Shown in pieces: positions 1 through 64,000 of a stretch of 64,000 nt of DNA (positions are counted from its first letter, which is position 1; every line of letters starts with the position of its first letter). The stretch comes from Candidatus Moraniibacteriota bacterium (lineage in GTDB: Bacteria; Patescibacteriota; Minisyncoccia; Moranbacterales; GWC2-37-73), in contig DAOOTD010000002.1 of the NCBI GenBank assembly GCA_035390125.1, positions 169,908 to 233,907 on the forward strand, written 5' to 3'. The position numbers were made by a program, and so were the translations under genes. Below the pieces are notes generated by a model that ran no database searches, was not told the origin of the DNA, and worked only from the letters and a program-made list of their open reading frames with translations.

Positions 1-272
1 TTCTTAATGATGATGAATCGTTGCTGATTAAAGTTTCTGGTATCGGTAAAAAAATTGCTAGCCGTCTAATATTAGAACTTAAAAATAAAGTCGCAGGCGT
101 TTCATTGGGTGAGAAGACCCAGATAACTGCCGATAGTGATGCTATAGAGGCTCTAGTTTCAATGGGTTATTCAATTTCTGATGCAAGAGAAACATTAAAA
201 GGTGTTTCACTAGAAGTTAAAGATGTCGGGGAAAGAATTAAAATTGCCTTGAAAAATTTAGGCAAAAAATAG
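1..272 (+). CDS. ruvA: Holliday junction DNA helicase RuvA, C-terminal fragment (5' end lies outside the window; in frame from nt 3)
   Basis: Frame-0 translation from nt 3 reads LNDDESLLIKVSGIGKKIASRLILELKNK, a HhH GIGKK motif followed by a RuvA domain III-like tail. Confidence 0.7.
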   Translation, partial: LNDDESLLIKVSGIGKKIASRLILELKNKVAGVSLGEKTQITADSDAIEALVSMGYSISDARETLKGVSLEVKDVGERIKIALKNLGKK

Positions 273-308
273 GAAAACATGCTATAATAAAAAAACAAAA
301 CTTGCATT

Positions 309-803
309 ATGGTTTATAAAAAAAATAAAATTAAGATGCAAACAATAAGAAGATATTTTTTTATGAAAAATAAAGGATCAATTCTCGCTTATTCGCTTAT
401 CATCCTGACAATGATGGTGGCAATTGTTGCTACCATGTCAATATCAACAATGCTTGAAAAGAAATCAGCTAGTTCTACTGATTTTTCTGTTCAGGCTTAT
501 GCTGCTGCAGACAGTGGAATTCAACTAGCAATAAAAAAAATAAACGGCAATATAAAAGATGAAAAAACAATAGAGCAATTGTTTTGCCCAACTGGCGATG
601 GTTGTGAATGCAAAGATGGAAAAGTGACGGGGCTTAAGGATGGCGGTCTGGACTCTTATGACATATCATTTTTTTCTGACGATGTTAGTGTTCCTTTAGG
701 CTGTGACATACCAGCATTAGGAGAAAACATAAAAAATATAAGAGCTTTAGGAAGATATAAAGATGCAATACGCTCAATAGGTGTTTCAGTGTCTTTGTTG
801 TAA
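309..803 (+). CDS. membrane-anchored PilX-N-like (pseudopilin-like) protein; likely start at the internal Met near 363
   Basis: N-terminal hydrophobic helix ILAYSLIILTMMVAIVATMSIS followed by AYAAADSGIQLA, which resembles the PilX N-terminal consensus. Confidence 0.4.
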   Translation: MVYKKNKIKMQTIRRYFFMKNKGSILAYSLIILTMMVAIVATMSISTMLEKKSASSTDFSVQAYAAADSGIQLAIKKINGNIKDEKTIEQLFCPTGDGCECKDGKVTGLKDGGLDSYDISFFSDDVSVPLGCDIPALGENIKNIRALGRYKDAIRSIGVSVSLL

Positions 804-856
804 AGCTATTTCTTCTTTATTGCAGCATTTTTATTGAATTGGAAAGTTTTTATCTA

Positions 857-891
857 GAAGGCTTTAATCAATCAAAGCCTTCTTTTCTTTT
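857..891 (+). terminator. rho-independent terminator (GAAGGCTTT-loop-AAAGCCTTC followed by a T-run)
   Basis: 9-bp perfect inverted repeat followed by TTTTCTTTT. It lies inside the 5' part of track ORF 839-1900, implying the real start of that gene is at 920. Confidence 0.5.
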
Positions 892-919
892 ATACAATTT
901 TATTGCTATAATAAATTCT

Positions 920-1900
920 ATGGATGAGAATAAAAAAAATGAAAATTTTCTGCAATCGCCGGAATGGCGGATGTTTCAGGAAAGTGTTGGAAAAAAAACT
1001 TTTATTGTTAAAGAAAGCGGTTTTTCAGCAAGCATTATCAAACATAGGTTGCCTATAATTGGGGCGTATTTTTATTGTCCTCGTGGACCAATTTTAGAAA
1101 AGGGGGATTTAAGACAAAATGTAAAATATATTGAAAAAATTATCCAATTAGCTAAGGAAGAAAATGCCAGTTGGATTAGGATTGAACCTGAAAATAATGA
1201 AATACTGGAGTTGCTTAGAGAAAATAAAAAAAATGTTATAGTTATGGCACCTCACAACATGCAACCAAAGCAAATTTTCATTATTGACATCTTAAAAACA
1301 GAAGAAGAGCTTTTAGCAGAAATGAGACAAAAGACCCGTTACAACATACATTTAGCAGAAAAGAAGCAATTGAAAATTTTCATTTCAAGAGAAGAAAAAT
1401 ATGTCCAGCGTTTTTGTGACTTAGTTAAAATTACTGCAAAGCGTGATAAAATTTCTGTTCATCTTGAAAATTATTACAAAAAAATGATTGAAAAAATTCC
1501 GGAAAATATGCTTAAACTTTATTGCGCAGAATATGAAGGTAAAATTATTGCAGCTAACCTGGTTGTTTTTTTTGGAAATACTGCAATTTTTCTTCATGGT
1601 GCCTCTGATAATGAGCACAGAAATGTTATGGCGCCATATCTTTTGCAATGGAAAGCTATTTTAGATGCTAAAAATAGTGGTTGTAAATATTATGATTTTG
1701 GAGGAATAAAAATGTCGAATGGATGGGAAGGCATTACAAAATTCAAACTTGGATTTTCACCAAATACCCAGCCAACTGTATTTCCAGGAAGCTATGACAT
1801 TATAATAAAAAATCGAAAGTACTTATTCTATAAGATTTTTAGTTTATTTTTTGGCATATATAAAAAAATAATTAATAAAATTAAGGTATTTTTTATTTAA
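920..1900 (+). CDS. FemAB-family peptidoglycan interpeptide-bridge aminoacyltransferase (track ORF starts at 839; Met at 920 preferred)
   Basis: Motifs FLQSPEWRMFQ, YFYCPRGPI and FLHGASDNEHRNVMAPYLLQW are typical of the FemAB/FemX family. Confidence 0.6.
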   Translation: MDENKKNENFLQSPEWRMFQESVGKKTFIVKESGFSASIIKHRLPIIGAYFYCPRGPILEKGDLRQNVKYIEKIIQLAKEENASWIRIEPENNEILELLRENKKNVIVMAPHNMQPKQIFIIDILKTEEELLAEMRQKTRYNIHLAEKKQLKIFISREEKYVQRFCDLVKITAKRDKISVHLENYYKKMIEKIPENMLKLYCAEYEGKIIAANLVVFFGNTAIFLHGASDNEHRNVMAPYLLQWKAILDAKNSGCKYYDFGGIKMSNGWEGITKFKLGFSPNTQPTVFPGSYDIIIKNRKYLFYKIFSLFFGIYKKIINKIKVFFI

Positions 1901-2001
1901 TATAAAAAGCTAGAATTAGTTGACTTTTTATTTTTTTTATAGTAAGTTTATCATTACCTAAAAAAGTACTTTAAATCTAAAAAAGAAAGGGGGTGACCTT
2001 T

Positions 2002-2646
2002 ATGGCGCTCAATATCTCAAAGGAAGAATTTGTTTGGAGTTATATAAAATATCATAATGTTCCTGTTTTCAAGCGTTCATATGAAGTTGCTCAATATTGT
2101 CATAGAAATCATTTCAGGCAGGATGGAACTCCATATTTTGGGCATCCAAATGAGCTTTGTTATGTTCTGCTTATTAACAATATGGAAGATGAAATCATGC
2201 TTTCTGATGGCATATGTCATGATATTGTTGAAGAATGCAGAGACCAAGAAAACATCATCATAACCAAAGAAGATCTTCTGAAGGAAATTAAAAATGACAC
2301 AGTTGTGGAAGAAACTTTCATTACCACCAAACCTTATAAAAAAATGACCCCTATTCAAATTAAAGAGTATTTTAGTCTGATAGAAGAAATCACCAGGTTA
2401 GTGGTCAATAAACATGTGGATCGCTTTATAAATATGCGAAGAAGCATGTTTGGAAATTTTGAAAGGGAAAGACTTGTAAAATATGATGTTGAAACGGTTA
2501 ACCATGTTTTACCTATGTCGGAGAGAATCATAAATAGTGGTCTATACCCCGAATATGAAAATATTCTAAGAATGTTAAGGAGCGGTATCAAAGGTTTACT
2601 AGAAGGCGTACGTGCCCAAGTTAAGCTTATGAATGGTAAGAATTAA
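2002..2646 (+). CDS. HD-domain protein, small alarmone hydrolase-like (RelA/SpoT-type HD fold)
   Basis: HRNHFRQDGTPYFGHPNELCYVL ... ICHDIVEE matches the H..HD metal-binding pattern of the (p)ppGpp hydrolase domain. GGGGG RBS lies 8 nt before the ATG at 2002. Confidence 0.45.
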   Translation: MALNISKEEFVWSYIKYHNVPVFKRSYEVAQYCHRNHFRQDGTPYFGHPNELCYVLLINNMEDEIMLSDGICHDIVEECRDQENIIITKEDLLKEIKNDTVVEETFITTKPYKKMTPIQIKEYFSLIEEITRLVVNKHVDRFINMRRSMFGNFERERLVKYDVETVNHVLPMSERIINSGLYPEYENILRMLRSGIKGLLEGVRAQVKLMNGKN

Positions 2647-2739
2647 TTTTTTATAAAAATAAATAAACATAATGGCTTGTTGATTATTCTGCAAGCCATT
2701 TTCCATTTTATTTACACCTAGGTTATAATTAGCATAGAT

Positions 2740-3984
2740 ATGAAAAAAATAATCCCACAATCTATAAAAAATGTCTATCATCTGAGTCAGGCGATTATGG
2801 CTAATTTTTTGTATGGCTTTCCATCGCATAGGATAAAAATAATTGGCGTGACAGGAACCAATGGAAAAACAACCACTGTGCAAATGATTGCTAAAATTTT
2901 AGAAGAAAATGGGTTTAAAACGGCAGTTGCCTCAACCATAAATTTTAAATTAGGCAGTGAAGAATGGGTTAATAAAACAAAATTTACAACACTCTCTTCT
3001 TTTGCTGTACAGAAATTTATAAAAAAATCAGTTCAGGCAGGTTGTAAATATTTGGTTTTGGAGACTTCTTCGCATTCCCTTGATCAATATAGAGTATGGG
3101 GTGTTAAATATGAAACTGCTGTTATTACTAATGTCACCAGGGAGCACCTAGACTACCATAAGACAATGAAAGAATACAGAAAGGTTAAATCAGAATTATT
3201 TAAAAAGGCCAATAATGCAATTATAAATTTAGATATGGAAAATCCGGGAGAATTTTTAAACATTTCTACTGGCAAAAAAATTACTTATTCATTAAAAAAC
3301 AATAAAGCTGATATTTTAGCGAAAAATATATCATTAAATCCATCAGGAACTAAATTTTCGGTTAAAAATACAGAAATAAATTTAAAATTGCTAGGAGAAT
3401 TTAATATAGAAAATGCACTGGCGGCTATCTGTGTGGGCATTTCTGAAGAAATAAACATGGAAATAATAAAAAATTCCTTAGAAAAAATAAAACTAGTGCC
3501 AGGTAGAATGGAAAATATCCCGAATAAAAGAAAGATTAATATTATTATTGACTATGCGGTAACTCCGGATTCTTTAGAAAAACTCTACCAATTAATAAAT
3601 CATATCAATACCTCAAGATCTAAGATTATTGCCGTGTTTGGTTCTTGCGGTGAAAGAGACCGCGGCAAGAGGCCGATAATGGGAGAAATAGTTTCAAAAT
3701 ACGCTGATTATATAATTGTTACTAACGAAGATCCATATAATGAGAATCCGATTAGAGTAATTGATGAAGTTGCTTCAGGGATTAGAAACAAAATTGAAGG
3801 AGAAAAGTTTTGGAAAATTTTAGATAGAAAAGAAGCAATTAAAAAAGCCCTGATTTTATCGAAAGAGGGCGATTTTGTTATCGTAACTGGCAAAGGGGCG
3901 GAAGAAACCATGGCGGTTGGTAAAAAAAGAATTCCTTGGAATGATAGGAGAATTATAGAGGAAGAATTAGAAAGTTTAAGCTAG
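2740..3984 (+). CDS. murE: Mur ligase family protein, MurE-like (UDP-MurNAc-tripeptide synthetase)
   Basis: P-loop GVTGTNGKTTT, ETSSHSL, NVTREHLDYH and a C-terminal TNEDPYNENP that is DNPR-like. Confidence 0.6.
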   Translation: MKKIIPQSIKNVYHLSQAIMANFLYGFPSHRIKIIGVTGTNGKTTTVQMIAKILEENGFKTAVASTINFKLGSEEWVNKTKFTTLSSFAVQKFIKKSVQAGCKYLVLETSSHSLDQYRVWGVKYETAVITNVTREHLDYHKTMKEYRKVKSELFKKANNAIINLDMENPGEFLNISTGKKITYSLKNNKADILAKNISLNPSGTKFSVKNTEINLKLLGEFNIENALAAICVGISEEINMEIIKNSLEKIKLVPGRMENIPNKRKINIIIDYAVTPDSLEKLYQLINHINTSRSKIIAVFGSCGERDRGKRPIMGEIVSKYADYIIVTNEDPYNENPIRVIDEVASGIRNKIEGEKFWKILDRKEAIKKALILSKEGDFVIVTGKGAEETMAVGKKRIPWNDRRIIEEELESLS

Positions 3985-4416
3985 CAGGCTTATAAAAACT
4001 AAAGTGAAAACAAATCCTAAAATTGCACCGACAATAACCTCACTAGTTCTGTGCCCCGTTCGTTCTTTCAAGCGAGGAAACTTGCTCTCATCGAAATTAA
4101 GTTGCTGTATGAGCATATTAAGGTAACGTCCCTGGTCTCCCAGGTACATGCGTATTCTTGTCGCATCGTCAATAATAATAAATGCTAGTGCAAAAGTTAC
4201 AGCAAATGAACCAGAGTGGAAACCTTCAAAATAGCCTACTGATGTTACTAGAGAAATTGCAAAGGCCGTATGAGCCGATGGCATGTGTCCATGAGTAAAA
4301 AGGTAACGAATATCCCAACCATGTTTTGTGCTATAAATTATAAATTTGATGGCTTGTGTAATAATACCGACAAAAACAGGAATAAGAAAAATGGCATAGG
4401 AAGTAATAAATTTCAT
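3976..4416 (-). CDS. DUF212 / divergent PAP2-like membrane protein
   Basis: Multi-TM protein with GHMPSAHTA (PSGH-type) motif. Confidence 0.45.
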   Translation of the reverse strand: MKFITSYAIFLIPVFVGIITQAIKFIIYSTKHGWDIRYLFTHGHMPSAHTAFAISLVTSVGYFEGFHSGSFAVTFALAFIIIDDATRIRMYLGDQGRYLNMLIQQLNFDESKFPRLKERTGHRTSEVIVGAILGFVFTLVFISLLA

Positions 4417-4552
4417 ATTTTTTTTGTATTATTTTCTTACTGGTTAAATTATAGCATGATTTTTAAGTTGGTGGTATAATAAATATATTAATAAATCCAA
4501 TCATTTAAGCGGTAAATATAAATTTCTTTACAACTTTAAATGATAAAAAAAT

Positions 4553-5104
4553 ATGAGTATTGGAATAATTATTTTAATCGTTGCAGCTTTTTTGGTTGTA
4601 GCAGGTATCGGAATTTACAATGGGCTGATAACATTAAAAAATCGCGTAGATGAGGCTTGGAGTGATATCGATGTTCAACTTAAACGCAGATATGATCTTA
4701 TTCCAAATTTAGTTAGTACTGTTAAGGGTTATGCGACACATGAAAGAGAGCTTTTTGAAAAAGTTACTGAAGCTCGTGCAGCTGCTATGGGAGCTGAAAC
4801 TCCTGCTCAAAAAGAACAAGCGGAAAATGTGCTGAGTGGAACACTAAAATCATTGTTTGCAGTGGCTGAGAATTATCCAGATCTTAAAGCCAATCAAAAT
4901 TTTCTAGAGCTACAAAGAGAGCTAACTGATACGGAAGACAAAATTCAGGCTGCTCGCAGATTTTACAATGGCAATGTTAGAGACTTCAATATTAAGATCG
5001 AAACAGTTCCAAGCAATATTATTGCTGGAATGATGAATCTTACTAAGCGTGAATTTTTTGAAGCTGAAGAAGGCGAAAAAGAAGCTGTTAAAGTCGAGTT
5101 TTAA
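4553..5104 (+). CDS. lemA: LemA family protein
   Basis: N-terminal TM helix followed by the conserved LemA core (NRVDEAWSDIDVQLKRRYDLIPNLV). Confidence 0.85.
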   Translation: MSIGIIILIVAAFLVVAGIGIYNGLITLKNRVDEAWSDIDVQLKRRYDLIPNLVSTVKGYATHERELFEKVTEARAAAMGAETPAQKEQAENVLSGTLKSLFAVAENYPDLKANQNFLELQRELTDTEDKIQAARRFYNGNVRDFNIKIETVPSNIIAGMMNLTKREFFEAEEGEKEAVKVEF

Positions 5105-5106
5105 TT

Positions 5107-6000
5107 ATGTCTACACTTTATAATCAAGCGGATAAAAATATCCGTTTAACTTGGATATATATCACCGGTTTTCTCGTGTTTGTGATTGGAGTTGGGTACG
5201 TTTTCGCGGGAGCGATGGGCAACAGCTCTATTCTTTATGGTGCTGTAATATTTTCAATTTTAATGAGTTTCGGTTCATATTGGTGGAGTGATAAAATAGT
5301 GCTGGGAATGAGCAGGGCTAAAGAAATAAGCCATGATAATAATCGGGAAATATTTCATATCGTGGAAAATCTTTGCATTACAGCTGGGCTACCGATGCCG
5401 AAAATATATATCATAGAAGACAGTGCTCCAAATGCTTTTGCAACAGGGAGGGATCCGAAACATGGAGTAATTTGTCTGACAACCGGAATAATACAGAAAT
5501 TGGAAAAGGTCGAGCTAGAAGGAGTAATTGCGCATGAACTTTCCCATATTGGTAACCGAGACATTCTTCTTTCCACAGTCATTGTTGTTTTAGTTGGTTT
5601 TATAACTCTTTTAGCTGATTGGTTTCGTCACTGGGCTTTTTTTGGCGGTAAATCACGTGATAGTGAGGGAGGGAGTCAACTACGTGCAATTTTGATACTT
5701 ATAGCTGTTGTTCTTTCAATTTTAGCTCCAATTGCAGCCATGCTAATGCAATTGGCTATTTCACGAAAAAGAGAATTTTTAGCCGATGCTTCAGGAGCAC
5801 TTCTTACGCGGCATCCTGAAGGCTTGGCGCGCGCTTTGGAAAAAATTTCAGTTGATCAGGAACCGCTAGAGGCTGCCAATCGTGCCACAGCCCATCTTTA
5901 TATTTCTAATCCTTTTAAGGGGAAAAAAGTTTCTAAATTATTCTTAACCCATCCTCCTATTGAAGATAGAGTAAAGGCTCTACGGGGAATGTCTGTTTAG
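5107..6000 (+). CDS. htpX: zinc metalloprotease HtpX (M48)
   Basis: HELSHIGNRD HExxH motif, 4 TM segments, and the usual LemA-HtpX pairing. Confidence 0.9.
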   Translation: MSTLYNQADKNIRLTWIYITGFLVFVIGVGYVFAGAMGNSSILYGAVIFSILMSFGSYWWSDKIVLGMSRAKEISHDNNREIFHIVENLCITAGLPMPKIYIIEDSAPNAFATGRDPKHGVICLTTGIIQKLEKVELEGVIAHELSHIGNRDILLSTVIVVLVGFITLLADWFRHWAFFGGKSRDSEGGSQLRAILILIAVVLSILAPIAAMLMQLAISRKREFLADASGALLTRHPEGLARALEKISVDQEPLEAANRATAHLYISNPFKGKKVSKLFLTHPPIEDRVKALRGMSV

Positions 6001-6003
6001 GAT

Positions 6004-6465
6004 ATGCAATGGAAAAAGCCGAAAAATACGGATAAATATTTTTGGACGCAGCACGTCCAGGAAAAAATGCATTATTACGGGCTTTCTGAGCAAAAAGTTT
6101 TGGGTGTGATTCGAAAACCGCAAAGAATTGAAACCGGAATTGCAGAAAATACAGTAGCAGTTATGATTCCAGTTGGAAATATTAAAAGAAATAAAAAACC
6201 TTCAATATGGAATCGTTCGTTTAACGATGATGGCGAACAAGAAAAATGGAGTCAGGAAGTTTGGGTAATGTACCAAACGAAAAATCAAAAAATAAAAAAT
6301 AAAGTAACAACGCAGAATTCAAAATTAAAAGAATTACAAAATAAAATAAATTCAAATAAAAAAATCACAATAATTTCAGCTTGGCGGTATCCTGGAGTGA
6401 GTCCGGAAAAAAATCCGATTCCTGAAGAAATCATGAGGGAAATAGAGCAAATTGGCTTAAAATAG
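6004..6465 (+). CDS. hypothetical Lys-rich protein
   Basis: ORF tightly following htpX; no recognisable motif. Confidence 0.35.
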   Translation: MQWKKPKNTDKYFWTQHVQEKMHYYGLSEQKVLGVIRKPQRIETGIAENTVAVMIPVGNIKRNKKPSIWNRSFNDDGEQEKWSQEVWVMYQTKNQKIKNKVTTQNSKLKELQNKINSNKKITIISAWRYPGVSPEKNPIPEEIMREIEQIGLK

Positions 6466-6553
6466 GGACATTTTAATAGCTATTATTATTTTAGTAAATA
6501 TGATAGAATATAAAAAGATAAGTTAAAAATATAATCTTTTAAAAATTAAACTT

Positions 6554-7114
6554 ATGGAAGAAAACACACAAAAAACAGAGGCTCCAAAACAAGAGTCTCA
6601 AGAACAAGCTAAAAAATCTGCGCCTGCGTCTGAACCAAAAGTTGAACAAAAAAGCGTGAAAGGAGATATTTCACAATTCGAAGCTTTTTTAGAAGAATAT
6701 TTAGTAAAAAAGGCTCCCTTTGCGATTCCAGCTGGTGGCAAAGAATTTATTGTTAAGGTTGCTCCGTATCTAATTATCATTTTTGCTATTATTGCAATTC
6801 CAGGAATTTTATTAGCATTGGGTCTTTCTACTGTTTTAGCTCCTTTTGCAATGGTTGGTTATGCGATTGGCCATGGATTCGGATTTCTTGCTCTTATTTC
6901 CCTCGTAATTTCTATAGTGGTAGTTGTTATGGAACTTATTGCTGTACCGGGATTATTTAAGCGAACCAAGGGAGGATGGAAATTGGTTTTTTACGCCAGT
7001 ATCGTAAGCTTGATTGGAAGTATAATTTCTGTAGCAGGTATCATAAGCGGAATTATAGGAGCAATTATTGGTTGGTACATTTTATTTCAGGTTAAAGAAC
7101 TTTATAAAAACTAA
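6554..7114 (+). CDS. hypothetical integral membrane protein
   Basis: Polar N-terminus followed by 4 to 5 hydrophobic helices. Confidence 0.45.
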   Translation: MEENTQKTEAPKQESQEQAKKSAPASEPKVEQKSVKGDISQFEAFLEEYLVKKAPFAIPAGGKEFIVKVAPYLIIIFAIIAIPGILLALGLSTVLAPFAMVGYAIGHGFGFLALISLVISIVVVVMELIAVPGLFKRTKGGWKLVFYASIVSLIGSIISVAGIISGIIGAIIGWYILFQVKELYKN

Positions 7115-7132
7115 GTTTTTTCATTCTGACAG

Positions 7133-7160
7133 CAAGCAGCCTTTCCGGGTTGCTTGTTTT
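7133..7160 (+). terminator. rho-independent terminator
   Basis: CAAGCAGCC-loop-GGTTGCTTG hairpin followed by TTTT. Confidence 0.45.
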
Positions 7161-7197
7161 GTTATAATATTACTGTATAAACACAAAAATATCTTAT

Positions 7198-8601
7198 ATG
7201 AAAAAACACACAAAAATTGTAGCTACTTTAGGGCTTGTCTCTGATAAAAAGGAAGTAATAAGAGATATGATTGAGGCTGGTATGGACGTGGCACGTCTTA
7301 ATTTTTCACATGGAAGTTATGAGTGGCATAGAGACGTTATCAAGATCGTCCGTGAACTTTCAGAAGAAATGCAAAAACCAGTAGGAATAATGGCTGATTT
7401 GCAAGGACCGCGCATACGCACATTAGTGGAGGCTGAAGTTGAAATAAATACTGGCGATAAAATTGCAGTAAGTGATATTGAAAAAGTCAAAGATGTAAGA
7501 CATAGAATACAAGATAAACAATGCTTTTTATTGGACATACCAAACATTATTGATGATATTGAAGTAGGTAATGAGATTTTAATTGAAGACGGATTAATGA
7601 AAGTTGTTGTTCGCGAAAAAGATAATAATATTTTATTAGCAGAAGTTATTGATGGAGGAATTATTAAAAATCATAAAGGTATTAATATTCCGGATGCAAA
7701 ATTACATATTGATCCAATTACCGAAAAAGATGAAAAGGATCTGGATTTTTCTCTTGAAAATGAAGTTGATTTTGTAGCCATGTCATTTGTGAGTTCCGGA
7801 ATGGATATTGAAAATCTTCGAAGTAGAATTGAAAAAATTCTCGGACGTACTGAAAATCTTCCGCAAATAGTAGCAAAAATCGAGCGCAAGGAGGCTATTA
7901 AAAATCTAGAAGATATTGTTGCTCATGCTGATGTAGTAATGGTAGCTCGTGGGGATTTGGGAATTGAAATGGATGAAAGTAAGGTCGGAGTTTTTCAGAA
8001 AGAAATCGTGGGTAAAAGCCTGCAAAATATGAAGCCGGTAATTATGGCGACACAGATGATGAATTCTATGATTGAAAATCCGCGTCCAACACGGGCCGAA
8101 GTCAGTGATGTGACTAATGCAGTCATCGATCATGTTGATGCCGTCATGCTTAGTGGAGAATCAGCCAGTGGTAAATATCCGGTAGAGAGCGTAAAGATTA
8201 TGAAGGAAATTATTGAAAACACGGAAGCTTCTCCTTATGATAATGTCGATCACTTGCTTAAATTAAGAAATGAAGAAGAATTTAATTCTTTCATAAAAAA
8301 TACATATAAATTAGTAAAAGATAAGAAAATAAAGGGCATTGCGGTGGCCAGTTTTTCTGGATTTACGGCACGCCTCATTTCCCATTTCCGTTTAGAAAAG
8401 CCACTTCTAGTTGCAACTAATAACAAAAAGACATATAATCAGCTATCCCTCCTCTGGGGTGTTGAAGGTTATTATACTAGCCAGGATAAACCCAAGCAAA
8501 TGCTGGAAGCCATGATGAAGGCAAAAAATCTGGATAAAAAGGAGGAAATTATCAGAATTGCTGGGAACACGCCACAAGGGGAAAAAATGAAATTAATTTA
8601 A
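7198..8601 (+). CDS. pyk: pyruvate kinase
   Basis: KIVATLG, NFSHG and MVARGDLGIEM motifs. Confidence 0.9.
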   Translation: MKKHTKIVATLGLVSDKKEVIRDMIEAGMDVARLNFSHGSYEWHRDVIKIVRELSEEMQKPVGIMADLQGPRIRTLVEAEVEINTGDKIAVSDIEKVKDVRHRIQDKQCFLLDIPNIIDDIEVGNEILIEDGLMKVVVREKDNNILLAEVIDGGIIKNHKGINIPDAKLHIDPITEKDEKDLDFSLENEVDFVAMSFVSSGMDIENLRSRIEKILGRTENLPQIVAKIERKEAIKNLEDIVAHADVVMVARGDLGIEMDESKVGVFQKEIVGKSLQNMKPVIMATQMMNSMIENPRPTRAEVSDVTNAVIDHVDAVMLSGESASGKYPVESVKIMKEIIENTEASPYDNVDHLLKLRNEEEFNSFIKNTYKLVKDKKIKGIAVASFSGFTARLISHFRLEKPLLVATNNKKTYNQLSLLWGVEGYYTSQDKPKQMLEAMMKAKNLDKKEEIIRIAGNTPQGEKMKLI

Positions 8602-8619
8602 CTTTTAAACCAAAAATAA

Positions 8620-8706
8620 GGAGAGGTCGCATAGTGGTCGAGTGCACCACCTTGGAAAGGTGGCATACTGGAAACGGTATCGAGGGTTCGAATCCCTCTC
8701 TCTCCG
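8620..8706 (+). tRNA. tRNA-Ser (anticodon GGA), long variable arm, no encoded CCA
   Basis: Hand-folded. Acceptor GGAGAGG/TCTCTCC, anticodon stem CCACC/GGTGG with loop TTGGAAA, T-arm GAGGG-TTCGAAT-CCCTC. Confidence 0.85.
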
Positions 8707-8749
8707 CTAATTGTTTGCTTTTTTCTCTAAAGTTCTTTAGTCTGAAAAT

Positions 8750-10555
8750 ATGAATAAAAATGTAGAAGAAATAAAATCGAGACTTAATATCGTTGATGTA
8801 GTCGGCGAATATGTCCGTCTAACAAAAGCAGGCGCAAACTGGAAAGGCTTATGTCCTTTTCATCATGAAAAAACTCCTTCTTTCACGGTTAATGAAGAAA
8901 AACAGATCTTTCATTGCTTTGGCTGTACTAAGGGTGGGGATGTTTTAACTTTTATTCAAGAGATAGAAAGTATTGAATTTAGAGAAGCCTTGAAAATGCT
9001 GGCAGAAAAAGCCGGAGTAGAGCTGGAAGAATATAAATCACAAGATACAGATAATAAAAAAAGAATTTTAGAAATTCTAGAACTTGGGACTAAGTTTTAT
9101 GAAACACAGCTTTGGAAAGGAGCAGGAAAAGACAAAATACTAAAATATCTTTACGATCGCGGGCTGACCGAAGAAAGCATTAAAAAATTCCGTTTAGGTT
9201 ATGCTCCGGAGGGGTGGATAAATATCCTAAATTTTTTGATAGAAAGAGGTTATAAAATTGATGAAATAAATAAAACCGGTCTTTTGGTAGAAAAGTCTAA
9301 CGAAGCTAAAAGCCACAAACTGGAAGCTAATTATTATGATCGATTTAGGGATAGGATAATTTTTCCTATTCAGGATATTTTTGGAAATGTGATTGGTTTT
9401 TCGGCCAGGGTAGCTCCAGGAGGAGATGAATCACAGGCAAAATACGTGAATACTCCAGAAACAGCAGTTTATCATAAAAGCAAGGCTCTTTATGGTATCT
9501 CGCATGCGAAGAATGAAATAAAAAATAAAAATTATACGCTTTTAGTGGAAGGGAATATGGACGTTATTGCGGCTTCCCAAGCAGGAATTCAAAACGCAGT
9601 TGCAGTTTCTGGGATAGCCTTGACTGCCGATCAGATTATAATGCTTAAAAGATATTCCCAGAATCTGGCCATGCTTTTTGATATGGACAGTGCCGGGCAA
9701 CAGGCTGCAGAGAAAAGTGCAGACTTGTGTTTTGAGAAAGACATGAAGGTAAAAATAGTCGCCTTGTCTGATGGAAAAGATGCGGCTGATGTGGTTAAAA
9801 AAGACCCGCAGCTTTTATTAAAAGCGGTTAAAGAATCAGTCGGAGCTATGGAATATTTTTTCAATTTAATCTTGAAAAAATATGATAAAAATTCAGCCAG
9901 TGGCAAGAATGGTATTGCCAAAGAAATTCTGGCACATGTTTCACATATTGAAAATAAAATAGAAAAATCACATTGGGTAAAGAAAATCTCGCATGAGCTT
10001 GATGTGGAAGAAAATGTAATAAACAATGTATTAAAAGAAGTTGTTGCTATTCCCAGGGAATACGCTGGATATGAAAGCGAACAGACAGAAAAAAAATCAT
10101 CCTTTCAGAAACGCAGTGATTTAATAAGTGAATCATTAATAGGAGTTATTTTAAGCAGTAGCGAAATATGGAAAGGAATATTTGAAAAAGAAAGAGAAAA
10201 TGAAAGTATTAAAAATGATGAACTATTGTGGTTCGTGCTTAAGAAAGGTCCAGAGGCTGAGTTTTCTTTCGATAAAATGCTTACAATAATTGAAGATGAC
10301 CAGATTGTGGAAAAACTGCGCAGGATTTATTTTGAAACAAAGTACCGCTTCGCACAGGAAGAAATAGTCGAACAAACAGAGGAAGAGCTTAAAAAATTAG
10401 CAGATGGATATATGGTTGAATATAATAGAGAATTGCAAAAAGAAAAAATCCGTAGTATTATAAAGGAAATCGAGAAAGCTGAAAACAAGGGCGATAAAGA
10501 AACCCTTGCCAAATTAATGAGCGAGTTTACTAAACTTTCTCAAGAGATTCAATAG
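8750..10555 (+). CDS. dnaG: DNA primase
   Basis: Zinc finger CPFHHEKTPSF...HCFGC and a TOPRIM region (EGNMDV). Confidence 0.9.
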   Translation: MNKNVEEIKSRLNIVDVVGEYVRLTKAGANWKGLCPFHHEKTPSFTVNEEKQIFHCFGCTKGGDVLTFIQEIESIEFREALKMLAEKAGVELEEYKSQDTDNKKRILEILELGTKFYETQLWKGAGKDKILKYLYDRGLTEESIKKFRLGYAPEGWINILNFLIERGYKIDEINKTGLLVEKSNEAKSHKLEANYYDRFRDRIIFPIQDIFGNVIGFSARVAPGGDESQAKYVNTPETAVYHKSKALYGISHAKNEIKNKNYTLLVEGNMDVIAASQAGIQNAVAVSGIALTADQIIMLKRYSQNLAMLFDMDSAGQQAAEKSADLCFEKDMKVKIVALSDGKDAADVVKKDPQLLLKAVKESVGAMEYFFNLILKKYDKNSASGKNGIAKEILAHVSHIENKIEKSHWVKKISHELDVEENVINNVLKEVVAIPREYAGYESEQTEKKSSFQKRSDLISESLIGVILSSSEIWKGIFEKERENESIKNDELLWFVLKKGPEAEFSFDKMLTIIEDDQIVEKLRRIYFETKYRFAQEEIVEQTEEELKKLADGYMVEYNRELQKEKIRSIIKEIEKAENKGDKETLAKLMSEFTKLSQEIQ

Positions 10556-10652
10556 AAAACAAAAACTGGGTCAGCCCGGTTTTTGATGTTTGTTTGTTGA
10601 AACTTAATCTTCAGTGGAATAGGAATATATTCCATAATATATTTTTTAAATT

Positions 10653-11999
10653 ATGAAAAGAACACAAAAAAAGAAAAGCAAGAAGAAAGTGTTAAAGAAA
10701 CATATTATACGCAAGGCTAAAAAAATAAAATCAGGAAAACTTAAAAGATCCTTACGGAAAAAGGTATCTATAAAATTAAAGAAAAAACCTAAAAATGCTA
10801 AGAAAGTAAAATCAAAAACAAAATCAAAGAAAAAAGATATTCTGACTAAAAAGAAATCTAAAAATAAAAAATTAACAATAAAATCGAAAGAAATTCAGCC
10901 AGAAGGCATGGATGTAGTGGCTGAGTTGATTGCACGCGGAAAGCAGCGAGGATTTGTGACTGAAGATGAAATAATCCATCTTATCCCAGAAATCGAAGAA
11001 GAATTGGATGAATTGGAAAATTTATATGAAAAACTTGAAACTGCCGGCATAAAAGTTGTCGTTTCTGATGATATGTTGAAAATAGATACTGATAAAGAGG
11101 TCGAAGCTTATGAAAAGAGTAAAAAGGATAAAAATGCCGATATTATCCTGGGAGAAGGAGTTGAGGACAGTTCATCAGACTTGGTTCAAATGTATTTTCG
11201 TGAAATAGGACGGGTTCCACTTTTAAAATCAGAAGAAGAAATAAAATTGGCTAAAGCTAATGAAAAAGGAGATTTGGCGGCCAAACAAAAACTTACTGAG
11301 TCAAATTTACGTTTAGTTGTCAGTATTGCGAAAAAATATGTCGGACGTTCTCATAATTTGTCTTTGCTTGATCTTATTCAGGAAGGAAATATAGGTCTTT
11401 TCAGAGCAGTAGAAAAATTTGATTACAGAAAAGGATACAAATTTTCTACTTATGCCACCTGGTGGATACGCCAGGCAATTACACGCGCTTTAGCTGATCA
11501 GTCCAGAACCATACGCATACCGGTACATATGGTTGAAACTATAAATAAATATACCCAGATTACGCGCAGACTCGTCCAGGAATTAGGAAGGGAACCTTTA
11601 CCGGAGGAAATAGCTGCCGAAATGAATTTAGAAGTGGATAAAATCAGACATATCCAAAAAATTTCCCAGGAAACTGTTTCCTTGGAAACGTCAGTCGGTG
11701 ACAGTGATGATGACAGTGTGCTTGGAGATTTTATTGAAGACACTGAAACTGTAATGCCTCATCAGGTAGCTTCCAGAAAACTTTTAAAAAATCATGTGGT
11801 AGAAGTTTTAAGAGAACTTACTCCACGTGAACAAAAAATCTTGAAAATACGTTTCGGACTTGAAGATGGGGTAACCCACACCCTAGAAGAAGTTGGAAAA
11901 GAATTCGGAGTAACTCGAGAACGCATTCGTCAAATTGAAGCTAAAGCTCTAGATAAAATCAGGCAGCATAGGTCAATAGGAAAGCTTAAAGACTACTAA
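10653..11999 (+). CDS. rpoD: RNA polymerase sigma factor RpoD with a roughly 85-aa Lys-rich N-terminal extension
   Basis: Region 2 ([22 protein letters not shown]) and region 4 ([20 protein letters not shown]) motifs; dnaG-rpoD synteny. Confidence 0.9.
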
Positions 12000-12087
12000 T
12001 ATTGAACCTTGCCAGATTAGAATATTTTTGATACAATGTTTTCGTTGTCTGTTTAGGCAACATTTTTCAAAATCAAATAAAACATAT

Positions 12088-12162
12088 TCCGGCGTAGCGC
12101 AACGGTAGCGCAGGGGACTGTTAATCCCTTGGTTGTAGGTTCGAATCCTACCGCCGGAGCCA
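12088..12162 (+). tRNA. tRNA-Asn (anticodon GTT) with encoded CCA
   Basis: Hand-folded. Acceptor TCCGGCG/CGCCGGA, anticodon loop CTGTTAA, T-arm TAGGTTCGAATCCTA, 3' GCCA. Confidence 0.9.
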
Positions 12163-13632
12163 TTCTTTAGTTTTGGCATATTCCATTATGCCATTAAAGG
12201 GAGCTTTTACCTCAAATGAAAGCTTTCCTGCATTTAAAGTAAGGTTCTGAAGTAAGAAACCCAATAGTTGGGTTTTTTCTTGTGGTTCAGAATTTTGGAA
12301 CAATTCTAATGCCCTTTGCGACAAGTCTAATACTTTATTTGCTGTAAGACTGAAGTCTCTATCAGCGGACGAATGTTCCTGAAGTTGTGTATTTAAGTTT
12401 TCTCTTTCTTGTGTGTATTCAATAGCCATTTTGTCATATTCGTCCGCAGTAATACGTCCATCAAGTCTGTCTCTATACATAACCTTTAACCTTGCATCTA
12501 TATTGCCTATTTTTCTTTGAATAGTTGCTTTATTTTTCTCATAATACACTTTTTCAGCATCATGAATAGTTCTTAGCTCATCTTTGAGCCTATCAAGGGC
12601 TTCTGGCTCCAATTTTAAACTCTGAAATAGGTCTTTAGTTTGATCCACTAATTCATCTTCTCTCAACCACTTTATTCCTTTATCAGGACAAGTCCCGTAA
12701 TAATTAGTGCAATGATAGTAAACATGCCCTTTCTGAAGTTCTGGCGTAATTGCTAATCCGCAATGTGAACATTTTATCAATCCTCTGAAAATATATGGAT
12801 TGTTTGTTCGTTTGAAATTTTGCCTATTATAGCCGTTTATAACTTCTTGGACTTTTTCAAATAAATATCTTGAAACGATAGGTTGATATTTATGCGGATA
12901 TAGCTTACCCTTAACTCTCATTACGCCGTAATAGAACGGGTTTCTTAAAATTGCATGAACTTGGCTTGTTGTCATCTTCATTCCGCTCCTACTTCTCAAG
13001 CCTCTGTCGTTCATTTCCTGTGCAAGCTTTTTCATTGAAAATTTACCCGTGGCATACAACTGAAACATTTTTAGGACTAGAAATTCTTTGTCCTTGTCTA
13101 TGATAATATGCTTTTTTTCATTTTCCAGTGTTATATTTTTATATCCCAGATAGGCTTGTCCAATCCATTCGCCATTCCTTAATTTCTGCTCGTAAGCTCT
13201 TTTTACATTGTCGCTAATTGCATCAGAATAATATTTCGCCAGACCTAAATTTATTCCAAAATGAAATTTTTCTGCTGCCGATATATTTGAAGAGATAACA
13301 AGGTTGTCTGAAACAAAATGTAATTCTATTTTATCTTGCATTGCTAAATCATATAAAAGTGGAACGCGTTTATCAAAAACATTTCGCGTAAATCTATCTA
13401 CTTTGTCAAAACAGACTACAATTTTATCTTTGCTTTTCTTTACTAAATCAATTGCCTTATCAAATTCGTCTCTTTTTTGTTTATAGGCACTTTCATCAAA
13501 GCTAAAGATTTCTAAAACTGCAAAACCTTTTGTTTTGCAGTATTCTTTAAGCCTATGAATTTGAGCTGGTAGAGAGTTTCCGGCGTCTTTTTGTTCTTCT
13601 GTTGAAACTCTAGCTAATATTATCGCTTTCAT
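12148..13632 (-). CDS. large serine recombinase (resolvase/invertase-type N-terminal domain + recombinase domain + Zn ribbon); start at MKAIIL (track ORF extends to 13677)
   Basis: ILARVSTEEQ...GNSLPAQ catalytic Ser region, and a Cys cluster CSHCG...CTNYYGTC. Confidence 0.8.
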   Translation of the reverse strand: MKAIILARVSTEEQKDAGNSLPAQIHRLKEYCKTKGFAVLEIFSFDESAYKQKRDEFDKAIDLVKKSKDKIVVCFDKVDRFTRNVFDKRVPLLYDLAMQDKIELHFVSDNLVISSNISAAEKFHFGINLGLAKYYSDAISDNVKRAYEQKLRNGEWIGQAYLGYKNITLENEKKHIIIDKDKEFLVLKMFQLYATGKFSMKKLAQEMNDRGLRSRSGMKMTTSQVHAILRNPFYYGVMRVKGKLYPHKYQPIVSRYLFEKVQEVINGYNRQNFKRTNNPYIFRGLIKCSHCGLAITPELQKGHVYYHCTNYYGTCPDKGIKWLREDELVDQTKDLFQSLKLEPEALDRLKDELRTIHDAEKVYYEKNKATIQRKIGNIDARLKVMYRDRLDGRITADEYDKMAIEYTQERENLNTQLQEHSSADRDFSLTANKVLDLSQRALELFQNSEPQEKTQLLGFLLQNLTLNAGKLSFEVKAPFNGIMEYAKTKEWLRR

Positions 13633-15320
13633 TTTACGAATGCGTTTTGGACTGTTTGCGAAATTTGCTGATACCAATCTTTTTCATTTTCAGTTTTCAA
13701 CGCAAGATTAGATAGTGAATTAAACAAATTTTTTAAATCATCTGCTTTCGGTTTAATTGCGGAGCTATGGGCGTTTTTTAATAAACATTTGAAGTCCTCT
13801 AAACTTAAAGGTATTATTTGTGATTTTCCGCCATAATATTCTATGTTGATGCGATACAAACCGTAGTAGTGAGCAATGGTAGCATTATTCAAATTAGGAG
13901 CTACAAATATTCCAAATACAGGTTTTGAATTGCTTTTTTTATATTGACCATAGTGTCTTGCTACAGGCTCTCCTTCCATTTCATATTGTTTTTGTCCTGA
14001 TGATAGAGTGACTTCAACAATTGCATCAAAATCTTTATATTTACAAACTATATCGGGTGTGTTGCCTGGAGCTGTATATAATGGCATACCATCGTCATCA
14101 ATTTTAAAGTTTCCTTGAATATCTCCGTCGTTCAACATTGTAAAAGCTCTCCAAATATTCCATTCAAAGAAAAGAGATGGATCTATATTTTCTCTATTTA
14201 CAATACCTGAAAAAACTTCAAGTATATCATTATATTCTTCATAATTTCGTAATTTACTTTTTTCATTTTCAATATATTTTTCAAGACTCTCTTTGATTAG
14301 GCTTTCATAGATATTTTTCAAGTCTTCCGTGTCCTTCTCTTTGAGTGCCGAAACACTAACTCTTGTATCTTTCTGTGTAATTTTAGAAATTATCAAGTCT
14401 TTATTATCTACAAGAAGCAATGGCTTGCTCGCATCAAACAAATTCGCTTCATAATCTTCTTCATCTTTATATGCAAATATATCCCTATCAATATTCTTTA
14501 GAATAAATTCAATATCATTTTTTCTTTCTTTGAGAATGTATACTTTTGATGTTTTTGGATTTAACGAAAACAGTCCGGTAGCACGAAGATACCTAATAGA
14601 GGCATCGGCATAATCAAGATGATTACTTCGTTTAGTTTTAACAAAATTATCTAAAGTTTGTTCCTTACTTTCCCTTATTGATAACTTTCCTTGCTCAATG
14701 TCTTCCTTGAATAATTCAGTCAGCTCTTTCTCAAATTGCAAGGCGATAAATTTTTTATAATTTATCTTTTTTGTTCGCAATAACTTTTTTTCTTCTCTGA
14801 AATTGATAATTTTATTTTTTACATTATTGTATTTAGCAAAATCTGTAAGTTGAATAACAAATAGCCCTATCTCATGCTTGCTTAAACCGTCTAATTCATA
14901 AATAAGTCTCATTAACTCAAGGTAGGGCTTTATTCTAAATGTGTTATTTTTATCTTTATGATAAGGCGAATGAAGCTGGAACTTCAATAGCTGTCTTAAA
15001 AATATCTCTTCCGGTCTGTTTCCATAAACATATTTTTTTCCAGCTTCAGTAAGCTTGATAACTGGCTTTAAGTCAATCAATCCAAGAGATTTAGGAGCTC
15101 TGTTTACTCTATCTCTAGCCTTAAAAGCGACATCTCCAGTTGCTGAACCCTCAAAAAAATCTTGTTTAGCTAGTTGTAAATAAAACTTTTTTTGAGTCTC
15201 TGAATTCCATTTCTGACCTTCAAAATTTTCTGATAAAAATTTTATCTCATCAACCAGTTTGTGTGGTGACCTAGGCGAGGTAACGAAAAATATTGTTTTT
15301 TTATCTGTTATGTGAGCCAT
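13629..15320 (-). CDS. putative type II restriction endonuclease (possibly AlwI-family-like; identity uncertain)
   Basis: 563-aa protein immediately downstream of a DNA methyltransferase in the same operon. C-terminal TPDIV..DAIVEVT..QK resembles a PD-(D/E)xK core. Confidence 0.4.
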   Translation of the reverse strand: MAHITDKKTIFFVTSPRSPHKLVDEIKFLSENFEGQKWNSETQKKFYLQLAKQDFFEGSATGDVAFKARDRVNRAPKSLGLIDLKPVIKLTEAGKKYVYGNRPEEIFLRQLLKFQLHSPYHKDKNNTFRIKPYLELMRLIYELDGLSKHEIGLFVIQLTDFAKYNNVKNKIINFREEKKLLRTKKINYKKFIALQFEKELTELFKEDIEQGKLSIRESKEQTLDNFVKTKRSNHLDYADASIRYLRATGLFSLNPKTSKVYILKERKNDIEFILKNIDRDIFAYKDEEDYEANLFDASKPLLLVDNKDLIISKITQKDTRVSVSALKEKDTEDLKNIYESLIKESLEKYIENEKSKLRNYEEYNDILEVFSGIVNRENIDPSLFFEWNIWRAFTMLNDGDIQGNFKIDDDGMPLYTAPGNTPDIVCKYKDFDAIVEVTLSSGQKQYEMEGEPVARHYGQYKKSNSKPVFGIFVAPNLNNATIAHYYGLYRINIEYYGGKSQIIPLSLEDFKCLLKNAHSSAIKPKADDLKNLFNSLSNLALKTENEKDWYQQISQTVQNAFVK

Positions 15321-15347
15321 AATTATTTTTTTCTTATCGTTTATTAT

Positions 15348-16139
15348 TTACCAAAATATTTTCTCGTTATCTGGAATAGAGGAATTTTTTTGAAGAATAT
15401 CTTTTTTAAATTTAATATATTCTTTAATTCTCTTTTCCGATATTTCAATAGACTTGTTTGAGATATCACAGCCTATAAAATTACAATTATGTTTGATTGA
15501 AGAAATTGCTGCAGAGCCACTGCCTAAAAATGGGTCACAGACAACAAAGTTTGGTGAAGTGCTGGCACTTAACATTATGTCAAATAATTCAACCGGTTTC
15601 TGCGTAGGATACTTTGCTTGATGAACCCTCTTAATTCTCCAAACATCTGGAAATGAGCGGCTCTTTATCTTACGGTTGTTTTTATTTGTTGCAAAAATAA
15701 TAAATTCGTGTCGCCTTCTGAAATAATGTCCCATTCCTAAATTGACCTTATCCCAGGAAATAATATTTTTCACATCAAATAGTTCTCTTACTATTGGACC
15801 AAGCGAAAGAAGGGAGTAGGAATCAAACATTATATATAAATGACCTGAACTTTTCAGTGCTTTTTTGCACAATAGCAAAAAATTTCTATAATTTTCTTCT
15901 GTATCTTTGAATTCCTCAAACCATTTTCCATTTACTGTTCCTTTTTCGGCATATTTTCCAACAATTCTTCCGTTCCCCAAGCTTAAATGATTATTCATTC
16001 CTGAATAAGCTGGATCTGTTACAATAATGTCTATACTTTTTTCTGGCTGACTTTCAAGAAATTTTAATACATCATCGTGAACGATTTTTATTGTATTTTT
16101 TCCTTTATTATATTTGACCTCAAAAGATAATTTTCTCAT
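15348..16139 (-). CDS. beta-class N6-adenine/N4-cytosine DNA methyltransferase (N6_N4_Mtase family); start at MRKLSF (track ORF extends to 16160)
   Basis: Motif IV TDPAY (DPPY-like) at the N-terminus, YPTQKP, and motif I DPFLGSGSAA at the C-terminus; this motif order defines the beta class. Confidence 0.8.
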   Translation of the reverse strand: MRKLSFEVKYNKGKNTIKIVHDDVLKFLESQPEKSIDIIVTDPAYSGMNNHLSLGNGRIVGKYAEKGTVNGKWFEEFKDTEENYRNFLLLCKKALKSSGHLYIMFDSYSLLSLGPIVRELFDVKNIISWDKVNLGMGHYFRRRHEFIIFATNKNNRKIKSRSFPDVWRIKRVHQAKYPTQKPVELFDIMLSASTSPNFVVCDPFLGSGSAAISSIKHNCNFIGCDISNKSIEISEKRIKEYIKFKKDILQKNSSIPDNEKIFW

Positions 16140-16143
16140 AGAT

Positions 16144-16320
16144 TTATTTTGTTGATGCATTTTCTACAAAACTTTGAAACTCGTTCTTTTTAATACGAAA
16201 CTCTTTACCGAATTTATAAGCTTTAATTTTTCCAGCTTTAATGTAGCGATAAATAGTCATTATATTTACCCTTAAAATATCAGCTAATTCTTGAGCTGTG
16301 TAAAATTCTTTTTCTTGCAT
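16144..16320 (-). CDS. excisionase-family (HTH_17/MerR-like) DNA-binding protein, 58 aa; not in the ORF track because it is under 60 aa
   Basis: Hand translation gives MQEKEFYTAQELADILRVNIMTIYRYIKAGKIKAYKFGKEFRIKKNEFQSFVENASTK, which matches the HTH_17 consensus (sELAeiLgVsrrTIYRwikaGklpayKiGr.wRI). Its stop lies 4 nt before the methyltransferase ATG. Confidence 0.6.
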   Translation of the reverse strand: MQEKEFYTAQELADILRVNIMTIYRYIKAGKIKAYKFGKEFRIKKNEFQSFVENASTK

Positions 16321-16357
16321 ATGTTTATTTTTTAATTATAAGATACTTTACTTTTCT

Positions 16358-16558
16358 TTACAAGAAACAGTCCTTACGATCATTGCAACCACCACACGCA
16401 TCGCAATAATCATACTTTCCTATTACAGTAATCTCGTCCTCCAAGCCTCTTTTCTTTAGCTCCTTTCTTATTTCTTCAGCAGTTCGTCCTTGAAAAATTT
16501 CATCAAGCAACTCATCAGTGAGTTCAACTTTTTTCTTTTTTAAATTTTTTTTACTCAT
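16358..16558 (-). CDS. small CxxC-motif protein (YCDACGGCNDRKDC)
   Basis: 66-aa ORF between the Rep-like gene and the HTH gene, with a C-terminal 4-Cys cluster. Confidence 0.35.
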   Translation of the reverse strand: MSKKNLKKKKVELTDELLDEIFQGRTAEEIRKELKKRGLEDEITVIGKYDYCDACGGCNDRKDCFL

Positions 16559-16576
16559 TTATTTAGAATTAAATAA

Positions 16577-17722
16577 TTAACTCGTAATTTGCTCTTTCTT
16601 AAAGACATCAAATTTTTTTAATCCTTCTTCAATATCCTTCAAATAAAGCTCTGGCGACAATGCGTTTGTATTTAATGCTATTGCATTTAATTCTTTCAAG
16701 TGCTTGTTTACATTATTCCAAGAGCCTTTTCCGAATTTGTCCTCTATAATCTGACGAAACAATTCTGCACCCTCGCTCTTGCAAAAATCTTTGATAGCAT
16801 ACAGAGCTACTGCTTTTGTAGGTCTTCCATTTTGATTTGCGATATAATCAGAAATTTCCATAAGCTCATCTTTCTTGCTTTTGTTTTGCTGAAAGAGATG
16901 CAGGTTTCTTTCTTGGACAAGCGTATTCCAATAATCAAGCAAAACTTTTTGGCAAACATCTTTTTTAAAAATATCTCTGAAGTTTGGATTTTTGCCAAAT
17001 CCTATTTTTTCCAAAACCGTGTCCATTTTTCTTTTTTGCGAAAGCCTAACCTCCATTTTAAGAATTTCAATGTCAGTCTTTCTTCGCCACTCGTTTATCT
17101 GACAAAACAAACTTTTTTGATTTCCTTTCATATCGTGGTCAATTGACCTTTTTTCGTCTTTTCCCATATCGGCGATTTTATCGTAGAAAACTAGGGAGTG
17201 AGATTTTGAATAATACTGAAGTGAATGACCGCCGTTGCGAAAATCCGTCTTTGTCAGATCCAACCTCTTTGTTAGCTGTATTTTGGAAAGCTCTTTGATT
17301 GCCATTGTAGCTGTTATGTAGCCGTTTAACTCAATGTTTTTTGAGGCGTGAAATCCGGACACAGTAGCTTCCGCTAAATTATCTCGCATAATATAGACAC
17401 CTTTTTTGATTAGTTTTTCCTGTAATTTGAGGATAACTTCTTCAAAATCACTTTCTTTAATTTCGTCTAGATTATTCTGAAATAGTAACTTTGGAACTGA
17501 AAATTCAACTCTTAAACCGATATTTATTCCCATTCTTGAAGGTCGTCTATAGAGTGTCATTCTTGGATAATATTCCCATTTTGATTCTTCCTTTGAAGGA
17601 TTGTTAACGGCTTTGCCATATCCGGCATCAGATAAAAAGTCTTTCGCGTTAGGAAAAAACATTTCTGGCGTCCAAATATCAAACTTATCAAGTGGAAAAT
17701 TCAAGATTACTGTGTCTAGCAT
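16577..17722 (-). CDS. putative rolling-circle replication initiation protein (gpII/Phage_CRI or Rep_trans-like)
   Basis: N-terminus MLDTVILNFPLDKFDIW resembles the MIDxLVLRLPF start of filamentous-phage gpII-type Rep proteins. Context is a mobile element. Confidence 0.35.
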   Translation of the reverse strand: MLDTVILNFPLDKFDIWTPEMFFPNAKDFLSDAGYGKAVNNPSKEESKWEYYPRMTLYRRPSRMGINIGLRVEFSVPKLLFQNNLDEIKESDFEEVILKLQEKLIKKGVYIMRDNLAEATVSGFHASKNIELNGYITATMAIKELSKIQLTKRLDLTKTDFRNGGHSLQYYSKSHSLVFYDKIADMGKDEKRSIDHDMKGNQKSLFCQINEWRRKTDIEILKMEVRLSQKRKMDTVLEKIGFGKNPNFRDIFKKDVCQKVLLDYWNTLVQERNLHLFQQNKSKKDELMEISDYIANQNGRPTKAVALYAIKDFCKSEGAELFRQIIEDKFGKGSWNNVNKHLKELNAIALNTNALSPELYLKDIEEGLKKFDVFKKEQITS

Positions 17723-17907
17723 AATTTTGCGTTATTTTCATTATTCGTCTTATTTGAGCTATTTTCCTTTTGTTGTTCATTTATTCGTTTGTCAATTCTA
17801 AAAAGCAAGTCAAAAAATCCCACAAAATTGTGCTTTGCTTCAAATACTTCCTTGTTAGAAAGCGTCTTTTTGCTTAATTTCTCATAGAATTCCTTGTCAG
17901 ATAACAT
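17716..17907 (-). CDS. small hypothetical protein, first gene of the island operon
   Basis: 63-aa ORF overlapping the Rep start by 7 nt. Confidence 0.25.
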   Translation of the reverse strand: MLSDKEFYEKLSKKTLSNKEVFEAKHNFVGFFDLLFRIDKRINEQQKENSSNKTNNENNAKLC

Positions 17908-17910
17908 AAA

Positions 17911-17932
17911 ACCAGCAACTTTAAATTGCTGG
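17911..17932. promoter_or_regulatory. 7-bp perfect inverted repeat CCAGCAA-N7-TTGCTGG just upstream of the island operon (operator or candidate nick/origin hairpin)
   Basis: Seen directly in sequence at 17912-17918 and 17926-17932. Confidence 0.3.
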
Positions 17933-18222
17933 CTTCTGAAGACAAAAAAAGAGACAACAGAGGCTAATCAACTTAAAGTTGAATGCTTTGTTATCTCAAA
18001 GGCTGTATGCAGGTTAAGATTGCTGTAGTGCCCTAGGGCGACTTATAGTATTAACGTTCCAAGTCTTATATTGAGCTAAATCAAAACTTTATTAACTTTT
18101 TAAGGCTTATATATACAATATCATACAAAAATAGACTTTGTCAAGGTGTAGTTATTTTGTTATAAATTTAATTTTTAAGCCAAAAAATGGCTTAAATAAG
18201 CTGTCGCGCAGCTGAACATTCA

Positions 18223-18438
18223 TTACTTTTTCTTACTTTCAGTAATTTTCTTTAGAAATTTTTTTCTTTCGCTTTTGTTTAAAAAAACGCTTTCAAAGAA
18301 GTATTGCATTTGAACTAAATTATAGTCTAAATTTACACTTTTCAGCTCTTTGTTGATGCTTTTAACTACGAATTTTTCCAGCTTGGCGTTCTCTCTTCTC
18401 TGAATTCTTGGCAGTAATAGTTTCTTCGTAAACCTCAT
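18223..18438 (-). CDS. hypothetical small basic protein
   Basis: 71-aa ORF, Lys/Arg-rich. Confidence 0.25.
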   Translation of the reverse strand: MRFTKKLLLPRIQRRENAKLEKFVVKSINKELKSVNLDYNLVQMQYFFESVFLNKSERKKFLKKITESKKK

Positions 18439-18503
18439 ATAATTTGTGATAAATTTTTAATTTTTATATACTTTATAAAAGAAACTCATAATATTTTAAT
18501 AAA

Positions 18504-19427
18504 ATGGACTTATCTGAAATTGAAAAAAGAAATGCTTCTGTAAATAAATACCTAGAAGGTATTAGCGATGAGGAGCTTAGAAAAAAAGGTGATGAAGAAT
18601 ATGCCAAGGCGGAAAAGGATTTTAAGGAATTAAAAGAAGCTCTTGCGGAAGGAAAATGTAGTTTCTGCGGAAATTCTATTTCTCATTTTTCTGAAAAGAA
18701 ACCGTGTTTTCATTGGCTTTTAAAACCGAATGGCTTTAAGAAAAGACACTTTCCCTTGCTATATAAAAAATATAGTTTTCGTAGAATGGAGGCATATTTA
18801 CGCTGGGTGGCAAATACTGATATACCCCTTAAAAATATAAACGATTTAGTTGAAGAAAAAACATCTTCAAAAAAAATTGAGCTAACAGTGGTCTATAAAG
18901 ATTTAGAATGGTCATTTTCCTGTTCTAGGTCTGATTATCAAGGACATCAAGACAAACGAGAAGGAAAAATGCCTCACTATCATTTTCAGATGAAGAAAGC
19001 TGGCAATGTAATAATAAACTATGCCGGCTTCCATATTCCTTTTCACGATGAAGATTTTTTTTCATTTGCATTGAGTGAAGGAAAAATTCCCAGACTAGGC
19101 TATAAACATATTCACGGTGCGGGAATGCAAGAACTTCTTGATAATTTTTCTCCAGAAGAAATTCTTGAGCAAATGGTAAAGGCTGACGATGAAGAAAATG
19201 CTCAATTTCATACCTCTACGCTTGTCGAGGCTGATCCCGGAACTACAATATCAGGTTCAGTCATCGCTGATTTAGTAGAGGAGCATAAACGAACAGGAAT
19301 TCCAATGGCACGACTTATTCAAAAATTACCAAACATTAAAGCGACTAGCTATATTACTCCCGGTCCCGGCGTGCCAGAATTAGCAAAAAGAACTCCAAGA
19401 CGTAAAAAAATGCAAGAAGACAAATAG
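18504..19427 (+). CDS. hypothetical Cys/His-rich protein (possible Zn-binding; CSFCGN...CFHW, HYHFQ, HIPFHDED)
   Basis: 307-aa ORF in island cargo; no recognisable family. Confidence 0.4.
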   Translation: MDLSEIEKRNASVNKYLEGISDEELRKKGDEEYAKAEKDFKELKEALAEGKCSFCGNSISHFSEKKPCFHWLLKPNGFKKRHFPLLYKKYSFRRMEAYLRWVANTDIPLKNINDLVEEKTSSKKIELTVVYKDLEWSFSCSRSDYQGHQDKREGKMPHYHFQMKKAGNVIINYAGFHIPFHDEDFFSFALSEGKIPRLGYKHIHGAGMQELLDNFSPEEILEQMVKADDEENAQFHTSTLVEADPGTTISGSVIADLVEEHKRTGIPMARLIQKLPNIKATSYITPGPGVPELAKRTPRRKKMQEDK

Positions 19428-19631
19428 CATTCCTCTGATTTGTCCTGTGATGTCCTGTTATAGCTCTGCAAATGCTGGCAACAATTCCATTTCTTGCATA
19501 AGTCTTCCTAAATTCAAGTTTCTGAACATATTAGCTAGCGGGAGCAACGATTTTCAGGACTTATTTAAAGCCCTGTTTTTTATATTTGTTCAATTCATAA
19601 TTCTAAATTTTTATAATTAGCGAATTATATA

Positions 19632-19660
19632 TTGACAAAAATATAGCCTGGGTATATGAT
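19632..19660 (+). promoter_or_regulatory. near-consensus sigma70 promoter (TTGACA-17-TATGAT)
   Basis: TTGACA at 19632-19637 and TATGAT at 19655-19660. AGGAGG RBS at 19692-19697 precedes the ATG at 19703. Confidence 0.5.
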
Positions 19661-19702
19661 TTTTTGTTATACAAAAATTGTTCTATTAAAAAGGAGGAAA
19701 CA

Positions 19703-19999
19703 ATGAGAATCATTAACAAAACTTCTTTTAATCTAATTGCATTCGGTTGGCACACAAAGTATGGCTACGGAAATGATGTGGAAATAAAAACAGGCCAATT
19801 CGCTGATATTTCTGGTTCATATATTGGCGAAATGGGCGGCGGAAGTTGCTGTATAGCCATTGAAGGAGAAGTTATTTGTCAGGAAACTCCTGATGATGAA
19901 AACGGATTTCAAGTTATTCCTGGTAGTCAACTTAACCTTCAGGCTGGTGACAAGGGTATAACCGTTCGTCATTTCTCGGAAGAAAGAATCATTGGATAA
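19703..19999 (+). CDS. hypothetical 98-aa protein (track ORF 19664-19999; start moved to the RBS-supported Met)
   Basis: Strong RBS AAAGGAGG 7 nt upstream; Gly/Cys motif GGGSCCIAIEGE. Confidence 0.45.
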   Translation: MRIINKTSFNLIAFGWHTKYGYGNDVEIKTGQFADISGSYIGEMGGGSCCIAIEGEVICQETPDDENGFQVIPGSQLNLQAGDKGITVRHFSEERIIG

Positions 20000-20003
20000 T
20001 AAT

Positions 20004-20045
20004 ACCCGCCGGCAGAAAATCTGCTTTGGTGGGTTTTCTGTTTTT
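20004..20045 (+). terminator. hairpin + T-run terminator (CCCGCCGGCAG...CTGCTTTGGTGGG TTTTCTGTTTTT)
   Basis: Imperfect GC-rich stem followed by a T-tract. The 3' arm and T-tract are the start of the 52-bp repeat. Confidence 0.45.
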
Positions 20046-20073
20046 ATATCAAACTTAAATTAAATTCTTCCAA
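20022..20073 (+). repeat. copy 1 of a 52-bp direct repeat (TGCTTTGGTGGGTTTTCTGTTTTTATATCAAACTTAAATTAAATTCTTCCAA)
   Basis: 51 of 52 nt identical to 20761-20812. Confidence 0.8.
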
Positions 20074-20178
20074 AATTTTCCAAAACTTTACTCACTTAAA
20101 AGTGCTCAATTTTTAGTATGGGCATCATATTTTAATGGCTTATTTAAGCCTTTTTTTATTTAATTTATTAATTGCTTG

Positions 20179-20206
20179 TTGACATAAAGTTTAATTTATG
20201 TATAAT
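20179..20206 (+). promoter_or_regulatory. consensus sigma70 promoter (TTGACA-16-TATAAT, TG immediately upstream of the -10)
   Basis: TTGACA at 20179-20184 and TATAAT at 20201-20206. GGAGG RBS precedes the TTG start at 20259. Confidence 0.55.
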
Positions 20207-20258
20207 AAAAAATCTGATTCATTATGGATCAGAAATATTATAATTAGGAGGTAGTAAC

Positions 20259-20717
20259 TTGGAAAAAGCAATCGAAGCGGTAAAGGGTTCATTTTTGGCT
20301 GATGTTTTGGGCTTTATTGGCAAAGGAGTTTTTCCTAGCGTTGGAGCAGCCGTAAAGGAGAATGAAGAGGTAATCGGCGATATGAGTCTTTTCGAAAAAG
20401 GCTTGCTAGCTTACGCAGATTTCTGCGGTAAAAAAGAAGAAGAACTGGTAGAACAGCTCAATAAGATGAAAGAAAAAAACGAGCAGGAGTCGCCGGAATT
20501 CAAGCCGAAGCATAATGAGCTTAAAACTATCAGGGAAAATTTTGAGATTTCCAATGAGCTCATGTGGAATTCGATAAGGGGAAGATTTGGCGTTTGGGAC
20601 TGCGGCACCGGCATAAGAGATGGCTATAAAGTCATCAAGATGAGCAAAAATCTGCTCGGGGCCGGTTTTCCTGATCTTGGAGGCATCTCCATAATTCATG
20701 TGAGTCTGAAGGATTAA
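20259..20717 (+). CDS. hypothetical 152-aa protein (TTG start)
   Basis: ORF with RBS TAGGAGGT 6 nt upstream; no recognisable family. Confidence 0.4.
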   Translation: MEKAIEAVKGSFLADVLGFIGKGVFPSVGAAVKENEEVIGDMSLFEKGLLAYADFCGKKEEELVEQLNKMKEKNEQESPEFKPKHNELKTIRENFEISNELMWNSIRGRFGVWDCGTGIRDGYKVIKMSKNLLGAGFPDLGGISIIHVSLKD

Positions 20718-20742
20718 GTAAAGTTACTTTATTATAATATAA

Positions 20743-20785
20743 CCCACCAGCAAGGAAACTTGCTTTGGTGGGTTTTCTGTTTTTA
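20743..20785 (+). terminator. rho-independent terminator (CCCACCAGCAAG-GAAA-CTTGCTTTGGTGGG followed by TTTTCTGTTTTT)
   Basis: 12-bp stem and T-run; overlaps repeat copy 2. Confidence 0.6.
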
Positions 20786-20812
20786 TATCCAACTTAAATT
20801 AAATTCTTCCAA
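20761..20812 (+). repeat. copy 2 of the 52-bp direct repeat
   Basis: 51 of 52 nt identical to 20022-20073. Confidence 0.8.
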
Positions 20813-20954
20813 TAATTCACCAAATTATCTATAATTAAAAGTTATAATTTTTTTACTAAATTGAACCAAATAAAACACACTTTTTATGGGGTTATTTTTT
20901 ATACCAGAGTAGGATGATAGAATTTATGTTATAATAAACCTAGTAATAATTTTT

Positions 20955-21407
20955 TTGAATATTATTATGAAAAACACATTAAGTAATTTCAAAGCATCGT
21001 TGGTTTTCTTTTTTATCACAATTGTTCCTTCTATTTATATTTCTGCAATTTTGAGTAATTTTGTTTTCAACAGCATAATATCTGATACTGATATAAGTTA
21101 TAAATCTATGATGAGTATATTGTTTGTTATCAGGATATTGGCAAATATATTTATAACTTGGATTCTTATTATGGTGGTTTCAAATTTTATTAAAAAATTT
21201 TTTTCCATAGATCAGCCCAATGTTATTGTTATTACGGCCACAACACTGCTTGTTTTTCTTGAATTGATTTTGTTATTTCAAACAGGAACTTTTTCGCCGG
21301 AAGTTATTAGTCAAGAAAAAATGCAATTTACTATCATTATTGCAAGTCTACTGTCTTATTTCGTATTTTATTATTTTATCAGTAAATTCTATTTGAACGA
21401 TAAATAA
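20955..21407 (+). CDS. hypothetical polytopic membrane protein
   Basis: Four hydrophobic helices, no motif. Confidence 0.4.
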   Translation: MNIIMKNTLSNFKASLVFFFITIVPSIYISAILSNFVFNSIISDTDISYKSMMSILFVIRILANIFITWILIMVVSNFIKKFFSIDQPNVIVITATTLLVFLELILLFQTGTFSPEVISQEKMQFTIIIASLLSYFVFYYFISKFYLNDK

Positions 21408-21437
21408 ACAGCAATAGATAGAAAAGAAAAAAAACAA

Positions 21438-22247
21438 ATGAAAAATAAAAAAGGTAGCATTGTTTTAACTCTAGTCATTATTATTATTTGGATAATCACA
21501 GCCGGAGGCGGCGGTTGGTTTTTGGCGTTTTTGGAAAGTAAAAAACAAACTGCAACTCCCTTGCCACCTGCTCACACTTATGATGAAGCTGTAAAAATCC
21601 CGACTCAAAATGAAAAAAAAGCTTCAGATAAATCAATAAAATTAGATGAAAAAGCATCACCTAAAAAAGAGATTGTTTTGCCTGAAGAAACAAATCTATC
21701 TATACCATTTGTTCTGCAAGCGCCAAACCAGAATTGGGTCTATCCCTATGAAGATTTCTGTGAAGAAGCATCGGTTTTAATGGCAGCTAGTTATTTAAAA
21801 AACAGCCCAATACTCAATTCTAACGATGCTGATGCAAAACTTCTTTCTATTATGGATTTCGAAATGAAAAAATTTGGATATCACAAAGACACAAACATAG
21901 AAGAAACAGCAACTATTCTTCGTGAGTTATATAATTTGCAAAAGATTGAAATAGTTTATAATCCAAGCGTGAATGAAATTAAAATTGCTTTGGCTGAAGG
22001 GAAAGCCGTAGTAGTTCCATTGGCTGGCCGAGAATTAAAAAATCCTAATTTTCGTAGTCCTGGCCCGCTATATCATATGCTGGTAATTAAAGGTTATGAT
22101 AAGAATGATAATTTTATAACGAATGAACCGGGAACCAGAAAAGGTGCTAATTATAGGTATAAAACAGGAATAATAATGAATGCTATTCATGATTGGAATA
22201 ATGGAGATGTGTATAATGGGAAAAAAGCTGTGATAATAGCAGGCTAG
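21438..22247 (+). CDS. membrane-anchored peptidase C39-like domain protein
   Basis: N-terminal TM helix, then VLQAPNQNW...CEEASVLMA (candidate Cys) and YHMLVIKGYD (candidate His), resembling Peptidase_C39_2. Confidence 0.45.
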   Translation: MKNKKGSIVLTLVIIIIWIITAGGGGWFLAFLESKKQTATPLPPAHTYDEAVKIPTQNEKKASDKSIKLDEKASPKKEIVLPEETNLSIPFVLQAPNQNWVYPYEDFCEEASVLMAASYLKNSPILNSNDADAKLLSIMDFEMKKFGYHKDTNIEETATILRELYNLQKIEIVYNPSVNEIKIALAEGKAVVVPLAGRELKNPNFRSPGPLYHMLVIKGYDKNDNFITNEPGTRKGANYRYKTGIIMNAIHDWNNGDVYNGKKAVIIAG

Positions 22248-23566
22248 TGGCCGTTATTTATCTTACGTAAACGCAGTGGAAGTAAGATCAATAGGATTAA
22301 TAATTCAAAAGCACTACCCAGGAAAAAAGCGAATGGCAAAGCTACTAATCCATAATGAAAACTCATAAAATATCCCCCTGGTATAGCGATTATAATTCCT
22401 AATATGCTGATTACAACTGGAATGGTTGTATTTTTTGTTGCATAGAAAGCTCTGGCCATAAGGTGGACTAATGACTCGGTAGGAATACTCAGACAAAATA
22501 CTCCAAGGGCAGCAGATGTGCGGATTATGTCAGAAGATTCGAATGCTCCACCACCCAAAAAAATACTTATTAGTTCATCACGAATTAAAAAAATAATGGA
22601 TGCAGATAATAAGCTTGCCAAAAGTATCAAGAGAAAAGAATTCTTTAGTGTTTTTAAAAAATTATCCTTAGCGTTATCATTAATAGCGTTAGCTAGCAAA
22701 GGAAAACTGGTTGTGGCAATAGTTATGCCAATAAGGCTTATCGGGACACTTTGAAAATTACGCGCAAAGCTTATTGCTGTTACTGATCCAGGCTGAAGCA
22801 TTGAAGCTATAGCTGTAAAACCCCAAAAAGTCGCAAGTTCAATAGGATGTCCAAACATCTTGGGTATCATCATTCTGATGGTTTTACGAAAAGGAGCGGA
22901 TTTGAAATCATATGCTGTTCTAAATCTGAAACCATGCCACCAAGCATCACCAAATCTTGCTAAAAGATGAAGAAAAGCCCCAAAAACTGTGCCTACAGCT
23001 ACGCCCGTTATACCAAAAAATGGAGCCAAAAATAATGTTCCAAGAATTATCCCAAAATTGTAAAGAACTGGGGACATTCCATAAAAAAGAAATCGCCTTT
23101 GAGTTATCAACATGGCACCAATAGCGTTGGAAGCTGCAAAAAAGATAGGAGACAGTGCCAGAATTCGTACAATCTTTGCTACTAAAAGTCTATCAGCTTC
23201 ATTAAAACCAGGAGCCACGATGACACTTATATAATTTGCAAATATTATAATAATTACGGCGATTATAAACATGATGCCAGTAGCGGCTGTTATTATGGAA
23301 TTGACATATTCTTTAGCCTTTTCTTTGTCTGAGTGCAAAAGTTCTGAAAGTATTGGCACAAAGGCAGCAGTAATCCCTCCGGCGATAAGAATATTAAATA
23401 AAAGATCAGGAAAAAGAAAAGCAGCGTTATAAGCATCTAATGGTCTTGAAGCGCCAAAAGTCTGCGCAAAAAAGTGATCTCGCGCCAATCCAAGAACATA
23501 GGAAGCAAAAGATGTAATTGCAAGTATCACGCTACCCTTGGGGATTATATTTGTCCATTTCTTCAT
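22244..23566 (-). CDS. murJ: lipid II flippase MurJ/MviN family
   Basis: N-terminal LGLARDHFFAQTFGASRPLDAYNAAFLFPDLLFNI matches the MurJ signature; about 12 TM helices. Confidence 0.75.
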   Translation of the reverse strand: MKKWTNIIPKGSVILAITSFASYVLGLARDHFFAQTFGASRPLDAYNAAFLFPDLLFNILIAGGITAAFVPILSELLHSDKEKAKEYVNSIITAATGIMFIIAVIIIIFANYISVIVAPGFNEADRLLVAKIVRILALSPIFFAASNAIGAMLITQRRFLFYGMSPVLYNFGIILGTLFLAPFFGITGVAVGTVFGAFLHLLARFGDAWWHGFRFRTAYDFKSAPFRKTIRMMIPKMFGHPIELATFWGFTAIASMLQPGSVTAISFARNFQSVPISLIGITIATTSFPLLANAINDNAKDNFLKTLKNSFLLILLASLLSASIIFLIRDELISIFLGGGAFESSDIIRTSAALGVFCLSIPTESLVHLMARAFYATKNTTIPVVISILGIIIAIPGGYFMSFHYGLVALPFAFFLGSAFELLILLILLPLRLRKINNGH

Positions 23567-23720
23567 ATAAATACTATATCACCAAACAGAAAGATTTGAA
23601 ATTACCAAATATATTCCTTGTTTTTTTGGAATAAACTTATTTTGTTTGGTTTAGTAAATCTTGCAAACCATATTTTTATCTAAAATTGTAATAATGCCCA
23701 TAAGTGATAAAATGTAATAG

Positions 23721-24419
23721 ATGAAAAAAGAAAAAACTAAAAAAACAAAAACACATACAATAATAATTTCTGACCTTCACCTGGGATCAAAAGTGAGCCA
23801 ACCGGAAAAAACTTTGGCAATGCTGGAAAATTATTCTTTCCAAAAGCTTATACTCTTGGGAGATGTTTTTGACAACATGGATTTCCGCAATCTTTCTAAA
23901 GAATGCTGGAATCTGCTTACTTATATTGGAAAAATATCTAAAAATAAGAAAGTCAGGTGGGTTATTGGAAACCATGATGAGGGATTGGTAAATATTTTTA
24001 AATCTCTAATGGATGCCAAAATATATGAAACATACGTTTGGCATTATAAGCAGAAAAAATATCTTGCCATACATGGACATCAATTCGACCGTTTTTTAGT
24101 TAATAATGCTATGATTAGTTATTTGGCGAATAAAATTTATAATTTTATACAAAGAATTGATTCTAATGAAAAAAAATTTAGTCATTATCTTAAGAAAAAA
24201 AGCAAAGGTTGGCTAAGACTTTCTGAAAAAGTAGCCCGTTCTGCAATTATTTATGGTAAAGAAAATGGAGCCGATTTTGTTTTCTGTGGACATACACATA
24301 AGTCTATTCAAAGAAAAAATCATAAAATAAAATATTTTAATTCGGGCTGTTGGGATGACACTCCATGTAGTTATATAACTATTAACGATGGAGGTATAAA
24401 AATTCAAGAATATATATGA
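23721..24419 (+). CDS. calcineurin-like metallophosphoesterase
   Basis: Motifs SDLHLG, LGDVFD, GNHDE and GHTH. Confidence 0.65.
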   Translation: MKKEKTKKTKTHTIIISDLHLGSKVSQPEKTLAMLENYSFQKLILLGDVFDNMDFRNLSKECWNLLTYIGKISKNKKVRWVIGNHDEGLVNIFKSLMDAKIYETYVWHYKQKKYLAIHGHQFDRFLVNNAMISYLANKIYNFIQRIDSNEKKFSHYLKKKSKGWLRLSEKVARSAIIYGKENGADFVFCGHTHKSIQRKNHKIKYFNSGCWDDTPCSYITINDGGIKIQEYI

Positions 24420-24539
24420 AATTATCAAAGGACAAAAAACATGCTATTTTAAATATAGTAAGAATATGGCAAAAATATCCTTAGAATAATAAATATTTTT
24501 TTATTTAGCTTTAAAAATAATTATTAATTTTAAAAAATT

Positions 24540-24941
24540 ATGTTAAAAGAATTCAAACAATTTCTTCTTCGCGGAAATGTCGTTGATCTGGCCGTAGGAG
24601 TTGTAGTTGGTGCCGCTTTTGGGTCAGTAGTTTCAGCTCTTGTGTCTGATTTGCTGACTCCAATGATTGCAGCCATTGCTAAAGTACCTGATTTTTCTGG
24701 TTTAATTTTTACAATCAATGACAGCAAATTTATGATTGGACATTTTATTAATGCTCTCATTTCATTTATATTAGTTGCGGCTGCCATTTTCTTTTTTATA
24801 ATAAAACCGATGAATATGCTTGTTGCGCGTTCTCGCAAAGAAGCGCCGGCAGATCCGACTACCAAGAAATGCCCGGAATGTCTGAGTGAAATTCCCACTG
24901 AGGCCAAACGCTGCTCACATTGTGCACAGATTACTTCATAA
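24540..24941 (+). CDS. mscL: large-conductance mechanosensitive channel MscL with a C-terminal CPxC...CxxC zinc-ribbon tail
   Basis: FKQFLLRGNVVDLAVGVVVGAAFG core, and a tail KKCPECLSEIPTEAKRCSHCAQ. Confidence 0.8.
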   Translation: MLKEFKQFLLRGNVVDLAVGVVVGAAFGSVVSALVSDLLTPMIAAIAKVPDFSGLIFTINDSKFMIGHFINALISFILVAAAIFFFIIKPMNMLVARSRKEAPADPTTKKCPECLSEIPTEAKRCSHCAQITS

Positions 24942-24961
24942 ACTTAAAAAAATAAAATACA

Positions 24962-25003
24962 AAAAGAAAAAACCACGCAATTTGTTAATTGCATGGTTTT
25001 TGT
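24962..25003. terminator. bidirectional terminator between the convergent mscL and sigma-like genes
   Basis: AACCACGCAA-loop-TTGCATGGTT hairpin flanked by an A-run and a T-run. Confidence 0.55.
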
Positions 25004-25019
25004 AAATAGTATCTTGTTC

Positions 25020-25760
25020 TTATCTTAGGCCAAAACGTAATCTGATGACTTTTTCTTCACTAGCTTTCAATGTAGTCAAAACCTTATGAATTTGATCAGC
25101 CATATCTTTGTCTTGCACTGTCTCTTCGGAAGAAATATTTTTAGAGTCTGGTATAACGCAATCGATCGTCGAGTCATCATCTTCGTTGACTAGTTTAGAA
25201 AAGGAGAATGTTTTTCCTCTTTTCCTTATAACCTGTACTTCAGAGATTTTCTCCTTAGTAAGGCCCAAACACTCTGCCAGCTCTTCATGAGTTGGTAACC
25301 GCTTGTAATTCTGCAAAAAATTCTTCTCAGTTTTTTCAATTTCTATTATTGCCCTCCTTAATTGGCGCGAAACAGAAATATTATCTGATTGATAAGCCAA
25401 CTCAACGTCTATCCTGGTCTTGATGTAAAACCCGGCCCATCTTGCAAACCCGCAACCGCAATCAGACTTAAATGTTTTAACAGCCAAGATTAATCCGATA
25501 TTTGCCGTTTGGATTAAATCTTCAATTGCTAATCCACTATTCCAATTTTTTCTGGCGAAAAAAATGGCAAAAGCCATATTCGATTCGACTATTTTTTTCT
25601 CCATCTCCGTTAATTTTTTCTTTTCTTCGCCTTCATTTCTTTGTTCGCATATTTTTTCCAGGAGCTCGCTCTCTTCTGTTCTAGATAATCGTGGGCATTT
25701 TTGTGCTTGTTTTATGAGAAAACGCAAGCAAGCCGTTTCTTCATTTTGATTTTTTGCCAT
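25020..25760 (-). CDS. sigma-70 family protein truncated just before the region 4.2 HTH (possible pseudogene or decoy)
   Basis: Region 2 and 3-like motifs (DLIQTANIGLILAVKTF). The protein ends at ...VIRLRFGLR, where sigma factors normally continue with the -35-binding HTH. Confidence 0.5.
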   Translation of the reverse strand: MAKNQNEETACLRFLIKQAQKCPRLSRTEESELLEKICEQRNEGEEKKKLTEMEKKIVESNMAFAIFFARKNWNSGLAIEDLIQTANIGLILAVKTFKSDCGCGFARWAGFYIKTRIDVELAYQSDNISVSRQLRRAIIEIEKTEKNFLQNYKRLPTHEELAECLGLTKEKISEVQVIRKRGKTFSFSKLVNEDDDSTIDCVIPDSKNISSEETVQDKDMADQIHKVLTTLKASEEKVIRLRFGLR

Positions 25761-25780
25761 TATTCACCTCGATTTTTATG

Positions 25781-26338
25781 CTATTGTGCAGATTTTGAGT
25801 TTATAAAAGATATTTCCTCCATTTTTACATCATGGCCAATAAGAATTAGTCTGTCGGCCAATGCTCTCAGTTCTCTTGAAACTGTATCATCTGAAGACAC
25901 GATTGTTACGCTGATTCCTCCTCTTTTTTTTATTTTGCTGAGAAGATATTCAAAATCTGAATCGCCGGAAAGAAGTATAATTTCATCACAATCTCTTCGC
26001 CAGAAGCTGTCGCTGATGTCTGTCGTAATTTCTACATCAAAATTAGCCTTCTCTTTTGTACCGACCCCGGTCCATATACGTTTTACTTCTTTCGTAACAA
26101 CGTTAAAGCCTTTAACGGAGAACTGATACAAGAATTTTCGCTGGCCAACCTGGTCATCCGTGCTTCTTGTTTCTACATACACTGTTTTTGAGGCAACATT
26201 TGAGCCCATCGTTGCAATATTGACAAGCTTCTCCAAATCAAGTTTACTTCTTGGATCCAAACCAGACTTTCTTCTAATATCTTCAAAAGCTGAAGTTATA
26301 TTAGAGAAATCTACTGCTACTATTGCATTTTTTGGCAT
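25781..26338 (-). CDS. NYN-domain (LabA-like, PIN-related) putative ribonuclease
   Basis: AVDFSNI...DVEITTD...ILLSGDSDFEYLL pattern typical of NYN domains. Confidence 0.6.
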   Translation of the reverse strand: MPKNAIVAVDFSNITSAFEDIRRKSGLDPRSKLDLEKLVNIATMGSNVASKTVYVETRSTDDQVGQRKFLYQFSVKGFNVVTKEVKRIWTGVGTKEKANFDVEITTDISDSFWRRDCDEIILLSGDSDFEYLLSKIKKRGGISVTIVSSDDTVSRELRALADRLILIGHDVKMEEISFINSKSAQ

Positions 26339-26603
26339 AAAATACTCCTTTTTTATTCTGATTTTAAACTACTAATATTAATGCTTTTTTTAACCTCCTT
26401 TCCTAAATGTTTTAAATGGATCGTACAACACGTGCTCTCATTTGTCAACCAAACAAAGAGATTTGTCAAATCGTTAAGCATTAATAATAAAGGTGTATTT
26501 TATGTTTTCAATTAATATCTGTGCTAAAATAGAAACATTAAGAATTGCAAACTAAAAAGTTAATTAGCCGTATAACTAACCGGTTGGTTAAGCTAAAATT
26601 TAT

Positions 26604-27182
26604 ATGCCAGAAAAATCAGCCGAAATGACAGATAATGAATTGGTTCAGTTTTCAAAAAGAAGTCCAGATGCTTTCAGTGAAATCGTATTGCGATATCAAG
26701 ATCGCCTGTTTCGCTATATTAAAAGAATTTCTTATTTTGCCGATGAAGATATAGAAGACATTATACAGGAGACATTTATAAAAGCGTATAAAAGCTTGAA
26801 TATATTTGATAATGATTTAAAATTTTCTTCGTGGATATATCAAATAGCCAGGAATGCAACGATTGATGCCATAAGAAAAAAACAGGCGCGGCCACAGGCT
26901 ATGTATTTCGAAGAAAATGATGTGCTTAAATTTTTTCAGTCAGACATAGATGTGCATATACAGGCGGAAGCAAGAAATCATCTGGATATCATACGCAAGA
27001 TAATAGACGAGCTGCCGTATAAATATAAAGAAGTGCTGGTGCTAAGGTTTTTGGAAGACAAAAATTATGAGGAAATAATGGATATTATCCAGAAACCCAA
27101 GGGGACGGTGGCGGCACTTATAAACCGCGGAAGAAAAATGCTTCTTAAAGAGGCCAGTAATAAATTTGGAATAAATAATTAA
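26604..27182 (+). CDS. ECF-type RNA polymerase sigma factor
   Basis: Region 2 (IQETFIKAYKSL...WIYQIARNATIDAIRKK) and region 4 (VLVLRFLEDKNYEEI). Confidence 0.8.
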   Translation: MPEKSAEMTDNELVQFSKRSPDAFSEIVLRYQDRLFRYIKRISYFADEDIEDIIQETFIKAYKSLNIFDNDLKFSSWIYQIARNATIDAIRKKQARPQAMYFEENDVLKFFQSDIDVHIQAEARNHLDIIRKIIDELPYKYKEVLVLRFLEDKNYEEIMDIIQKPKGTVAALINRGRKMLLKEASNKFGINN

Positions 27183-27186
27183 ACAT

Positions 27187-27993
27187 ATGAAAGACATCTC
27201 TAAAAAAATCATAGAAAAAATCAAAGAAGGACACATTATTCCCGAATCAAAATTAAAGTTGCAATGGAAAAGCTATTTGTTTTGGATTTTAATGGTAGTG
27301 ATGATACTTATAGGAGCACTATCTCTGTCGCTAGCTATTTTGAATGTTTCTGATATAGATCCAAGATTTATACGCCACATGGAATTATTTAAATTTGTCA
27401 GAATTATTACTGTTACCGCTCCTTATTTATGGATAATCCTTTCTTTGGCGGCTCTTTATTTCGGCATAAAAGCTTTCAGGGGAACCCATAAAGGTTATAG
27501 GCACAGTACACTTTTTATAACTAGCCTGGTTGTGCTTATAATTTCCATCTTGGCTTTTATTAGTCATTTTCTCAAGATAGACAATAAAATGCACGGAGCA
27601 TTTTCAAAAAATACACCTAATTTAAAAAGATTGGTCGCTCCTAGGGAAGGACGCTGGACAAGACCTGGGGACGGTCTCATTGGTGGGGAAATTATAAACA
27701 TTGGGACAAATGAATTTTCAATAAAAAGTTTTGATGGTGAAGAATGGAAGATAGTTTATAACGATAGAACAGAGAAAAATAATCCATCTGAATTTTCTGT
27801 GGGCGATAAAGTAGGAATTATAGGCAAAAAAAATAATGACTTTTCAATAAGTGCGTTTTCAATAAGAACTTTTCCGGAAGACTGGGACGGAAAAACTCCG
27901 CGCAATCAGCGTTTTAATCGGCAGGGGAAAAACAATCCAGAGCATTTACCTCCACCTGAAAATTTTTCGCCTTTTGAAAACATGCATCCATAA
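27187..27993 (+). CDS. putative membrane anti-sigma factor with a C-terminal DUF5666-like beta domain
   Basis: Located 4 nt after the ECF sigma gene. Has TM helices, and its C-terminal region is paralogous to the 31173-31622 protein. Confidence 0.4.
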   Translation: MKDISKKIIEKIKEGHIIPESKLKLQWKSYLFWILMVVMILIGALSLSLAILNVSDIDPRFIRHMELFKFVRIITVTAPYLWIILSLAALYFGIKAFRGTHKGYRHSTLFITSLVVLIISILAFISHFLKIDNKMHGAFSKNTPNLKRLVAPREGRWTRPGDGLIGGEIINIGTNEFSIKSFDGEEWKIVYNDRTEKNNPSEFSVGDKVGIIGKKNNDFSISAFSIRTFPEDWDGKTPRNQRFNRQGKNNPEHLPPPENFSPFENMHP

Positions 27994-28005
27994 CTTTTAA
28001 TATTT

Positions 28006-29190
28006 TTGACAATCAATCAGATGAAATTTAAGAAAAAATATTTTTGGTTAGCTATAGCACTCGTAATAATCGGAGGAGGTTATTATTGGTACAGCAAATC
28101 AAAATCTTCCTCAATATCTGTTACATATAAAACGGCTGTAGCAGAAAAAGGAACGTTAACAACCTCAATTTCTGCTAGCGGAAATGTTATTGTTGACGAT
28201 AGCGCCACAGTCGATCCAACTATAACCGGAACAGTCTATGGTTTAGCAGTAAGCGTTGGCGATACTGTTAAAAAAGGCCAGCTACTTTTTATGATTGAAA
28301 ATAACGATCTGGGAATTGATGCCAATAAAGCTTATTCTTCATATCTTCAGGCAAAATCTTCCCTGGAAACAGCTAAGGCTAACAGAAGAGACGCTAAAAA
28401 TAATTATGAAGATGCAAGTTCGGAAGAGGAAAAATCTTTAAAATATAAATATAAAGCTGCTGAAATTTCATTAGAAGTGGCGGAAAAAAATGTAGAAACA
28501 AACTGGAGCTCATACCAAAATGCTTTAACTGATGCTTCAAAAAGAAAAGTTGTTTCTCCGATAGAAGGAACAATTAATGCGGTTAATATAAAAAACGGAG
28601 ATGATTTAGGCAGACTTTCGTCAAATAGTAATTCTTCCGCACCAATAATAATTGGAAACATGGACACGCTGAAAGCGCAAGTTGAAGTTAATGAAGTTGA
28701 TATCGCCAATGTTAGTATTGGTCAAAAAGTATCGCTCACATTTAACGCCATTGATGGTCTTACTTCAACTGGCAAAGTGGAGAAGATAGATTCCTTGGGT
28801 ATTTCGAGCTCAGGAGTTGTTTCATATAACGTGACTATAGGACTTGATTCGCTCGATGAAAGAATAAAACCGGAGATGAGTGTGTCTGCTGCCATAATCA
28901 CAAACGTTAAACAGGATGTTCTTCTTGTTCCGAACAGCTCAGTGAAAACGCAAAATGGAAGTTTTTATGTGCAAGTGCTTTTAGGAGAAACTCCGGAGAG
29001 AAAAACAGTAGAAATTGGTTTATCGAATGATGTACAAACGGAAATAATAAGCGGTATGAGCGAAGGAGAAAATATTATTACACAAACAGTCAGTTCTGAT
29101 AGTGTAAATTCATCTTCATCTTCTCCAAGTTCAAGATCTGGAAGTAGTGTTAGAATCCCAGGTTTGGGCGAAGGAGGGCGCTTTGACTAA
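28006..29190 (+). CDS. efflux periplasmic adaptor subunit (HlyD/MacA-like)
   Basis: N-terminal TM helix, coiled-coil, and lipoyl/beta-barrel motifs (VSPIEGTINAVNIKNGD). Confidence 0.8.
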   Translation: MTINQMKFKKKYFWLAIALVIIGGGYYWYSKSKSSSISVTYKTAVAEKGTLTTSISASGNVIVDDSATVDPTITGTVYGLAVSVGDTVKKGQLLFMIENNDLGIDANKAYSSYLQAKSSLETAKANRRDAKNNYEDASSEEEKSLKYKYKAAEISLEVAEKNVETNWSSYQNALTDASKRKVVSPIEGTINAVNIKNGDDLGRLSSNSNSSAPIIIGNMDTLKAQVEVNEVDIANVSIGQKVSLTFNAIDGLTSTGKVEKIDSLGISSSGVVSYNVTIGLDSLDERIKPEMSVSAAIITNVKQDVLLVPNSSVKTQNGSFYVQVLLGETPERKTVEIGLSNDVQTEIISGMSEGENIITQTVSSDSVNSSSSSPSSRSGSSVRIPGLGEGGRFD

Positions 29191-29196
29191 TTTTCT

Positions 29197-29874
29197 ATGA
29201 TTGATTGTAAAAATATTACAAAAGTCTATAACAATGGAGGAATTGAAACGGTTGCTCTTCGCAACATTTCTTTCCACGCGGAGAAAGGAGAATTTGTTTC
29301 TATTGTAGGTCCTTCCGGAAGCGGAAAGTCAACCCTGATGCATATTATCGGAGCCCTCGATGTTCCGACCAGCGGAAAATATTTTCTCGACAGCCATGAA
29401 GTTTCTCGTCTTAATGATGATGAACTTTCTGATCTGAGAAGGAATAAAATAGGATTTGTTTTCCAATCTTTTAATCTACTCCCAAGAACAACTGTGCTTA
29501 GAAATGTCATGCTTCCGATGCTGTATTCCGGGCTTAGTGAAGAAGAGAGAGAATCGCGCGCGCGCGAATGCTTGGAATATGCGGGTATGGAGAAAGAAAA
29601 ATTCATGAATCTTTCCAATCAACTTTCTGGAGGACAAATGCAGAGAGTCGCGATAGCGAGAGCGCTCATTAATAATCCTGCCATAATTCTTGCTGACGAA
29701 CCAACTGGAAATTTGGACACGAAAACAAGTCATCTTGTTATGGATGCTCTAAAGGAGCTGAATGAAAAAGGACACACTATAATTCTCATTACGCATGAAA
29801 TAGATGTTGCGAATTATGCTAACAGGATAATCCATATACGTGATGGAATGATTGAGAAGGATGATGTTAAATAG
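29197..29874 (+). CDS. ABC transporter ATP-binding protein (MacB/LolD-like)
   Basis: Walker A GPSGSGKST, signature LSGGQMQRVAIARAL, Walker B ILADEPTGNLD. Confidence 0.9.
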   Translation: MIDCKNITKVYNNGGIETVALRNISFHAEKGEFVSIVGPSGSGKSTLMHIIGALDVPTSGKYFLDSHEVSRLNDDELSDLRRNKIGFVFQSFNLLPRTTVLRNVMLPMLYSGLSEEERESRARECLEYAGMEKEKFMNLSNQLSGGQMQRVAIARALINNPAIILADEPTGNLDTKTSHLVMDALKELNEKGHTIILITHEIDVANYANRIIHIRDGMIEKDDVK

Positions 29875-29919
29875 GATAAAATAAAATGAAATTAAAATTT
29901 TAATTTCATTCATAAATCG

Positions 29920-31137
29920 ATGCTAAAAGATTTGTTTAAAGAAACAATTTGGTCATTGGCTGCAAACAAAGTGAGATCAGGCCTCACTATTTTAGGTATT
30001 GTGATTGGAATTGCTTCGGTGATTGCGCTTGTTGCAGTAGGTCAAGGCGCGCAAAGTTCAATCGAAAAAAATATTGAGGCAATCGGATCAAACCTTATTA
30101 TGATAAGTCCTGGCTCGCAAAGAGTTGGTGGAGTAAGCCAAGGAATAGGAAGTATTCAAACGCTCACAGTTGAAGACGCTGATGCAATCAAAGACGAAAT
30201 TGAAAATATCAAAGCAGTTGCGCCGTCAATTTCCAGGCGTTATCAAGTGACTGCCAAAGGCAACAATACGAACACGCAGGTTATCGGTACCACAGAAGAC
30301 TATTTGACAATCAGAAATGTAAGTATGGACAGTGGCTCGTTTTTCAGTGAACAACAGCTCAAAGGATCATCCAAAGTAGCTGTCGTTGGCCCTTCTGTCA
30401 GGGACGATCTTTTCGGAGAAAATGCTGATCCGGTTGGAAAAACAATAAACATTAATAAAATGGATTTTACGGTGATAGGTATGACGGTTTCCAAGGGCGG
30501 AAGCGGATTTAATAATCAAGATGATGTTATCTATGTTCCGATAACTACAGCCCAGCACTATCTGTCAGGAAATGATTATCTTAATAATATAAGTGTGGCA
30601 GCTGCCGATCAGAATTCCATGGCTGCCGTGCAGGATCAGATTTCCACTTTGCTTTTGACGCGCCACAAAATTTCCGATCCGAACAATGCTGATTTTAATA
30701 TCATGAATCAGAATGATATTATCGCTACAGCTACCAGCATAACCGGAACTTTTACAATGCTGCTTTCTTCTATTGCCGGCATTTCGCTCTTAGTCGGAGG
30801 AATCGGAATTATGAATATGATGCTGACAACTGTTACCGAAAGAACTCGTGAAATCGGACTGAGAAAAGCTGTAGGCATCAGGAAAAAATATATAAACCTG
30901 CAGTTCTTGGCTGAAGCGGTAGCGCTAACTTTTATCGGAGGAATATTGGGGGTTATTGTTGGATGGATAATGTCTTTGGCTATCGCTCATTTTGTCAGCA
31001 ATCTGACGACTAGCATATCACTCTCATCAATTTTGTTGGCATTCGGAGTTTCAGCTGGAGTCGGGATTATTTTCGGCTTTTACCCAGCCCGCCGCGCTGC
31101 CAATCTCAGTCCGATAGAAGCGCTTAGGTATGAATAA
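29920..31137 (+). CDS. ABC transporter permease, FtsX/MacB-like
   Basis: N-terminal TM helix, large periplasmic domain, and three C-terminal TM helices. Confidence 0.85.
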   Translation: MLKDLFKETIWSLAANKVRSGLTILGIVIGIASVIALVAVGQGAQSSIEKNIEAIGSNLIMISPGSQRVGGVSQGIGSIQTLTVEDADAIKDEIENIKAVAPSISRRYQVTAKGNNTNTQVIGTTEDYLTIRNVSMDSGSFFSEQQLKGSSKVAVVGPSVRDDLFGENADPVGKTININKMDFTVIGMTVSKGGSGFNNQDDVIYVPITTAQHYLSGNDYLNNISVAAADQNSMAAVQDQISTLLLTRHKISDPNNADFNIMNQNDIIATATSITGTFTMLLSSIAGISLLVGGIGIMNMMLTTVTERTREIGLRKAVGIRKKYINLQFLAEAVALTFIGGILGVIVGWIMSLAIAHFVSNLTTSISLSSILLAFGVSAGVGIIFGFYPARRAANLSPIEALRYE

Positions 31138-31172
31138 TAGAAATTTAAAACTAAAAAATTAATTTTAAAAAA

Positions 31173-31622
31173 ATGAACAACAAAAAAATTATAATTCTTG
31201 CAGCAATTGCAGTTGTGGCTGTGGGAGTCGGTATGTTTTATGCCGGGATGAAGTATGAAATTAAAAAAGAGAAAACCGGGCAGTTTGACACAAAAGGAAG
31301 TTTTAATGGAGGGCAGCGCGGCAATAGACAGATTCCGGTGCAAAACAGGCCAGGAATGGGCATGGGCGGCGGCAATATGAGTGAAGGCGGATTTATGGGC
31401 GGAGAAATATTATCCAAAGATGATAAGAGTATTACAGTAAAAGACAGAAAGGGAAATTCTAAAATAATTTTCTTTTCTGACTCAACAATAGTCGGAAAAA
31501 CAATCGATGGGTCACTTTCTGATTTGAATGCCGGGCAAGATGTAATGGTCAATGGAAAAACGAATGCTGATGGCAGTATTACTGCCCAAAATATCCAAAT
31601 CCGCCCTTTGCCACAGCAATAA
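31173..31622 (+). CDS. membrane-anchored Gly-rich protein with a DUF5666-like domain (paralogue of the anti-sigma C-terminal domain)
   Basis: Shares the pattern GGEI...SI.VKD..G....I...D.T.........SD...G..V...GK.N.D.SI.A..I with 27187-27993. Confidence 0.4.
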   Translation: MNNKKIIILAAIAVVAVGVGMFYAGMKYEIKKEKTGQFDTKGSFNGGQRGNRQIPVQNRPGMGMGGGNMSEGGFMGGEILSKDDKSITVKDRKGNSKIIFFSDSTIVGKTIDGSLSDLNAGQDVMVNGKTNADGSITAQNIQIRPLPQQ

Positions 31623-31780
31623 AAGAACCCTCTTTACTTTTACAGGGAGTATTACAGTGTATATCTCCACACTAATTTAAAACAAAAAACAAAGATTGTT
31701 TTAGCTTGCTTTAGTAATGAAATATGTGGTACTTATATAAAAAGAGAATGTGTAATTGCTTAATTGGTGTGGGGATGTAG

Positions 31781-33031
31781 GTGCTTCCTATGATTAATAA
31801 ATCGAACAATCTTCAATATGCTCCGCCGTCACCAAGTTTTGGCGAGGCAAGGCCATTGGCGGACAGGATGCGTCCCAAAAAACTTGAGGATTTTTTCGGG
31901 CAGGAAGAATTGGTTGGAAAAGATTCTTTCCTCCGAAAAGCCATTCAGGATGACAAAGTTCCATCGCTGATTTTTTGGGGACCTCCGGGTAGCGGAAAAA
32001 CAACCTTAGCTTCAATCATTGCCCATGAAACTAATTCAGAATTTGTGGTTCTTAGCGGTGTTGCCAGTGGAAAAAAAGATCTAATGGCTGTGATTAAAAC
32101 TGCCAAGGAAAACAAAGAAAAAAATATCAAAACTATTTTATTCATTGATGAAATCCACCGTTGGAACAAGGCTCAGCAGGATGCATTGCTGCCTCATGTG
32201 GAGCATGGGGTTGTAACTTTAATCGGAGCGACGACAGAAAATCCAAGCTTTGAAGTAATTTCAGCTTTAATTTCCAGATCGCGTGTACTGGTTCTGAATA
32301 AACTGGAAGCTAAAGATATCCAAAAAATTATTGAGCATGCTTTAAGTGACAAAGAAAATGGTTTTGGCAAACAAAAAATAAAAATTTCCAAGGAAGTTAT
32401 TTCTCATATTGCAGCTTTTGCTAATGGTGACGCGCGCATGGCGTTGAATACTCTGGAAGCAGCTACTCAGCAGAATACAAATGTAACTTCGGAACTCATA
32501 AAAAAAATATTGCAGAAATCGCATCTTTATTATGACAAAACTGGGGAAGAACATTATAATATAATTTCAGCGCTGCATAAATCTATGCGCGGCGGAGATG
32601 CCAATGCGGCTTTGTATTGGCTGGCACGGATGCTGGAGGGTGGAGAAGAACCAAGATATGTCGCCAGGAGACTGTTCCGTTTTGCTTCCGAGGACGTTGG
32701 CTTGGCGGATAATTTTGCTGTGGTCTTAGCTAATAGTGTCTTTGATGCCTGCCATAAAATCGGTATGCCGGAATGTAGCGTGCATCTAGCGCAATTGGTA
32801 ATATATCTTTCCAATGCCAAGAAAAGCGTAAGCGCCTATATGGCATACGGAAAAGCCAAGAGGGACGTTGAACAATATGGAAATCTGCCGGTGCCGATGC
32901 ACATCCGCAATGCGCCGACAAAACTTATGGAAAAATTAGGTTATGGAAAAGGTTATAAATATACACCACTTGAAGACAGCACAGGACAACAATACTTGCC
33001 GGATAAATTAAAAAACAAAAAATACATTTAA
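31781..33031 (+). CDS. rarA: replication-associated recombination protein A (AAA+ ATPase RarA/MgsA)
   Basis: GPPGSGKTT Walker A, DEIHRWNK Walker B/sensor, and a MgsA C-terminal domain. Confidence 0.85.
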   Translation: MLPMINKSNNLQYAPPSPSFGEARPLADRMRPKKLEDFFGQEELVGKDSFLRKAIQDDKVPSLIFWGPPGSGKTTLASIIAHETNSEFVVLSGVASGKKDLMAVIKTAKENKEKNIKTILFIDEIHRWNKAQQDALLPHVEHGVVTLIGATTENPSFEVISALISRSRVLVLNKLEAKDIQKIIEHALSDKENGFGKQKIKISKEVISHIAAFANGDARMALNTLEAATQQNTNVTSELIKKILQKSHLYYDKTGEEHYNIISALHKSMRGGDANAALYWLARMLEGGEEPRYVARRLFRFASEDVGLADNFAVVLANSVFDACHKIGMPECSVHLAQLVIYLSNAKKSVSAYMAYGKAKRDVEQYGNLPVPMHIRNAPTKLMEKLGYGKGYKYTPLEDSTGQQYLPDKLKNKKYI

Positions 33032-33090
33032 AAGGCTTGATTTTTTTCTCGATTGGGTGTATAATTAACGTATTGAAATAGATAGAGCAG

Positions 33091-33116
33091 AAACGGGTGA
33101 ACCCCGTTTTTGTTTT
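33091..33116 (+). terminator. rho-independent terminator after rarA
   Basis: AAACGGG-TGAAC-CCCGTTT followed by a T-run. Confidence 0.5.
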
Positions 33117-33220
33117 ATTCTAAGCTCAATAAGCACAATTTAATACAAAAACAAAAACAAACCTCAGAAATCATGCTACTAACAGCATAAAATTAACAAA
33201 GTTATTTGTCATAGGTTTGG

Positions 33221-33245
33221 AAAGAGGACATTAGTCCTCTTTTTA
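33221..33245 (+). terminator. second hairpin + T-run 45 nt upstream of dus (terminator or attenuator)
   Basis: AGAGGAC-ATTA-GTCCTCT followed by TTTTT. Confidence 0.45.
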
Positions 33246-33289
33246 CTATAAAATTTCTTCTTTATTTGTTTTTTTGGTAACATAAAGAT

Positions 33290-34288
33290 ATGAAAAATTT
33301 CTGGCAAAAATTAGCGAAAGAAAAAAAAACTTTTTTTGCATTAGCACCAATGCATGATATCACTGACATTGCCCAAAGGCAGATGCTTGTTAAATATGGC
33401 AAACCTGATGTTCTGTATACCGAATTCGTAGCTTGTGATGGGTTGGTAGACAAAAAAGGAAGAAAAGTATTAATGAAAACTTTGCGTTTTTTTGAAAATG
33501 AACATCCGCTTGTCGCCCAATTTTTTGGAGCCAAGCCAGAAAATTTCCGCGAATGCGCAAAAATTGCCCGCAAACTTGGTTTTGATGGTATTGATATAAA
33601 CATGGGTTGTCCTGACAAAAGCATAGTAGATCAGGGAGCTGGCGCGGCGCTTATAAAAAATCCGAAAAGAGCCAGAGAAATTATACGTGCTACCAAAGAA
33701 GGAGCTGGTAGTTTGCCTGTTTCCGTGAAAACCCGAATTGGATATAATGAAAATGAAATTAAAAAGTGGCTTCCTGAACTATTGGCCGAAGAACCGGCGG
33801 CAATAACAGTTCATGGACGGACAAAAAAGCAAATGTTTACCGGCAAAGCAGATTGGGATGCGATTGCGCAAGCTGCAGAAATTGCCAAGGGGCTCGGAGT
33901 CATAATTATAGGAAATGGTGATGTAGAAAGCATTAAAGATGGAATCTTGAAAGCTAGAAAAGCGAAAATTAGCGGTATTATGGTTGGGCGGAGAATACTT
34001 GGAAATCCTTGGTTTTTTAACCGTAAAATAAAAATAGAAAAAATTTCTGTCAAAGAAAGGCTACAGGCTATGATAGAACATGTGAAAATTTTTGAGAAAG
34101 AGCTAAAAGGAATAAAAAACTATGATGTAATAAAAAAACATTACGCCACTTATGCTAGGGGTTTTGACGGCGCCAAAGAACTCCGCATGGAACTTATGAA
34201 AACCAGGAATGCTAAGCAAACAGAAAAGGTTGTGCAAGATTTTTTAAAAAAGTTGTATAATATAAATAAGATAAATATAAAAATATGA
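33290..34288 (+). CDS. dus: tRNA-dihydrouridine synthase
   Basis: LAPMHDITD, DINMGCP, FMN-binding TIM-barrel motifs. Confidence 0.85.
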   Translation: MKNFWQKLAKEKKTFFALAPMHDITDIAQRQMLVKYGKPDVLYTEFVACDGLVDKKGRKVLMKTLRFFENEHPLVAQFFGAKPENFRECAKIARKLGFDGIDINMGCPDKSIVDQGAGAALIKNPKRAREIIRATKEGAGSLPVSVKTRIGYNENEIKKWLPELLAEEPAAITVHGRTKKQMFTGKADWDAIAQAAEIAKGLGVIIIGNGDVESIKDGILKARKAKISGIMVGRRILGNPWFFNRKIKIEKISVKERLQAMIEHVKIFEKELKGIKNYDVIKKHYATYARGFDGAKELRMELMKTRNAKQTEKVVQDFLKKLYNINKINIKI

Positions 34289-34647
34289 AAATTATCATTC
34301 ATTGGTTTTTGTCAGCGGTAGCTATTGTTATAACGGCCTATCTGTTGCCGACAGAAGCAATTTTTGTTCAAAGTTTTTTTGTGGCTCTGGTAGTGGCTGT
34401 GGTTTTGGGATTTTTAAATACCATAATAAAGCCGATTCTAATCCTATTATCATTACCTTTTCAAATATTAACATTAGGCTTATTTACTTTCGTAATTAAT
34501 GCCGGACTGGTTTTGCTAACTAGCCGGATTGTCGATGGTTTTCACGTGCAAGATTTTTGGTGGGCGTTGGCTTTCAGTCTTGTGCTTTGGTTAGTCAACA
34601 CGTTTCTTCATTTTTTCGAACCAAGCAAAAAGCATAATCATGAATAA
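34285..34647 (+). CDS. Phage_holin_4_2/DUF360 family membrane protein (YvlD-like)
   Basis: Four TM helices with the conserved LGFLNTIIKPIL pattern; ATGA overlap with dus. Confidence 0.55.
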   Translation: MKIIIHWFLSAVAIVITAYLLPTEAIFVQSFFVALVVAVVLGFLNTIIKPILILLSLPFQILTLGLFTFVINAGLVLLTSRIVDGFHVQDFWWALAFSLVLWLVNTFLHFFEPSKKHNHE

Positions 34648-34777
34648 AAAATGGACAATTAGTGAAATATGTGCTATAATCGACTTAGATAGGCTAAAAA
34701 TAAGCTCTATTTCTATAATTTTGTTAGCTTTTTAGACGGGTGACCGTCTTTTTTTATTAATTTTAAAAAACAAACAT

Positions 34778-35965
34778 ATGTCAAAAATTGAAGGAAATTA
34801 TTCAAGAGAATCTTATGATAAAACCCAAGAGGATGAGGCAAATCTAAAGCAACAGATAGGTAACGCAAAATCTGCCGATGAAATGATAGAAATCGCCACG
34901 AAACTCAAAGAAATCGAGAGCAACAAACAAGAACTTCATGATGCCGCTTATGATGAAGCTTTGGCTGAAAATCAAGCAAGAATGCAGAGGGGCGAGTTAA
35001 AGGAAAGTGGTTCGGAAAAAACAATGTACGAAGAAGCGGAAGACGAAAATAAGGAATTTGAAAAAGCTAAAAATATAAATCAGCTCGAAGAGACTTCCAA
35101 AAATTTAAAAGAACAATTAAACCAAGCAAAATCTGCCGATGAGATGATAGAGATTGCAAAACAATTAAAGGAGATTGAAGAAAAAAAGAAAGAAATTGAA
35201 GGAGGTTCGCAAAAAGAGGAAACAGGGGAGAAAATTACAACTATAGAAGAATTAAAATCGAAAGATAGTGAAGATACTACTAAAAAAATTGAGGAAATAC
35301 GAAAAAAAATAAATGGAGGAGAGGAGGATAAAAATAAGAATGAAGCGCAACAAGAAAATCCCTTTTTAAAATATGCATATCATGACCAAGAATCATACCA
35401 AAAAACAATGAAACAACTTCATAATGATGAAATGAATCAAATAAATGAATTAGTTGGTCAAATTGAAAATGGAACAATCAGTAGCTTAGATAAATTTAAA
35501 TTAAAAGAGCTGATGTGGAGAAAACAAGGTGGGATGAAAGAAGAAGAAAGGAATTCTATCTGGGAAAAGATAGATGGATCATCAAAGAAAAAGAATGAAG
35601 TGCAACAAGAAAAACCAATGCCATCTGCAGAAGATATAGAAAGTGCCGAAAAAATATTCGGAAAAGTATTGCAGGGTCCAATGACTTCAGAGCAATTTGA
35701 GGGTAGTAAGATTTTTTTATGTCAGGGACCTGATAGCAAACTTCGATATTATGCTATTAGACGTAATTCAAAGGGTTCCTTGGAGGGAAATGAGTTTTCT
35801 CTTATGGAAAAAACAGATGGTCAATGGAAGAATTTTATTTCAACTGGACTGCATCGGATTGATAATCGCGATCCTAATGTTACGACTGGGCCGACTTATC
35901 AAATGCATAGCTCTGAACTAGAAAAAATGGAAACATTGCTCCGATCTTACGATATAAAAATTTAA
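34778..35965 (+). CDS. hypothetical acidic coiled-coil protein with internal tandem repeats
   Basis: Duplicated 30-aa block (N/Q)AKSADEMIEIA(T/K)(K/Q)LKEIE and duplicated KNE(A/V)QQE(N/K)P. Confidence 0.4.
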   Translation: MSKIEGNYSRESYDKTQEDEANLKQQIGNAKSADEMIEIATKLKEIESNKQELHDAAYDEALAENQARMQRGELKESGSEKTMYEEAEDENKEFEKAKNINQLEETSKNLKEQLNQAKSADEMIEIAKQLKEIEEKKKEIEGGSQKEETGEKITTIEELKSKDSEDTTKKIEEIRKKINGGEEDKNKNEAQQENPFLKYAYHDQESYQKTMKQLHNDEMNQINELVGQIENGTISSLDKFKLKELMWRKQGGMKEEERNSIWEKIDGSSKKKNEVQQEKPMPSAEDIESAEKIFGKVLQGPMTSEQFEGSKIFLCQGPDSKLRYYAIRRNSKGSLEGNEFSLMEKTDGQWKNFISTGLHRIDNRDPNVTTGPTYQMHSSELEKMETLLRSYDIKI

Positions 35966-36072
35966 AAAGATTTAAAAAGCAAATTTATTTGTTTTTGTGA
36001 GAATGATATATTTTGTGCAATTTCCAAATTAAGATAAATAAAAACACTGCTTAAATAAATCAAGTGGTGTTT

Positions 36073-37035
36073 TTATTTTTCCTTCTCAATCTTATTCAGC
36101 AATTCTTTGACTTTTTGGATGCTATCCCAGTCATGGATTGAGATTGGCAAAATATTGGAAGAAATTTTTTCCAGCTTCTTAATTTTTTTCTTAAGCTCTT
36201 CCGGCGAAACAATATCGGTTTTGCTAATGAAAATATATTCCGGTTTTTTAAGTAAAATTGGGTTGTATTTCTCCAATTCTTTTCTTATGGTTTTATAATC
36301 TTTGATTGGGTCTTCAGATTCAACTGATAAAAAGTGAAAAAGAATTTTTGTGCGTTCAACGTGCCGCAAAAATTTTATGCCTAAGCCCTTGCCCTCAGAA
36401 GCTCCTTCAATCAGTCCCGGAATATCAGCTAAAATAAGCCCATAGTAGACGCCTAAATTTGGTTCAAGTGTGGTGAATTGATAATTGGCGACTTTGGCGC
36501 TGGCATTGGTGATCTCATTGAGCAGGCTTGATTTTCCAGCATTGGGAAGTCCGACAAATCCAACATCGGCAATCAATTTTAGCTCCAGACGCAAATTGAA
36601 ATGCTCGCCAAGTTTTCCTTCTTCAAATTCTTCCGGAGTTGTGTTGGTTGAAGACCTGAAAAGAAAATTTCCGCGGCCGCCTTTGCCGCCCTTGGCAACC
36701 AAAATTTCTTGTCCGACTTTAGTTATTTCTAAATCTTCCTTGGTGTCTAGATTATGGATAACAGTTCCGATAGGAACTTTTATGGCTAAATTTTCACCAT
36801 CTGGACCATCGCAAAACTGGCCCTTGCCATCGCGGCCGTTTTGAGCGCTAAGCTGCTTTTTATAGCGGAACTGGCCAAGCGCATTAAGATCAGAAACACC
36901 AATGAAAATTATATTTCCTCCATTACCGCCGCTTCCACCAGCAGGCCCAAGACTCATAAGATTCTTGTTAAAACTCGCGCATCCTTTTCCGCCATGCCCG
37001 GCAGTTATTTCAATTTTTACGTCATCAATCAGCAT
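36073..37035 (-). CDS. obg: GTPase Obg (short form without a C-terminal domain)
   Basis: Obg fold, Gly-rich N-terminus, then G1 GLPNAGKSSLLN, G3 DIPG and G4. Confidence 0.85.
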   Translation of the reverse strand: MLIDDVKIEITAGHGGKGCASFNKNLMSLGPAGGSGGNGGNIIFIGVSDLNALGQFRYKKQLSAQNGRDGKGQFCDGPDGENLAIKVPIGTVIHNLDTKEDLEITKVGQEILVAKGGKGGRGNFLFRSSTNTTPEEFEEGKLGEHFNLRLELKLIADVGFVGLPNAGKSSLLNEITNASAKVANYQFTTLEPNLGVYYGLILADIPGLIEGASEGKGLGIKFLRHVERTKILFHFLSVESEDPIKDYKTIRKELEKYNPILLKKPEYIFISKTDIVSPEELKKKIKKLEKISSNILPISIHDWDSIQKVKELLNKIEKEK

Positions 37036-37119
37036 AACTGAATAAGTATAAAATAAAATCTCAAAAAAGGCAATGCTTTATGTTTGCTTATGCCTTTTTC
37101 TGTGCTAAAATAAGGGAAG

Positions 37120-38418
37120 ATGAATAAAAAAACAAAAAAATTGGCTTTAATAATGGCCTGGGCTTTAACAGTTCCTGTATTTTTAGTGTCCCAGATTTCT
37201 TTTTGGCAGGCTCCAGTCATTGTTGTTTATGCAGCAGACAGTATATCCAATATTGAAGAAGAAAAAGAAGAAATTGAAGACAAAATCGAAAGAGAACAAA
37301 AAGCCCTGCAAAAAAGCCAACAGGAACTTTCACAAATACAAGGCGCAGTTAATTCAACTCAATCAGCCATAAATAAGACCCAGTCTGATTTGAATAAAGT
37401 TAAAGAAACAATTTCTCGTAAGGAAATGGAAATAGTAAATTTGAATGATCAGATAAAATTGAGTGAAGAAGCACTGAAAAGTTTTTTACAAAAAATTTAT
37501 TATATAAAAAATAAGGCTATTCTGGAAGTGGTTCTATCTGAAGAAAGTTTCACGGGCATGTTTTCTAGTGTTGATAATATCCTGACTCTTGAAGATAAGA
37601 TTATGGATATGACAAATAAAATTTCAGAAACAAAAAAACAGGTTGAACAAGACAAAATTGAGCTAGCCGATATAAAAGAAAAACATGAGGATGTTTTAGA
37701 AAAAAGAATTGATGAAAAGCAGGGCTTACTTGCAGATAAAGCAGAAGCTGCATCAGATGTAGCAGAAAAAGAAGCAACAATTGAAGAATTACAGGCGAAA
37801 TTAGCAGAATTGGAAAGCGATTTAAATGTTTTAACCGGAAAATCATTCAACGCTAAAGACATTAAAGAAGCGGTCGAATATGCTAGTGATAAGACGGGAG
37901 TTCCAAAGGGGGTTCTTTATGGATTTTTGAAAATGGAAACGAATTTAGGGGCCAATACGGGACAGTGTACTTATAAAGAAGTTGAAAAAGTGGCAATTGC
38001 AAGGTATAAGAAATACGGATCAAAATACAAGAACTCAATTGCATTGCTTTATAAAAGGAGGGACCTTTTTTATGATTTAGTGGACGATTTAGGATACAGT
38101 AAAAGTAAAAAAGTTTCCTGTTCGCCAAGTGGTTATATCGGACAAGGAGGAGCTATGGGTGTCCCACAATTCATGTCTGACACGTGGCAAGGATATAAAT
38201 CAAGGATAACTGCCAAGACTGGGCATAAAACGCCGGATCCATGGGATTTAACTGACGGTGTTATGGCTATGGCTATAAAATTGAGGGAAGCTGGAGCAAC
38301 TTCAGACAGTAAAACTGCAATTAAAAAAGCTTCAATCAATTATCTGGGAACATTCTATGCAAATTATTACAATGGCATAGTTTATTGGTCTAAGAATTAC
38401 AAGCGGCTTTTTAATTAA
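37120..38418 (+). CDS. secreted coiled-coil protein with a C-terminal lytic-transglycosylase-like domain
   Basis: Signal/TM helix, long coiled-coil, and a C-terminal GAMGVPQFMSDTW resembling the SLT GLMQ..P.T motif. Confidence 0.4.
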   Translation: MNKKTKKLALIMAWALTVPVFLVSQISFWQAPVIVVYAADSISNIEEEKEEIEDKIEREQKALQKSQQELSQIQGAVNSTQSAINKTQSDLNKVKETISRKEMEIVNLNDQIKLSEEALKSFLQKIYYIKNKAILEVVLSEESFTGMFSSVDNILTLEDKIMDMTNKISETKKQVEQDKIELADIKEKHEDVLEKRIDEKQGLLADKAEAASDVAEKEATIEELQAKLAELESDLNVLTGKSFNAKDIKEAVEYASDKTGVPKGVLYGFLKMETNLGANTGQCTYKEVEKVAIARYKKYGSKYKNSIALLYKRRDLFYDLVDDLGYSKSKKVSCSPSGYIGQGGAMGVPQFMSDTWQGYKSRITAKTGHKTPDPWDLTDGVMAMAIKLREAGATSDSKTAIKKASINYLGTFYANYYNGIVYWSKNYKRLFN

Positions 38419-38424
38419 TGAGTT

Positions 38425-39840
38425 ATGAATAATAAACTTTACATAACAACTACTTTACCATACGTTAATGCTCAGCCTCATATTGGTTATGCTTGGGAGG
38501 TGGTTAGGGCAGATGCCTGGGCAAGATTTCAAAGACTTTCAGGCCATGAAGTTTTTTTCAATATCGGGACAGATGAACATGGGGCTAAAATTTATGAGCG
38601 TGCCAAGGAGCTAGGCATTGATACGCAGGCCTATTGCGATCAACAGGTAGAAAAATTCAAAGAATTGAAAAATATTTTAAATTTAAGCTTCGATAATTTT
38701 ATTCGTACAACCGATGAACATCATATTCAGGCAGCCCAGAAATTCTGGAAACAGGCTGATGCCAATGGTTATATTTACAAGAAAAATTACAAGACTAAAT
38801 ATTGCATAGGTTGTGAGATGGAGAAGACAGATTCAGAGCTTATTGACGATTGCTGTCCATTGCATCCTGACAGAAAAATTCAAATTGTAGAGGAGGAAAA
38901 TTATTTCTTTAAATTTTCAGCTTTTCAGAAAGAATTGTTGGATTTATATGAAATAAATCCTGAATTTGTAGTGCCAAAACATCGTTTTAATGAAATTAAA
39001 AAATTTGTAGAGATGGGTCTCATGGACTTCAGTATTTCCAGGATAAAAGAAAAGATGCCTTGGGGTGTACCAGTTCCAGGCGATGAAAACCATGTAATTT
39101 ATGTCTGGTTTGACGCTCTAGTTAACTATATTTCGGCTATTGGTTGGCCAGATGATCTGGAGAAATTTAATTCTTGGTGGCCGGGAATTCAAGTAGCCGG
39201 CAAGGACAACATTCGCCAGCAGTCAGCTATGTGGCAGGCGATGCTTTTGTCAAATAAACTGCCTCCGTCCAAGCAGATTTTTATAAACAGTTTCATAACC
39301 AGTAATGGGCAAAAAATGTCCAAGTCATTAGGAAATGTTATTTCACCCTATGAAATGGTTGAAAAATTCGATGTCGATGGCACGCGCTATCTTTTGCTTA
39401 TCCTTAATAGCTTTGGGGATGATGTGGATATTAATTGGGGCTGGATGGTAGAAAAATATAATGCTGATTTGGCAAATGGACTAGGCAATCTAACTTCACG
39501 AGTTATAAAACTTGCTAAAAATTTTAAATTTAAAATTTCAGATTTCAGATCAAGTCCTAATGAAAAAATATCTAATTTCTTAAAAAATTTAGAGATAAAT
39601 AAGGCGTTGGAATATATATGGGATATTGTAAAAGAAGATAATAAATATATTGAAGATAATAAACCATGGGAACTTTCTAAAAATGACGAGAATAAGTTTA
39701 AAGAAGTTATGGAAAAATTAATCTCAGATCTTCATCTCATATCTCAATTTCTAGCGCCTTTTTTGCCTGAAACATCAGAAAAAATCAAAAAAGCATTGGA
39801 AACAAAGCAGGTTGAGCCTCTTTTCCAAAGAATAAAGTAG
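38425..39840 (+). CDS. metG: methionine--tRNA ligase
   Basis: HIGH-type PHIGYA, KMSKS, and a Zn knuckle CIGCE...CCPLH. Confidence 0.85.
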   Translation: MNNKLYITTTLPYVNAQPHIGYAWEVVRADAWARFQRLSGHEVFFNIGTDEHGAKIYERAKELGIDTQAYCDQQVEKFKELKNILNLSFDNFIRTTDEHHIQAAQKFWKQADANGYIYKKNYKTKYCIGCEMEKTDSELIDDCCPLHPDRKIQIVEEENYFFKFSAFQKELLDLYEINPEFVVPKHRFNEIKKFVEMGLMDFSISRIKEKMPWGVPVPGDENHVIYVWFDALVNYISAIGWPDDLEKFNSWWPGIQVAGKDNIRQQSAMWQAMLLSNKLPPSKQIFINSFITSNGQKMSKSLGNVISPYEMVEKFDVDGTRYLLLILNSFGDDVDINWGWMVEKYNADLANGLGNLTSRVIKLAKNFKFKISDFRSSPNEKISNFLKNLEINKALEYIWDIVKEDNKYIEDNKPWELSKNDENKFKEVMEKLISDLHLISQFLAPFLPETSEKIKKALETKQVEPLFQRIK

Positions 39841-39909
39841 TTTAAGAAATAAGAATTCATATTGTTTGTATTATATGGCAATAGATAAAATTTAACCTGT
39901 ATAAATAAT

Positions 39910-40296
39910 ATGAAGATAGCAATTAGTGGCAATATTTATATGTTGCCAGACATAATAGAGATGCAGGAATTGTTAGAGGAGCGTAAACATAAAGTCATTC
40001 CTACTTTTGAATATTTGGATCAGCTAGAGGAAATAAATGAAAAAAAAAGAACTAAAAACAGGACATCTTTTTTTGATAAACTGAAAAAATGCGACGCGCT
40101 TTTAGTGGTTAATAATTCGCTAAAAAAGGGTCGTGAAAATTATATTAGCGGAAGTTCTTTTCTGGAAATGGGATTTGCACACGCCTTAGGAAAAAAGATA
40201 TTTATTTTGCAAGACATTCCTGATTTATCATATAAGGACGAAATTATGGCTATGAAACCAATTGTATTAAATGGAAACTTAAACAAAATAAGATAG
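39910..40296 (+). CDS. nucleoside 2-deoxyribosyltransferase-like protein
   Basis: SGSSFLEMGFAHALGKKIFIL resembles the NDT catalytic-Glu motif (GT.FE.G.A.A.GKP). Confidence 0.4.
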   Translation: MKIAISGNIYMLPDIIEMQELLEERKHKVIPTFEYLDQLEEINEKKRTKNRTSFFDKLKKCDALLVVNNSLKKGRENYISGSSFLEMGFAHALGKKIFILQDIPDLSYKDEIMAMKPIVLNGNLNKIR

Positions 40297-40303
40297 ATAA
40301 ATT

Positions 40304-41137
40304 ATGCAGTTTATTGATAGTCATGCGCATGTAAACTTCAATGCCTATAAAAATGATGGCGAAGAAGTTCTGAAAGAAGCACTCAACAAAGGAGTGCTTG
40401 TTGTTAATGTCGGTTCGCAGTATTCGACCAGTCAGCGTGCAGTTAAATATGCACACAAACTGAAGGGAGTATATGCAGCCGTTGGAATTCATCCAATTCA
40501 TCTTAATAAAAAAACAGTTCATATAGACTCCGATGAATTGGATTCAACTATAGAAATAGAAGCCAATGGCGAGGATTATGATGCAGAAAAATATTTAGAA
40601 TTAGCTAGAAACGAAAAAGTTGTGGCTATAGGTGAAATCGGTTTAGATTACCATCATTTTACAGAGGGAGATGATGTTGAATTTTTGAAAAATAAACAGA
40701 AAGAAGTTTTTATAAAATTTATCGAACTTGCCAATTCAGTTGGTAAGCCAGTTATGTTGCATTGTTGGGATGCATATGATGATCTGTTGGAAATTTTGGA
40801 AAAACATCCAGTAAAAAAGAAAGGTATATTGCATAGTTTTATCGGGAGTTATAAAACAGCTAATAAATTTATTGAACTTGGATATAAAATCGGTCTCAAT
40901 GGAATTGTCACGTATGGTGAAGGTTATGATCGATTGATAAAAGAAATAGATCTAAAGAATATTGTTATTGAGACTGATTGCCCATATCTGACTCCGCGTC
41001 CGCTCGAAAGAGAAAAACGCAACGAACCGGTTTTTGTGAAAATTGTGGCTGAAAAAATAGCTGTAGTAAAGGAAATTTCTGTTGAGGAAGTGGCAGAAAT
41101 AACGACCAAAAACTCTAAGGATTTGCTTGGTATATAA
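40304..41137 (+). CDS. tatD: TatD family hydrolase
   Basis: IDSHAHVNF, GEIGLDYH, LHCWDA motifs. Confidence 0.85.
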   Translation: MQFIDSHAHVNFNAYKNDGEEVLKEALNKGVLVVNVGSQYSTSQRAVKYAHKLKGVYAAVGIHPIHLNKKTVHIDSDELDSTIEIEANGEDYDAEKYLELARNEKVVAIGEIGLDYHHFTEGDDVEFLKNKQKEVFIKFIELANSVGKPVMLHCWDAYDDLLEILEKHPVKKKGILHSFIGSYKTANKFIELGYKIGLNGIVTYGEGYDRLIKEIDLKNIVIETDCPYLTPRPLEREKRNEPVFVKIVAEKIAVVKEISVEEVAEITTKNSKDLLGI

Positions 41138-41218
41138 AAATTTTTTATGCTTGACTTTACTGGGCTTTTGAGAGATAATAGATACTAATGGTTGATCAAA
41201 TAAACCGGCTAAAGGCCG

Positions 41219-41491
41219 TTGTTTTTTATGGAAAAAAGTAAGAAACAAGATTCATGGTCTGCAATTGGTTTCGCATGGGAGTTGGGATATTCAATTTCTA
41301 TCCCACTTGCAGTTTTTACTCTGGGAGGAAGAATATTGGATAAAAAACTTGAAACATCTCCGTGGTTGCTTTTAGCAGGATTGTTTATTTCAATTATAGT
41401 TACGTTCTACATCGTTTATCAGAAATTGATGGCGATAATCAATGATCAAGAATCCTCAAATAAAGACTTAAAAGATAATAAAAAAGAATAA
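41219..41491 (+). CDS. AtpZ/AtpI-like small membrane protein preceding the ATP synthase operon
   Basis: Two TM helices; position upstream of atpB. Confidence 0.5.
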   Translation: MFFMEKSKKQDSWSAIGFAWELGYSISIPLAVFTLGGRILDKKLETSPWLLLAGLFISIIVTFYIVYQKLMAIINDQESSNKDLKDNKKE

Positions 41492-41498
41492 AAAAATA

Positions 41499-42254
41499 AT
41501 GGAGATTTCATTATCAGCAGAATCACTCTTTCACATTGGCAGTTTCCCGATTACTAACACACTAGTGATGACTTTTTTGCTTAGTACGCTGATTATAATT
41601 ACCTCGCTTGTTTTACGGAATAAGCTTAAGCTTATTCCGCGTGGTTTTCAAAATGTTTTTGAATATATAGTCGAGGCTATTTTAGACTTGGTAGACAGTG
41701 TGACACAAAACAGAGAACAGACAAAAAAATTTTTTCCAATTGTCACTACGATTTTTATATTTATCATCTTATCTAATTGGATAGAGATAATTCCTGGACT
41801 TGGAACTATTGGAATAAATGAAATTAACAAACATGGAGAAACAGTTTTAGTTCCATTTATCCGCAGTACTTCAGCTGATCTTAATGTTACTCTAGCTATA
41901 GCTCTTATTTCCGTTTTTACCATTCAATTCATGGGTATTGCTGCTATTGGTGCTGCTAAATATGCAGGAAAGTTTTTTGTAAACCCATTCCATAAGCCAT
42001 ATTTTATAGGAACATTTGTCGGAGGTTTGGAACTTATCAGTGAAATTGCAAAAATAATTTCATTCTCTTTTCGTTTATTCGGAAATATTTTTGCTGGAGA
42101 GGTGTTGCTTATTGTGATGCTAAATCTGGTTCCATATTTTGTACCACTTCCTTTTTTATTTTTGGAATTATTTGTCGGATTTATCCAGGCACTGGTTTTT
42201 GCAATGTTGACATTGGTCTTTCTGAAAATGGCAGTGACAGAAGTGGCACACTAA
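41499..42254 (+). CDS. atpB: F0F1 ATP synthase subunit a
   Basis: Conserved RLFGNIFAGE motif. Confidence 0.85.
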   Translation: MEISLSAESLFHIGSFPITNTLVMTFLLSTLIIITSLVLRNKLKLIPRGFQNVFEYIVEAILDLVDSVTQNREQTKKFFPIVTTIFIFIILSNWIEIIPGLGTIGINEINKHGETVLVPFIRSTSADLNVTLAIALISVFTIQFMGIAAIGAAKYAGKFFVNPFHKPYFIGTFVGGLELISEIAKIISFSFRLFGNIFAGEVLLIVMLNLVPYFVPLPFLFLELFVGFIQALVFAMLTLVFLKMAVTEVAH

Positions 42255-42272
42255 AATTGGTTAATTTTTTAA

Positions 42273-42566
<294 letters not shown>

Positions 42567-42631
42567 TTGGTTTATAGTCAGCAGCTCGTAATATTGCGGG
42601 CTGTAAACTATCAACTAATAATTATAAAAAT

Positions 42632-43117
42632 ATGGAACTGTTAAATAATCTCGGAATTAACGCCAAACTGCTTATTGCGCAAATTGTTAATTTTTTAATA
42701 TTGTTATTTGTATTGTATAAATTTGCTTATGGCCCAGTATTAAAATTGCTTGATGAAAGAACCAAAAAAATTGAAAGAGGCTTGAAAGATGCTGAAGATG
42801 CACAAAAAAAACTGTCTGAAATCTCTGGAAAGGAAAAAGAAATTTTGATTAAAGCTAAAAAACAAGCTCAAGAAATTGTAGCTAAAGCAGAAGAAATAGC
42901 CATAAAAAATAAAGAGGAAATAATTGCTTCTGCTAAAGAACAATCAGAGAAAATTATAGCCGATTCGAACAGAAAAATTGAATCAGAAAGGACACTAATG
43001 TTCCAGGAAATAAAAAAACAGGCGGCAGAACTAGTTGTGGCTGCGACAGAGAAAATTATTGATGAGAAAATGAATTATGAAAAGGATAAGAATTTAATAG
43101 AAAAGGCACTAAAATAA
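42632..43117 (+). CDS. atpF: ATP synthase subunit b
   Basis: N-terminal TM helix followed by a long charged helix. Confidence 0.8.
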   Translation: MELLNNLGINAKLLIAQIVNFLILLFVLYKFAYGPVLKLLDERTKKIERGLKDAEDAQKKLSEISGKEKEILIKAKKQAQEIVAKAEEIAIKNKEEIIASAKEQSEKIIADSNRKIESERTLMFQEIKKQAAELVVAATEKIIDEKMNYEKDKNLIEKALK

Positions 43118-43118
43118 A

Positions 43119-43520
43119 ATGAAAGCTACAATTCAGCAATATGCTAAAACATTATCGGAGATTACAGCAGATAAAACTGAAAAAGAAATCAGCGGTATTG
43201 TTGCGCATTTTGCTGAAATTCTGAAAAAAGAGGGACAATTTAAAAATATACAAAAAATAATTGAAAAATTCTCTGAATTTTATAATTCAGAACATGGAAT
43301 CGTGGAAGTAAGCGTCACCACGAAGTTTGGAATTCTGGGCAAAGAATTGAAAGATATTGAGGATTTTATAAAAAATAAATGCAAAGCAAAAAAAGTTATC
43401 ATTAAAAACACTATCGATGAAAAAATAAAAGGAGGAATAATTATAAAAATAGGAGACGAAATTTTAGACGGAAGTGTATCCAGCAAATTGAAAAAAATTA
43501 AAAAAGTATTGAGTAATTAA
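43119..43520 (+). CDS. atpH: ATP synthase subunit delta (short)
   Basis: Operon position and OSCP-like C-terminus. Confidence 0.6.
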
Positions 43521-43542
43521 TTTTCATTTCATTATAAATAAT

Positions 43543-45042
43543 ATGAATAAAGATTTTATTGTAGAACAACTTAAAAAGCAGATAGAAAATTTTAAGGTCG
43601 AAATGCAAATTGAAAAAACCGGTAAAGTTATCGAAGTTAGTGACGGAGTCGCCCGCATTTCAGGGCTTAGCGATATCATGGCTTCAGAAATGGTTGAATT
43701 TCCCAATGGAGAAATCGGTGTGGCTCTTAATCTTGAAGAAGACTATGTAGGTGTCATGATTTTAGGAAGCTTCTCTGGAATTAAAGAGGGGGATGAAGTA
43801 AGGGCTACTGGCAAAGTACTTTCTATTCCTGTTTCCGATTTTATGGTTGGTCGTGTTATTAATTCTCTGGGGATGCCCATGGATGGTAAGGGCGATATCA
43901 GGGCTGAAAAATATTATCCAGTTGAAAAAATTGCTCCCGGAGTTATAACCAGAAAATCAGTCAATCAGCCTGTTCAGACGGGAATAAAAGCCATTGACGC
44001 TATGATTCCTATTGGACGTGGACAACGCGAACTTATTATCGGTGATCGCCAGACCGGAAAAACAGCCATTGCTATTGATACTATTATCAACCAAAAGGGG
44101 CACAATATGAAATGTATTTATGTTGCGATTGGTCAAAAAGAATCAAAAATTGCCAGGATTGTTGGTGAGCTTGAAAAAAGAGGTGCTATGGAATATACCA
44201 CAGTTATTATAGCTGGTGCATCAGACAGTGCAGCGCTTTCTTATATTGCTCCTTACTCGGGGTGCGCATTGGGAGAATATTTTATGGATAAAGGTGAGGA
44301 TGTGCTGATAATTTTTGATGATCTTTCTAGGCACGCTTGGGCTTATCGACAAGTTTCTCTTATCTTAAAACGTCCGCCGGGACGTGAAGCTTATCCTGGT
44401 GATGTTTTTTATCTGCATTCACGTCTCCTGGAAAGAAGTGCGAAACTTAATGATGATTTTGGCGGAGGAAGCTTGACAGCGCTGCCTATTATTGAAACGC
44501 AGGCTGGGGATGTTTCAGCCTATATTCCGACCAATGTTATTTCCATTACTGACGGGCAGATTTTTTTGGAATCAGATCTGTTTTATAAAGGTGTAAGGCC
44601 GGCACTTAACATAGGAATTTCAGTTTCACGTGTTGGTTCATCTGCGCAGATTAAAGCTATGAAAAAAGTAGCTGGAAAATTGAGATTGGATTTGGCGCAA
44701 TTCAGAGAGCTAGAAGCTTTTGCCCAATTTGGATCCGATCTCGATGAAAAAACAAAAGCACAAATCGAAAGAGGATTAAGAACAATCGAAATTGTTAAAC
44801 AAGGGCAATATGAACCGATGGCTGTCGAACACCAGGTTGCAATTTTGTATGCGTTGACTAATGGATTTTTAGATGATGTGGCTGTCGAAAAAGTAAAAGA
44901 ATGGGAAAATGGTTTCCATAAGTATTTAGATGCGCAGGCTAAAAATTTAATCAAATTAATTGAAGATAAAAAAGAATTAACAGAGGAAGTTATAAATGCG
45001 CTTGAGAAAACGATTAAAGAATTTAAAGAAATCTATCAATAA
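43543..45042 (+). CDS. atpA: ATP synthase subunit alpha
   Basis: GDRQTGKT Walker A, DDLS motif. Confidence 0.95.
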
Positions 45043-45051
45043 TACAATAAA

Positions 45052-46011
45052 ATGCCTAGCTCAAAAGACATAAGACGTCGAATAAAATCAATAAATTCTA
45101 CAAGGAAAATAACCCGTGCCATGGAGATGGTTTCTGCTGCCAAAATGCGTAGGTCTGTGGCTAGCGTGCTTAATGTCAGACCCTATGCGCATGCTGCTTG
45201 GAGTGTTCTGACCAATTTAGCTAGAGCTTTTGAATCTTCCAATACAAAAGGGTTTTTGGATGTACGTGAAGTAAGAAGCATATTAATGGTGGTTATTGCT
45301 TCTGATAGAGGTCTATGCGGATCTTTTAATACGCAAATATCTAAAAAAATAAAAGAAGAAATTTCAAATCCAGAGAGGTTGAAGATTAACAGGTTTGGAA
45401 ATAGAAAAATAGAGTCAATAATCAAAAATGAAGATTTAAAAATTGATTTTATAACCGTCGGAAAGAAAGGAGAGAATATAGTACGCAAATTGCGCAGGGA
45501 TATAATTGCTTCTTTCACTGACGCAGGAGCTTTTGCTAAGGTTGGAGACATAGAACCTCTTTTTAAAATCGTAGCTAATGATTATTTGGCGAAAAAGTAT
45601 GACAAAATAGTTGTGGTTTATACTGATTATGTTTCTACAATTATACAAAGGACGTGCATACGTCAGGTGTTGCCTATTTCTAAAGTTGATATAGAAAAAC
45701 AAATCGCGGAAATGGATGTGCTAGCCAAAGAGTATGGCTTAGAAGAACCAATTTTGGAATATAAAATTGAACCAAGTCCCAGGGAAGTTCTGGAGTTTAT
45801 ATTGCCACGCCTTATTGAAATGCAGCTTTTTCATGCAATTTTGGAATCACAAGCTTCAGAACAAAGCGCGCGGATGATGGCCATGAGGAATGCTAGTGAT
45901 GCGGCGGCAGAAATGTCTGAAGATCTGACTTTAGCATACAATCAGATAAGACAAGGAAAGATTACACAGGAAATAGCGGAGATCAGCGCAGGAAGAGCGG
46001 CGTTAGAGTAA
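45052..46011 (+). CDS. atpG: ATP synthase subunit gamma
   Basis: ITRAMEMVSAAKMRR N-terminus, C-terminal ITQEI..I..GAAAL. Confidence 0.9.
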   Translation: MPSSKDIRRRIKSINSTRKITRAMEMVSAAKMRRSVASVLNVRPYAHAAWSVLTNLARAFESSNTKGFLDVREVRSILMVVIASDRGLCGSFNTQISKKIKEEISNPERLKINRFGNRKIESIIKNEDLKIDFITVGKKGENIVRKLRRDIIASFTDAGAFAKVGDIEPLFKIVANDYLAKKYDKIVVVYTDYVSTIIQRTCIRQVLPISKVDIEKQIAEMDVLAKEYGLEEPILEYKIEPSPREVLEFILPRLIEMQLFHAILESQASEQSARMMAMRNASDAAAEMSEDLTLAYNQIRQGKITQEIAEISAGRAALE

Positions 46012-46028
46012 TTTATTTTTTGCTATAA

Positions 46029-47423
<1,395 letters not shown>

Positions 47424-47432
47424 TTTACTAAT

Positions 47433-47867
47433 ATGAAAATAAATTTTAAAATTATAACTCCAGAGAAAATTGTCTATGAAGATGAAGTTGACCAAGCAAC
47501 AATGCCAGTGTCTGATGGAGAGATTACAATTCTTCCCAATCATCGTAGCTATATAGCTTCTCTTAAACCCGGAGAAATAAGGCTAAAAATGGGAAAAAAT
47601 GAAAAATTTCTGGCAACTTCAGGAGGTTTTATTGAATTTAATAAAAATACACTTGTTGTATTAGCCGATACGGCTGAACGCGCTTCAGAAATAGATCTCC
47701 AGCGCGCTGAAGAAACGGCCAGAAAAAGAGCAGAAGAACTTAAGAAAGAAAAAGTTGCTATGAGCGAAATTGAATATGCACGAATAGCATCTTTAATTGA
47801 AAAAGAACTGGCACGTGTCAAGGTTGCTAAAAAACATCGTAGCAGGCAAGGAATGAAAATTAACTAA
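47433..47867 (+). CDS. atpC: ATP synthase subunit epsilon
   Basis: Operon position; beta-sandwich plus helical hairpin pattern. Confidence 0.85.
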   Translation: MKINFKIITPEKIVYEDEVDQATMPVSDGEITILPNHRSYIASLKPGEIRLKMGKNEKFLATSGGFIEFNKNTLVVLADTAERASEIDLQRAEETARKRAEELKKEKVAMSEIEYARIASLIEKELARVKVAKKHRSRQGMKIN

Positions 47868-47893
47868 ACTTATAAAATATTTTTTTAAAAAAT

Positions 47894-48337
47894 ATGAAAA
47901 CACTATTTAAATTTAAAAATACACACCATTGTGAAGCAGTGGTTTTATCATGCATAGATTTCAGGTTCTGGAAAGAAACTGCTGAATTTATTGAAAAAGA
48001 GCTAAATATTAAAAGTTTTGATTTTCCCTCACTACCTGGATCAGCTAAAGCCATCAATGAAAGCCAGGAAGGAGACATTGTTTCACAATGTATCAACGTG
48101 CCGGTTGAGCTGCATCATGTAAATAAAATTATTATTATCAATCACGAAGACTGTGGCGCCTATGGCGGGTCAAAAAAATTTGCAGGCAATGCTGATGCTG
48201 AACAAGAATTCCATATATCTGAGCTCCAAAAAGCCAAGGAAAAATTAGTTAGCAAATATGCAGATAAAGAAATATTTTTAGTATATGCTGCATTGGACAG
48301 CGAAAAAGAAAATATTGAATTTATAATAGTAAAATAA
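47894..48337 (+). CDS. small beta-carbonic-anhydrase-like protein (divergent)
   Basis: CIDFR (C.D.R) and HEDCGA (H..CG) match the beta-CA zinc-ligand motifs, but the protein is only 147 aa. Confidence 0.3.
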   Translation: MKTLFKFKNTHHCEAVVLSCIDFRFWKETAEFIEKELNIKSFDFPSLPGSAKAINESQEGDIVSQCINVPVELHHVNKIIIINHEDCGAYGGSKKFAGNADAEQEFHISELQKAKEKLVSKYADKEIFLVYAALDSEKENIEFIIVK

Positions 48338-48382
48338 AAAAATTATTCAAACATAAAATCCCTATTTAAATTAGGGATTTTG

Positions 48383-48464
48383 TGCCCGAAGAGAGACTCG
48401 AACTCTCATGGCTTGCGCCACACGATTTTGAGTCGTGCGTGTATACCAATTTCACCACTCGGGC
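48383..48464 (-). tRNA. tRNA-Leu (anticodon CAA), long variable arm
   Basis: Hand-folded on the minus strand. Acceptor GCCCGAG/TTCGGGC, anticodon stem CACGA/TCGTG with loop CTCAAAA, T-arm GAGAG-TTCGAGT-CTCTC. Confidence 0.85.
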
Positions 48465-48536
48465 ATTATTTAAGCCATAATAACTTCTTAATGATAGATA
48501 TTTGAAAGTCATTTGTCAATGTGATAATATTAGGTT

Positions 48537-49325
48537 ATGGCTAAAATAATTTCACTCATAAATCAAAAGGGCGGAGTAGGAAAAACCACGACAGCGATCA
48601 ATATCGCAACTTACCTAGCAAGTGCTGGAAAACTGGTACTTTTGGTCGATCTTGACCCTCAAGGAAATGCTTCATCAGGCCTAGGTATTGATGTACGCAA
48701 TCTTAATAAAGGTTTATATAATTCTCTGGTTGGCGGAGAACATCCAAGGAATATAATTATAAAAGCAGAAGGTTCTGGACACGATATCTTGCCATCCTCT
48801 CAGGATCTAGCAGGTGCAGGTATTGAATTAGTAAATTTTGATAATAGGGAATTCAAGCTCTATGATGTTCTTAGACAGATTCGCACTGATTATGATTATA
48901 TTATTATTGATAGTCCGCCAAGCCTAGGATTGCTTACAATTAACGGACTTGTTGCAAGTGATGAAATTTTAATTCCAGTTCAAACGGAATACTATGCCTT
49001 GGAAGGTTTAAGTCAGTTATTGCAGACAATTGAATTGGTACAAAAACATTTGCAACCAAATCTAAAGATAATGGGTGCTGTGCTTACCATGTATGACAAG
49101 CGCAATCGTTTAGCTAAGCAAGTTGTTAGAGAAATGCGCAATCATTTTCCAGGGCATGTTTTCGATAGTGTAATCCCAAGGAGCGTCAGGTTAGCTGAAG
49201 CTCCAAGTTATGGAAAATCAATTTTGAATTTCGACAGTCTTTCAAAGGGGGCGAGATCTTATAAAAATTTAGTCAAAGAAATTTTAGAAAAAGAAGAAAA
49301 AAATAGCAAAAAATTTACAATATAA
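48537..49325 (+). CDS. parA: chromosome partitioning ATPase ParA/Soj
   Basis: Deviant Walker A KGGVGKTTT. Confidence 0.9.
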   Translation: MAKIISLINQKGGVGKTTTAINIATYLASAGKLVLLVDLDPQGNASSGLGIDVRNLNKGLYNSLVGGEHPRNIIIKAEGSGHDILPSSQDLAGAGIELVNFDNREFKLYDVLRQIRTDYDYIIIDSPPSLGLLTINGLVASDEILIPVQTEYYALEGLSQLLQTIELVQKHLQPNLKIMGAVLTMYDKRNRLAKQVVREMRNHFPGHVFDSVIPRSVRLAEAPSYGKSILNFDSLSKGARSYKNLVKEILEKEEKNSKKFTI

Positions 49326-49348
49326 ATATAAAATTTAGAAAATATATT

Positions 49349-50251
49349 ATGGTACAACAATTTGGTTTGGGGAGAGGGCTTTCTTCGCTTATTCCTAACA
49401 AACAATCTAGGCCCAAAAATATGGAAGAATTTTCTGGAACTATTTCTAGTCCAGCGGTTGATTCAATTCGGGGAGATAAATATATAGTTGAAGTAGATAT
49501 AAATCAAGTAATTGCTAATCCTTACCAGCCGAGAATGCAATTTGATGACGATAAGTTAGAAAATTTAGCACAATCTATAAAGATACATGGCATAATACAG
49601 CCCCTAATTGCTACTAAAAAAGAAAATTACTATGAAATTATTGCTGGGGAGCGAAGATTCCAGGCTGCTCATAAAATTGGGCTTAAAAAGATTCCAGTTA
49701 TTTTGCGTGAAGCCGATGAACTTCAAAAACTTGAATTGGCAATTGTAGAAAATGTGCAACGCCATGATTTGAATCCAATTGAAGAAGGAATTGCTTACCA
49801 AAAATTAAGTGATGAATTTCAGATGGGGCAGGAAGAAATTGCCACGAAAATAGGTAAAAGCCGTAGCTTAGTAGCTAACAAGATTAGGCTTTTAAGTCTC
49901 CCAATTGAAATTCAGAAAGGTTTAGTGGAAGGAAAAATAAATGAAGGTCATGCCAAAGCAATTTTGTCAATTGAAAATTCTGAAAAACAGCGGGCTTTAT
50001 ATGAACTAATTCTCAAAAATAATTTAACAGTTAGGCAAATTGAAGATAAAAGCCGGGAAGTTTCAGTTAGATCACATAAGCGGGTTGTTTCAATCGATCC
50101 GCAGATTAAACAATTGGAAAATAGGCTGGTAGAAATATTGGGCACGAAAGTTAAAATTTCTAAGGCCGGCGACGGCGGAAAAATCGTCATTGAATATTAT
50201 TCCAAGGAAGATCTAGAAATACTTCTAGAAAAACTTTCACAAAGAAAATAA
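49349..50251 (+). CDS. parB: chromosome partitioning protein ParB/Spo0J
   Basis: GERRFQAAHKIGL ParB box and HTH. Confidence 0.9.
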   Translation: MVQQFGLGRGLSSLIPNKQSRPKNMEEFSGTISSPAVDSIRGDKYIVEVDINQVIANPYQPRMQFDDDKLENLAQSIKIHGIIQPLIATKKENYYEIIAGERRFQAAHKIGLKKIPVILREADELQKLELAIVENVQRHDLNPIEEGIAYQKLSDEFQMGQEEIATKIGKSRSLVANKIRLLSLPIEIQKGLVEGKINEGHAKAILSIENSEKQRALYELILKNNLTVRQIEDKSREVSVRSHKRVVSIDPQIKQLENRLVEILGTKVKISKAGDGGKIVIEYYSKEDLEILLEKLSQRK

Positions 50252-50319
50252 AAAATTATTATTTAACACGTTAAGTAACAAAATCAAAAACAATCCTACG
50301 CAGGGTTGTTTTTTGTAAT

Positions 50320-51813
50320 CTATTTTATAATATTTTCTTTCCGTAGTTCTCTCCTGATGTGCGATTTAGCGACGGTAGTTTTTACAAATTTCAGCCAGTC
50401 CTGATTGGGATTTTTGCGATCCTTAGAAGTCAAAATTTCTAAAACGTCTCCATTTTTGATTTTATAATCCAGCGGAACCATATTGCCATTAACTTTAGCA
50501 CCTGTAGCATGATTACCTATTTCTCCATGAATAGCATAAGCAAAGTCAATAGGTGTTCCTTCTTCAGGCAGGTCTATTATGTCACCTTTAGGCGTAAAGG
50601 CAAAAATATGGTTTTTAAAAAAATCAATTTTTAGACTTTGCATAAATTCTTCATCATCGCGTCCTATTTCATTTTGCCATTCACGGAGTTGTTTGACCCA
50701 TTCAACTTCCTTTTCTGGAATTACCTCTTTCTTTTTAAACGTTATATAATCTTTCCAGTTCTTTTTCTTTTTTTGCTCGCTGTAAATCCAATGAGCAGCT
50801 ATTCCGAATTCTGCTTCATTATGCATTTTTAGTGTCCTAATCTGTACTTCAATTATTTTTCCATCTGGTCCGAAAACTGTAGTGTGAATAGATTGGTAAC
50901 CGTTAGGCTTTGGCAGGGAGATGTAATCCTTGATTCGTCCAATCATTGGGCGGTATTTTTTGTGTACTATACCTAAAACTTCATAACAGTCGGCAATTTC
51001 AGAAACTATAATTCGTACAGCAACTAAGTCATGAATGCGACTGATATCCATGTCATATTTTTTAAGCTTTAGAAAAAGACTGTAGAGGCTTTTAGCTCGC
51101 CCATCTATTTTTATTATATTTATCCCTTCCTTCTTTATCTCTTCGCTGAGTTCACTAATGGCCTGGTAGACATATTTTTCTTGCTGTTTATAATTTTTTT
51201 CTTCTAAATTCTTTACTAATGTAAAATTTTCATTATCAAGGTATTCAAAAGCAAGATCCTGAAGTCTGCTTTTAATATCTCCCATCCCAAGCCGGTTGGC
51301 TATTGGTGCGAAAACTTCCATGGTTTCGCGGGCAATACGTATTTGTTTTTCCGAAGGATTATATTTAAGTGTCTGCATATTATGCAAACGGTCAGCCAAT
51401 TTGATTATTATTACCCGGATATCAGTAGCCATTGCAATAAACATCTTGCGTAAATTTTCCAGAAAATATTCCTCATGAGATCCACGCAGCTTTATTTTTC
51501 CTAATTTTGTGATTCCATCAATCATTCCAGAAATTTCTCTGCCAAAAATTTTTTCAATTTCATCCAATGTCACTGGTGTATCTTCCGGAACATCATGAAG
51601 TAATCCAGCAGCAATGGTCTTTGAACCCATACCTATTTCTGCCAGTATTTTTGCTACTGCAATGGGGTGCTGTATATATTCTTCACCACTGCGCCTCTTT
51701 TGTCCCAAATGCGCCTTGCTGGCAAAGTTAAAAGCCTTAGTTATTAATTTAACTTTTTCTTCTGTAGGATCCCTAAGAATGCTTAAAATATCTTTTAAAA
51801 TTAACGGTTTCAT
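50320..51813 (-). CDS. rel: bifunctional (p)ppGpp synthetase/hydrolase (Rel/SpoT family; short, without TGS/ACT domains)
   Basis: HD hydrolase domain (HPIAVAKIL...LLHDVPEDT) and synthetase domain (YQSIHTTV...EVQIRT). Confidence 0.85.
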   Translation of the reverse strand: MKPLILKDILSILRDPTEEKVKLITKAFNFASKAHLGQKRRSGEEYIQHPIAVAKILAEIGMGSKTIAAGLLHDVPEDTPVTLDEIEKIFGREISGMIDGITKLGKIKLRGSHEEYFLENLRKMFIAMATDIRVIIIKLADRLHNMQTLKYNPSEKQIRIARETMEVFAPIANRLGMGDIKSRLQDLAFEYLDNENFTLVKNLEEKNYKQQEKYVYQAISELSEEIKKEGINIIKIDGRAKSLYSLFLKLKKYDMDISRIHDLVAVRIIVSEIADCYEVLGIVHKKYRPMIGRIKDYISLPKPNGYQSIHTTVFGPDGKIIEVQIRTLKMHNEAEFGIAAHWIYSEQKKKKNWKDYITFKKKEVIPEKEVEWVKQLREWQNEIGRDDEEFMQSLKIDFFKNHIFAFTPKGDIIDLPEEGTPIDFAYAIHGEIGNHATGAKVNGNMVPLDYKIKNGDVLEILTSKDRKNPNQDWLKFVKTTVAKSHIRRELRKENIIK

Positions 51814-51907
51814 TTTTTATATGAATTTAATTGATATATATAGTATAAATAAGCAATAAACAAGTGGCAAGTTTTAAAATTAAAATCCGCTGGTTGCGGA
51901 TTTTAAT

Positions 51908-54142
51908 TTACTTTTCAAATTTGCATCCCTTGCCAGAACACTTAATTTTTCCCTTAGCAGCAAAGGCAAGTGGTTGTCCGCAATTAGGACAAAAATCACC
52001 TGTAGGTTTATTCCACATGGCAAAATCACACTCCGGATATTTATTGCATCCATAAAATATTTTTCCATTTCTAGATTTACGGGCTACTATATCTCCAGTT
52101 TTGCACTTAGGACATTTCAATCCTGTTTTTTGTTCTATTTTCATTATATTTTTGCATTCAGGATATTTTGAGCATCCTAAAAAAGATCCAAATCTCCCTC
52201 GTTTTACTACCATTAAAGCTCCGCATTTATCGCAAATAATCCCGGAGTTTTTCTCATCTTCTTTTTTTTCTTCTTCTGTTTTCCCTGTATATTTACAGGT
52301 TGGAAAATTAGAACAGGCAATAAATTTTCCAAAGCGTCCAAATTTTATAATCAAATCTCCTCCACATTCGGGGCATTTCTGATCAATTTTTTCTTCCTTT
52401 TTTTCAACCGTTTCTATTTTAATTTCTAAGTGGCTATGGAAAGGTTCATAAAATTCACGGATTATTGGAACCCACTGCCTCTGCCCTTCGGCAATTTCGT
52501 CAAAATCCTTTTCAATGGTAGCAGTAAAATCTATGCTGACTATTTCTGGAAAATGTTCAACTAAAATGTCGTTAACTAGTAAACCAATTTCCACAGGATA
52601 TAATCTTTTTTCCTCGTTCTTTTCTACGTACTTACGTTCAATTATGGTAGAAATTGTCGGAGCATATGTAGAAGGCCTACCTATTCCATTTTCCTCTAAG
52701 ACTTTTACTAGCGTTGCTTCATTATATCTTGGAGGAGCAGAAGTAAATTTTTGTTGGGTTTCAATTTTTTTAATATCCAAAATATCCCCCTCTTTGAGTT
52801 TAGGTAAAAACGATTCTGCTTTCGCAGCTTTTCCATTATAGACTTTCATAAATCCATCAAAAACTATAATTGAACCAGTTGCCTTAAACAAATAATTATT
52901 TTTTATTCCCTTTGCTTCAATATCAACTTTAACTGAATTTAATTTGGCACTTTGCATCTGACAAGCAATGGTACGATTCCAAATTAAACGATATAATTTG
53001 TATTGGCTTGATTCCAGATCCGACTCAAGTTTATCAGGAGACGTTTCTAGGTTTGTCGGACGTATGGCTTCATGTGCTTCTTGTGCTGACTTAGATTTAT
53101 TTTTATAATAACGCGGGCTTGAAAGTGAATATTTCTTTCCAAATTTTTTTTCAATTACTTTACGTGCACTCACGAGTGACTCCAATGACAAATTCAAACT
53201 ATCAGTTCGCATGTAGGTAATATATCCCTGTTCGTAAAGTTTTTGCGCGGTGGCCATAGTTTGTTTAGCGGAAAAACCAAAATTATTGATAGCTGCCTGT
53301 TGTAAAGTCGAGGTCGTGAATGGTGCAGCTGGATTGCGCAAGGTTTCTTTTTCTTCAACAGAGAAAACAGCGAATTTTGCCTGATTTATTTCTGTAGCAA
53401 TTTCTTCAGCTGATTTTTTATCAGTGATTATGCTCTTTTTTGTCTTATAATCTCCGGCGAAAAGCTTCAGGGTTACATTTTCTTCTATTTTATTGCCATT
53501 CTTTTCCGTAAGGTTGGCATCAAACTCTTGTTTTTCGTTATGTTTCTGCAACTTTGCATTAATAGTCCAAAATTCTTCTGCTTTAAATTTTTCTATTTCC
53601 CTTTCACGTTCCACGATTAATCTTAAGGCCACTGATTGCACGCGTCCAGCGCTTAAACCCCTGCGTATTTTTTTCCAAAGAAACGGAGAAAGTTCATAAC
53701 CGACCAAGCGGTCAAGCACGCGGCGCGCCTGCTGTGCATCAACGAGGTTTAAATCTATTTTTCTGGGATTTTGCAGAGCTTTTTCTATAGCGCTCTTAGT
53801 AATTTCATGAAAGACAATTCTGGAATATGGTTTTTTATTTTTATTTTCTAAATCTAAAGCCTCAACCAGATGCCAGGAAATTGCTTCTCCTTCTCGGTCT
53901 TCGTCAGATGCTAAAATTATTTCTTTAGCTTTGACAGAGGCCTTTTTAAGTTCAGTTACTTTTATGCGCGACTTAGTCGGAATAATATAATGAGGAGCAA
54001 AATTATTTTCAATATCAATTCCCATTTCGCTTTTTGGCAAATCGCGAACATGGCCAAAAGATGATTTTACGGTGAATCCTTTACCTAGAAATTTTGAAAT
54101 CGTTTTGGCTTTAGTAGGTGACTCTACTATTACAAGTTTCAT
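51908..54142 (-). CDS. topA: DNA topoisomerase I with C-terminal C4 zinc ribbons
   Basis: TOPRIM VIVESPTKA, catalytic Tyr region GYITYMRTDS, and multiple CxxC...CxxC ribbons. Confidence 0.95.
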   Translation of the reverse strand: MKLVIVESPTKAKTISKFLGKGFTVKSSFGHVRDLPKSEMGIDIENNFAPHYIIPTKSRIKVTELKKASVKAKEIILASDEDREGEAISWHLVEALDLENKNKKPYSRIVFHEITKSAIEKALQNPRKIDLNLVDAQQARRVLDRLVGYELSPFLWKKIRRGLSAGRVQSVALRLIVEREREIEKFKAEEFWTINAKLQKHNEKQEFDANLTEKNGNKIEENVTLKLFAGDYKTKKSIITDKKSAEEIATEINQAKFAVFSVEEKETLRNPAAPFTTSTLQQAAINNFGFSAKQTMATAQKLYEQGYITYMRTDSLNLSLESLVSARKVIEKKFGKKYSLSSPRYYKNKSKSAQEAHEAIRPTNLETSPDKLESDLESSQYKLYRLIWNRTIACQMQSAKLNSVKVDIEAKGIKNNYLFKATGSIIVFDGFMKVYNGKAAKAESFLPKLKEGDILDIKKIETQQKFTSAPPRYNEATLVKVLEENGIGRPSTYAPTISTIIERKYVEKNEEKRLYPVEIGLLVNDILVEHFPEIVSIDFTATIEKDFDEIAEGQRQWVPIIREFYEPFHSHLEIKIETVEKKEEKIDQKCPECGGDLIIKFGRFGKFIACSNFPTCKYTGKTEEEKKEDEKNSGIICDKCGALMVVKRGRFGSFLGCSKYPECKNIMKIEQKTGLKCPKCKTGDIVARKSRNGKIFYGCNKYPECDFAMWNKPTGDFCPNCGQPLAFAAKGKIKCSGKGCKFEK

Positions 54143-54155
54143 TTATTTTTTTAAA

Positions 54156-55238
54156 TTATAATTTTATATACTGCTGTCCTCCTATATTTTTCACTAACCC
54201 TTTTATTTCTAAAAGAGAAAGTGTAGAAGAAACTGTCGCTGTTTCAAGTTTAGTCAGTTTAGTTATTCTGTCAATATATATTTTTTCATGCGACAGTACG
54301 GAAAGTATATTTTTTTCTTCTTCTGTCAGTTCTAAATTTATTTTTTCTGTAGCCGGTTTAATATCTTGTTCTATTCTTAATTCACTTAAGATATCAGTAG
54401 CGCAGGATACTAATTTAGCTCCCGATGATTTTATCAGCATATGTGTGCCTGCTGACTGCGGAGAGAAAACTGATCCCGGTACAGCAAAAACTTCGCGATT
54501 ATAATCTAGTGCCAGATTAGCAGTAATAAGGCTGCCGCTTTCTAAAGCAGCTTCAATCACAAGTGTACCCAAACTCATTCCGGCCATAATCCTGTTGCGT
54601 GCCGGAAATGTCCAATTGGCTGCCTGGGTTTTCATAGCGAACTCACTAATAAGTAGCCCATCATTTTCTATTATATCTTGTGCTAGTTGGAAATTAGAAC
54701 GCGGATAAATACTTTCTGCATCTAAGCTGTTACCTAACACTGCAATAGTTTTTCCTTTAGCATCAAGCGCGCCCTGGTGAGCAGCAGAGTCAATGCCAAA
54801 AGCTAGCCCGCTGACTACGCAAATTCCATTATTAGCTAAATCTCTGGCAAATACTCTTGTAACTCGACTTCCATATTCTGTCAATTTACGCGAACCGACA
54901 ACAGCCACCATTGGAAGTTTAAGGCAATTTAAATTACCTTTCATGTATATAAGGTAAGGGCTGTCAGGTATTTGCTTGAGAAGTTCCGGATATTCTTCGT
55001 CTTGAATAGTGAAAACCTTTACGTTTTCTTTTTTAAGCTTATCCCACTCCTCATTTGGATTTATATTTGGGCGCTGGGTAACAATTTTTTCGGCTACTAA
55101 TTCGCCGATGCCGGATTTAACCAAGGAAGAAAAATCGGCTTCCCAGACTATTTCCGAGGAATTGAAAAAATTCATGAGCTGTTTCAGTTTCTTGCATCCG
55201 AGCCCGTCAATTTTATTTAAAGCGTTTAAGTACTTCAT
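54156..55238 (-). CDS. dprA: DNA processing protein DprA/Smf
   Basis: Rossmann-like VVSGLAFGIDSAAHQGAL motif. Confidence 0.85.
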   Translation of the reverse strand: MKYLNALNKIDGLGCKKLKQLMNFFNSSEIVWEADFSSLVKSGIGELVAEKIVTQRPNINPNEEWDKLKKENVKVFTIQDEEYPELLKQIPDSPYLIYMKGNLNCLKLPMVAVVGSRKLTEYGSRVTRVFARDLANNGICVVSGLAFGIDSAAHQGALDAKGKTIAVLGNSLDAESIYPRSNFQLAQDIIENDGLLISEFAMKTQAANWTFPARNRIMAGMSLGTLVIEAALESGSLITANLALDYNREVFAVPGSVFSPQSAGTHMLIKSSGAKLVSCATDILSELRIEQDIKPATEKINLELTEEEKNILSVLSHEKIYIDRITKLTKLETATVSSTLSLLEIKGLVKNIGGQQYIKL

Positions 55239-55753
55239 TATTTAAAAATTTTCGACAAAAACTTTTTTATTTCTTTTAAAACTTTCTCAATTTTTTCTTT
55301 TTCTTTATCGGAAAATTTTTGCAGAACAAAATCCTCAGCAGGCAAATTTGTGTTTGTTCCAATGCCAATTCTAATCCTTTTAAATTTCTGTGTGCCGAGG
55401 TTGTCAATGATATTTTGCACGCCATTATGTCCAGCTGAAGAGGAATCTTCTGCGAGGCGGTATTCTCCAAGCGCAATATCTTTGTCGTCATGGATAACCA
55501 AAATATCATCAGCAGACAATTTATAAAAATCCAAAATTTTGCGTAATGCTTCACCAGAAAGATTCATGAATGTTTGCGGTTTCACTAAAATAACTTTTTC
55601 TTTTGCAGAAATTTCAGCGTTGAATTTTTTATTAAATTCAAATTCAGGGAAAGCCAGTTCTTCTTTAAAATTATCCAGAAATTCAAAACCTATGTTATGA
55701 CGTGTTCCTAAATATTTTTTGCCGTGATTTCCTAGGCCTATGATAATTTTCAT
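55238..55753 (-). CDS. pth: peptidyl-tRNA hydrolase
   Basis: IIGLGNHGKKYLGTRHNIGFEFLD N-terminus. Confidence 0.9.
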   Translation of the reverse strand: MKIIIGLGNHGKKYLGTRHNIGFEFLDNFKEELAFPEFEFNKKFNAEISAKEKVILVKPQTFMNLSGEALRKILDFYKLSADDILVIHDDKDIALGEYRLAEDSSSAGHNGVQNIIDNLGTQKFKRIRIGIGTNTNLPAEDFVLQKFSDKEKEKIEKVLKEIKKFLSKIFK

Positions 55754-55759
55754 AATTAT

Positions 55760-57361
55760 TTATTTGGTATTATTTATATAAAAAATTTCTTGTTTATCTT
55801 CAGCATTTTCCAAATCCTGCATCGTATCTTCCTCGTATTTATAAATATTAGCCAAGTCACTACCTAATGTAATTATAATATCATATGCGGGAGTTGTCGT
55901 ATCTATAGGTTCATTGGATAAAGTTGCAGGCAGTTTTTTAATAAGTTCATCTAGTGTAAATATTTTTATACCATTTGAATTATCTGTTATTTTTGTTTGT
56001 GAAACTACTATATCTTGTGATTTTTGTATATAGTAAACATTTTTTATATTTAATTTTTCAGTCAATAAATTTTTAATTTTTGTATTTAATTGACTTTCTC
56101 CACTGTTATTTATGATACCTATTTTAGCTTTTTCTTCAACTATTGCATCCTGACGTTTTTTAAGTTCATCTAAATTAAAAATATTTTTTTCTAAATCATG
56201 GATCTCGCTATAATTTCCGATGCGAGGTATGAGTATAAAAGCTGAAGCGTTTCCTAATGTTACATGGGATACTTTCAATAAGCTATCTTTTTTCCAAGCA
56301 TCTGCAACTATATTATTGATGTTTTGCATATCAACTTCCTGGCTAAGCTTTATAAATCCATCAATATCTTCAAAAGTAATATCTGTTTTAATACTTTCTT
56401 CAAGTGTGTTAAGGATATTATTAAGCGTTATAACATTAAGAAGTGTTTTTACAGAAAATAATTTATTTTTCACCGCTTGGATAACTTGCTGTTGTCTTTT
56501 AGCTCTGCCAAAATCACCTTCAGGATCGCCATGTCTTTGGCGAACATACTTCAGAGCAGTTTCTCCGTCTAAAACATGAAAACCCTTGGATAATGAGAAT
56601 GTTTCATAGCTATAATTTTGTCCAGGATATTGGGTGTCGTAAATGTCTCGCTGGGAAATTATGTTTATTCCGCCAATCTGATCGATAATTTTCTTGAATC
56701 CTTCAAAATTAATTACTAAATAATAATTTAATTCAATTCCTGTAATTTCTTCGACAGATTTTTTTATGATATTGACTCCCTCATTCATCTTTATCCCAAT
56801 TGGATAAAGACTGTTTATTTTCGCGTGGGATTGCGTGTCCGGGATCTTAACATAAAGGTCGCGCGGCAAAGAAAACATGGCTACTTTTTTATTTTTCGTA
56901 TCAACACTCATAATAATAACCGTATCAGTAAGATTTCCCCCGGGCTTATGCTCTCCTGCCGTTCCCAATAGTAATATATTTATACGTCCATTTTCTTCTC
57001 CTTTTAATTGATTATGACTACTTGGAATAATTGGAGAAATAATTGCACGTGCATATTGCGACAAAGTTTTTTTCTCTGCAGAAAAATATTCCGAATTGAT
57101 TTTTTTACTTATAGTATATGTTTTCCAAGAGAAGTATAATCCGTATGATACTGAAAATATTAAAACTAAAACTGCCAATAAAGCAATGCTTTTTTTAAAT
57201 ATAATTATTGTACGAAATTCTTTTTCCTTTTTATCCATAACTTCAGATTCATCGCAGGAAATAAAAACTTCTTCCTTGCCCTGATTATTGCGAGTATTAT
57301 TTTTTAAGCATTTTAGTGAATTTTGAGAATCTTTAAAAAGATTTCTTTTAATGCTATCCAT
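55760..57361 (-). CDS. LytR-CpsA-Psr (LCP) family protein
   Basis: TM anchor followed by the LCP core (INILLLGTAG...NLTDTVIIMSVD...LPRDLYV). Confidence 0.75.
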   Translation of the reverse strand: MDSIKRNLFKDSQNSLKCLKNNTRNNQGKEEVFISCDESEVMDKKEKEFRTIIIFKKSIALLAVLVLIFSVSYGLYFSWKTYTISKKINSEYFSAEKKTLSQYARAIISPIIPSSHNQLKGEENGRINILLLGTAGEHKPGGNLTDTVIIMSVDTKNKKVAMFSLPRDLYVKIPDTQSHAKINSLYPIGIKMNEGVNIIKKSVEEITGIELNYYLVINFEGFKKIIDQIGGINIISQRDIYDTQYPGQNYSYETFSLSKGFHVLDGETALKYVRQRHGDPEGDFGRAKRQQQVIQAVKNKLFSVKTLLNVITLNNILNTLEESIKTDITFEDIDGFIKLSQEVDMQNINNIVADAWKKDSLLKVSHVTLGNASAFILIPRIGNYSEIHDLEKNIFNLDELKKRQDAIVEEKAKIGIINNSGESQLNTKIKNLLTEKLNIKNVYYIQKSQDIVVSQTKITDNSNGIKIFTLDELIKKLPATLSNEPIDTTTPAYDIIITLGSDLANIYKYEEDTMQDLENAEDKQEIFYINNTK

Positions 57362-57561
57362 AGAGAAAGGGCAACAAAAGGTATTAATATGTGTTAATGA
57401 TAGCCCAATAAAAGGCTAAATGTCAAAAAATACTTATTTTAAGCTATAAAACAACCCTTGCATTAAGCAAAAATACGTGCTATTATTGCTTTGTTTTATC
57501 CTCTAAAAACGCTATTTATTTGGTGTTTATTAGCTAGTATGAAATAATCTTTTAATAATTT

Positions 57562-58188
57562 ATGAATTATCAGAACAATATAAAAATCGAAAACAATGAA
57601 GAAATATACGGTGTTGGCAATTTTCTTTGGGAAGTTATAAAAGTATTTTTTTGGGCACTGGTAATCATTGTTCCTATTAGGGTATTCCTTTTTCAGCCAT
57701 TTTTTGTGCAAGGCGCAAGTATGCAACCAAATTTTGAAAATGGAGATTATCTTATTATAAATGAACTAGGCTATAAAGAAACTGATATAAAGGTTGCAGG
57801 TGTTAGCGTTCTTTCGGCAGGATCTTTCAAGGAATTAAAACGATATGATATTGCTGTATTTCGTTATCCTTTAAATCAAAAACAATTTTTTATTAAGCGT
57901 GTGATAGGACTTCCCGGAGAGAAGGTGAAAGTTGAAAATGGCAAAATCAGAATATATAACGATAAAAATCCAGAGGGGTTTATTCTTGATGAAAGCGAAT
58001 ATCTTTCTCAGACTGTTTTTACTGTAGGTGATTCAGAGGTTAAATTAGAGCAAGATCAATATTTTGTATTGGGAGATAATAGAAAAGCCAGCTATGATTC
58101 ACGTGCATGGGGCGCTGTTCATAAAAGCGATGTAATCGGCAAGGTTTTTATTAGGGCATGGCCAATTTCAAAAGCTGAAATATTATAG
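57562..58188 (+). CDS. lepB: signal peptidase I
   Basis: GASMQP Ser box, VLGDNR and SYDSR boxes. Confidence 0.85.
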   Translation: MNYQNNIKIENNEEIYGVGNFLWEVIKVFFWALVIIVPIRVFLFQPFFVQGASMQPNFENGDYLIINELGYKETDIKVAGVSVLSAGSFKELKRYDIAVFRYPLNQKQFFIKRVIGLPGEKVKVENGKIRIYNDKNPEGFILDESEYLSQTVFTVGDSEVKLEQDQYFVLGDNRKASYDSRAWGAVHKSDVIGKVFIRAWPISKAEIL

Positions 58189-58220
58189 CATTAATATTTA
58201 TCTTTAATTTTTAGAAAAAT

Positions 58221-59633
58221 ATGTTGAAAAGAAAGAAAACCAAAAGGACTATTAAAAAAAAGAAAAGTAAAAATGCATCATTAAAAAAATCAGTTAGTTC
58301 ATCTAAGAAACAGAAAAGTCAAAAAATAGAGGAAGAAATTTTAATGCAGCCACCAAGAGGCATGCGTGATTTGTTGCCTGGCGATCAATCATATTGGAAT
58401 CAGCTTAGGCGTGTGCTTTCCAGGATAGCACTCGAATACGGATTCGGGAGAATAGACACTCCTATTGTTGAATATGCTAATCTTTTCATACGTTCAATTG
58501 GCAAGGGAACCGATATTATAGATAAAGAAATGTATATCTTTAACACTAAAGGAGGAGACCGTGTTGCCCTAAGACCCGAAATGACAGCTAGCATAGGACG
58601 TGCTTATATACAGCACGGTATGAATGTTCTTTCAAAACCAGTAAAATTATTTTCAACTGGACCAGTATACCGTTATGACCGTCCACAAGAAGGTCGCTAT
58701 AGGGAGCATTTTCAAGCTAATTTCGATGCATTTGGCGAGCAAGATCCGATTCTTGATGCTCAGATTATTCAATTAGCACACCGCATTATTACAACGCTTG
58801 GTATTAAAAATGTTCAATTTCAAGTTAATTCTATAGGTTGTCCAAAGTGTAGAAAGGAATATCAAGAACTTTTAGTAGCTTATTTTGAATCCAAGAAGCA
58901 GAAATTATGTCAAAATTGTAAAAAAAGATTAGAAACAAATCCATTGCGCATTCTAGATTGCAAGGAAGATAAATGCATTCAGGTTGCATCGACTGCTCCC
59001 CAATCAGTTGATCGTTTATGTAGTGAATGCCGGGTACATTTTAAGAGTCTTTTGGAATATTTAGATGAATTGGATTTGCCATATGTTATTAATCCGCGTC
59101 TCGTAAGAGGCCTTAGCTATTATACAAAAACTGTATTTGAAATTTGGTCTGGAGATGAAGAACAGAGAAAATATTCTTTAGGTGGAGGAGGAAGATATGA
59201 TTATTTAATAGAGGAATTTGGAGGTGAGCACACTCCTGCTGTTGGGTTCGGAATTGGAATGGATAGGATCATATTTGAAATGAAAAGAGTACATGCAAAA
59301 ATGTACATAGAACCAAAACCACGCGTATTTCTGGCACAGCTTGGTGAGTTAGCGAAGAAAAAAAGCCTTAAAGTATTCGCTGAATTGCAAAAAAATAGTA
59401 TTCTTACAGCCGAAAGTTTTGGTAGGGGAAGTCTAAAATCACAACTCAGATTAGCTGATCGTTTGGGTGTTGAAATCACTCTTATTGTTGGGCAAAAAGA
59501 AGCACTTGACGAGACAATAATAGTTAAAGACATGGTGAGTGGTACGCAAGAAACCGTGACTAAAGAAAAATTAATAACAGCTGTTAAGAAAATTTTGAAA
59601 AACAATGTAATTGTTTCGCATGAAGGAGAATAA
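58221..59633 (+). CDS. hisS: histidine--tRNA ligase (Lys-rich N-terminal extension, or alternative start at MQPPRG near 58344 with a GAGGAAG RBS)
   Basis: RGMRDLLP motif, class II motifs, and a C-terminal anticodon-binding domain. Confidence 0.9.
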   Translation: MLKRKKTKRTIKKKKSKNASLKKSVSSSKKQKSQKIEEEILMQPPRGMRDLLPGDQSYWNQLRRVLSRIALEYGFGRIDTPIVEYANLFIRSIGKGTDIIDKEMYIFNTKGGDRVALRPEMTASIGRAYIQHGMNVLSKPVKLFSTGPVYRYDRPQEGRYREHFQANFDAFGEQDPILDAQIIQLAHRIITTLGIKNVQFQVNSIGCPKCRKEYQELLVAYFESKKQKLCQNCKKRLETNPLRILDCKEDKCIQVASTAPQSVDRLCSECRVHFKSLLEYLDELDLPYVINPRLVRGLSYYTKTVFEIWSGDEEQRKYSLGGGGRYDYLIEEFGGEHTPAVGFGIGMDRIIFEMKRVHAKMYIEPKPRVFLAQLGELAKKKSLKVFAELQKNSILTAESFGRGSLKSQLRLADRLGVEITLIVGQKEALDETIIVKDMVSGTQETVTKEKLITAVKKILKNNVIVSHEGE

Positions 59634-59781
59634 TTAAATCTTTTAAGAAATCAGAAAAATTATAATTTAATGCAAAAGTATTGATAGTTGTTCAATGTTT
59701 TTTATAGGGGTTGAACTTATTTATACTACATGATAAATTATATATAAGTATATTTGGTTAAAATATAGAGAGGAGGAATTT

Positions 59782-60036
59782 ATGATAGAAGTTAGAAAAA
59801 AAGACAAAGAAACTGCAGAAAGTCTGATGAGGAGATTTTCTCGCCGCATCCAACAAAGCGGTATTTTAGTCCGTGCCCGTAAAACCAGATTCAGGTCTGA
59901 AGAAAAGAGTAAACCAGAAAAAAGACAAGAAGCTTTGTACAAAGTTAAAATAAGAAAAGAAATTGACAAATTAAAAAAGCTTGGAAAGTTTGATGATGAA
60001 GCTTTGAAAAATATCAAGCGTAAAATGAGCGAATAA
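59782..60036 (+). CDS. rpsU: 30S ribosomal protein S21
   Basis: SLMRRFSRRIQQSGILVRARKTRF matches the S21 core; GAGGAGG RBS. Confidence 0.8.
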   Translation: MIEVRKKDKETAESLMRRFSRRIQQSGILVRARKTRFRSEEKSKPEKRQEALYKVKIRKEIDKLKKLGKFDDEALKNIKRKMSE

Positions 60037-60041
60037 AGCTT

Positions 60042-60494
60042 ATGAATCTAAAGGAAAAAATAACTTCAGATATTAAGAATGCAATGCTTTCTGGTGACAC
60101 GGTTCGCAGAGACACGTTGCGTTTTTTGGATAGTGCTATAAAGAACTTTGAGATTGAAAAAAAGAAAAAAGACTCTGGACTAAGTGATGAAGAAATTTTG
60201 GAAGTTATTAGTCGTTCAGTAAAACAAAGAAAAGACAGTATTCAGCAATACATAAATGGTGAACGTCCGGAATTGGCCGAGAAAGAAAAAATGGAACTGG
60301 AAATACTAAAAACTTATATGCCGGAACAGATAAGTGAAGATGAAATTAGGAAAGCTGTTAAGGAAATTATTTCTATTATGGGTGCAGTTGGCGCATCTGA
60401 AATTGGAAAGGTGATGGGACAAGCTATGGCAAAACTTAAAGGTAAGGCTGATGGAAATATTGTAAAGAGGATTGTCAGTGAGGAATTACAATAG
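60042..60494 (+). CDS. GatB/YqeY domain protein
   Basis: LKEKI..D.K.AM...D..R...LR...SAIKN and a C-terminal YqeY pattern. Confidence 0.8.
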   Translation: MNLKEKITSDIKNAMLSGDTVRRDTLRFLDSAIKNFEIEKKKKDSGLSDEEILEVISRSVKQRKDSIQQYINGERPELAEKEKMELEILKTYMPEQISEDEIRKAVKEIISIMGAVGASEIGKVMGQAMAKLKGKADGNIVKRIVSEELQ

Positions 60495-60660
60495 GTTATA
60501 AATATTCAATTTTATAAAAGCACCTCGACAATTCATTGGGGTGTTTTTATGTTTGCATTTTTTAATCTTAGCTGGTAGTATAACGATCTGACGGCATTGG
60601 TTAAAAAAGAACCTTAACATAAATTGATAAATAAAGCTATATTAAAGGGGGTAATTTTTA

Positions 60661-61034
60661 TGCAAAGAAGGTCGCGAAAAACTGTGTTTGGTGGGATTTA
60701 CATTGGAATTAAAGGGGGAGGAGATGCTAACACTAATGAAATTTTGTATAAAGCTCTTGTGGATGCAAATTTATCCACAGAACATGAACGCAAAGAATAC
60801 AAAGGCACACCTATTAATGTGTGGAAAGTAACCTCATCCTTCGTAAAAATGTTGTATAAAAAGCAACATAATTTCAATCTCCTGTTTGTTGCTTATGAGG
60901 AAATCAATTACACGCTTCAAATTTTTAAATTCTTAGATCCGATTGTGCGGAAAAAAGCAAAACAGATGAAACTTGCCAAGGAATGTGAGAAAAAAAAGAG
61001 AGAAAAAAGCGAAGTGCAAAGAGCGCCATATTAA
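60661..61034 (+). CDS. hypothetical protein (track ORF 60624; start moved to the RBS-supported Met)
   Basis: AAGGGGG RBS 9 nt before the ATG at 60661. Confidence 0.35.
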
Positions 61035-61059
61035 AACTTTCAGCAAAATATTTTCTTGA

Positions 61060-61092
61060 GGGGCAACACTAAATAGTGTCGCCCCTTTTTTC
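61060..61092 (+). terminator. strong rho-independent terminator (GGGGCAACACTA-AA-TAGTGTCGCCCC followed by TTTTTT)
   Basis: 12-bp stem and T6. Confidence 0.6.
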
Positions 61093-61262
61093 ATATCTAA
61101 ACTTGTCTTGACGGATATTTTTATAAGATTATAATGGACCAGGAACTGGATAAGCAGACAAAAAAATGAATAAAAAACTGAAACTAATTTTAATATTAGA
61201 AAATACCCCCCCGAGGGGTTTTTTATTTGTTTTTTAACAAAAATAATGTATAGGAGGATAAA

Positions 61263-61550
61263 ATGACATCAAAGGAAATGAAGGAAAAAGAAGCATTTAT
61301 GGGTATTGCCCTTAAGGAATTTTTAAAAGAGATAAAAAATTTAGGCTTTTCTGGGAGATGTTGGGGGACAAAGAGCAGTATGTTTAGGGGCAGCCATTGC
61401 ACCTTTGGCTTCAAAGATGAAGCAGCTACTGTGTATATTAAAGATGGAAGAATCCATATTATTGAATACAGGGTATCTAATAAAAAGACAAAACTAGGAG
61501 TAAATATCAGAAAAATTCTTGAGTCAAAAAAAATATTTATTACTAAATAA
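61263..61550 (+). CDS. hypothetical protein
   Basis: Strong RBS TAGGAGGAT; no motif. Confidence 0.4.
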   Translation: MTSKEMKEKEAFMGIALKEFLKEIKNLGFSGRCWGTKSSMFRGSHCTFGFKDEAATVYIKDGRIHIIEYRVSNKKTKLGVNIRKILESKKIFITK

Positions 61551-61671
61551 TTCTATTAAAAGGCTGGTGAACTAATCAGCCTTTCTAATTTGACAGAATA
61601 TTTGATAAAAACAATTCTTTGACATAGAATTATACTAAGTATTAATAAAAATATAATTAGAAGCAAAAAGA

Positions 61672-62250
61672 ATGAAACTCAAGTTAACAAAAATATGGCA
61701 ATTTATGGTTGGATTTTTTGTTTTAATAATAATCGACCCATTTATCCACATATTAGGAGAAAAACTAATTGGATTTTCAGGAATGTTTTTGGCTGCTTTT
61801 ATTATGGCGGTTTTATTTTTCATCTTAATAATTATGTGGATGAATTTTGTATCTGAAGCAAAAAAAAGGTCAGAGCGATTGAGGGGTGAATATAATGTAG
61901 CTATGAATATATCAAATCAAGATATTCGAATTAAAAATTATAACATATGGAAAAAAATTAGTAGTAAAAATAAGTTAATCATATTAATATCTGCTACCAT
62001 TTTTATCATTATTATTTTATCTGCTTATTATTTTTATGTAAAACCAAGAAATGAGAAAAATATTTATAACGAATGTGTTTATGAGGTAAATAAGAATTCT
62101 AATGTCATTAAATTTCCATTAGCTGCTTCTATTCAAAAGCTTCAAATCGATGCTTGTGTGAAAGCGGGAGGTGTAAAAAATTATAGTAAAAATAAAAAAA
62201 TATTTTTCCCTTTTGATTTAATTAATCCACCATCAGACAATAAAAAATAA
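61672..62250 (+). CDS. hypothetical membrane protein
   Basis: Three TM helices. Confidence 0.4.
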   Translation: MKLKLTKIWQFMVGFFVLIIIDPFIHILGEKLIGFSGMFLAAFIMAVLFFILIIMWMNFVSEAKKRSERLRGEYNVAMNISNQDIRIKNYNIWKKISSKNKLIILISATIFIIIILSAYYFYVKPRNEKNIYNECVYEVNKNSNVIKFPLAASIQKLQIDACVKAGGVKNYSKNKKIFFPFDLINPPSDNKK

Positions 62251-62266
62251 ATATAATTTTAAAATC

Positions 62267-62731
62267 ATGAAAATATTAATTATTTATTATTCTCGAACAG
62301 GAACAACAAAAAAGATAGCTTTGGCGGTAGCTAAAAGAATAGGCGCAGAGGTTGAAGAAATAAAAGATACAATAAATAGGGATGGAATTAAAGGGTATCT
62401 TATTTCTGGACGTGATGCTATGCAAAAAAAGCTTACTATTTTAAAGCAATCTTTAAAAAATCCGGCCGAATTTGATCTTGTTATCATAGGAACACCAATT
62501 TGGGCCTGGAGTATTTCGGCTCCAGTGAGAACCTATATAACAGAGAAAAAAAATAGTTTTAAAAAAATAGCTATATTTTGTACGATGGGAGGATCGGGAG
62601 ATGTTAAGGTTTTTTCAGAGATTGCAGAAATTATTGGCTTAAAACCAATTGCTACCTTAGCATTATTAACTAAAGATGTTGCGAGGGACAAATTTATTGA
62701 AAAATTAGAAAAATTTATTGCTAAAATTTAA
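62267..62731 (+). CDS. flavodoxin-like fold protein
   Basis: MKILIIYYSRTGTTKKIA flavodoxin N-terminal signature. Confidence 0.55.
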   Translation: MKILIIYYSRTGTTKKIALAVAKRIGAEVEEIKDTINRDGIKGYLISGRDAMQKKLTILKQSLKNPAEFDLVIIGTPIWAWSISAPVRTYITEKKNSFKKIAIFCTMGGSGDVKVFSEIAEIIGLKPIATLALLTKDVARDKFIEKLEKFIAKI

Positions 62732-62751
62732 GAAAAGTATTGAATTAAGAT

Positions 62752-63210
62752 ATGAAAACCAATATAGAGGTGAATAATATTACGAGCAATTTTGTTCAGA
62801 TAAGTTTTATAAAATCTGTAGTGAAAAAAACTTTTAGTAGCTTGAATTATGGTTTCCTAAAAAACAAAAATATTATAATAAGTATAGCCATAGTTACGCC
62901 TAAAGAAATAAGAAAATTAAATAAGAAGTATAGGAAACGGGATGAAGTGACTGATATTTTGTCTTTTTCTGAATATAAAAACATAGAAAAAATAAAAAGA
63001 ACCATAAAGGAAAAATCAGACGCAGAGCTATTTTTAGGTGAATTAATTTTGTGCTATGATTATATAAGGAAATATGTTCGTATGAATAATCTAAATTTAA
63101 ATATGGAATTATCCGATGTTTTATCGCATGGGATATTGCATATTTTAGGCTTTAGACATGGAATAAAAATGTTTACTATACAAAATAAAATTAAAGATAA
63201 TTTTAAATAA
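62752..63210 (+). CDS. ybeY: rRNA maturation endoribonuclease YbeY
   Basis: HGILHILGFRH zinc-binding H..H....H motif. Confidence 0.75.
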   Translation: MKTNIEVNNITSNFVQISFIKSVVKKTFSSLNYGFLKNKNIIISIAIVTPKEIRKLNKKYRKRDEVTDILSFSEYKNIEKIKRTIKEKSDAELFLGELILCYDYIRKYVRMNNLNLNMELSDVLSHGILHILGFRHGIKMFTIQNKIKDNFK

Positions 63211-63228
63211 TAAAAAATAAAAAATATT

Positions 63229-63600
63229 ATGGAAGAGTGGAATAGGTTCAAAAAAAGCATGAAGCATGCCTTAGATGGATTATTTTACGCTGCTAAAAAA
63301 GAAAAAAATTTCCGTATAGAAATTATGGTAGCAGTTTTTGTAATGATCCTCATGTTTGCTCTCAATTTAAAGAGCTGGGAAATTATAGTGCTAATTTTAA
63401 TGATTATGTGGGTTCTTGTTTTGGAATTAGTAAATACGGTTTTTGAGCGCGTAGTCGACATCTTAAAACCAAGAATCCATCCGTATGCGCGTCTTATAAA
63501 AGATCTCATGGCAGCGGTGGTGCTTATATCTTCCATAGTTTCAGTAGTCATTGGTGTAATAATTTTTTATCCTTATTTTAGCAATTTATTTTTTTCATAA
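63229..63600 (+). CDS. dgkA: diacylglycerol kinase (DgkA/UDPK family)
   Basis: Three TM helices; N-terminal amphipathic helix with E..NRF-like residues. Confidence 0.7.
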   Translation: MEEWNRFKKSMKHALDGLFYAAKKEKNFRIEIMVAVFVMILMFALNLKSWEIIVLILMIMWVLVLELVNTVFERVVDILKPRIHPYARLIKDLMAAVVLISSIVSVVIGVIIFYPYFSNLFFS

Positions 63601-63729
63601 ACATGGCCAAGCTATTATTTGCTTTGCAATAAAGGTAATATTTATATATAATGAATCGCAGGGCAATATTAATATTAATAAAAGAATATTGTCGCTTAAG
63701 CTGTAAAATTACTATTTAGCTTAAAAATT

Positions 63730-64000
63730 ATGTCCAGAGATAGAAATTCTATTATTGTAGGCATTGATATAGGTTCATCTAATATTCGAACTATTATATC
63801 CCAGCAATTAAAAGGAGAGGATCAGCTTCGTATTATTGGTGTTGGTTCAATCCCTTCTCTGGGTATGAGGAAAGGAGTCATTATTGATCCAGATGATGTT
63901 GCGAAATCAATAAATGAGTCAGTAGAAATGGCCCAAAATATGGCAGGAATTAAAATTAGAAAAGCTATTGTAAACATCGGAGGCTGTGACATTGAATTTC
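63730..64000 (+). CDS. ftsA: cell division protein FtsA, N-terminal fragment (continues beyond the window)
   Basis: IVGIDIGSSNIR actin-fold phosphate-1 motif. Confidence 0.8.
   Translation, partial: MSRDRNSIIVGIDIGSSNIRTIISQQLKGEDQLRIIGVGSIPSLGMRKGVIIDPDDVAKSINESVEMAQNMAGIKIRKAIVNIGGCDIEF

Follow-up and report, generated by a model that had tools for sequence, protein, structure and literature searches.

A Patescibacteria-specific protein family related to gpII and Rep_trans initiators, encoded in the window by a serine-recombinase element inserted at tRNA-Asn, and its conserved upstream hairpin

The window (the whole 64,000-nucleotide stretch of Candidatus Moraniibacteriota DNA that was analysed) contains an integrated mobile element of about 7.4 kb, which extends from about 12161 to 19545 and is bounded by attL and attR (Table 1). 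The open reading frame for a 381-residue protein, referred to here as Rep, was found where an earlier note had placed it (N-terminus MLDTVILNFPLDKF), and a database entry from a Candidatus Moranbacteria MAG (P0001), annotated as hypothetical, has an identical sequence. Rep is preceded by orf63, with BLAST matches in 41 of 80 loci, and 73 of 80 genome loci have a gene for a small HTH_17 protein on the downstream side of Rep; this protein may serve as a directionality factor or bind the origin or an operator. The predicted promoter upstream of orf63 would drive a leader and the orf63-Rep operon. A homologue of orf71 with 65% identity occupies the matching position in the related locus L081, and the slot of orf307 holds a different gene there, encoding 552 residues.

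Table 1. Features of the integrated element and of its junctions with the host chromosome
Feature	Position	Strand	Evidence and remarks
tRNA-Asn (GTT), integration target	12088..12162	+	ARAGORN; Rfam tRNA 72.7 bits; 3' end forms attL
Large serine recombinase, integrated C-terminally truncated form (494 aa)	12148..13632	-	ends ...KEWLRR, then stop; Pfam Resolvase (PF00239), Recombinase (PF07508), Zn_ribbon_recom (PF13408)
attL crossover core GGAGC	12156..12160		acceptor-stem 3' end of tRNA; both window junctions, L081, L082 and L025 compared
AlwI-family type II restriction endonuclease, cargo	13629..15320	-	PF09491, E = 1.9e-61
N6/N4 DNA methyltransferase, cargo	15348..16160	-	PF01555, E = 3.1e-26
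HTH_17 small DNA-binding protein (excisionase/MerR-like), backbone gene	16144..16320	-	PF12728, E = 4.8e-14; PHROG excisionase families
orf66, small protein	16358..16558	-	common to closest relatives only; no family match
Rep, gpII/Rep_trans-superfamily initiator or nickase (predicted)	16577..17722	-	catalytic beta-sheet domain 1-230, helical domain 230-381
orf63, conserved 63-aa protein, first gene of Rep operon	17716..17907	-	overlaps Rep start; core motif NLVGFFxLLLKVDKRxNP
Conserved hairpin (inverted repeat of the earlier note)	17908..17936	-	stem 10-13 pairs, apex TTTAAAG, then TTTT and orf63 ATG
Second, larger leader hairpin (GAGATAACAAAG...CTCTGTTGTCTC)	17944..17997	-	inner palindrome CAACTTTAAGTTG, then T7; kept in L081 and L083
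Sigma-70-like promoter TTGACA-N16/18-GATATT/TATTGT (predicted)	18115..18144	-	10/12 consensus matches; kept in L081 and L083
orf71, small element gene	18223..18438	-	own hairpin terminator 18174-18196 (terminator scan)
orf307, left-end cargo	18504..19427	+	no function assigned
Split-off recombinase 3' end	19459..19545	-	LPLANMFRNLNLGRLMQEMELLPAFAEL, then stop; in frame with recombinase ORF only in excised (attP) form
attR crossover core GGAGC	19541..19545		host DNA from 19546 (AACGATTTTCAGGACTTATTTAAAGCCCTGTTTTTT, terminator-like hairpin)
Predicted attP junction			...ACTAAAGAATGGCTCC|CGCTAGCTAATATGTTC...
Predicted attB			...CCTACCGCCGGAGC|AACGATTTTCAGGAC...

Homology between the element and L081 stops at GGAGC junctions at both ends, and attP-type junctions were seen in L025, L082, L164, L104, L115 and L008. 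On the element side of attL the sequence continues with CATTC..., so that the encoded CCA of tRNA-Asn is supplied by the element. No copy of the tRNA 3' end is present at the far boundary, since the crossover core measures just 5 bp. An empty attB was not found, as all 12 contigs encoding the RpoD that neighbours the element in the window carry the island. An Rfam scan of the region from 11.5 to 21 kb identified the tRNA alone. A convergent tRNA gene overlaps the recombinase gene at its 3' end in 60 of 96 related loci, and is tRNA-Asn in 43 of these.

Judging from the junction sequences, the recombinase gene crosses attP, and its last 28–40 codons are severed on integration. The last 3–4 codons of the integrated reading frame are tRNA sequence. 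Seven junction-type recombinase C-termini have a tail motif in common (LPLxxxLRTLNWxxIKxELEF), and a profile of this tail gave matches in 97 related loci on the strand of Rep and none on the opposite strand; orphan tail fragments were found upstream of Rep in 75 of the 91 loci with enough flanking sequence. Integration-dependent immunity, with an attachment site inside a coding sequence, is known from mycobacteriophages. In SSV-type archaeal integrases attP likewise lies inside the int gene and integration alters the gene product (PMC8371274, PMC13107129), whereas the window recombinase is a serine and not a tyrosine enzyme, loses only its extreme C-terminus and is left as an open, truncated gene. 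In SNJ2, excision is required to restore the operon for replication (PMC8371274, PMC13107129). If functional, the split recombinase gene would be a novel mechanism by which a serine integrase could register its integration state.

The backbone order orf63-Rep-HTH_17-cargo-large serine recombinase was found in most of about 160 related loci, and this backbone is kept in 71–73 of 80 genome loci. The module is conserved with its genes in a common orientation, and a tRNA marks its end. Its usual cargo is restriction-modification (R-M); among the families listed in a Pfam census of 108 + 150 accessory ORFs were R-M, toxin-antitoxin or defence-like functions. The combination of a rolling-circle Rep, a serine recombinase and an R-M module, which the earlier note had considered an unusual hybrid, is thus the norm for this family, and the standard layout of a large group of Patescibacteria-wide elements, the smallest of which are estimated at about 5.3 kb with the backbone making up most of their length. 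Mobile elements of Patescibacteria (candidate phyla radiation) are almost unknown, and R-M systems are the main known phage defence of this group, which is largely without CRISPR. Full-text literature searches gave no description of the element family, which is apparently undescribed.

The island had also been suspected to be an integrated rolling-circle replicon of phage- or plasmid-like origin. Its attL and attR sites bear out an integrated mobile element; a free circular, phage or plasmid form was not found. Neither PLSDB nor INPHARED (50,697 phage records) gave a match to Rep, the 2.9 million contigs of IMG/VR gave a single match to the Rep gene, on a truncated contig, and terminal overlaps indicative of circularity were absent from the whole-contig loci checked, mainly 80 metagenome loci. 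The proposed search of metagenomes for circular contigs carrying Rep thus returned none. Every long contig that carries the Rep family is chromosomal; the contexts of the homologues are chromosomal yet clearly mobile, so the outcome named by the earlier note as refuting its reading, homologues confined to non-mobile chromosomal settings, was not observed.

When clustered at 50% identity, the Rep family yields 1,292 or more clusters, of which almost all are in contigs labelled Patescibacteria, and it is present in 182 of the species-representative genomes scanned; a word-indexed search retrieved at least 230 homologues. The window protein itself has no profile match in Pfam (none at E <= 1), PHROGs, NCBIfam or PADLOC, and neither its sequence nor the profile of its family found a PDB sequence even at E = 10. 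Its relatives, in contrast, do match the profiles suggested earlier: among 51 family members, nine matched PF05144 (phage G2P/CRI) and four, weakly, PF02486. The gathering cut-off of PF05144 (21.7) was passed by two members, P0009 (24.5 bits) and P0052 (22.3 bits), and residues 1–230 of P0009 align to positions 1–217 of the 232 in this profile. An AlphaFold2 model of Rep (pLDDT 90) gave five matches with probability 1.0 in a Foldseek search of BFVD (E = 3e-8 to 9e-6), including 'Replication-associated protein G2P [Inoviridae sp.]', and the modelled fold of the catalytic domain appears to be the one common to known members of the gpII/Rep_trans superfamily. Foldseek found nothing significant in the PDB and did not recover the RepDE structures; the weak TBP/CYTH matches obtained there are consistent with the TBP-like fold reported for Rep_trans (PMC13107129). 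Comparison of the family profile with M13 gpII and pT181 RepC by hmmsearch was not significant, and hhalign alignments of the family with a single gpII (P = 0.053) and with an alignment of 39 Ff-type gpII sequences (P = 0.067) were colinear without reaching significance.

Several acidic and other residues are invariant in the alignment of the 51 family members, i.e. D3, E73, E87, Y180-D181-K182 and E224-x-R226. According to the structure prediction, D3, E73 and E224 would be held by beta-strands, and the Tyr of the Y180-D181 motif would be located in a strand at 175–181. D3, E73, Y180-D-K and E224-x-R are colinear with MID, VEIKASPAK, Y197-L-K and FEAR of gpII. More specifically, Y180-D-K aligns with the invariant Y197-x-K199 of gpII, of which Tyr197 is the catalytic residue, and gpII has a near-invariant D3 opposite D3 of Rep and an invariant E245 opposite E224. 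The superfamily reference for metal ligands around the Tyr was D46, D142 and E214 of RepDE. Y180, invariant in a Y-x-K motif in all 51 sequences, is the putative catalytic Tyr that the earlier note had advised looking for. The HUH motif named alongside it is lacking, as there is no conserved HxH and the near-invariant H125 and H175 are isolated; the motifs rule out an HUH endonuclease (Rep_1, Rep_2, viral Rep, most relaxases), and Pfam matches to HUH families numbered zero. Since the Rep_trans/gpII superfamily is TBP-like and unrelated to HUH enzymes (PMC13107129), an HUH motif was not to be expected in Rep. The profile matches of the relatives, the fold match and the colinear motifs show that the Rep family is a Patescibacteria-specific, remote but consistent relative of filamentous-phage gpII (PF05144) and of the Rep_trans initiators, and the likeness to gpII/Phage_CRI and Rep_trans that had been noticed from the N-terminus is upheld in the form of remote superfamily membership.

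Compared with gpII (G2P, the gene II protein of f1/M13; PF05144), Rep is of similar build, with 381 versus 410 residues, a start MLDTVIL versus MIDMLVL, and an equal order of motifs (IEFSVPK for VEIKASPAK, Y180-D-K for Y197-L-K and EVRL for FEARI). Both genes have a sense-strand hairpin approximately 200 nt upstream. Identity is only about 15–18%, below detection for the window protein, the C-terminal PF05155 domain of gpII was not detected in Rep, and Rep is encoded by a non-viral integrative element of Patescibacteria without virion genes. As for the second group of relatives, Rep_trans/MOBT proteins of ICEs replicate the excised element and start its transfer, and in pT181 the control of RepC involves a hairpin of the terminator type immediately ahead of the rep start codon. 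Rep_trans (pT181 RepC/RepD, PF02486) and MOBT proteins (NicK of ICEBs1, Orf20 of Tn916, RelSt3 of ICESt3) belong to the superfamily to which Rep is assigned here, one characterised by a TBP-like fold, a catalytic Tyr and acidic metal ligands (PMC13107129). They differ in having a YxxK motif where Rep has Y-x-K, and an N-terminal HTH domain that Rep lacks; moreover, the Rep family has no family-wide CT'AA loop, and its hosts are not Firmicutes.

The inverted repeat CCAGCAA / TTTAAAG / TTGCTGG was confirmed as described (17932 to 17912, minus strand). Its extended stem (AAGCCAGCAA...TTGCTGGTTT) contains 10 pairs, one of them G.T, and finishes one base short of the orf63 ATG; when folded as single-stranded DNA or RNA, it outperforms shuffled sequences (z = -3.9; 200 shuffles, none of them equalling it). 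By themselves, perfect inverted repeats of 7 bp are not unusual in the window, which contains 89 of them (stem >=7, loop 3–10) versus 57–85 in shuffles, and the significance of this hairpin lies in its conservation. Close relatives keep it, including L083, in which CCAGCGA...TCGCTGG represents a compensatory A-T to G-C change. Among 128 related loci, at least 62 distinct forms of a hairpin followed by a T-run and an ATG were identified, with stems of 7–14 pairs, loops of 3–12 nt and T3–T7 after the stem, and in an alignment of 60+ orf63 homologues every start lies directly after the hairpin. Covariation was seen in four of the six basal pairs. The 62 hairpins contain 564 Watson-Crick, 60 G.T and 8 A.C pairs, and this excess of G.T over A.C implies that the hairpin folds on the sense strand only. 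Upstream enrichment was seen for the k-mers TTTTTATG, present in 59 of 128 loci (controls, 4), and ATAACCT, present in 45 (controls, 3). The terminator scan flagged the window hairpin as terminator-like, with a predicted stem-loop and U-tract. No convincing antisense promoter for a pT181-style countertranscript was identified, and likewise no antiterminator. On these sequence features, the hairpin resembles a terminator or attenuator of the leader rather than an established nick site, on account of its strand-specific pairing of the G.U type, the U-run that follows, the abutting start codon of orf63 and the variable loops.

We propose, with a probability of roughly 0.6, that Rep is the replication or nicking initiator of the 7.4-kb element, which was inserted by its serine recombinase at the 3' end of tRNA-Asn, and that the hairpin is most likely a terminator or attenuator. 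As such, the hairpin would most likely hold the operon from orf63 and Rep to the recombinase nearly silent while the element is integrated. On excision, the circle would regain a full-length recombinase gene. Rep could then nick a single strand at an origin within the stretch of repeats and hairpins that precedes orf63, become linked via Tyr180 and prime rolling-circle copying, which would prevent loss of the excised circle and/or yield single-stranded DNA for transfer. Replication of the excised element is inferred by analogy with ICEBs1, Tn916 and pSAM2. The hairpin may serve as the nick hairpin of Rep as well.

The first reading of the hairpin, as a double-strand origin nicked by Rep in the loop (TTT'AAAG) with the upstream short repeats as Rep binding sites, is a possible but tentative one. 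Models for such an origin are pT181 (IR-II/IR-III), f1 (nick palindrome and gpII repeats) and the oriT of ICEBs1. On the sense strand of Rep, some 190 nt separate the hairpin from the downstream Rep gene, similar to the f1 nick site relative to gene II (nick palindrome 5774–5790 and gene II at 6006 in L086), its stem base AACC...GGTT, reflected in the ATAACCT k-mer, is kept across subfamilies and has a counterpart in pT181 IR-II (AACCGGCTA...TAGCCGGTT), and many loci have 2–3 iteron-like repeats about 11 nt apart, 10–50 nt upstream. Sense-strand G.T pairs are likewise tolerated in single-stranded plus-strand DNA. The loop of the window hairpin has T'AA, comparable to CT'AA of Rep_trans/MOBT (PMC9371924) and CTTT'AATA of f1, but loops diverge widely among subfamilies (TTTAAAG, TGGAATAT, ACATAAC, TCAG, AAAA...), whereas the known Rep_trans/MOBT nick loops have CT'AA in common (PMC9371924). 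Furthermore, the run of 3–7 T residues that always follows, into the ATG, is needed by a terminator but not by a nick hairpin, the 60:8 ratio of G.T to A.C means that the complementary strand would be unable to form a matching cruciform arm, and 70 or more loci have the end of a co-oriented ORF immediately before the hairpin, as would be expected of a terminator. The same strand asymmetry decides against a symmetric operator, at which a dimer of HTH_17 or orf63 would bind the duplex as a repressor, since a duplex operator would not produce it. The position of the palindrome next to the operon start, its sequence-conserved stem base and the small HTH protein encoded in the operon would fit such a site; the variable arm spacing and stem lengths, and compensatory changes that preserve pairing rather than sequence, do not, and the operator was rejected as highly improbable. 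Of the earlier suggestion of a nick site (dso) or operator, a real and conserved hairpin therefore stands, for which the evidence favours a terminator or attenuator.

With respect to Rep itself, it is rather doubtful that its main role is that of a MOBT-type conjugative relaxase, with replication as a mere by-product. MOBT relaxases of Tn916, ICEBs1 and ICESt3, which are kin to Rep_trans, double as replication initiators, streptococcal IMEs pair Rep_trans or PHA00330 (phage CRI-like) putative relaxases with Tyr/Ser recombinases (PMC5704250), and the Rep family is missed by Pfam and MOB profiles, so by analogy a relaxase role would be plausible (PMC5704250, PMC12102498). Against it, neither a coupling protein (TcpA/VirD4) nor another transfer gene is among the families listed for 258 cargo ORFs, Rep is without the HTH domain typical of MOBT, and Patescibacteria are naturally competent (PMC12857230), so that transfer may do without a relaxase. 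An integrated filamentous (inovirus-like) prophage or satellite, with Rep as gpII, is scarcely credible. The top structural matches of Rep are indeed Inoviridae replication proteins, and inoviruses are small, often integrate and have gpII-type initiators, but a Zot/pI-type ATPase, coat-like or other virion genes are absent from the families listed for the 258 accessory ORFs (top 25 per scan) and also from the window element, and the smallest elements, estimated at about 5.3 kb, consist mostly of backbone. The lack of matches in the phage records, and the lone truncated contig in IMG/VR, also argue against a virus, and this candidate was rejected on gene content.

A more far-reaching and quite improbable extension would be that the Rep family represents the missing 'very different relaxase' of Patescibacteria, that the elements ride the conserved chromosomal T4SS and spread R-M systems, and that loss of the tail switches the integrase between integration and excision forms. 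The family offers a compact serine integrase, for which the tRNA attB is defined, and a candidate replication origin with its initiator, both of which are possible genetic tools for the hard-to-manipulate Patescibacteria. Small elements that occupy the 3' ends of tRNA genes or housekeeping genes, combining a site-specific recombinase with a rolling-circle initiator for maintenance and/or transfer, are likewise found among Firmicutes IMEs (Rep_trans, PHA00330 with Tyr/Ser recombinases) and actinomycete AICEs (pSAM2), some of which carry type II R-M (PMC5704250, PMC2440964). The Patescibacteria elements are distinguished from these by the new Rep family, a large serine recombinase that targets tRNAs at their extreme 3' end, a cargo that is almost exclusively R-M, the absence of a coupling protein, and a recombinase gene that is split on integration.

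The 381-residue open reading frame that an earlier note had described as a rolling-circle Rep-like gene is indeed present (Rep; start MLDTVILNFPLDKF), and an identical protein is on record as a hypothetical protein from a Candidatus Moranbacteria MAG. The window protein has no family match in Pfam, PHROG, NCBIfam or PADLOC, and no sequence match in the PDB. At least 230 full-length homologues (37–84% identity) were retrieved by a word-indexed search, and an exhaustive profile search gave a family of at least 1,292 clusters at 50% identity, of which 622 fell below 1e-30; species-representative genomes hold 182 relatives. The contigs listed with Rep relatives carry mostly Patescibacteria labels (Parcubacteria/Paceibacteria, Saccharibacteria, Kazan, Wolfebacteria, CPR2, Gracilibacteria, Doudnabacteria and others), with a minority, mostly short, in bins of other taxa.

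Alignment of 51 relatives identified the invariant residues M1, D3, T4, E73, S75, E87, Y180-D181-K182 and E224-x-R226. When members were scanned singly, nine matched PF05144 (Phage_CRI/G2P N-terminal) and four PF02486 (Rep_trans), whereas the window protein itself matched neither. The PF05144 gathering score was exceeded by two relatives (P0009 and P0052), and residues 1–230 of P0009 align with positions 1–217 of the 232 in this profile. The AlphaFold2 model of Rep is confident (pLDDT 90), and predicts a beta-sheet domain (1–230) holding every invariant residue and a helical C-terminal domain. A Foldseek search of the PDB with this model gave nothing significant, only weak TBP-fold matches, while a viral model library gave five matches with probability 1.0. 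One of these is named 'Replication-associated protein G2P [Inoviridae sp.]', and the other four are unnamed, with accessions from the series cited for an Inoviridae Rep_trans protein (PMC13107129). In Rep_trans enzymes, which share a TBP-like fold, the catalytic Tyr belongs to motif III and the metal ligands are three acidic residues (PMC13107129). Profile comparison with M13 gpII (single sequence or 39-sequence alignment) is statistically weak (P = 0.05–0.07) and colinear over 160–300 columns; this weak alignment pairs MLD of Rep with MID of gpII, IEFSVPK with VEIKASPAK, Y180-x-K with the invariant Y197-x-K, and EVRL with FEARL. We consider it highly probable (roughly 85%) that the Rep family represents a new and strongly diverged branch of the gpII/Rep_trans superfamily. 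By sequence, Rep is a gpII/Rep_trans-type protein with what looks like a full set of catalytic-type invariant residues. The original assignment to this type was correct in substance, but the expectation of an HUH protein was wrong: the alignment contains no HUH motif, which rules out that identity, and none is to be expected in a member of this superfamily.

Rep is part of a co-oriented module, orf63 (the small first gene of the operon) – Rep – HTH_17 (encoding a small DNA-binding backbone protein) – variable cargo – large serine recombinase, that recurs in most of 80 genome and 80 metagenome loci. In some relatives (L022, 11118–11675; L066, 11106–11630) a small resolvase-like serine recombinase of about 175–185 residues lies directly 3' of Rep, besides the large one. 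In 60 of 96 recombinase-bearing loci the recombinase gene and a convergent tRNA overlap at their 3' ends, the targets of relatives being tRNA-Asn-GTT (43), His (8), Ser-TGA (5), Gln, Glu and Lys; the layout in the window is the same. Element boundaries were drawn by comparison with three related loci. L081, with a Rep 82% identical to that of the window, shares the segment 18438–16126, the recombinase and an isolated 110-bp block. In L082 the counterpart of this block directly adjoins the 3' end of another recombinase gene, and L025 (6772–19658) has a 6,441-bp element perfectly duplicated in tandem, exposing attR-, attP- and attL-type junctions. Both window junctions have GGAGC in common, which delimits an element of 7.4 kb at about 12161–19545. 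In the reconstructed attB, AACGATTTTCAGGACTTATTTAAAGCCCTG-T6 comes after the 3' end of the tRNA; crossover falls at the extreme end of the acceptor stem and so leaves the tRNA intact. With the element inserted, tRNA-Asn reads ...GCCGGAGCCA and CCA is encoded (12150–12165), whereas ...GCCGGAGCAAC, lacking an encoded CCA, would stand at the reconstructed empty site (12150–12165 versus 19541–19560), indicating that the element donates the CCA end. The junctions support the proposal of an integrated element, which is site-specific, lies at tRNA-Asn and encodes a serine integrase. Different elements adjoin head to tail in L082 (1–210), L164 (3474–5060), L104, L115 and L008; such abutting or tandem elements may have accumulated one after another at the tRNA site, or may result from assembly via an excised-circle junction.

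Positions of features in and around the element (window coordinates)
Feature	Position	Strand	Remarks
tRNA-Asn	12088-12162		
Recombinase, main ORF	12148-13632		end at 12148, within tRNA-Asn
GGAGC at junctions	12156-12160, 19541-19545		
Rep	16577-17722	-	
orf63	17716-17907		63-aa ORF overlapping Rep start
Inverted repeat	17932-17912	-	followed by T4, then orf63 ATG
Large leader hairpin	17997-17944		followed by T7, then the inverted repeat
Sigma-70-like promoter	18144-18115		conserved in window clade
Terminator-like hairpins, e.g.	18182-18201, 20138-20157		
orf307	18504-19427	+	Cys- and His-rich, no family match
Block shared with L081	19547-19438		
Split-off recombinase tail	19545-19459	-	87 nt
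101-nt direct repeat	20014-20114, 20753-20853		intergenic

The integrated recombinase ORF ends ...KTKEWLRR*, its last codons coming from the tRNA, and in silico joining of the element ends lengthens the frame to ...KTKEWLPLANMFRNLNLGRLMQEMELLPAFAEL*. The split-off tail differs from that of L081 by six synonymous and three conservative changes. An LPLxxxLRTLNWxxIKxELEF-like tail is found in all seven recombinase genes that adjoin an element left end and not a tRNA (L025, L164, L104, L115, L008, L082 and the window reconstruction). A tail-profile search gave 104 matches in 97 related loci, every one on the Rep strand and not one on the opposite strand; 93 of them are orphans that lie upstream of Rep in short open frames. 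Of the 91 loci whose upstream flank reaches 3.5 kb or more, 75 contain such a fragment, and element sizes derived from the matches are 5.3–14.7 kb (median 9.2 kb). Read from these sequences, the recombinase gene crosses attP; integration strips a conserved C-terminal tail of 28–40 residues from the integrase, and excision would restore it. We found no report in the literature of an attP-spanning gene arrangement for serine recombinases. Analogues are the gene-internal attachment site of SSV-type archaeal tyrosine integrases (PMC8371274), and SNJ2, in which a replication operon is restored by excision (PMC13107129). Many contigs start 115–155 nt upstream of the tail fragment, near attR (L058, L093, L104, L111, L116 and L127, and likewise L130, L135, L140, L147, L156 and L166; all short metagenome contigs), which suggests assembly-graph branching at the element boundary, caused by several contexts or by circular forms.

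The cargo between Rep/HTH_17 and the recombinase is overwhelmingly restriction-modification (R-M; types II, IIG and III) in 96 related loci, and 161 of 162 cargo ORFs are co-oriented with Rep. Among 108 cargo ORFs scanned with Pfam, the domains found were N6_N4_Mtase (22), ResIII (16), DNA_methylase (9), TypeIII_RM_meth (7), D12, Eco57I and N6_Mtase (6 each), AlwI (3), and the HaeII, BpuJI, HpaII and ThaI endonucleases (1 each); the families listed for this cargo and for the left arm include no virion, Zot or coupling-protein genes. Since R-M is the prevailing cargo, the AlwI endonuclease and methylase of the window are a typical payload and not an odd addition; the combination of Rep, serine recombinase and R-M, which the earlier note thought would be an unusual hybrid, is usual in this family. 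The elements act like a shuttle specialized in R-M genes among Patescibacteria. Left-arm cargo of relatives is mixed and small, including SocA/Panacea, DUF3800, DUF4238 and AbiEii-like AAA proteins; this second slot is occupied by orf307 in the window and by an unrelated 552-aa gene in L081.

The Rep operon is preceded by a structured leader, of about 190 nt after the promoter in the window clade. The reported inverted repeat, CCAGCAA-TTTAAAG-TTGCTGG, is present; its extended stem (AAGCCAGCAA...TTGCTGGTTT, one G.T pair) is followed by T and the ATG of orf63, and its folding is far better than that of shuffled sequence (z = -3.9). Perfect 7-bp repeats are not rare in this AT-rich window (89, versus 57–85 in shuffles), so that the repeat is meaningful by comparative evidence only. 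Perfect hairpins of at least 8 bp occur within 700 nt upstream of Rep in 72 of 124 loci, versus 19–24 in control windows, and the succession of hairpin (7–14 pairs, loop 3–12), T3–T7 and ATG of the orf63 homologue is found in at least 62 distinct sequences. Stem sequences vary among subfamilies with pairing kept, and RNAalifold shows compensatory changes in four of six basal pairs. In at least 70 loci a co-oriented ORF of 380–500 residues ends just before the hairpin, about 180–500 nt upstream of the Rep start; it is a further backbone gene without Pfam match (e.g. L025, 8616–9767), absent from the window.

The hairpin is thus real and conserved, and probably has a regulatory function. With its U-run, it has the anatomy of an intrinsic terminator or attenuator that separates the Rep operon from transcription arriving from upstream, and about an even chance of being one. 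The earlier note had suggested a nick site or an operator. An operator is very improbable: non-Watson-Crick stem positions comprise 60 G.T versus 8 A.C, so that selection acts on a single-stranded fold of the sense strand and not on a symmetric duplex site. A nick hairpin for Rep, compatible with an attenuator, is a tentative alternative. It agrees with the sequence conservation of the stem base, (A)ATAACC...GGTTAT, of which the pT181 nick hairpin shares AACC...GGTT, and with the T'AA in the window loop, which resembles CT'AA, the nick sequence in Rep_trans/MOBT systems (PMC9371924), and the f1 sequence CTTT'AATA. Many loci also have two to three iteron-like repeats, about 11 nt apart, 10–50 nt upstream of the hairpin. 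These differ by subfamily (TCTTAAG, TCTGAAG, GTCTTAA and TYAGCTGA, three copies each, e.g. L080, L092, L093, L111 and L162), their window counterpart being the pair CAACTTTAAGTTG / GCAATTTAAAGTTGC, and look like iterons or operator sites. The U-run and strand asymmetry favour the attenuator.

We propose that in the integrated state the leader terminators hold expression of orf63, Rep, HTH_17 and int, and read-through into the cargo, low. Upon induction a circle would be excised by the truncated integrase, for which the HTH_17 protein may serve as directionality factor, and full-length int would thereby be restored. Rep would nick the circle near the leader and prime rolling-circle replication, which may prevent loss and/or yield single-stranded DNA for transfer, in parallel with NicK of ICEBs1 and Orf20 of Tn916 (PMC5704250). 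No free circle, plasmid or phage carrying Rep was found in PLSDB, INPHARED or by terminal overlaps of the whole-contig loci checked, mainly the 80 metagenome loci, and no empty attachment site in contigs encoding the RpoD of the window; the replication step is therefore proposed by analogy. Full-length integrase would then reinsert the element at a tRNA 3' end, and we take the tandem arrays (L025, L082, L164 and others) as a sign of repeated site use.

Integrative elements encoding a rolling-circle initiator or relaxase are a known kind, including Firmicutes IMEs with Rep_trans or PHA00330 proteins, ICEBs1/Tn916 and actinomycete AICEs. What appears to be new is the Rep family, missed by current profiles, its confinement to Patescibacteria, a cargo made up almost entirely of R-M genes, and a serine integrase acting at tRNA 3' ends with its gene split by integration. 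Full-text searching of the literature found no description of this large family, of which the window element is a typical member. The Rep family would be an obvious candidate for the relaxase missing from Patescibacteria.

Just outside the element lies a direct repeat with 80% identity between its copies, and several genes end in almost the same terminator-like hairpin (AAGCCnnnnnnGGCTT).

Follow-up and report, generated by a model that had tools for sequence, protein, structure and literature searches.

The window, by which we mean the whole 64-kb stretch of DNA analysed here, has a chromosomal setting, with DnaG, RpoD, tRNA-Asn and MurJ. Its variable region is anchored by the tRNA-Asn gene, and we found the following genes there.

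12088–12162, + strand: tRNA-Asn (GTT), found by ARAGORN; anchor of the variable region, its 3′ end being the left junction of the serine-recombinase element
12148–13632, − strand: large serine recombinase, 494 aa, with Pfam Resolvase, Recombinase and (weak) Zn_ribbon_recom; its last codons overlap the tRNA 3′ end
13629–15320, − strand: AlwI-family type II restriction enzyme (Pfam, PHROGs, PADLOC REase_II)
15348–16160, − strand: N4/N6 DNA methyltransferase (Pfam, PHROGs, PADLOC MTase_II)
16144–16320, − strand: HTH_17 excisionase-like protein (Pfam, PHROGs)
16358–18438, − strand: four element genes of 66, 381, 63 and 71 aa, with no family in Pfam, PHROGs, PADLOC or NCBIfam
18504–19427, + strand: 307-aa protein with an invariant Cys/His set; 330 representative clusters, AlphaFold2 pLDDT 96
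19703–19999, + strand: gene 1, 98 aa, all-beta; 13 homologues at 54–78% identity, pLDDT 93.4
20259–20717, + strand: gene 2, an ORF of 152 aa with a TTG start; one homologue at 50% identity

The protein encoded at the tRNA junction has the Resolvase, Recombinase and zinc-ribbon domains of a large serine recombinase, and its NCBIfam matches (XisF, CcrB and CcrA-like) are all under the curated cut-offs. The left junction of the element is exact at 12162/12163 by comparison with locus L083, a relative whose DNA (93.6% identity) can be aligned from 8732 up to position 12162 exactly, beyond which it diverges. The right junction is bracketed to 19427–19550 by the start of the cassette homology described below. 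The element thus most likely starts at 12163 and ends near 19430–19550, with the 307-aa protein probably as its last gene. No empty site for it was recovered among the relatives compared.

The 307-aa family has the invariant residues C52, C55, C68, H70, H158, H160 and H177, and its fold has no match in PDB or BFVD. The gene 1 model has no fold match in PDB. A preliminary description of this DNA placed these two proteins and that of gene 2 in no recognisable family, which is correct for Pfam, PHROGs, PADLOC and NCBIfam. Near-orphan status nevertheless applies to gene 2 alone, given the 13 homologues of gene 1 and the 330 clusters of the 307-aa protein. PADLOC gave no evidence for the defence role suggested for the three proteins.

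The T1 hairpin and the composite cassette

The intergenic regions around genes 1 and 2 contain two related predicted terminators (T1), two predicted promoters, smaller terminators (T2) and a 52-bp direct repeat.

19470–19660, + strand: partial cassette upstream of gene 1 (alignments to the first intergenic region of the window, IG1, and to L064 and L007 cassettes, z 3.7–7.1; repeat D3)
19557–19581, + strand: T2-like terminator in the partial cassette, GGACTTATTTAAAGCCC and a T-run
19632–19660, + strand: promoter TTGACA-17-TATGAT (promoter scan, 11/12)
20004–20045, + strand: T1 copy 1, hairpin 20004–20034 followed by TTTCTGTTTTT (covariance model R1, 70.6 bits, E 1e-16)
20022–20073, + strand: 52-bp repeat copy 1, equal to the T1 3′ arm, the T-run and the first 28 nt of the spacer
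20046–20206, + strand: rest of cassette copy 1 (nhmmer spacer model 20047–20164, 81.9 bits; alignment with L064 copies a, b and c)
20046–20136, + strand: conserved spacer of cassette copy 1
20137–20157, + strand: T2, small terminator of cassette copy 1, GGCTTATTTAAGCC and T7
20179–20206, + strand: promoter TTGACA-16-TATAAT (promoter scan, 12/12)
20741–20784, + strand: T1 copy 2, hairpin 20741–20774 followed by a T-run (TTTCTGTTTTT) (R1, 64.2 bits)
20761–20812, + strand: 52-bp repeat copy 2, matching copy 1 at 51/52 positions
20785–20853, + strand: degenerate spacer of cassette copy 2 (nhmmer 20786–20850, 15.8 bits)

Intrinsic terminators consist of a stable G+C-rich hairpin and then a U-tract, after the stop codon on the coding strand. 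T1, with a stable hairpin and a U-tract 3′ of the stop codon, is predicted to be an intrinsic (Rho-independent) terminator. The two hairpins fold as the preliminary description predicted, at −18.9 kcal/mol (20004–20034, z −4.3) and −21.5 kcal/mol (20741–20774, z −5.6). A scan of the window with R1 detected only these two copies, the next match scoring 18.7 bits. Their 5′ arms differ, as had been claimed, but they are still homologous: through two A-to-G changes, G-U pairs stand in place of A-U pairs, and the uppermost two stem pairs are swapped between the copies with compensation. These changes keep the stem, so the proposal that selection acts on the repeat and not on the stem is not supported; of the two arms, it is simply the G/U-rich 3′ one that is unable to change without breaking pairs. 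The 5′ arm of copy 2, ACCCACCAGC, agrees with the family consensus (alignment A2), and copy 1 is close to copy b of L064 (16/18 positions).

The T1 consensus is AACCCACCAGCrGAAAAyCyGCTTCGGTGGGTTTTCTGTTTTT. An exact-pattern scan in which about 23 bases were specified detected T1 in 27 species genomes, of which 24 are labelled Patescibacteria and belong to several classes, at loci with a GC content of 31–58%. There is one strict match per locus in each of these 27 loci, and arrays occur in a few loci only. A pattern scan for the 3′ arm and T-run matched 43 metagenome contigs, and exact-pattern scans gave no match in viral contigs. Since fixed patterns were used in these scans of the collections, part of the apparent invariance of T1 reflects how the loci were selected. 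The ORFs upstream of T1 are unrelated to each other and small (median about 125 aa for 68 ORFs), and the median gap from stop codon to stem is 5 nt. For 68/69 hairpins, a same-strand ORF of at least 40 aa ends between 55 nt before and 1 nt past the start of the stem. Few of 58 such ORFs match Pfam, with 16 families in all, each in one or two ORFs. TTGACA-type promoters are found upstream of many of the T1-terminated genes.

In the T1 alignment, 85.5% of cells are paired, compared with 35–56% when the partners are slid. One pair varies between AU (28), GC (17) and GU (10), and another between AU (12) and GC (11). The hairpin also has a conserved bulge of 2–3 nt. T1 identity is 86–97%, against 56–79% for the coding sequence and 27–60% at third codon positions, indicating that T1 evolves more slowly than the gene in front of it. 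Rfam gave no match at or near a gathering score, the best on the repeats being AaHKsRNA82 (E 2.8–3.8). By these comparisons, T1 alone is a sequence family spread through Patescibacteria (CPR) behind unrelated genes. Conservation of a 40-nt hairpin across classes goes beyond the need of a terminator and may reflect another constraint, for example a protein partner or a transposase.

In Moranbacteria-like genomes, T1 is the first part of a cassette of about 190 nt, in which it is followed by a spacer of about 90 nt, T2 and a promoter. The full cassette aligns between IG1 of the window and intergenic regions a, b and c of L064, over T1, spacer, T2 and the TTGACA promoter. The nhmmer spacer model detected the spacer and T2 part only in the window, L064, L007 and, weakly, L046. 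The partial cassette before gene 1 has a spacer remnant, the T2-like terminator and the promoter, without the T1 hairpin. There is no clear T2 after the spacer of copy 2, and the next gene (146 aa) begins at 20967.

The two promoters lie where the preliminary description had put them and are the two best matches in 12 kb. In this AT-rich window, matches of at least 11/12 are not rare (8 observed, 5.2 in shuffles), so the support for these promoters comes from their position, 70–80 nt upstream of the start codons, and from TTGACA at the equivalent position upstream of homologues in L007, L008 and L009. The promoter–gene–terminator modules recognised earlier are thus real units, composed of predicted elements.

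Arrays, homology breakpoints and proposed recombination

L064, a relative whose RpoD is 80% identical, contains five same-strand T1 copies in an array that begins at tRNA-Asn. Four copies directly follow an ORF, and three of those four ORFs have a TTGACA promoter. No recombinase is encoded within 12.9 kb, and the ten array ORFs scanned contain no recombinase domain. L007 is an array of full and partial cassettes, and it carries the gene 2 homologue, whose terminator differs from T1. Two T1 copies each are found in L038, L048 and L050. L012, L064, L029, L034, L040, L055, L010 and L007, like the window, have a tRNA-Asn gene upstream and in the same orientation. These arrangements indicate that, in flexible regions of Moranbacteria-like genomes, the cassettes separate unrelated, mostly orphan, monocistronic genes that form same-strand arrays, and that such arrays often lie directly after tRNA-Asn.

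The preliminary description regarded genes 1 and 2 as island cargo. Because a partial cassette lies upstream of gene 1 and L064 has an element-free array at tRNA-Asn, they look like resident genes of the flexible region beside the element, and they are probably not cargo of the serine-recombinase island. The element, lying between tRNA-Asn and gene 1, would then have inserted at this hotspot separately and later. Among relatives, none was found that has genes 1 and 2 without the element.

Homology between genomes starts or stops at the hairpin. It is limited to the hairpin and downstream sequence in L013/L018 and L065/L074, and to the gene and hairpin in L014/L061 and among the gene 1 homologues. 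L025 and L027 are 95.8% identical over the hairpin and 75 nt, with shuffled flanks. As judged from these alignments, T1 is a homology breakpoint between genomes in both directions. The earlier notion of a mobile 3′ module with a cassette-like structure is therefore a good description of a hairpin, in some genomes a unit of about 190 nt, that lies behind unrelated genes.

The 52-bp direct repeat was confirmed, with the same base at 51/52 positions of 20022–20073 and 20761–20812 and no third copy in the 64-kb window at up to three mismatches; shuffled sequence gave such a match in 0/100 shuffles. Weaker likeness surrounds it over about 101–120 nt (20005–20115 and 20743–20853, about 80%). By segment, the two cassette copies are 61%, 100%, 96%, 61% and 41% identical, so that 52 bp at 98% identity are flanked on both sides by sequence at about 60%. 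The L064 copies are more uniform among themselves (65–91% beyond the 5′ arm and loop). A 98% tract within surroundings of about 60% points to recent recombination or gene conversion between the two cassette copies.

We lean towards the explanation that two copies of a composite intergenic regulatory cassette are present and that the 52-bp repeat is where they are most alike, with recombination between cassettes as the process. T1 would act as a strong terminator a few bases past the stop codon of the upstream gene, and after the AT-rich spacer of about 90 nt and T2, the sigma70-type promoter would drive the next gene. With T1, spacer, T2 and a promoter of its own in each cassette, each small gene would be an insulated, separately transcribed unit. 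The anatomy, family distribution, base pairing, breakpoints and identity profile are observed; from comparative patterns we infer that cassette copies recombine within a genome and with incoming DNA, since they have 40–190 nt in common. Such recombination would move, replace and add promoter–gene–terminator modules, and the 52 near-identical bases in otherwise diverged copies would be its trace. A crossover between the two window copies would excise a 739-bp circle with gene 2 and its promoter. Among the strains and close relatives searched, none without gene 2 and with a single cassette copy was found.

In a simple local duplication, one of the two genes would have received, in a single event, a copy of the terminator region of the other, the 52 bp being the undiverged remainder. 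This would fit the presence of only two copies in 64 kb and the lack of variation at the locus, where the contigs carrying genes 1 and 2 are all 100% identical over the compared region. It would also fit the different terminator of the gene 2 homologue in L007, which suggests that T1 behind gene 2 was acquired in the lineage of the window. However, duplication predicts uniform divergence, not 98% inside about 60%. The consensus-like 5′ arm of copy 2 and the likeness of copy 1 to L064 copy b suggest that the two are distinct members of the family with a converted patch in common. The preliminary description would have taken a repeat occurring nowhere else as the sign of a duplication; instead, the same hairpin lies behind unrelated genes in many genomes, and other genomes have the spacer–T2–promoter unit as well. 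Local duplication is already largely refuted by this family distribution, and we consider it very improbable. An improbable explanation, if somewhat less so, is that T1 is a REP-like miniature element moved in trans by a single-strand-DNA Y1 transposase (RAYT/IS200-like), its terminator role being incidental. The imperfect palindrome with its conserved bulge, the conservation at sequence level and the breakpoints at T1 are consistent with this, as is a 207-aa Y1_Tnp protein (PF01797) adjoining tRNA-Asn in L055 and L007 (83% identical), both of which have T1. On the other hand, these Y1 genes are not flanked by T1, no Y1 gene exists in the window or the remaining loci, and no pair of filled and empty sites was seen. 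T1 has few copies, where REPs typically number tens to hundreds, and its orientation is terminator-like in nearly all cases (68/69 hairpins).

T1 might instead be the site of a site-specific recombinase, either in attC-like gene cassettes or in mini-elements that an integrase inserted serially at tRNA-Asn, leaving att remnants. The same-strand arrays from a fixed anchor and a hairpin with extrahelical bases directly after the stop codon would agree with this. So would the resemblance of the second half of the cassette to the tip of tRNA-Asn together with the terminator and promoter that follow this gene (z up to 8), and the partial tRNA-Asn copies in L082 and L029. However, the likeness to the tRNA body is not significant, the window contains no repeat of the tRNA tail, and T1 has no attC R-box motifs (alignment A2). 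A tblastn search of the window with a CPR Xer-like query, a weak test, found no tyrosine recombinase, and the scanned L064 array ORFs showed none either. The serine recombinase needs no such repeat and sits outside the array, and the cassettes have their own promoters, unlike integron cassettes. With no recombinase linked to the cassette, the recombination-site structure of the preliminary description is not supported as a dedicated site, and we regard this explanation as highly improbable, the least probable of all. An RNA function, with T1 as a 3′-UTR element bound by a conserved protein or a small RNA encoded between T1 and T2, can coexist with the cassette explanation, although we give it little credence. 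T1 is conserved beyond its gene and shows covariation, and the spacer ends in its own terminator and has a TATAAT-like box in some copies. That box is missing from IG1 and L064 copy a, no Rfam family matches, the spacer has no predicted structure beyond a weak hairpin, and its few independent copies are too few for a covariation test.

No enzyme for cassette exchange could be tied to the process in the loci examined. A bolder possibility, which we consider unlikely, is that T1 and the cassette are an undescribed gene-exchange device specific to Patescibacteria, its hairpin being actively recognised by a Y1 transposase, another recombinase or the replication/repair machinery. If so, promoter-equipped orphan genes would be captured, stacked at tRNA-Asn and traded among very distant CPR lineages by a device that is integron-like in function, yet built from a terminator.

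Patescibacteria have tiny genomes and are mostly uncultured, and many of their genes have unknown functions and poorly understood origin and turnover. A shared cassette would be a concrete, searchable marker for their flexible gene pool and a plausible route for shuffling it without classical mobile-element genes. It would also provide a ready pair of strong promoter and terminator for genetic tools in these bacteria. For RNA-motif libraries, the 42-nt hairpin is a candidate for inclusion as a new motif.

Comparison with known systems

Phage morons too are accessory genes that stand singly between a promoter and a terminator of their own. The sequences that bracket them are not shared among morons, however, and the DNA here does not lie in a prophage. 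The REPs of REP/RAYT systems (REPtrons) are imperfect palindromes, short and conserved, which occupy 3′ intergenic sites and are able to act as terminators, and a Y1 transposase gene lies near two of our loci (L055 and L007). T1 differs in its low copy number (two in 64 kb and one strict match in each of the 27 genome loci, not many dispersed copies per genome), its fixed orientation and a T-run within the conserved unit. The cognate, single-copy Y1 gene of REPs is usually flanked by the repeats, whereas T1 copies do not flank Y1.

Integron attC cassettes likewise form same-strand arrays of single, mostly unknown genes beside a fixed anchor, with an imperfect hairpin with extrahelical bases close behind each gene. 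However, we found no IntI-type integrase by weak tests (tblastn of the window and the L064 array ORFs), and the T1 consensus, AACCCACC...GGTGGGTTTTCT, lacks the RYYYAAC inverse core and the GTTRRRY core (R′/R″). Integron cassettes are generally without their own promoter; the cassettes here carry TTGACA-type promoters, and T1 is a predicted terminator with a U-tract.

PeSL cassettes and tycheposon-type tRNA islands are the closest analogues. As in tycheposons (Hackl et al., bioRxiv 10.1101/2020.12.28.424599), a tRNA gene of a streamlined genome is a hotspot where integration recurs, and an integrase-bearing element lies directly at it, here with a large serine recombinase, an excisionase-like gene and restriction-modification cargo. 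Older flexible genes are apparently pushed further in, and relatives have partial tRNA copies. Most tycheposons use tyrosine recombinases (Hackl et al., bioRxiv 10.1101/2020.12.28.424599), and their cargo is not described as organised by a shared terminator–promoter cassette.

PeSLs (promoter-early stem-loops) serve T4-type phages as mobile regulatory cassettes (Arbiol et al. 2010, PMC2839356; Comeau et al. 2014, PMC4122927). Like the cassette here, they are repeated intergenic units of a terminator stem-loop and a strong sigma70-type promoter (PMC2839356; PMC4122927), lying between small orphan genes in hyperplastic regions, and homology between genomes breaks at them. The repeated terminator and promoter motif and the flanking orphan genes with breakpoints are all found in our loci. 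Recombination between neighbouring copies would give a small one-gene circle with a promoter, predicted here at the 739 bp given above. Unlike PeSLs, our cassettes are among chromosomal genes of Patescibacteria, not in T4-type phage genomes, in line with the viral contig scan. The stem-loop of a PeSL overlaps or adjoins the promoter, whereas here about 135–145 nt, including a conserved spacer and a second terminator, separate the two. PeSLs also have a motif within one phage lineage, compared with one hairpin sequence family across classes here. The modular shuffling of T4-type phages may thus have a chromosomal counterpart.

The 52-bp repeat and the T1 hairpin family

We investigated the 52-bp repeat found behind two small genes of the window, gene 1 (copy at 20022-20073) and gene 2 (20761-20812). 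The window matches contig JAKLIP010000002.1 of GCA_022709545.1, a metagenome-assembled genome of Candidatus Moranbacteria. Genomic and metagenomic loci fetched for comparison are designated L002 to L083.

Gene order around the repeat in the window
Upstream of tRNA-Asn: DnaG and RpoD genes, first in the row
12088-12162: tRNA-Asn, after RpoD
12148-13632, minus strand: large serine recombinase
After the recombinase, minus strand: AlwI-family restriction enzyme, N4/N6 methyltransferase and HTH_17 excisionase-like protein
After the HTH_17 gene, minus strand: four genes of no assigned family
18504-19427, plus strand: 307-aa protein
19703-19999, plus strand: gene 1
20259-20717, plus strand: gene 2
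After gene 2, plus strand: 146-aa membrane protein, then C39-like peptidase (21438-22247)
Beyond the C39-like peptidase, convergent: MurJ

The two copies agree at 51 of their 52 positions, and similarity continues, more weakly, to about 101-120 nt; no further copy exists in the 64 kb. Each contains the 3' arm of an intrinsic-terminator hairpin, named T1, which folds stably (-18.9 and -21.5 kcal/mol) and is directly followed by TTTCTGTTTTT. The 5' arms of the two hairpins do differ, as the preliminary description pointed out, yet pairing is preserved: two A-to-G substitutions leave G-U pairs in place, and the two pairs at the apex have traded places in a compensated manner. Since the 5'-arm changes keep pairing, the idea that selection acts on the repeat rather than on the stem is not borne out. 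The 5' arms are more variable because the 3' arm is rich in G and U: a 5'-arm base can undergo a transition and remain paired, whereas a transition in the 3' arm breaks the pair.

Homologues of gene 1 with 56-78% identity were found in three loci (L008, L009 and L010), in unrelated neighbourhoods and with a near-identical hairpin retained. Identity in this family is 86-97% in the hairpin, 56-79% in the coding sequence and 27-60% at third codon positions. The pattern ACCCRCCRGC-N(8-11)-GCTTYGGTGGGTTTT, run against a single genome for each species, found 27 loci; given the length of the pattern and the size of the collection, we estimate that chance would produce well below one. Of these loci, 24 are labelled as Patescibacteria (Paceibacteria, Saccharibacteria, Nomura-, Moran-, Adler-, Giovannoni- and Falkowbacteria) and three as Micavibrio or Bdellovibrionales, and the GC content of T1 loci ranges from 31 to 58%. 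For the latter three (L020, L036 and L038), either T1 was transferred into predatory bacteria or contigs of CPR origin were mis-binned. A 181-185-aa membrane protein is common to L038, L020 and the Moranbacteria-like L064. When metagenome contigs were scanned with the 3' arm and T-run only, 43 contigs were found; their 5' arms are more variable, with pairing mostly retained through G-U pairs. Neither hairpin pattern is present in the viral collection, where a 381-aa protein is also without a match.

Over 66 distinct T1 copies, 85.5% of cells are paired, compared to 35-56% with slid partners. Two positions covary (AU 28, GC 17 and GU 10; AU 12 and GC 11), while little variation was possible in the lower stem because the search patterns fixed it. 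In the window, a covariance model of the hairpin scores only the two copies (70.6 and 64.2 bits; next match, 18.7 bits), and T1 is thus not a generic terminator of this genome. Applied to the fetched loci, the model recognises further copies: L064 has five on one strand, L038, L048 and L050 have two each, and L007 has one.

The composite cassette and its neighbouring genes

The ORF ending just before T1 is different in nearly every locus. The 68 such ORFs encode 48 to 390 aa (median near 125 aa) and end a median of 5 nt before the stem, and TTGACA-type promoters lie upstream of many of them. Few of the 58 ORFs searched against Pfam matched (16 families in total, with 1-2 ORFs each). A conserved neighbour gene was rejected as an explanation of T1, no family being common to more than four loci. 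In the pairs L013/L018 and L065/L074, the hairpin and everything downstream are alike and the upstream sequences have no homology; in L014/L061 and the gene-1 homologues, the gene and the hairpin are alike and the downstream sequences have no homology. L025 and L027 share 95.8% identity across the hairpin plus 75 nt, and other short patches are reordered. In these sequence comparisons, homology between genomes begins or ends at the T1 hairpin. With T1 behind unrelated genes and breakpoints at the hairpin, the earlier suggestion of a cassette-like or mobile 3' module proves broadly right.

In L064, whose RpoD is 80% identical to that of the window, the order is RpoD, C39 peptidase, tRNA-Asn and then repeating units of promoter, orphan ORF and T1. 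Its intergenic regions align over their full length with the region between gene 1 and gene 2, and comprise T1, a spacer of about 90 nt, a second small terminator (T2; GGCTTA..TAAGCC plus a T-run) and a TTGACA promoter about 135-145 nt after T1. We call this unit of about 190 nt the composite cassette. A profile of the spacer and T2 matches the window at 20047-20164 (81.9 bits) and L007 at 13117-13233 (50.5 bits); L007 and L046 also contain partial copies, and window 20786-20850 matches weakly. L007, which holds the sole gene-2 homologue, is a run of monocistronic genes with cassette units between them. Neither the hairpin nor the repeats match any Rfam family, and a full-text literature search found no paper on the hairpin family or the composite cassette; both appear to be undescribed. 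A small terminator resembling T2 (GGCTTAAATAAGCC type) is also present, in inverted orientation, behind the 71-aa gene inside the serine-recombinase element (18174-18201), forming a 20-nt inverted repeat, 95% complementary, with T2 of the first window cassette (20137-20157).

We also considered a pseudo-tRNA in the spacer, namely a degenerate 3' half of tRNA-Asn as an att remnant. Alignment of tRNA-Asn plus its flank to the cassettes gave z up to 8, with the signal coming from the flank (T2 and a GGAGCA tip). The tRNA-Asn body alone gave nothing significant against the cassettes, save weakly in L007, and a tRNA-Asn HMM had no match to them. The pseudo-tRNA was not upheld and is kept as a hypothesis only.

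The near-consensus promoters previously assigned to gene 1 and gene 2 are the best two matches within a 12-kb region, but such matches are not rare in the AT-rich window (8 of at least 11/12 observed versus 5.2 in shuffles, an enrichment that is not significant). In other genomes, homologues of gene 1 and of gene 2 likewise have a TTGACA box at the equivalent site. The predicted promoters, from which transcription would start at 19667 and 20213, are credible through their position and through this box in the homologues. Between promoter and ribosome-binding site, gene 2 (20213-20233) and its homologue (L007 9525-9540) have a 5'-UTR hairpin, CTGAT..ATCAG, of -9.9 and -12 kcal/mol, respectively, which could be a conserved leader element.

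The products of gene 1, gene 2 and the 307-aa gene have no function match in Pfam, PHROGs, PADLOC or NCBIfam, in agreement with the initial view that they belong to no recognisable family. The defence role once proposed is not supported, as none of the three matches a defence-system model. The gene 1 product has an all-beta predicted structure (pLDDT 93.4) with no significant PDB fold match in Foldseek, and gene 2 has one homologue only. The 307-aa protein falls into an uncharacterised family of 330 representative clusters with an invariant CCCH set (C52, C55, C68 and H70) plus H158, H160 and H177; the aligned sequences are too diverse to be used in searching for loci. Its model (pLDDT 96) has no fold match in PDB or BFVD by Foldseek, and profile searches found no sequence relative in PDB; it is possibly a new metal-binding fold.

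The serine-recombinase element and the tRNA-Asn hotspot

L083, with 93.6% DNA identity, matches the window through the final base of tRNA-Asn and departs from it thereafter, placing the left end of the insertion at 12162/12163. On the opposite strand, the serine recombinase frame runs 15 nt into the 3' end of tRNA-Asn (12148-12162) before it stops, so that this junction falls within the last recombinase codons. A search for a tRNA-tail repeat at the right end of the island found none, in keeping with integration by a serine recombinase. The interval from the 307-aa gene to gene 1 contains the distal part of a cassette (T2-like terminator and promoter, without T1), beginning at about 19470, possibly 19439. 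In L064 and L012, the arrays start directly at tRNA-Asn. These two observations suggest that an array already stood beside the tRNA when the element (12163 to about 19430-19550, with the 307-aa gene as part of it) inserted between the two, and they do not bear out the label of island cargo for gene 1 and gene 2.

Six loci on five distinct contigs, retrieved by exact-protein look-ups, are 100% identical to the window across the compared region, and thus no allele without gene 2 was found among them. The population of the window is represented in the metagenomes 3300025706, ERZ795055 and SRR5007146. Two assemblies of it, made independently and either short or of low coverage, break about 100 nt apart (L002/L005 and L006, at window 19236 and 19337; coverage 3.8 for the ERZ795055 contig), within the 3'-terminal part of the 307-aa gene and near the inferred right end of the element. 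These breaks may reflect population heterogeneity at the right junction. A C39-family peptidase gene borders the tRNA-Asn variable region in both L064 (11407-11877, minus strand, before the tRNA) and the window (21438-22247, after the array).

tRNA-Asn lies upstream of T1, on the same strand and within 2.6 kb, in L012, L064, L029, L034, L040 and L055; the L007 and L010 contigs start inside tRNA-Asn, and partial tRNA-Asn copies occur in L082 and L029. This recurring neighbourhood, together with the partial copies, indicates that tRNA-Asn downstream of rpoD is a recurrent hotspot. In L082 (RpoD 95% identical), a truncated tRNA-Asn, an intact tRNA-Asn and a further 3'-end fragment at 3878-4200 look like traces of repeated integration. 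Two contigs with T1 cassettes also encode a 207-aa IS200-like Y1 transposase (PF01797; L055 4538-5161 and L007 2357-2980; 83% identical).

Proposed recombination between cassettes and comparison with known systems

The identity of the two window copies is unevenly distributed: 61% in the 5' arm and loop, 100% in the 3' arm and T-run, 96% in the following 28 nt, 61% in the next 45 nt and 41% in the T2 region. Such a sharply bounded tract of near-identity within older, diverged copies is the trace expected of gene conversion or of a recombination junction; neither selection acting uniformly nor one old duplication would yield this profile. Two copies in L038 match at 57 of 59 positions, over a stretch that takes in about 25 nt beyond the T-run, and show the same phenomenon as the window. 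Three L064 copies are more even, with 65-91% identity outside the 5' arm and loop. In the best-supported reading, the cassette would insulate each small gene and express it separately, and its copies would offer portable homology at which recombination can take place. If the two window copies recombined, a 739-bp circle with gene 2 and its promoter would be set free. We infer this step from the sequences; no such circle was observed, and no enzyme is implicated.

Other readings were weighed against this one. A plain local duplication is contradicted by the distribution of the T1 family. T1 could instead be a REP-like element moved by a Y1 transposase, whose gene adjoins tRNA-Asn in L055 and L007, but the copy number of T1 is low, its orientation is fixed and the window has no such gene. 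As for a site-specific att or attC-like site, no tyrosine recombinase was found in the window, no recombinase domain in the ten L064 array ORFs scanned and no core motifs in T1, and over the tRNA body itself the pseudo-tRNA signal does not reach significance. T1 or the spacer might also have an RNA function.

We consider the hairpin family and its cassette to be best classed as PeSL-like regulatory cassettes within a tRNA-proximal flexible island. The same model of recombining cassettes has been proposed for the PeSL cassettes of T4-type phages (PMC2839356; PMC4122927), and the T1 cassette would fit it as a terminator-promoter unit providing portable homology. The tRNA-Asn hotspot, in turn, resembles the tRNA islands of tycheposons, where incoming elements push older material inward (Hackl et al., bioRxiv 10.1101/2020.12.28.424599).
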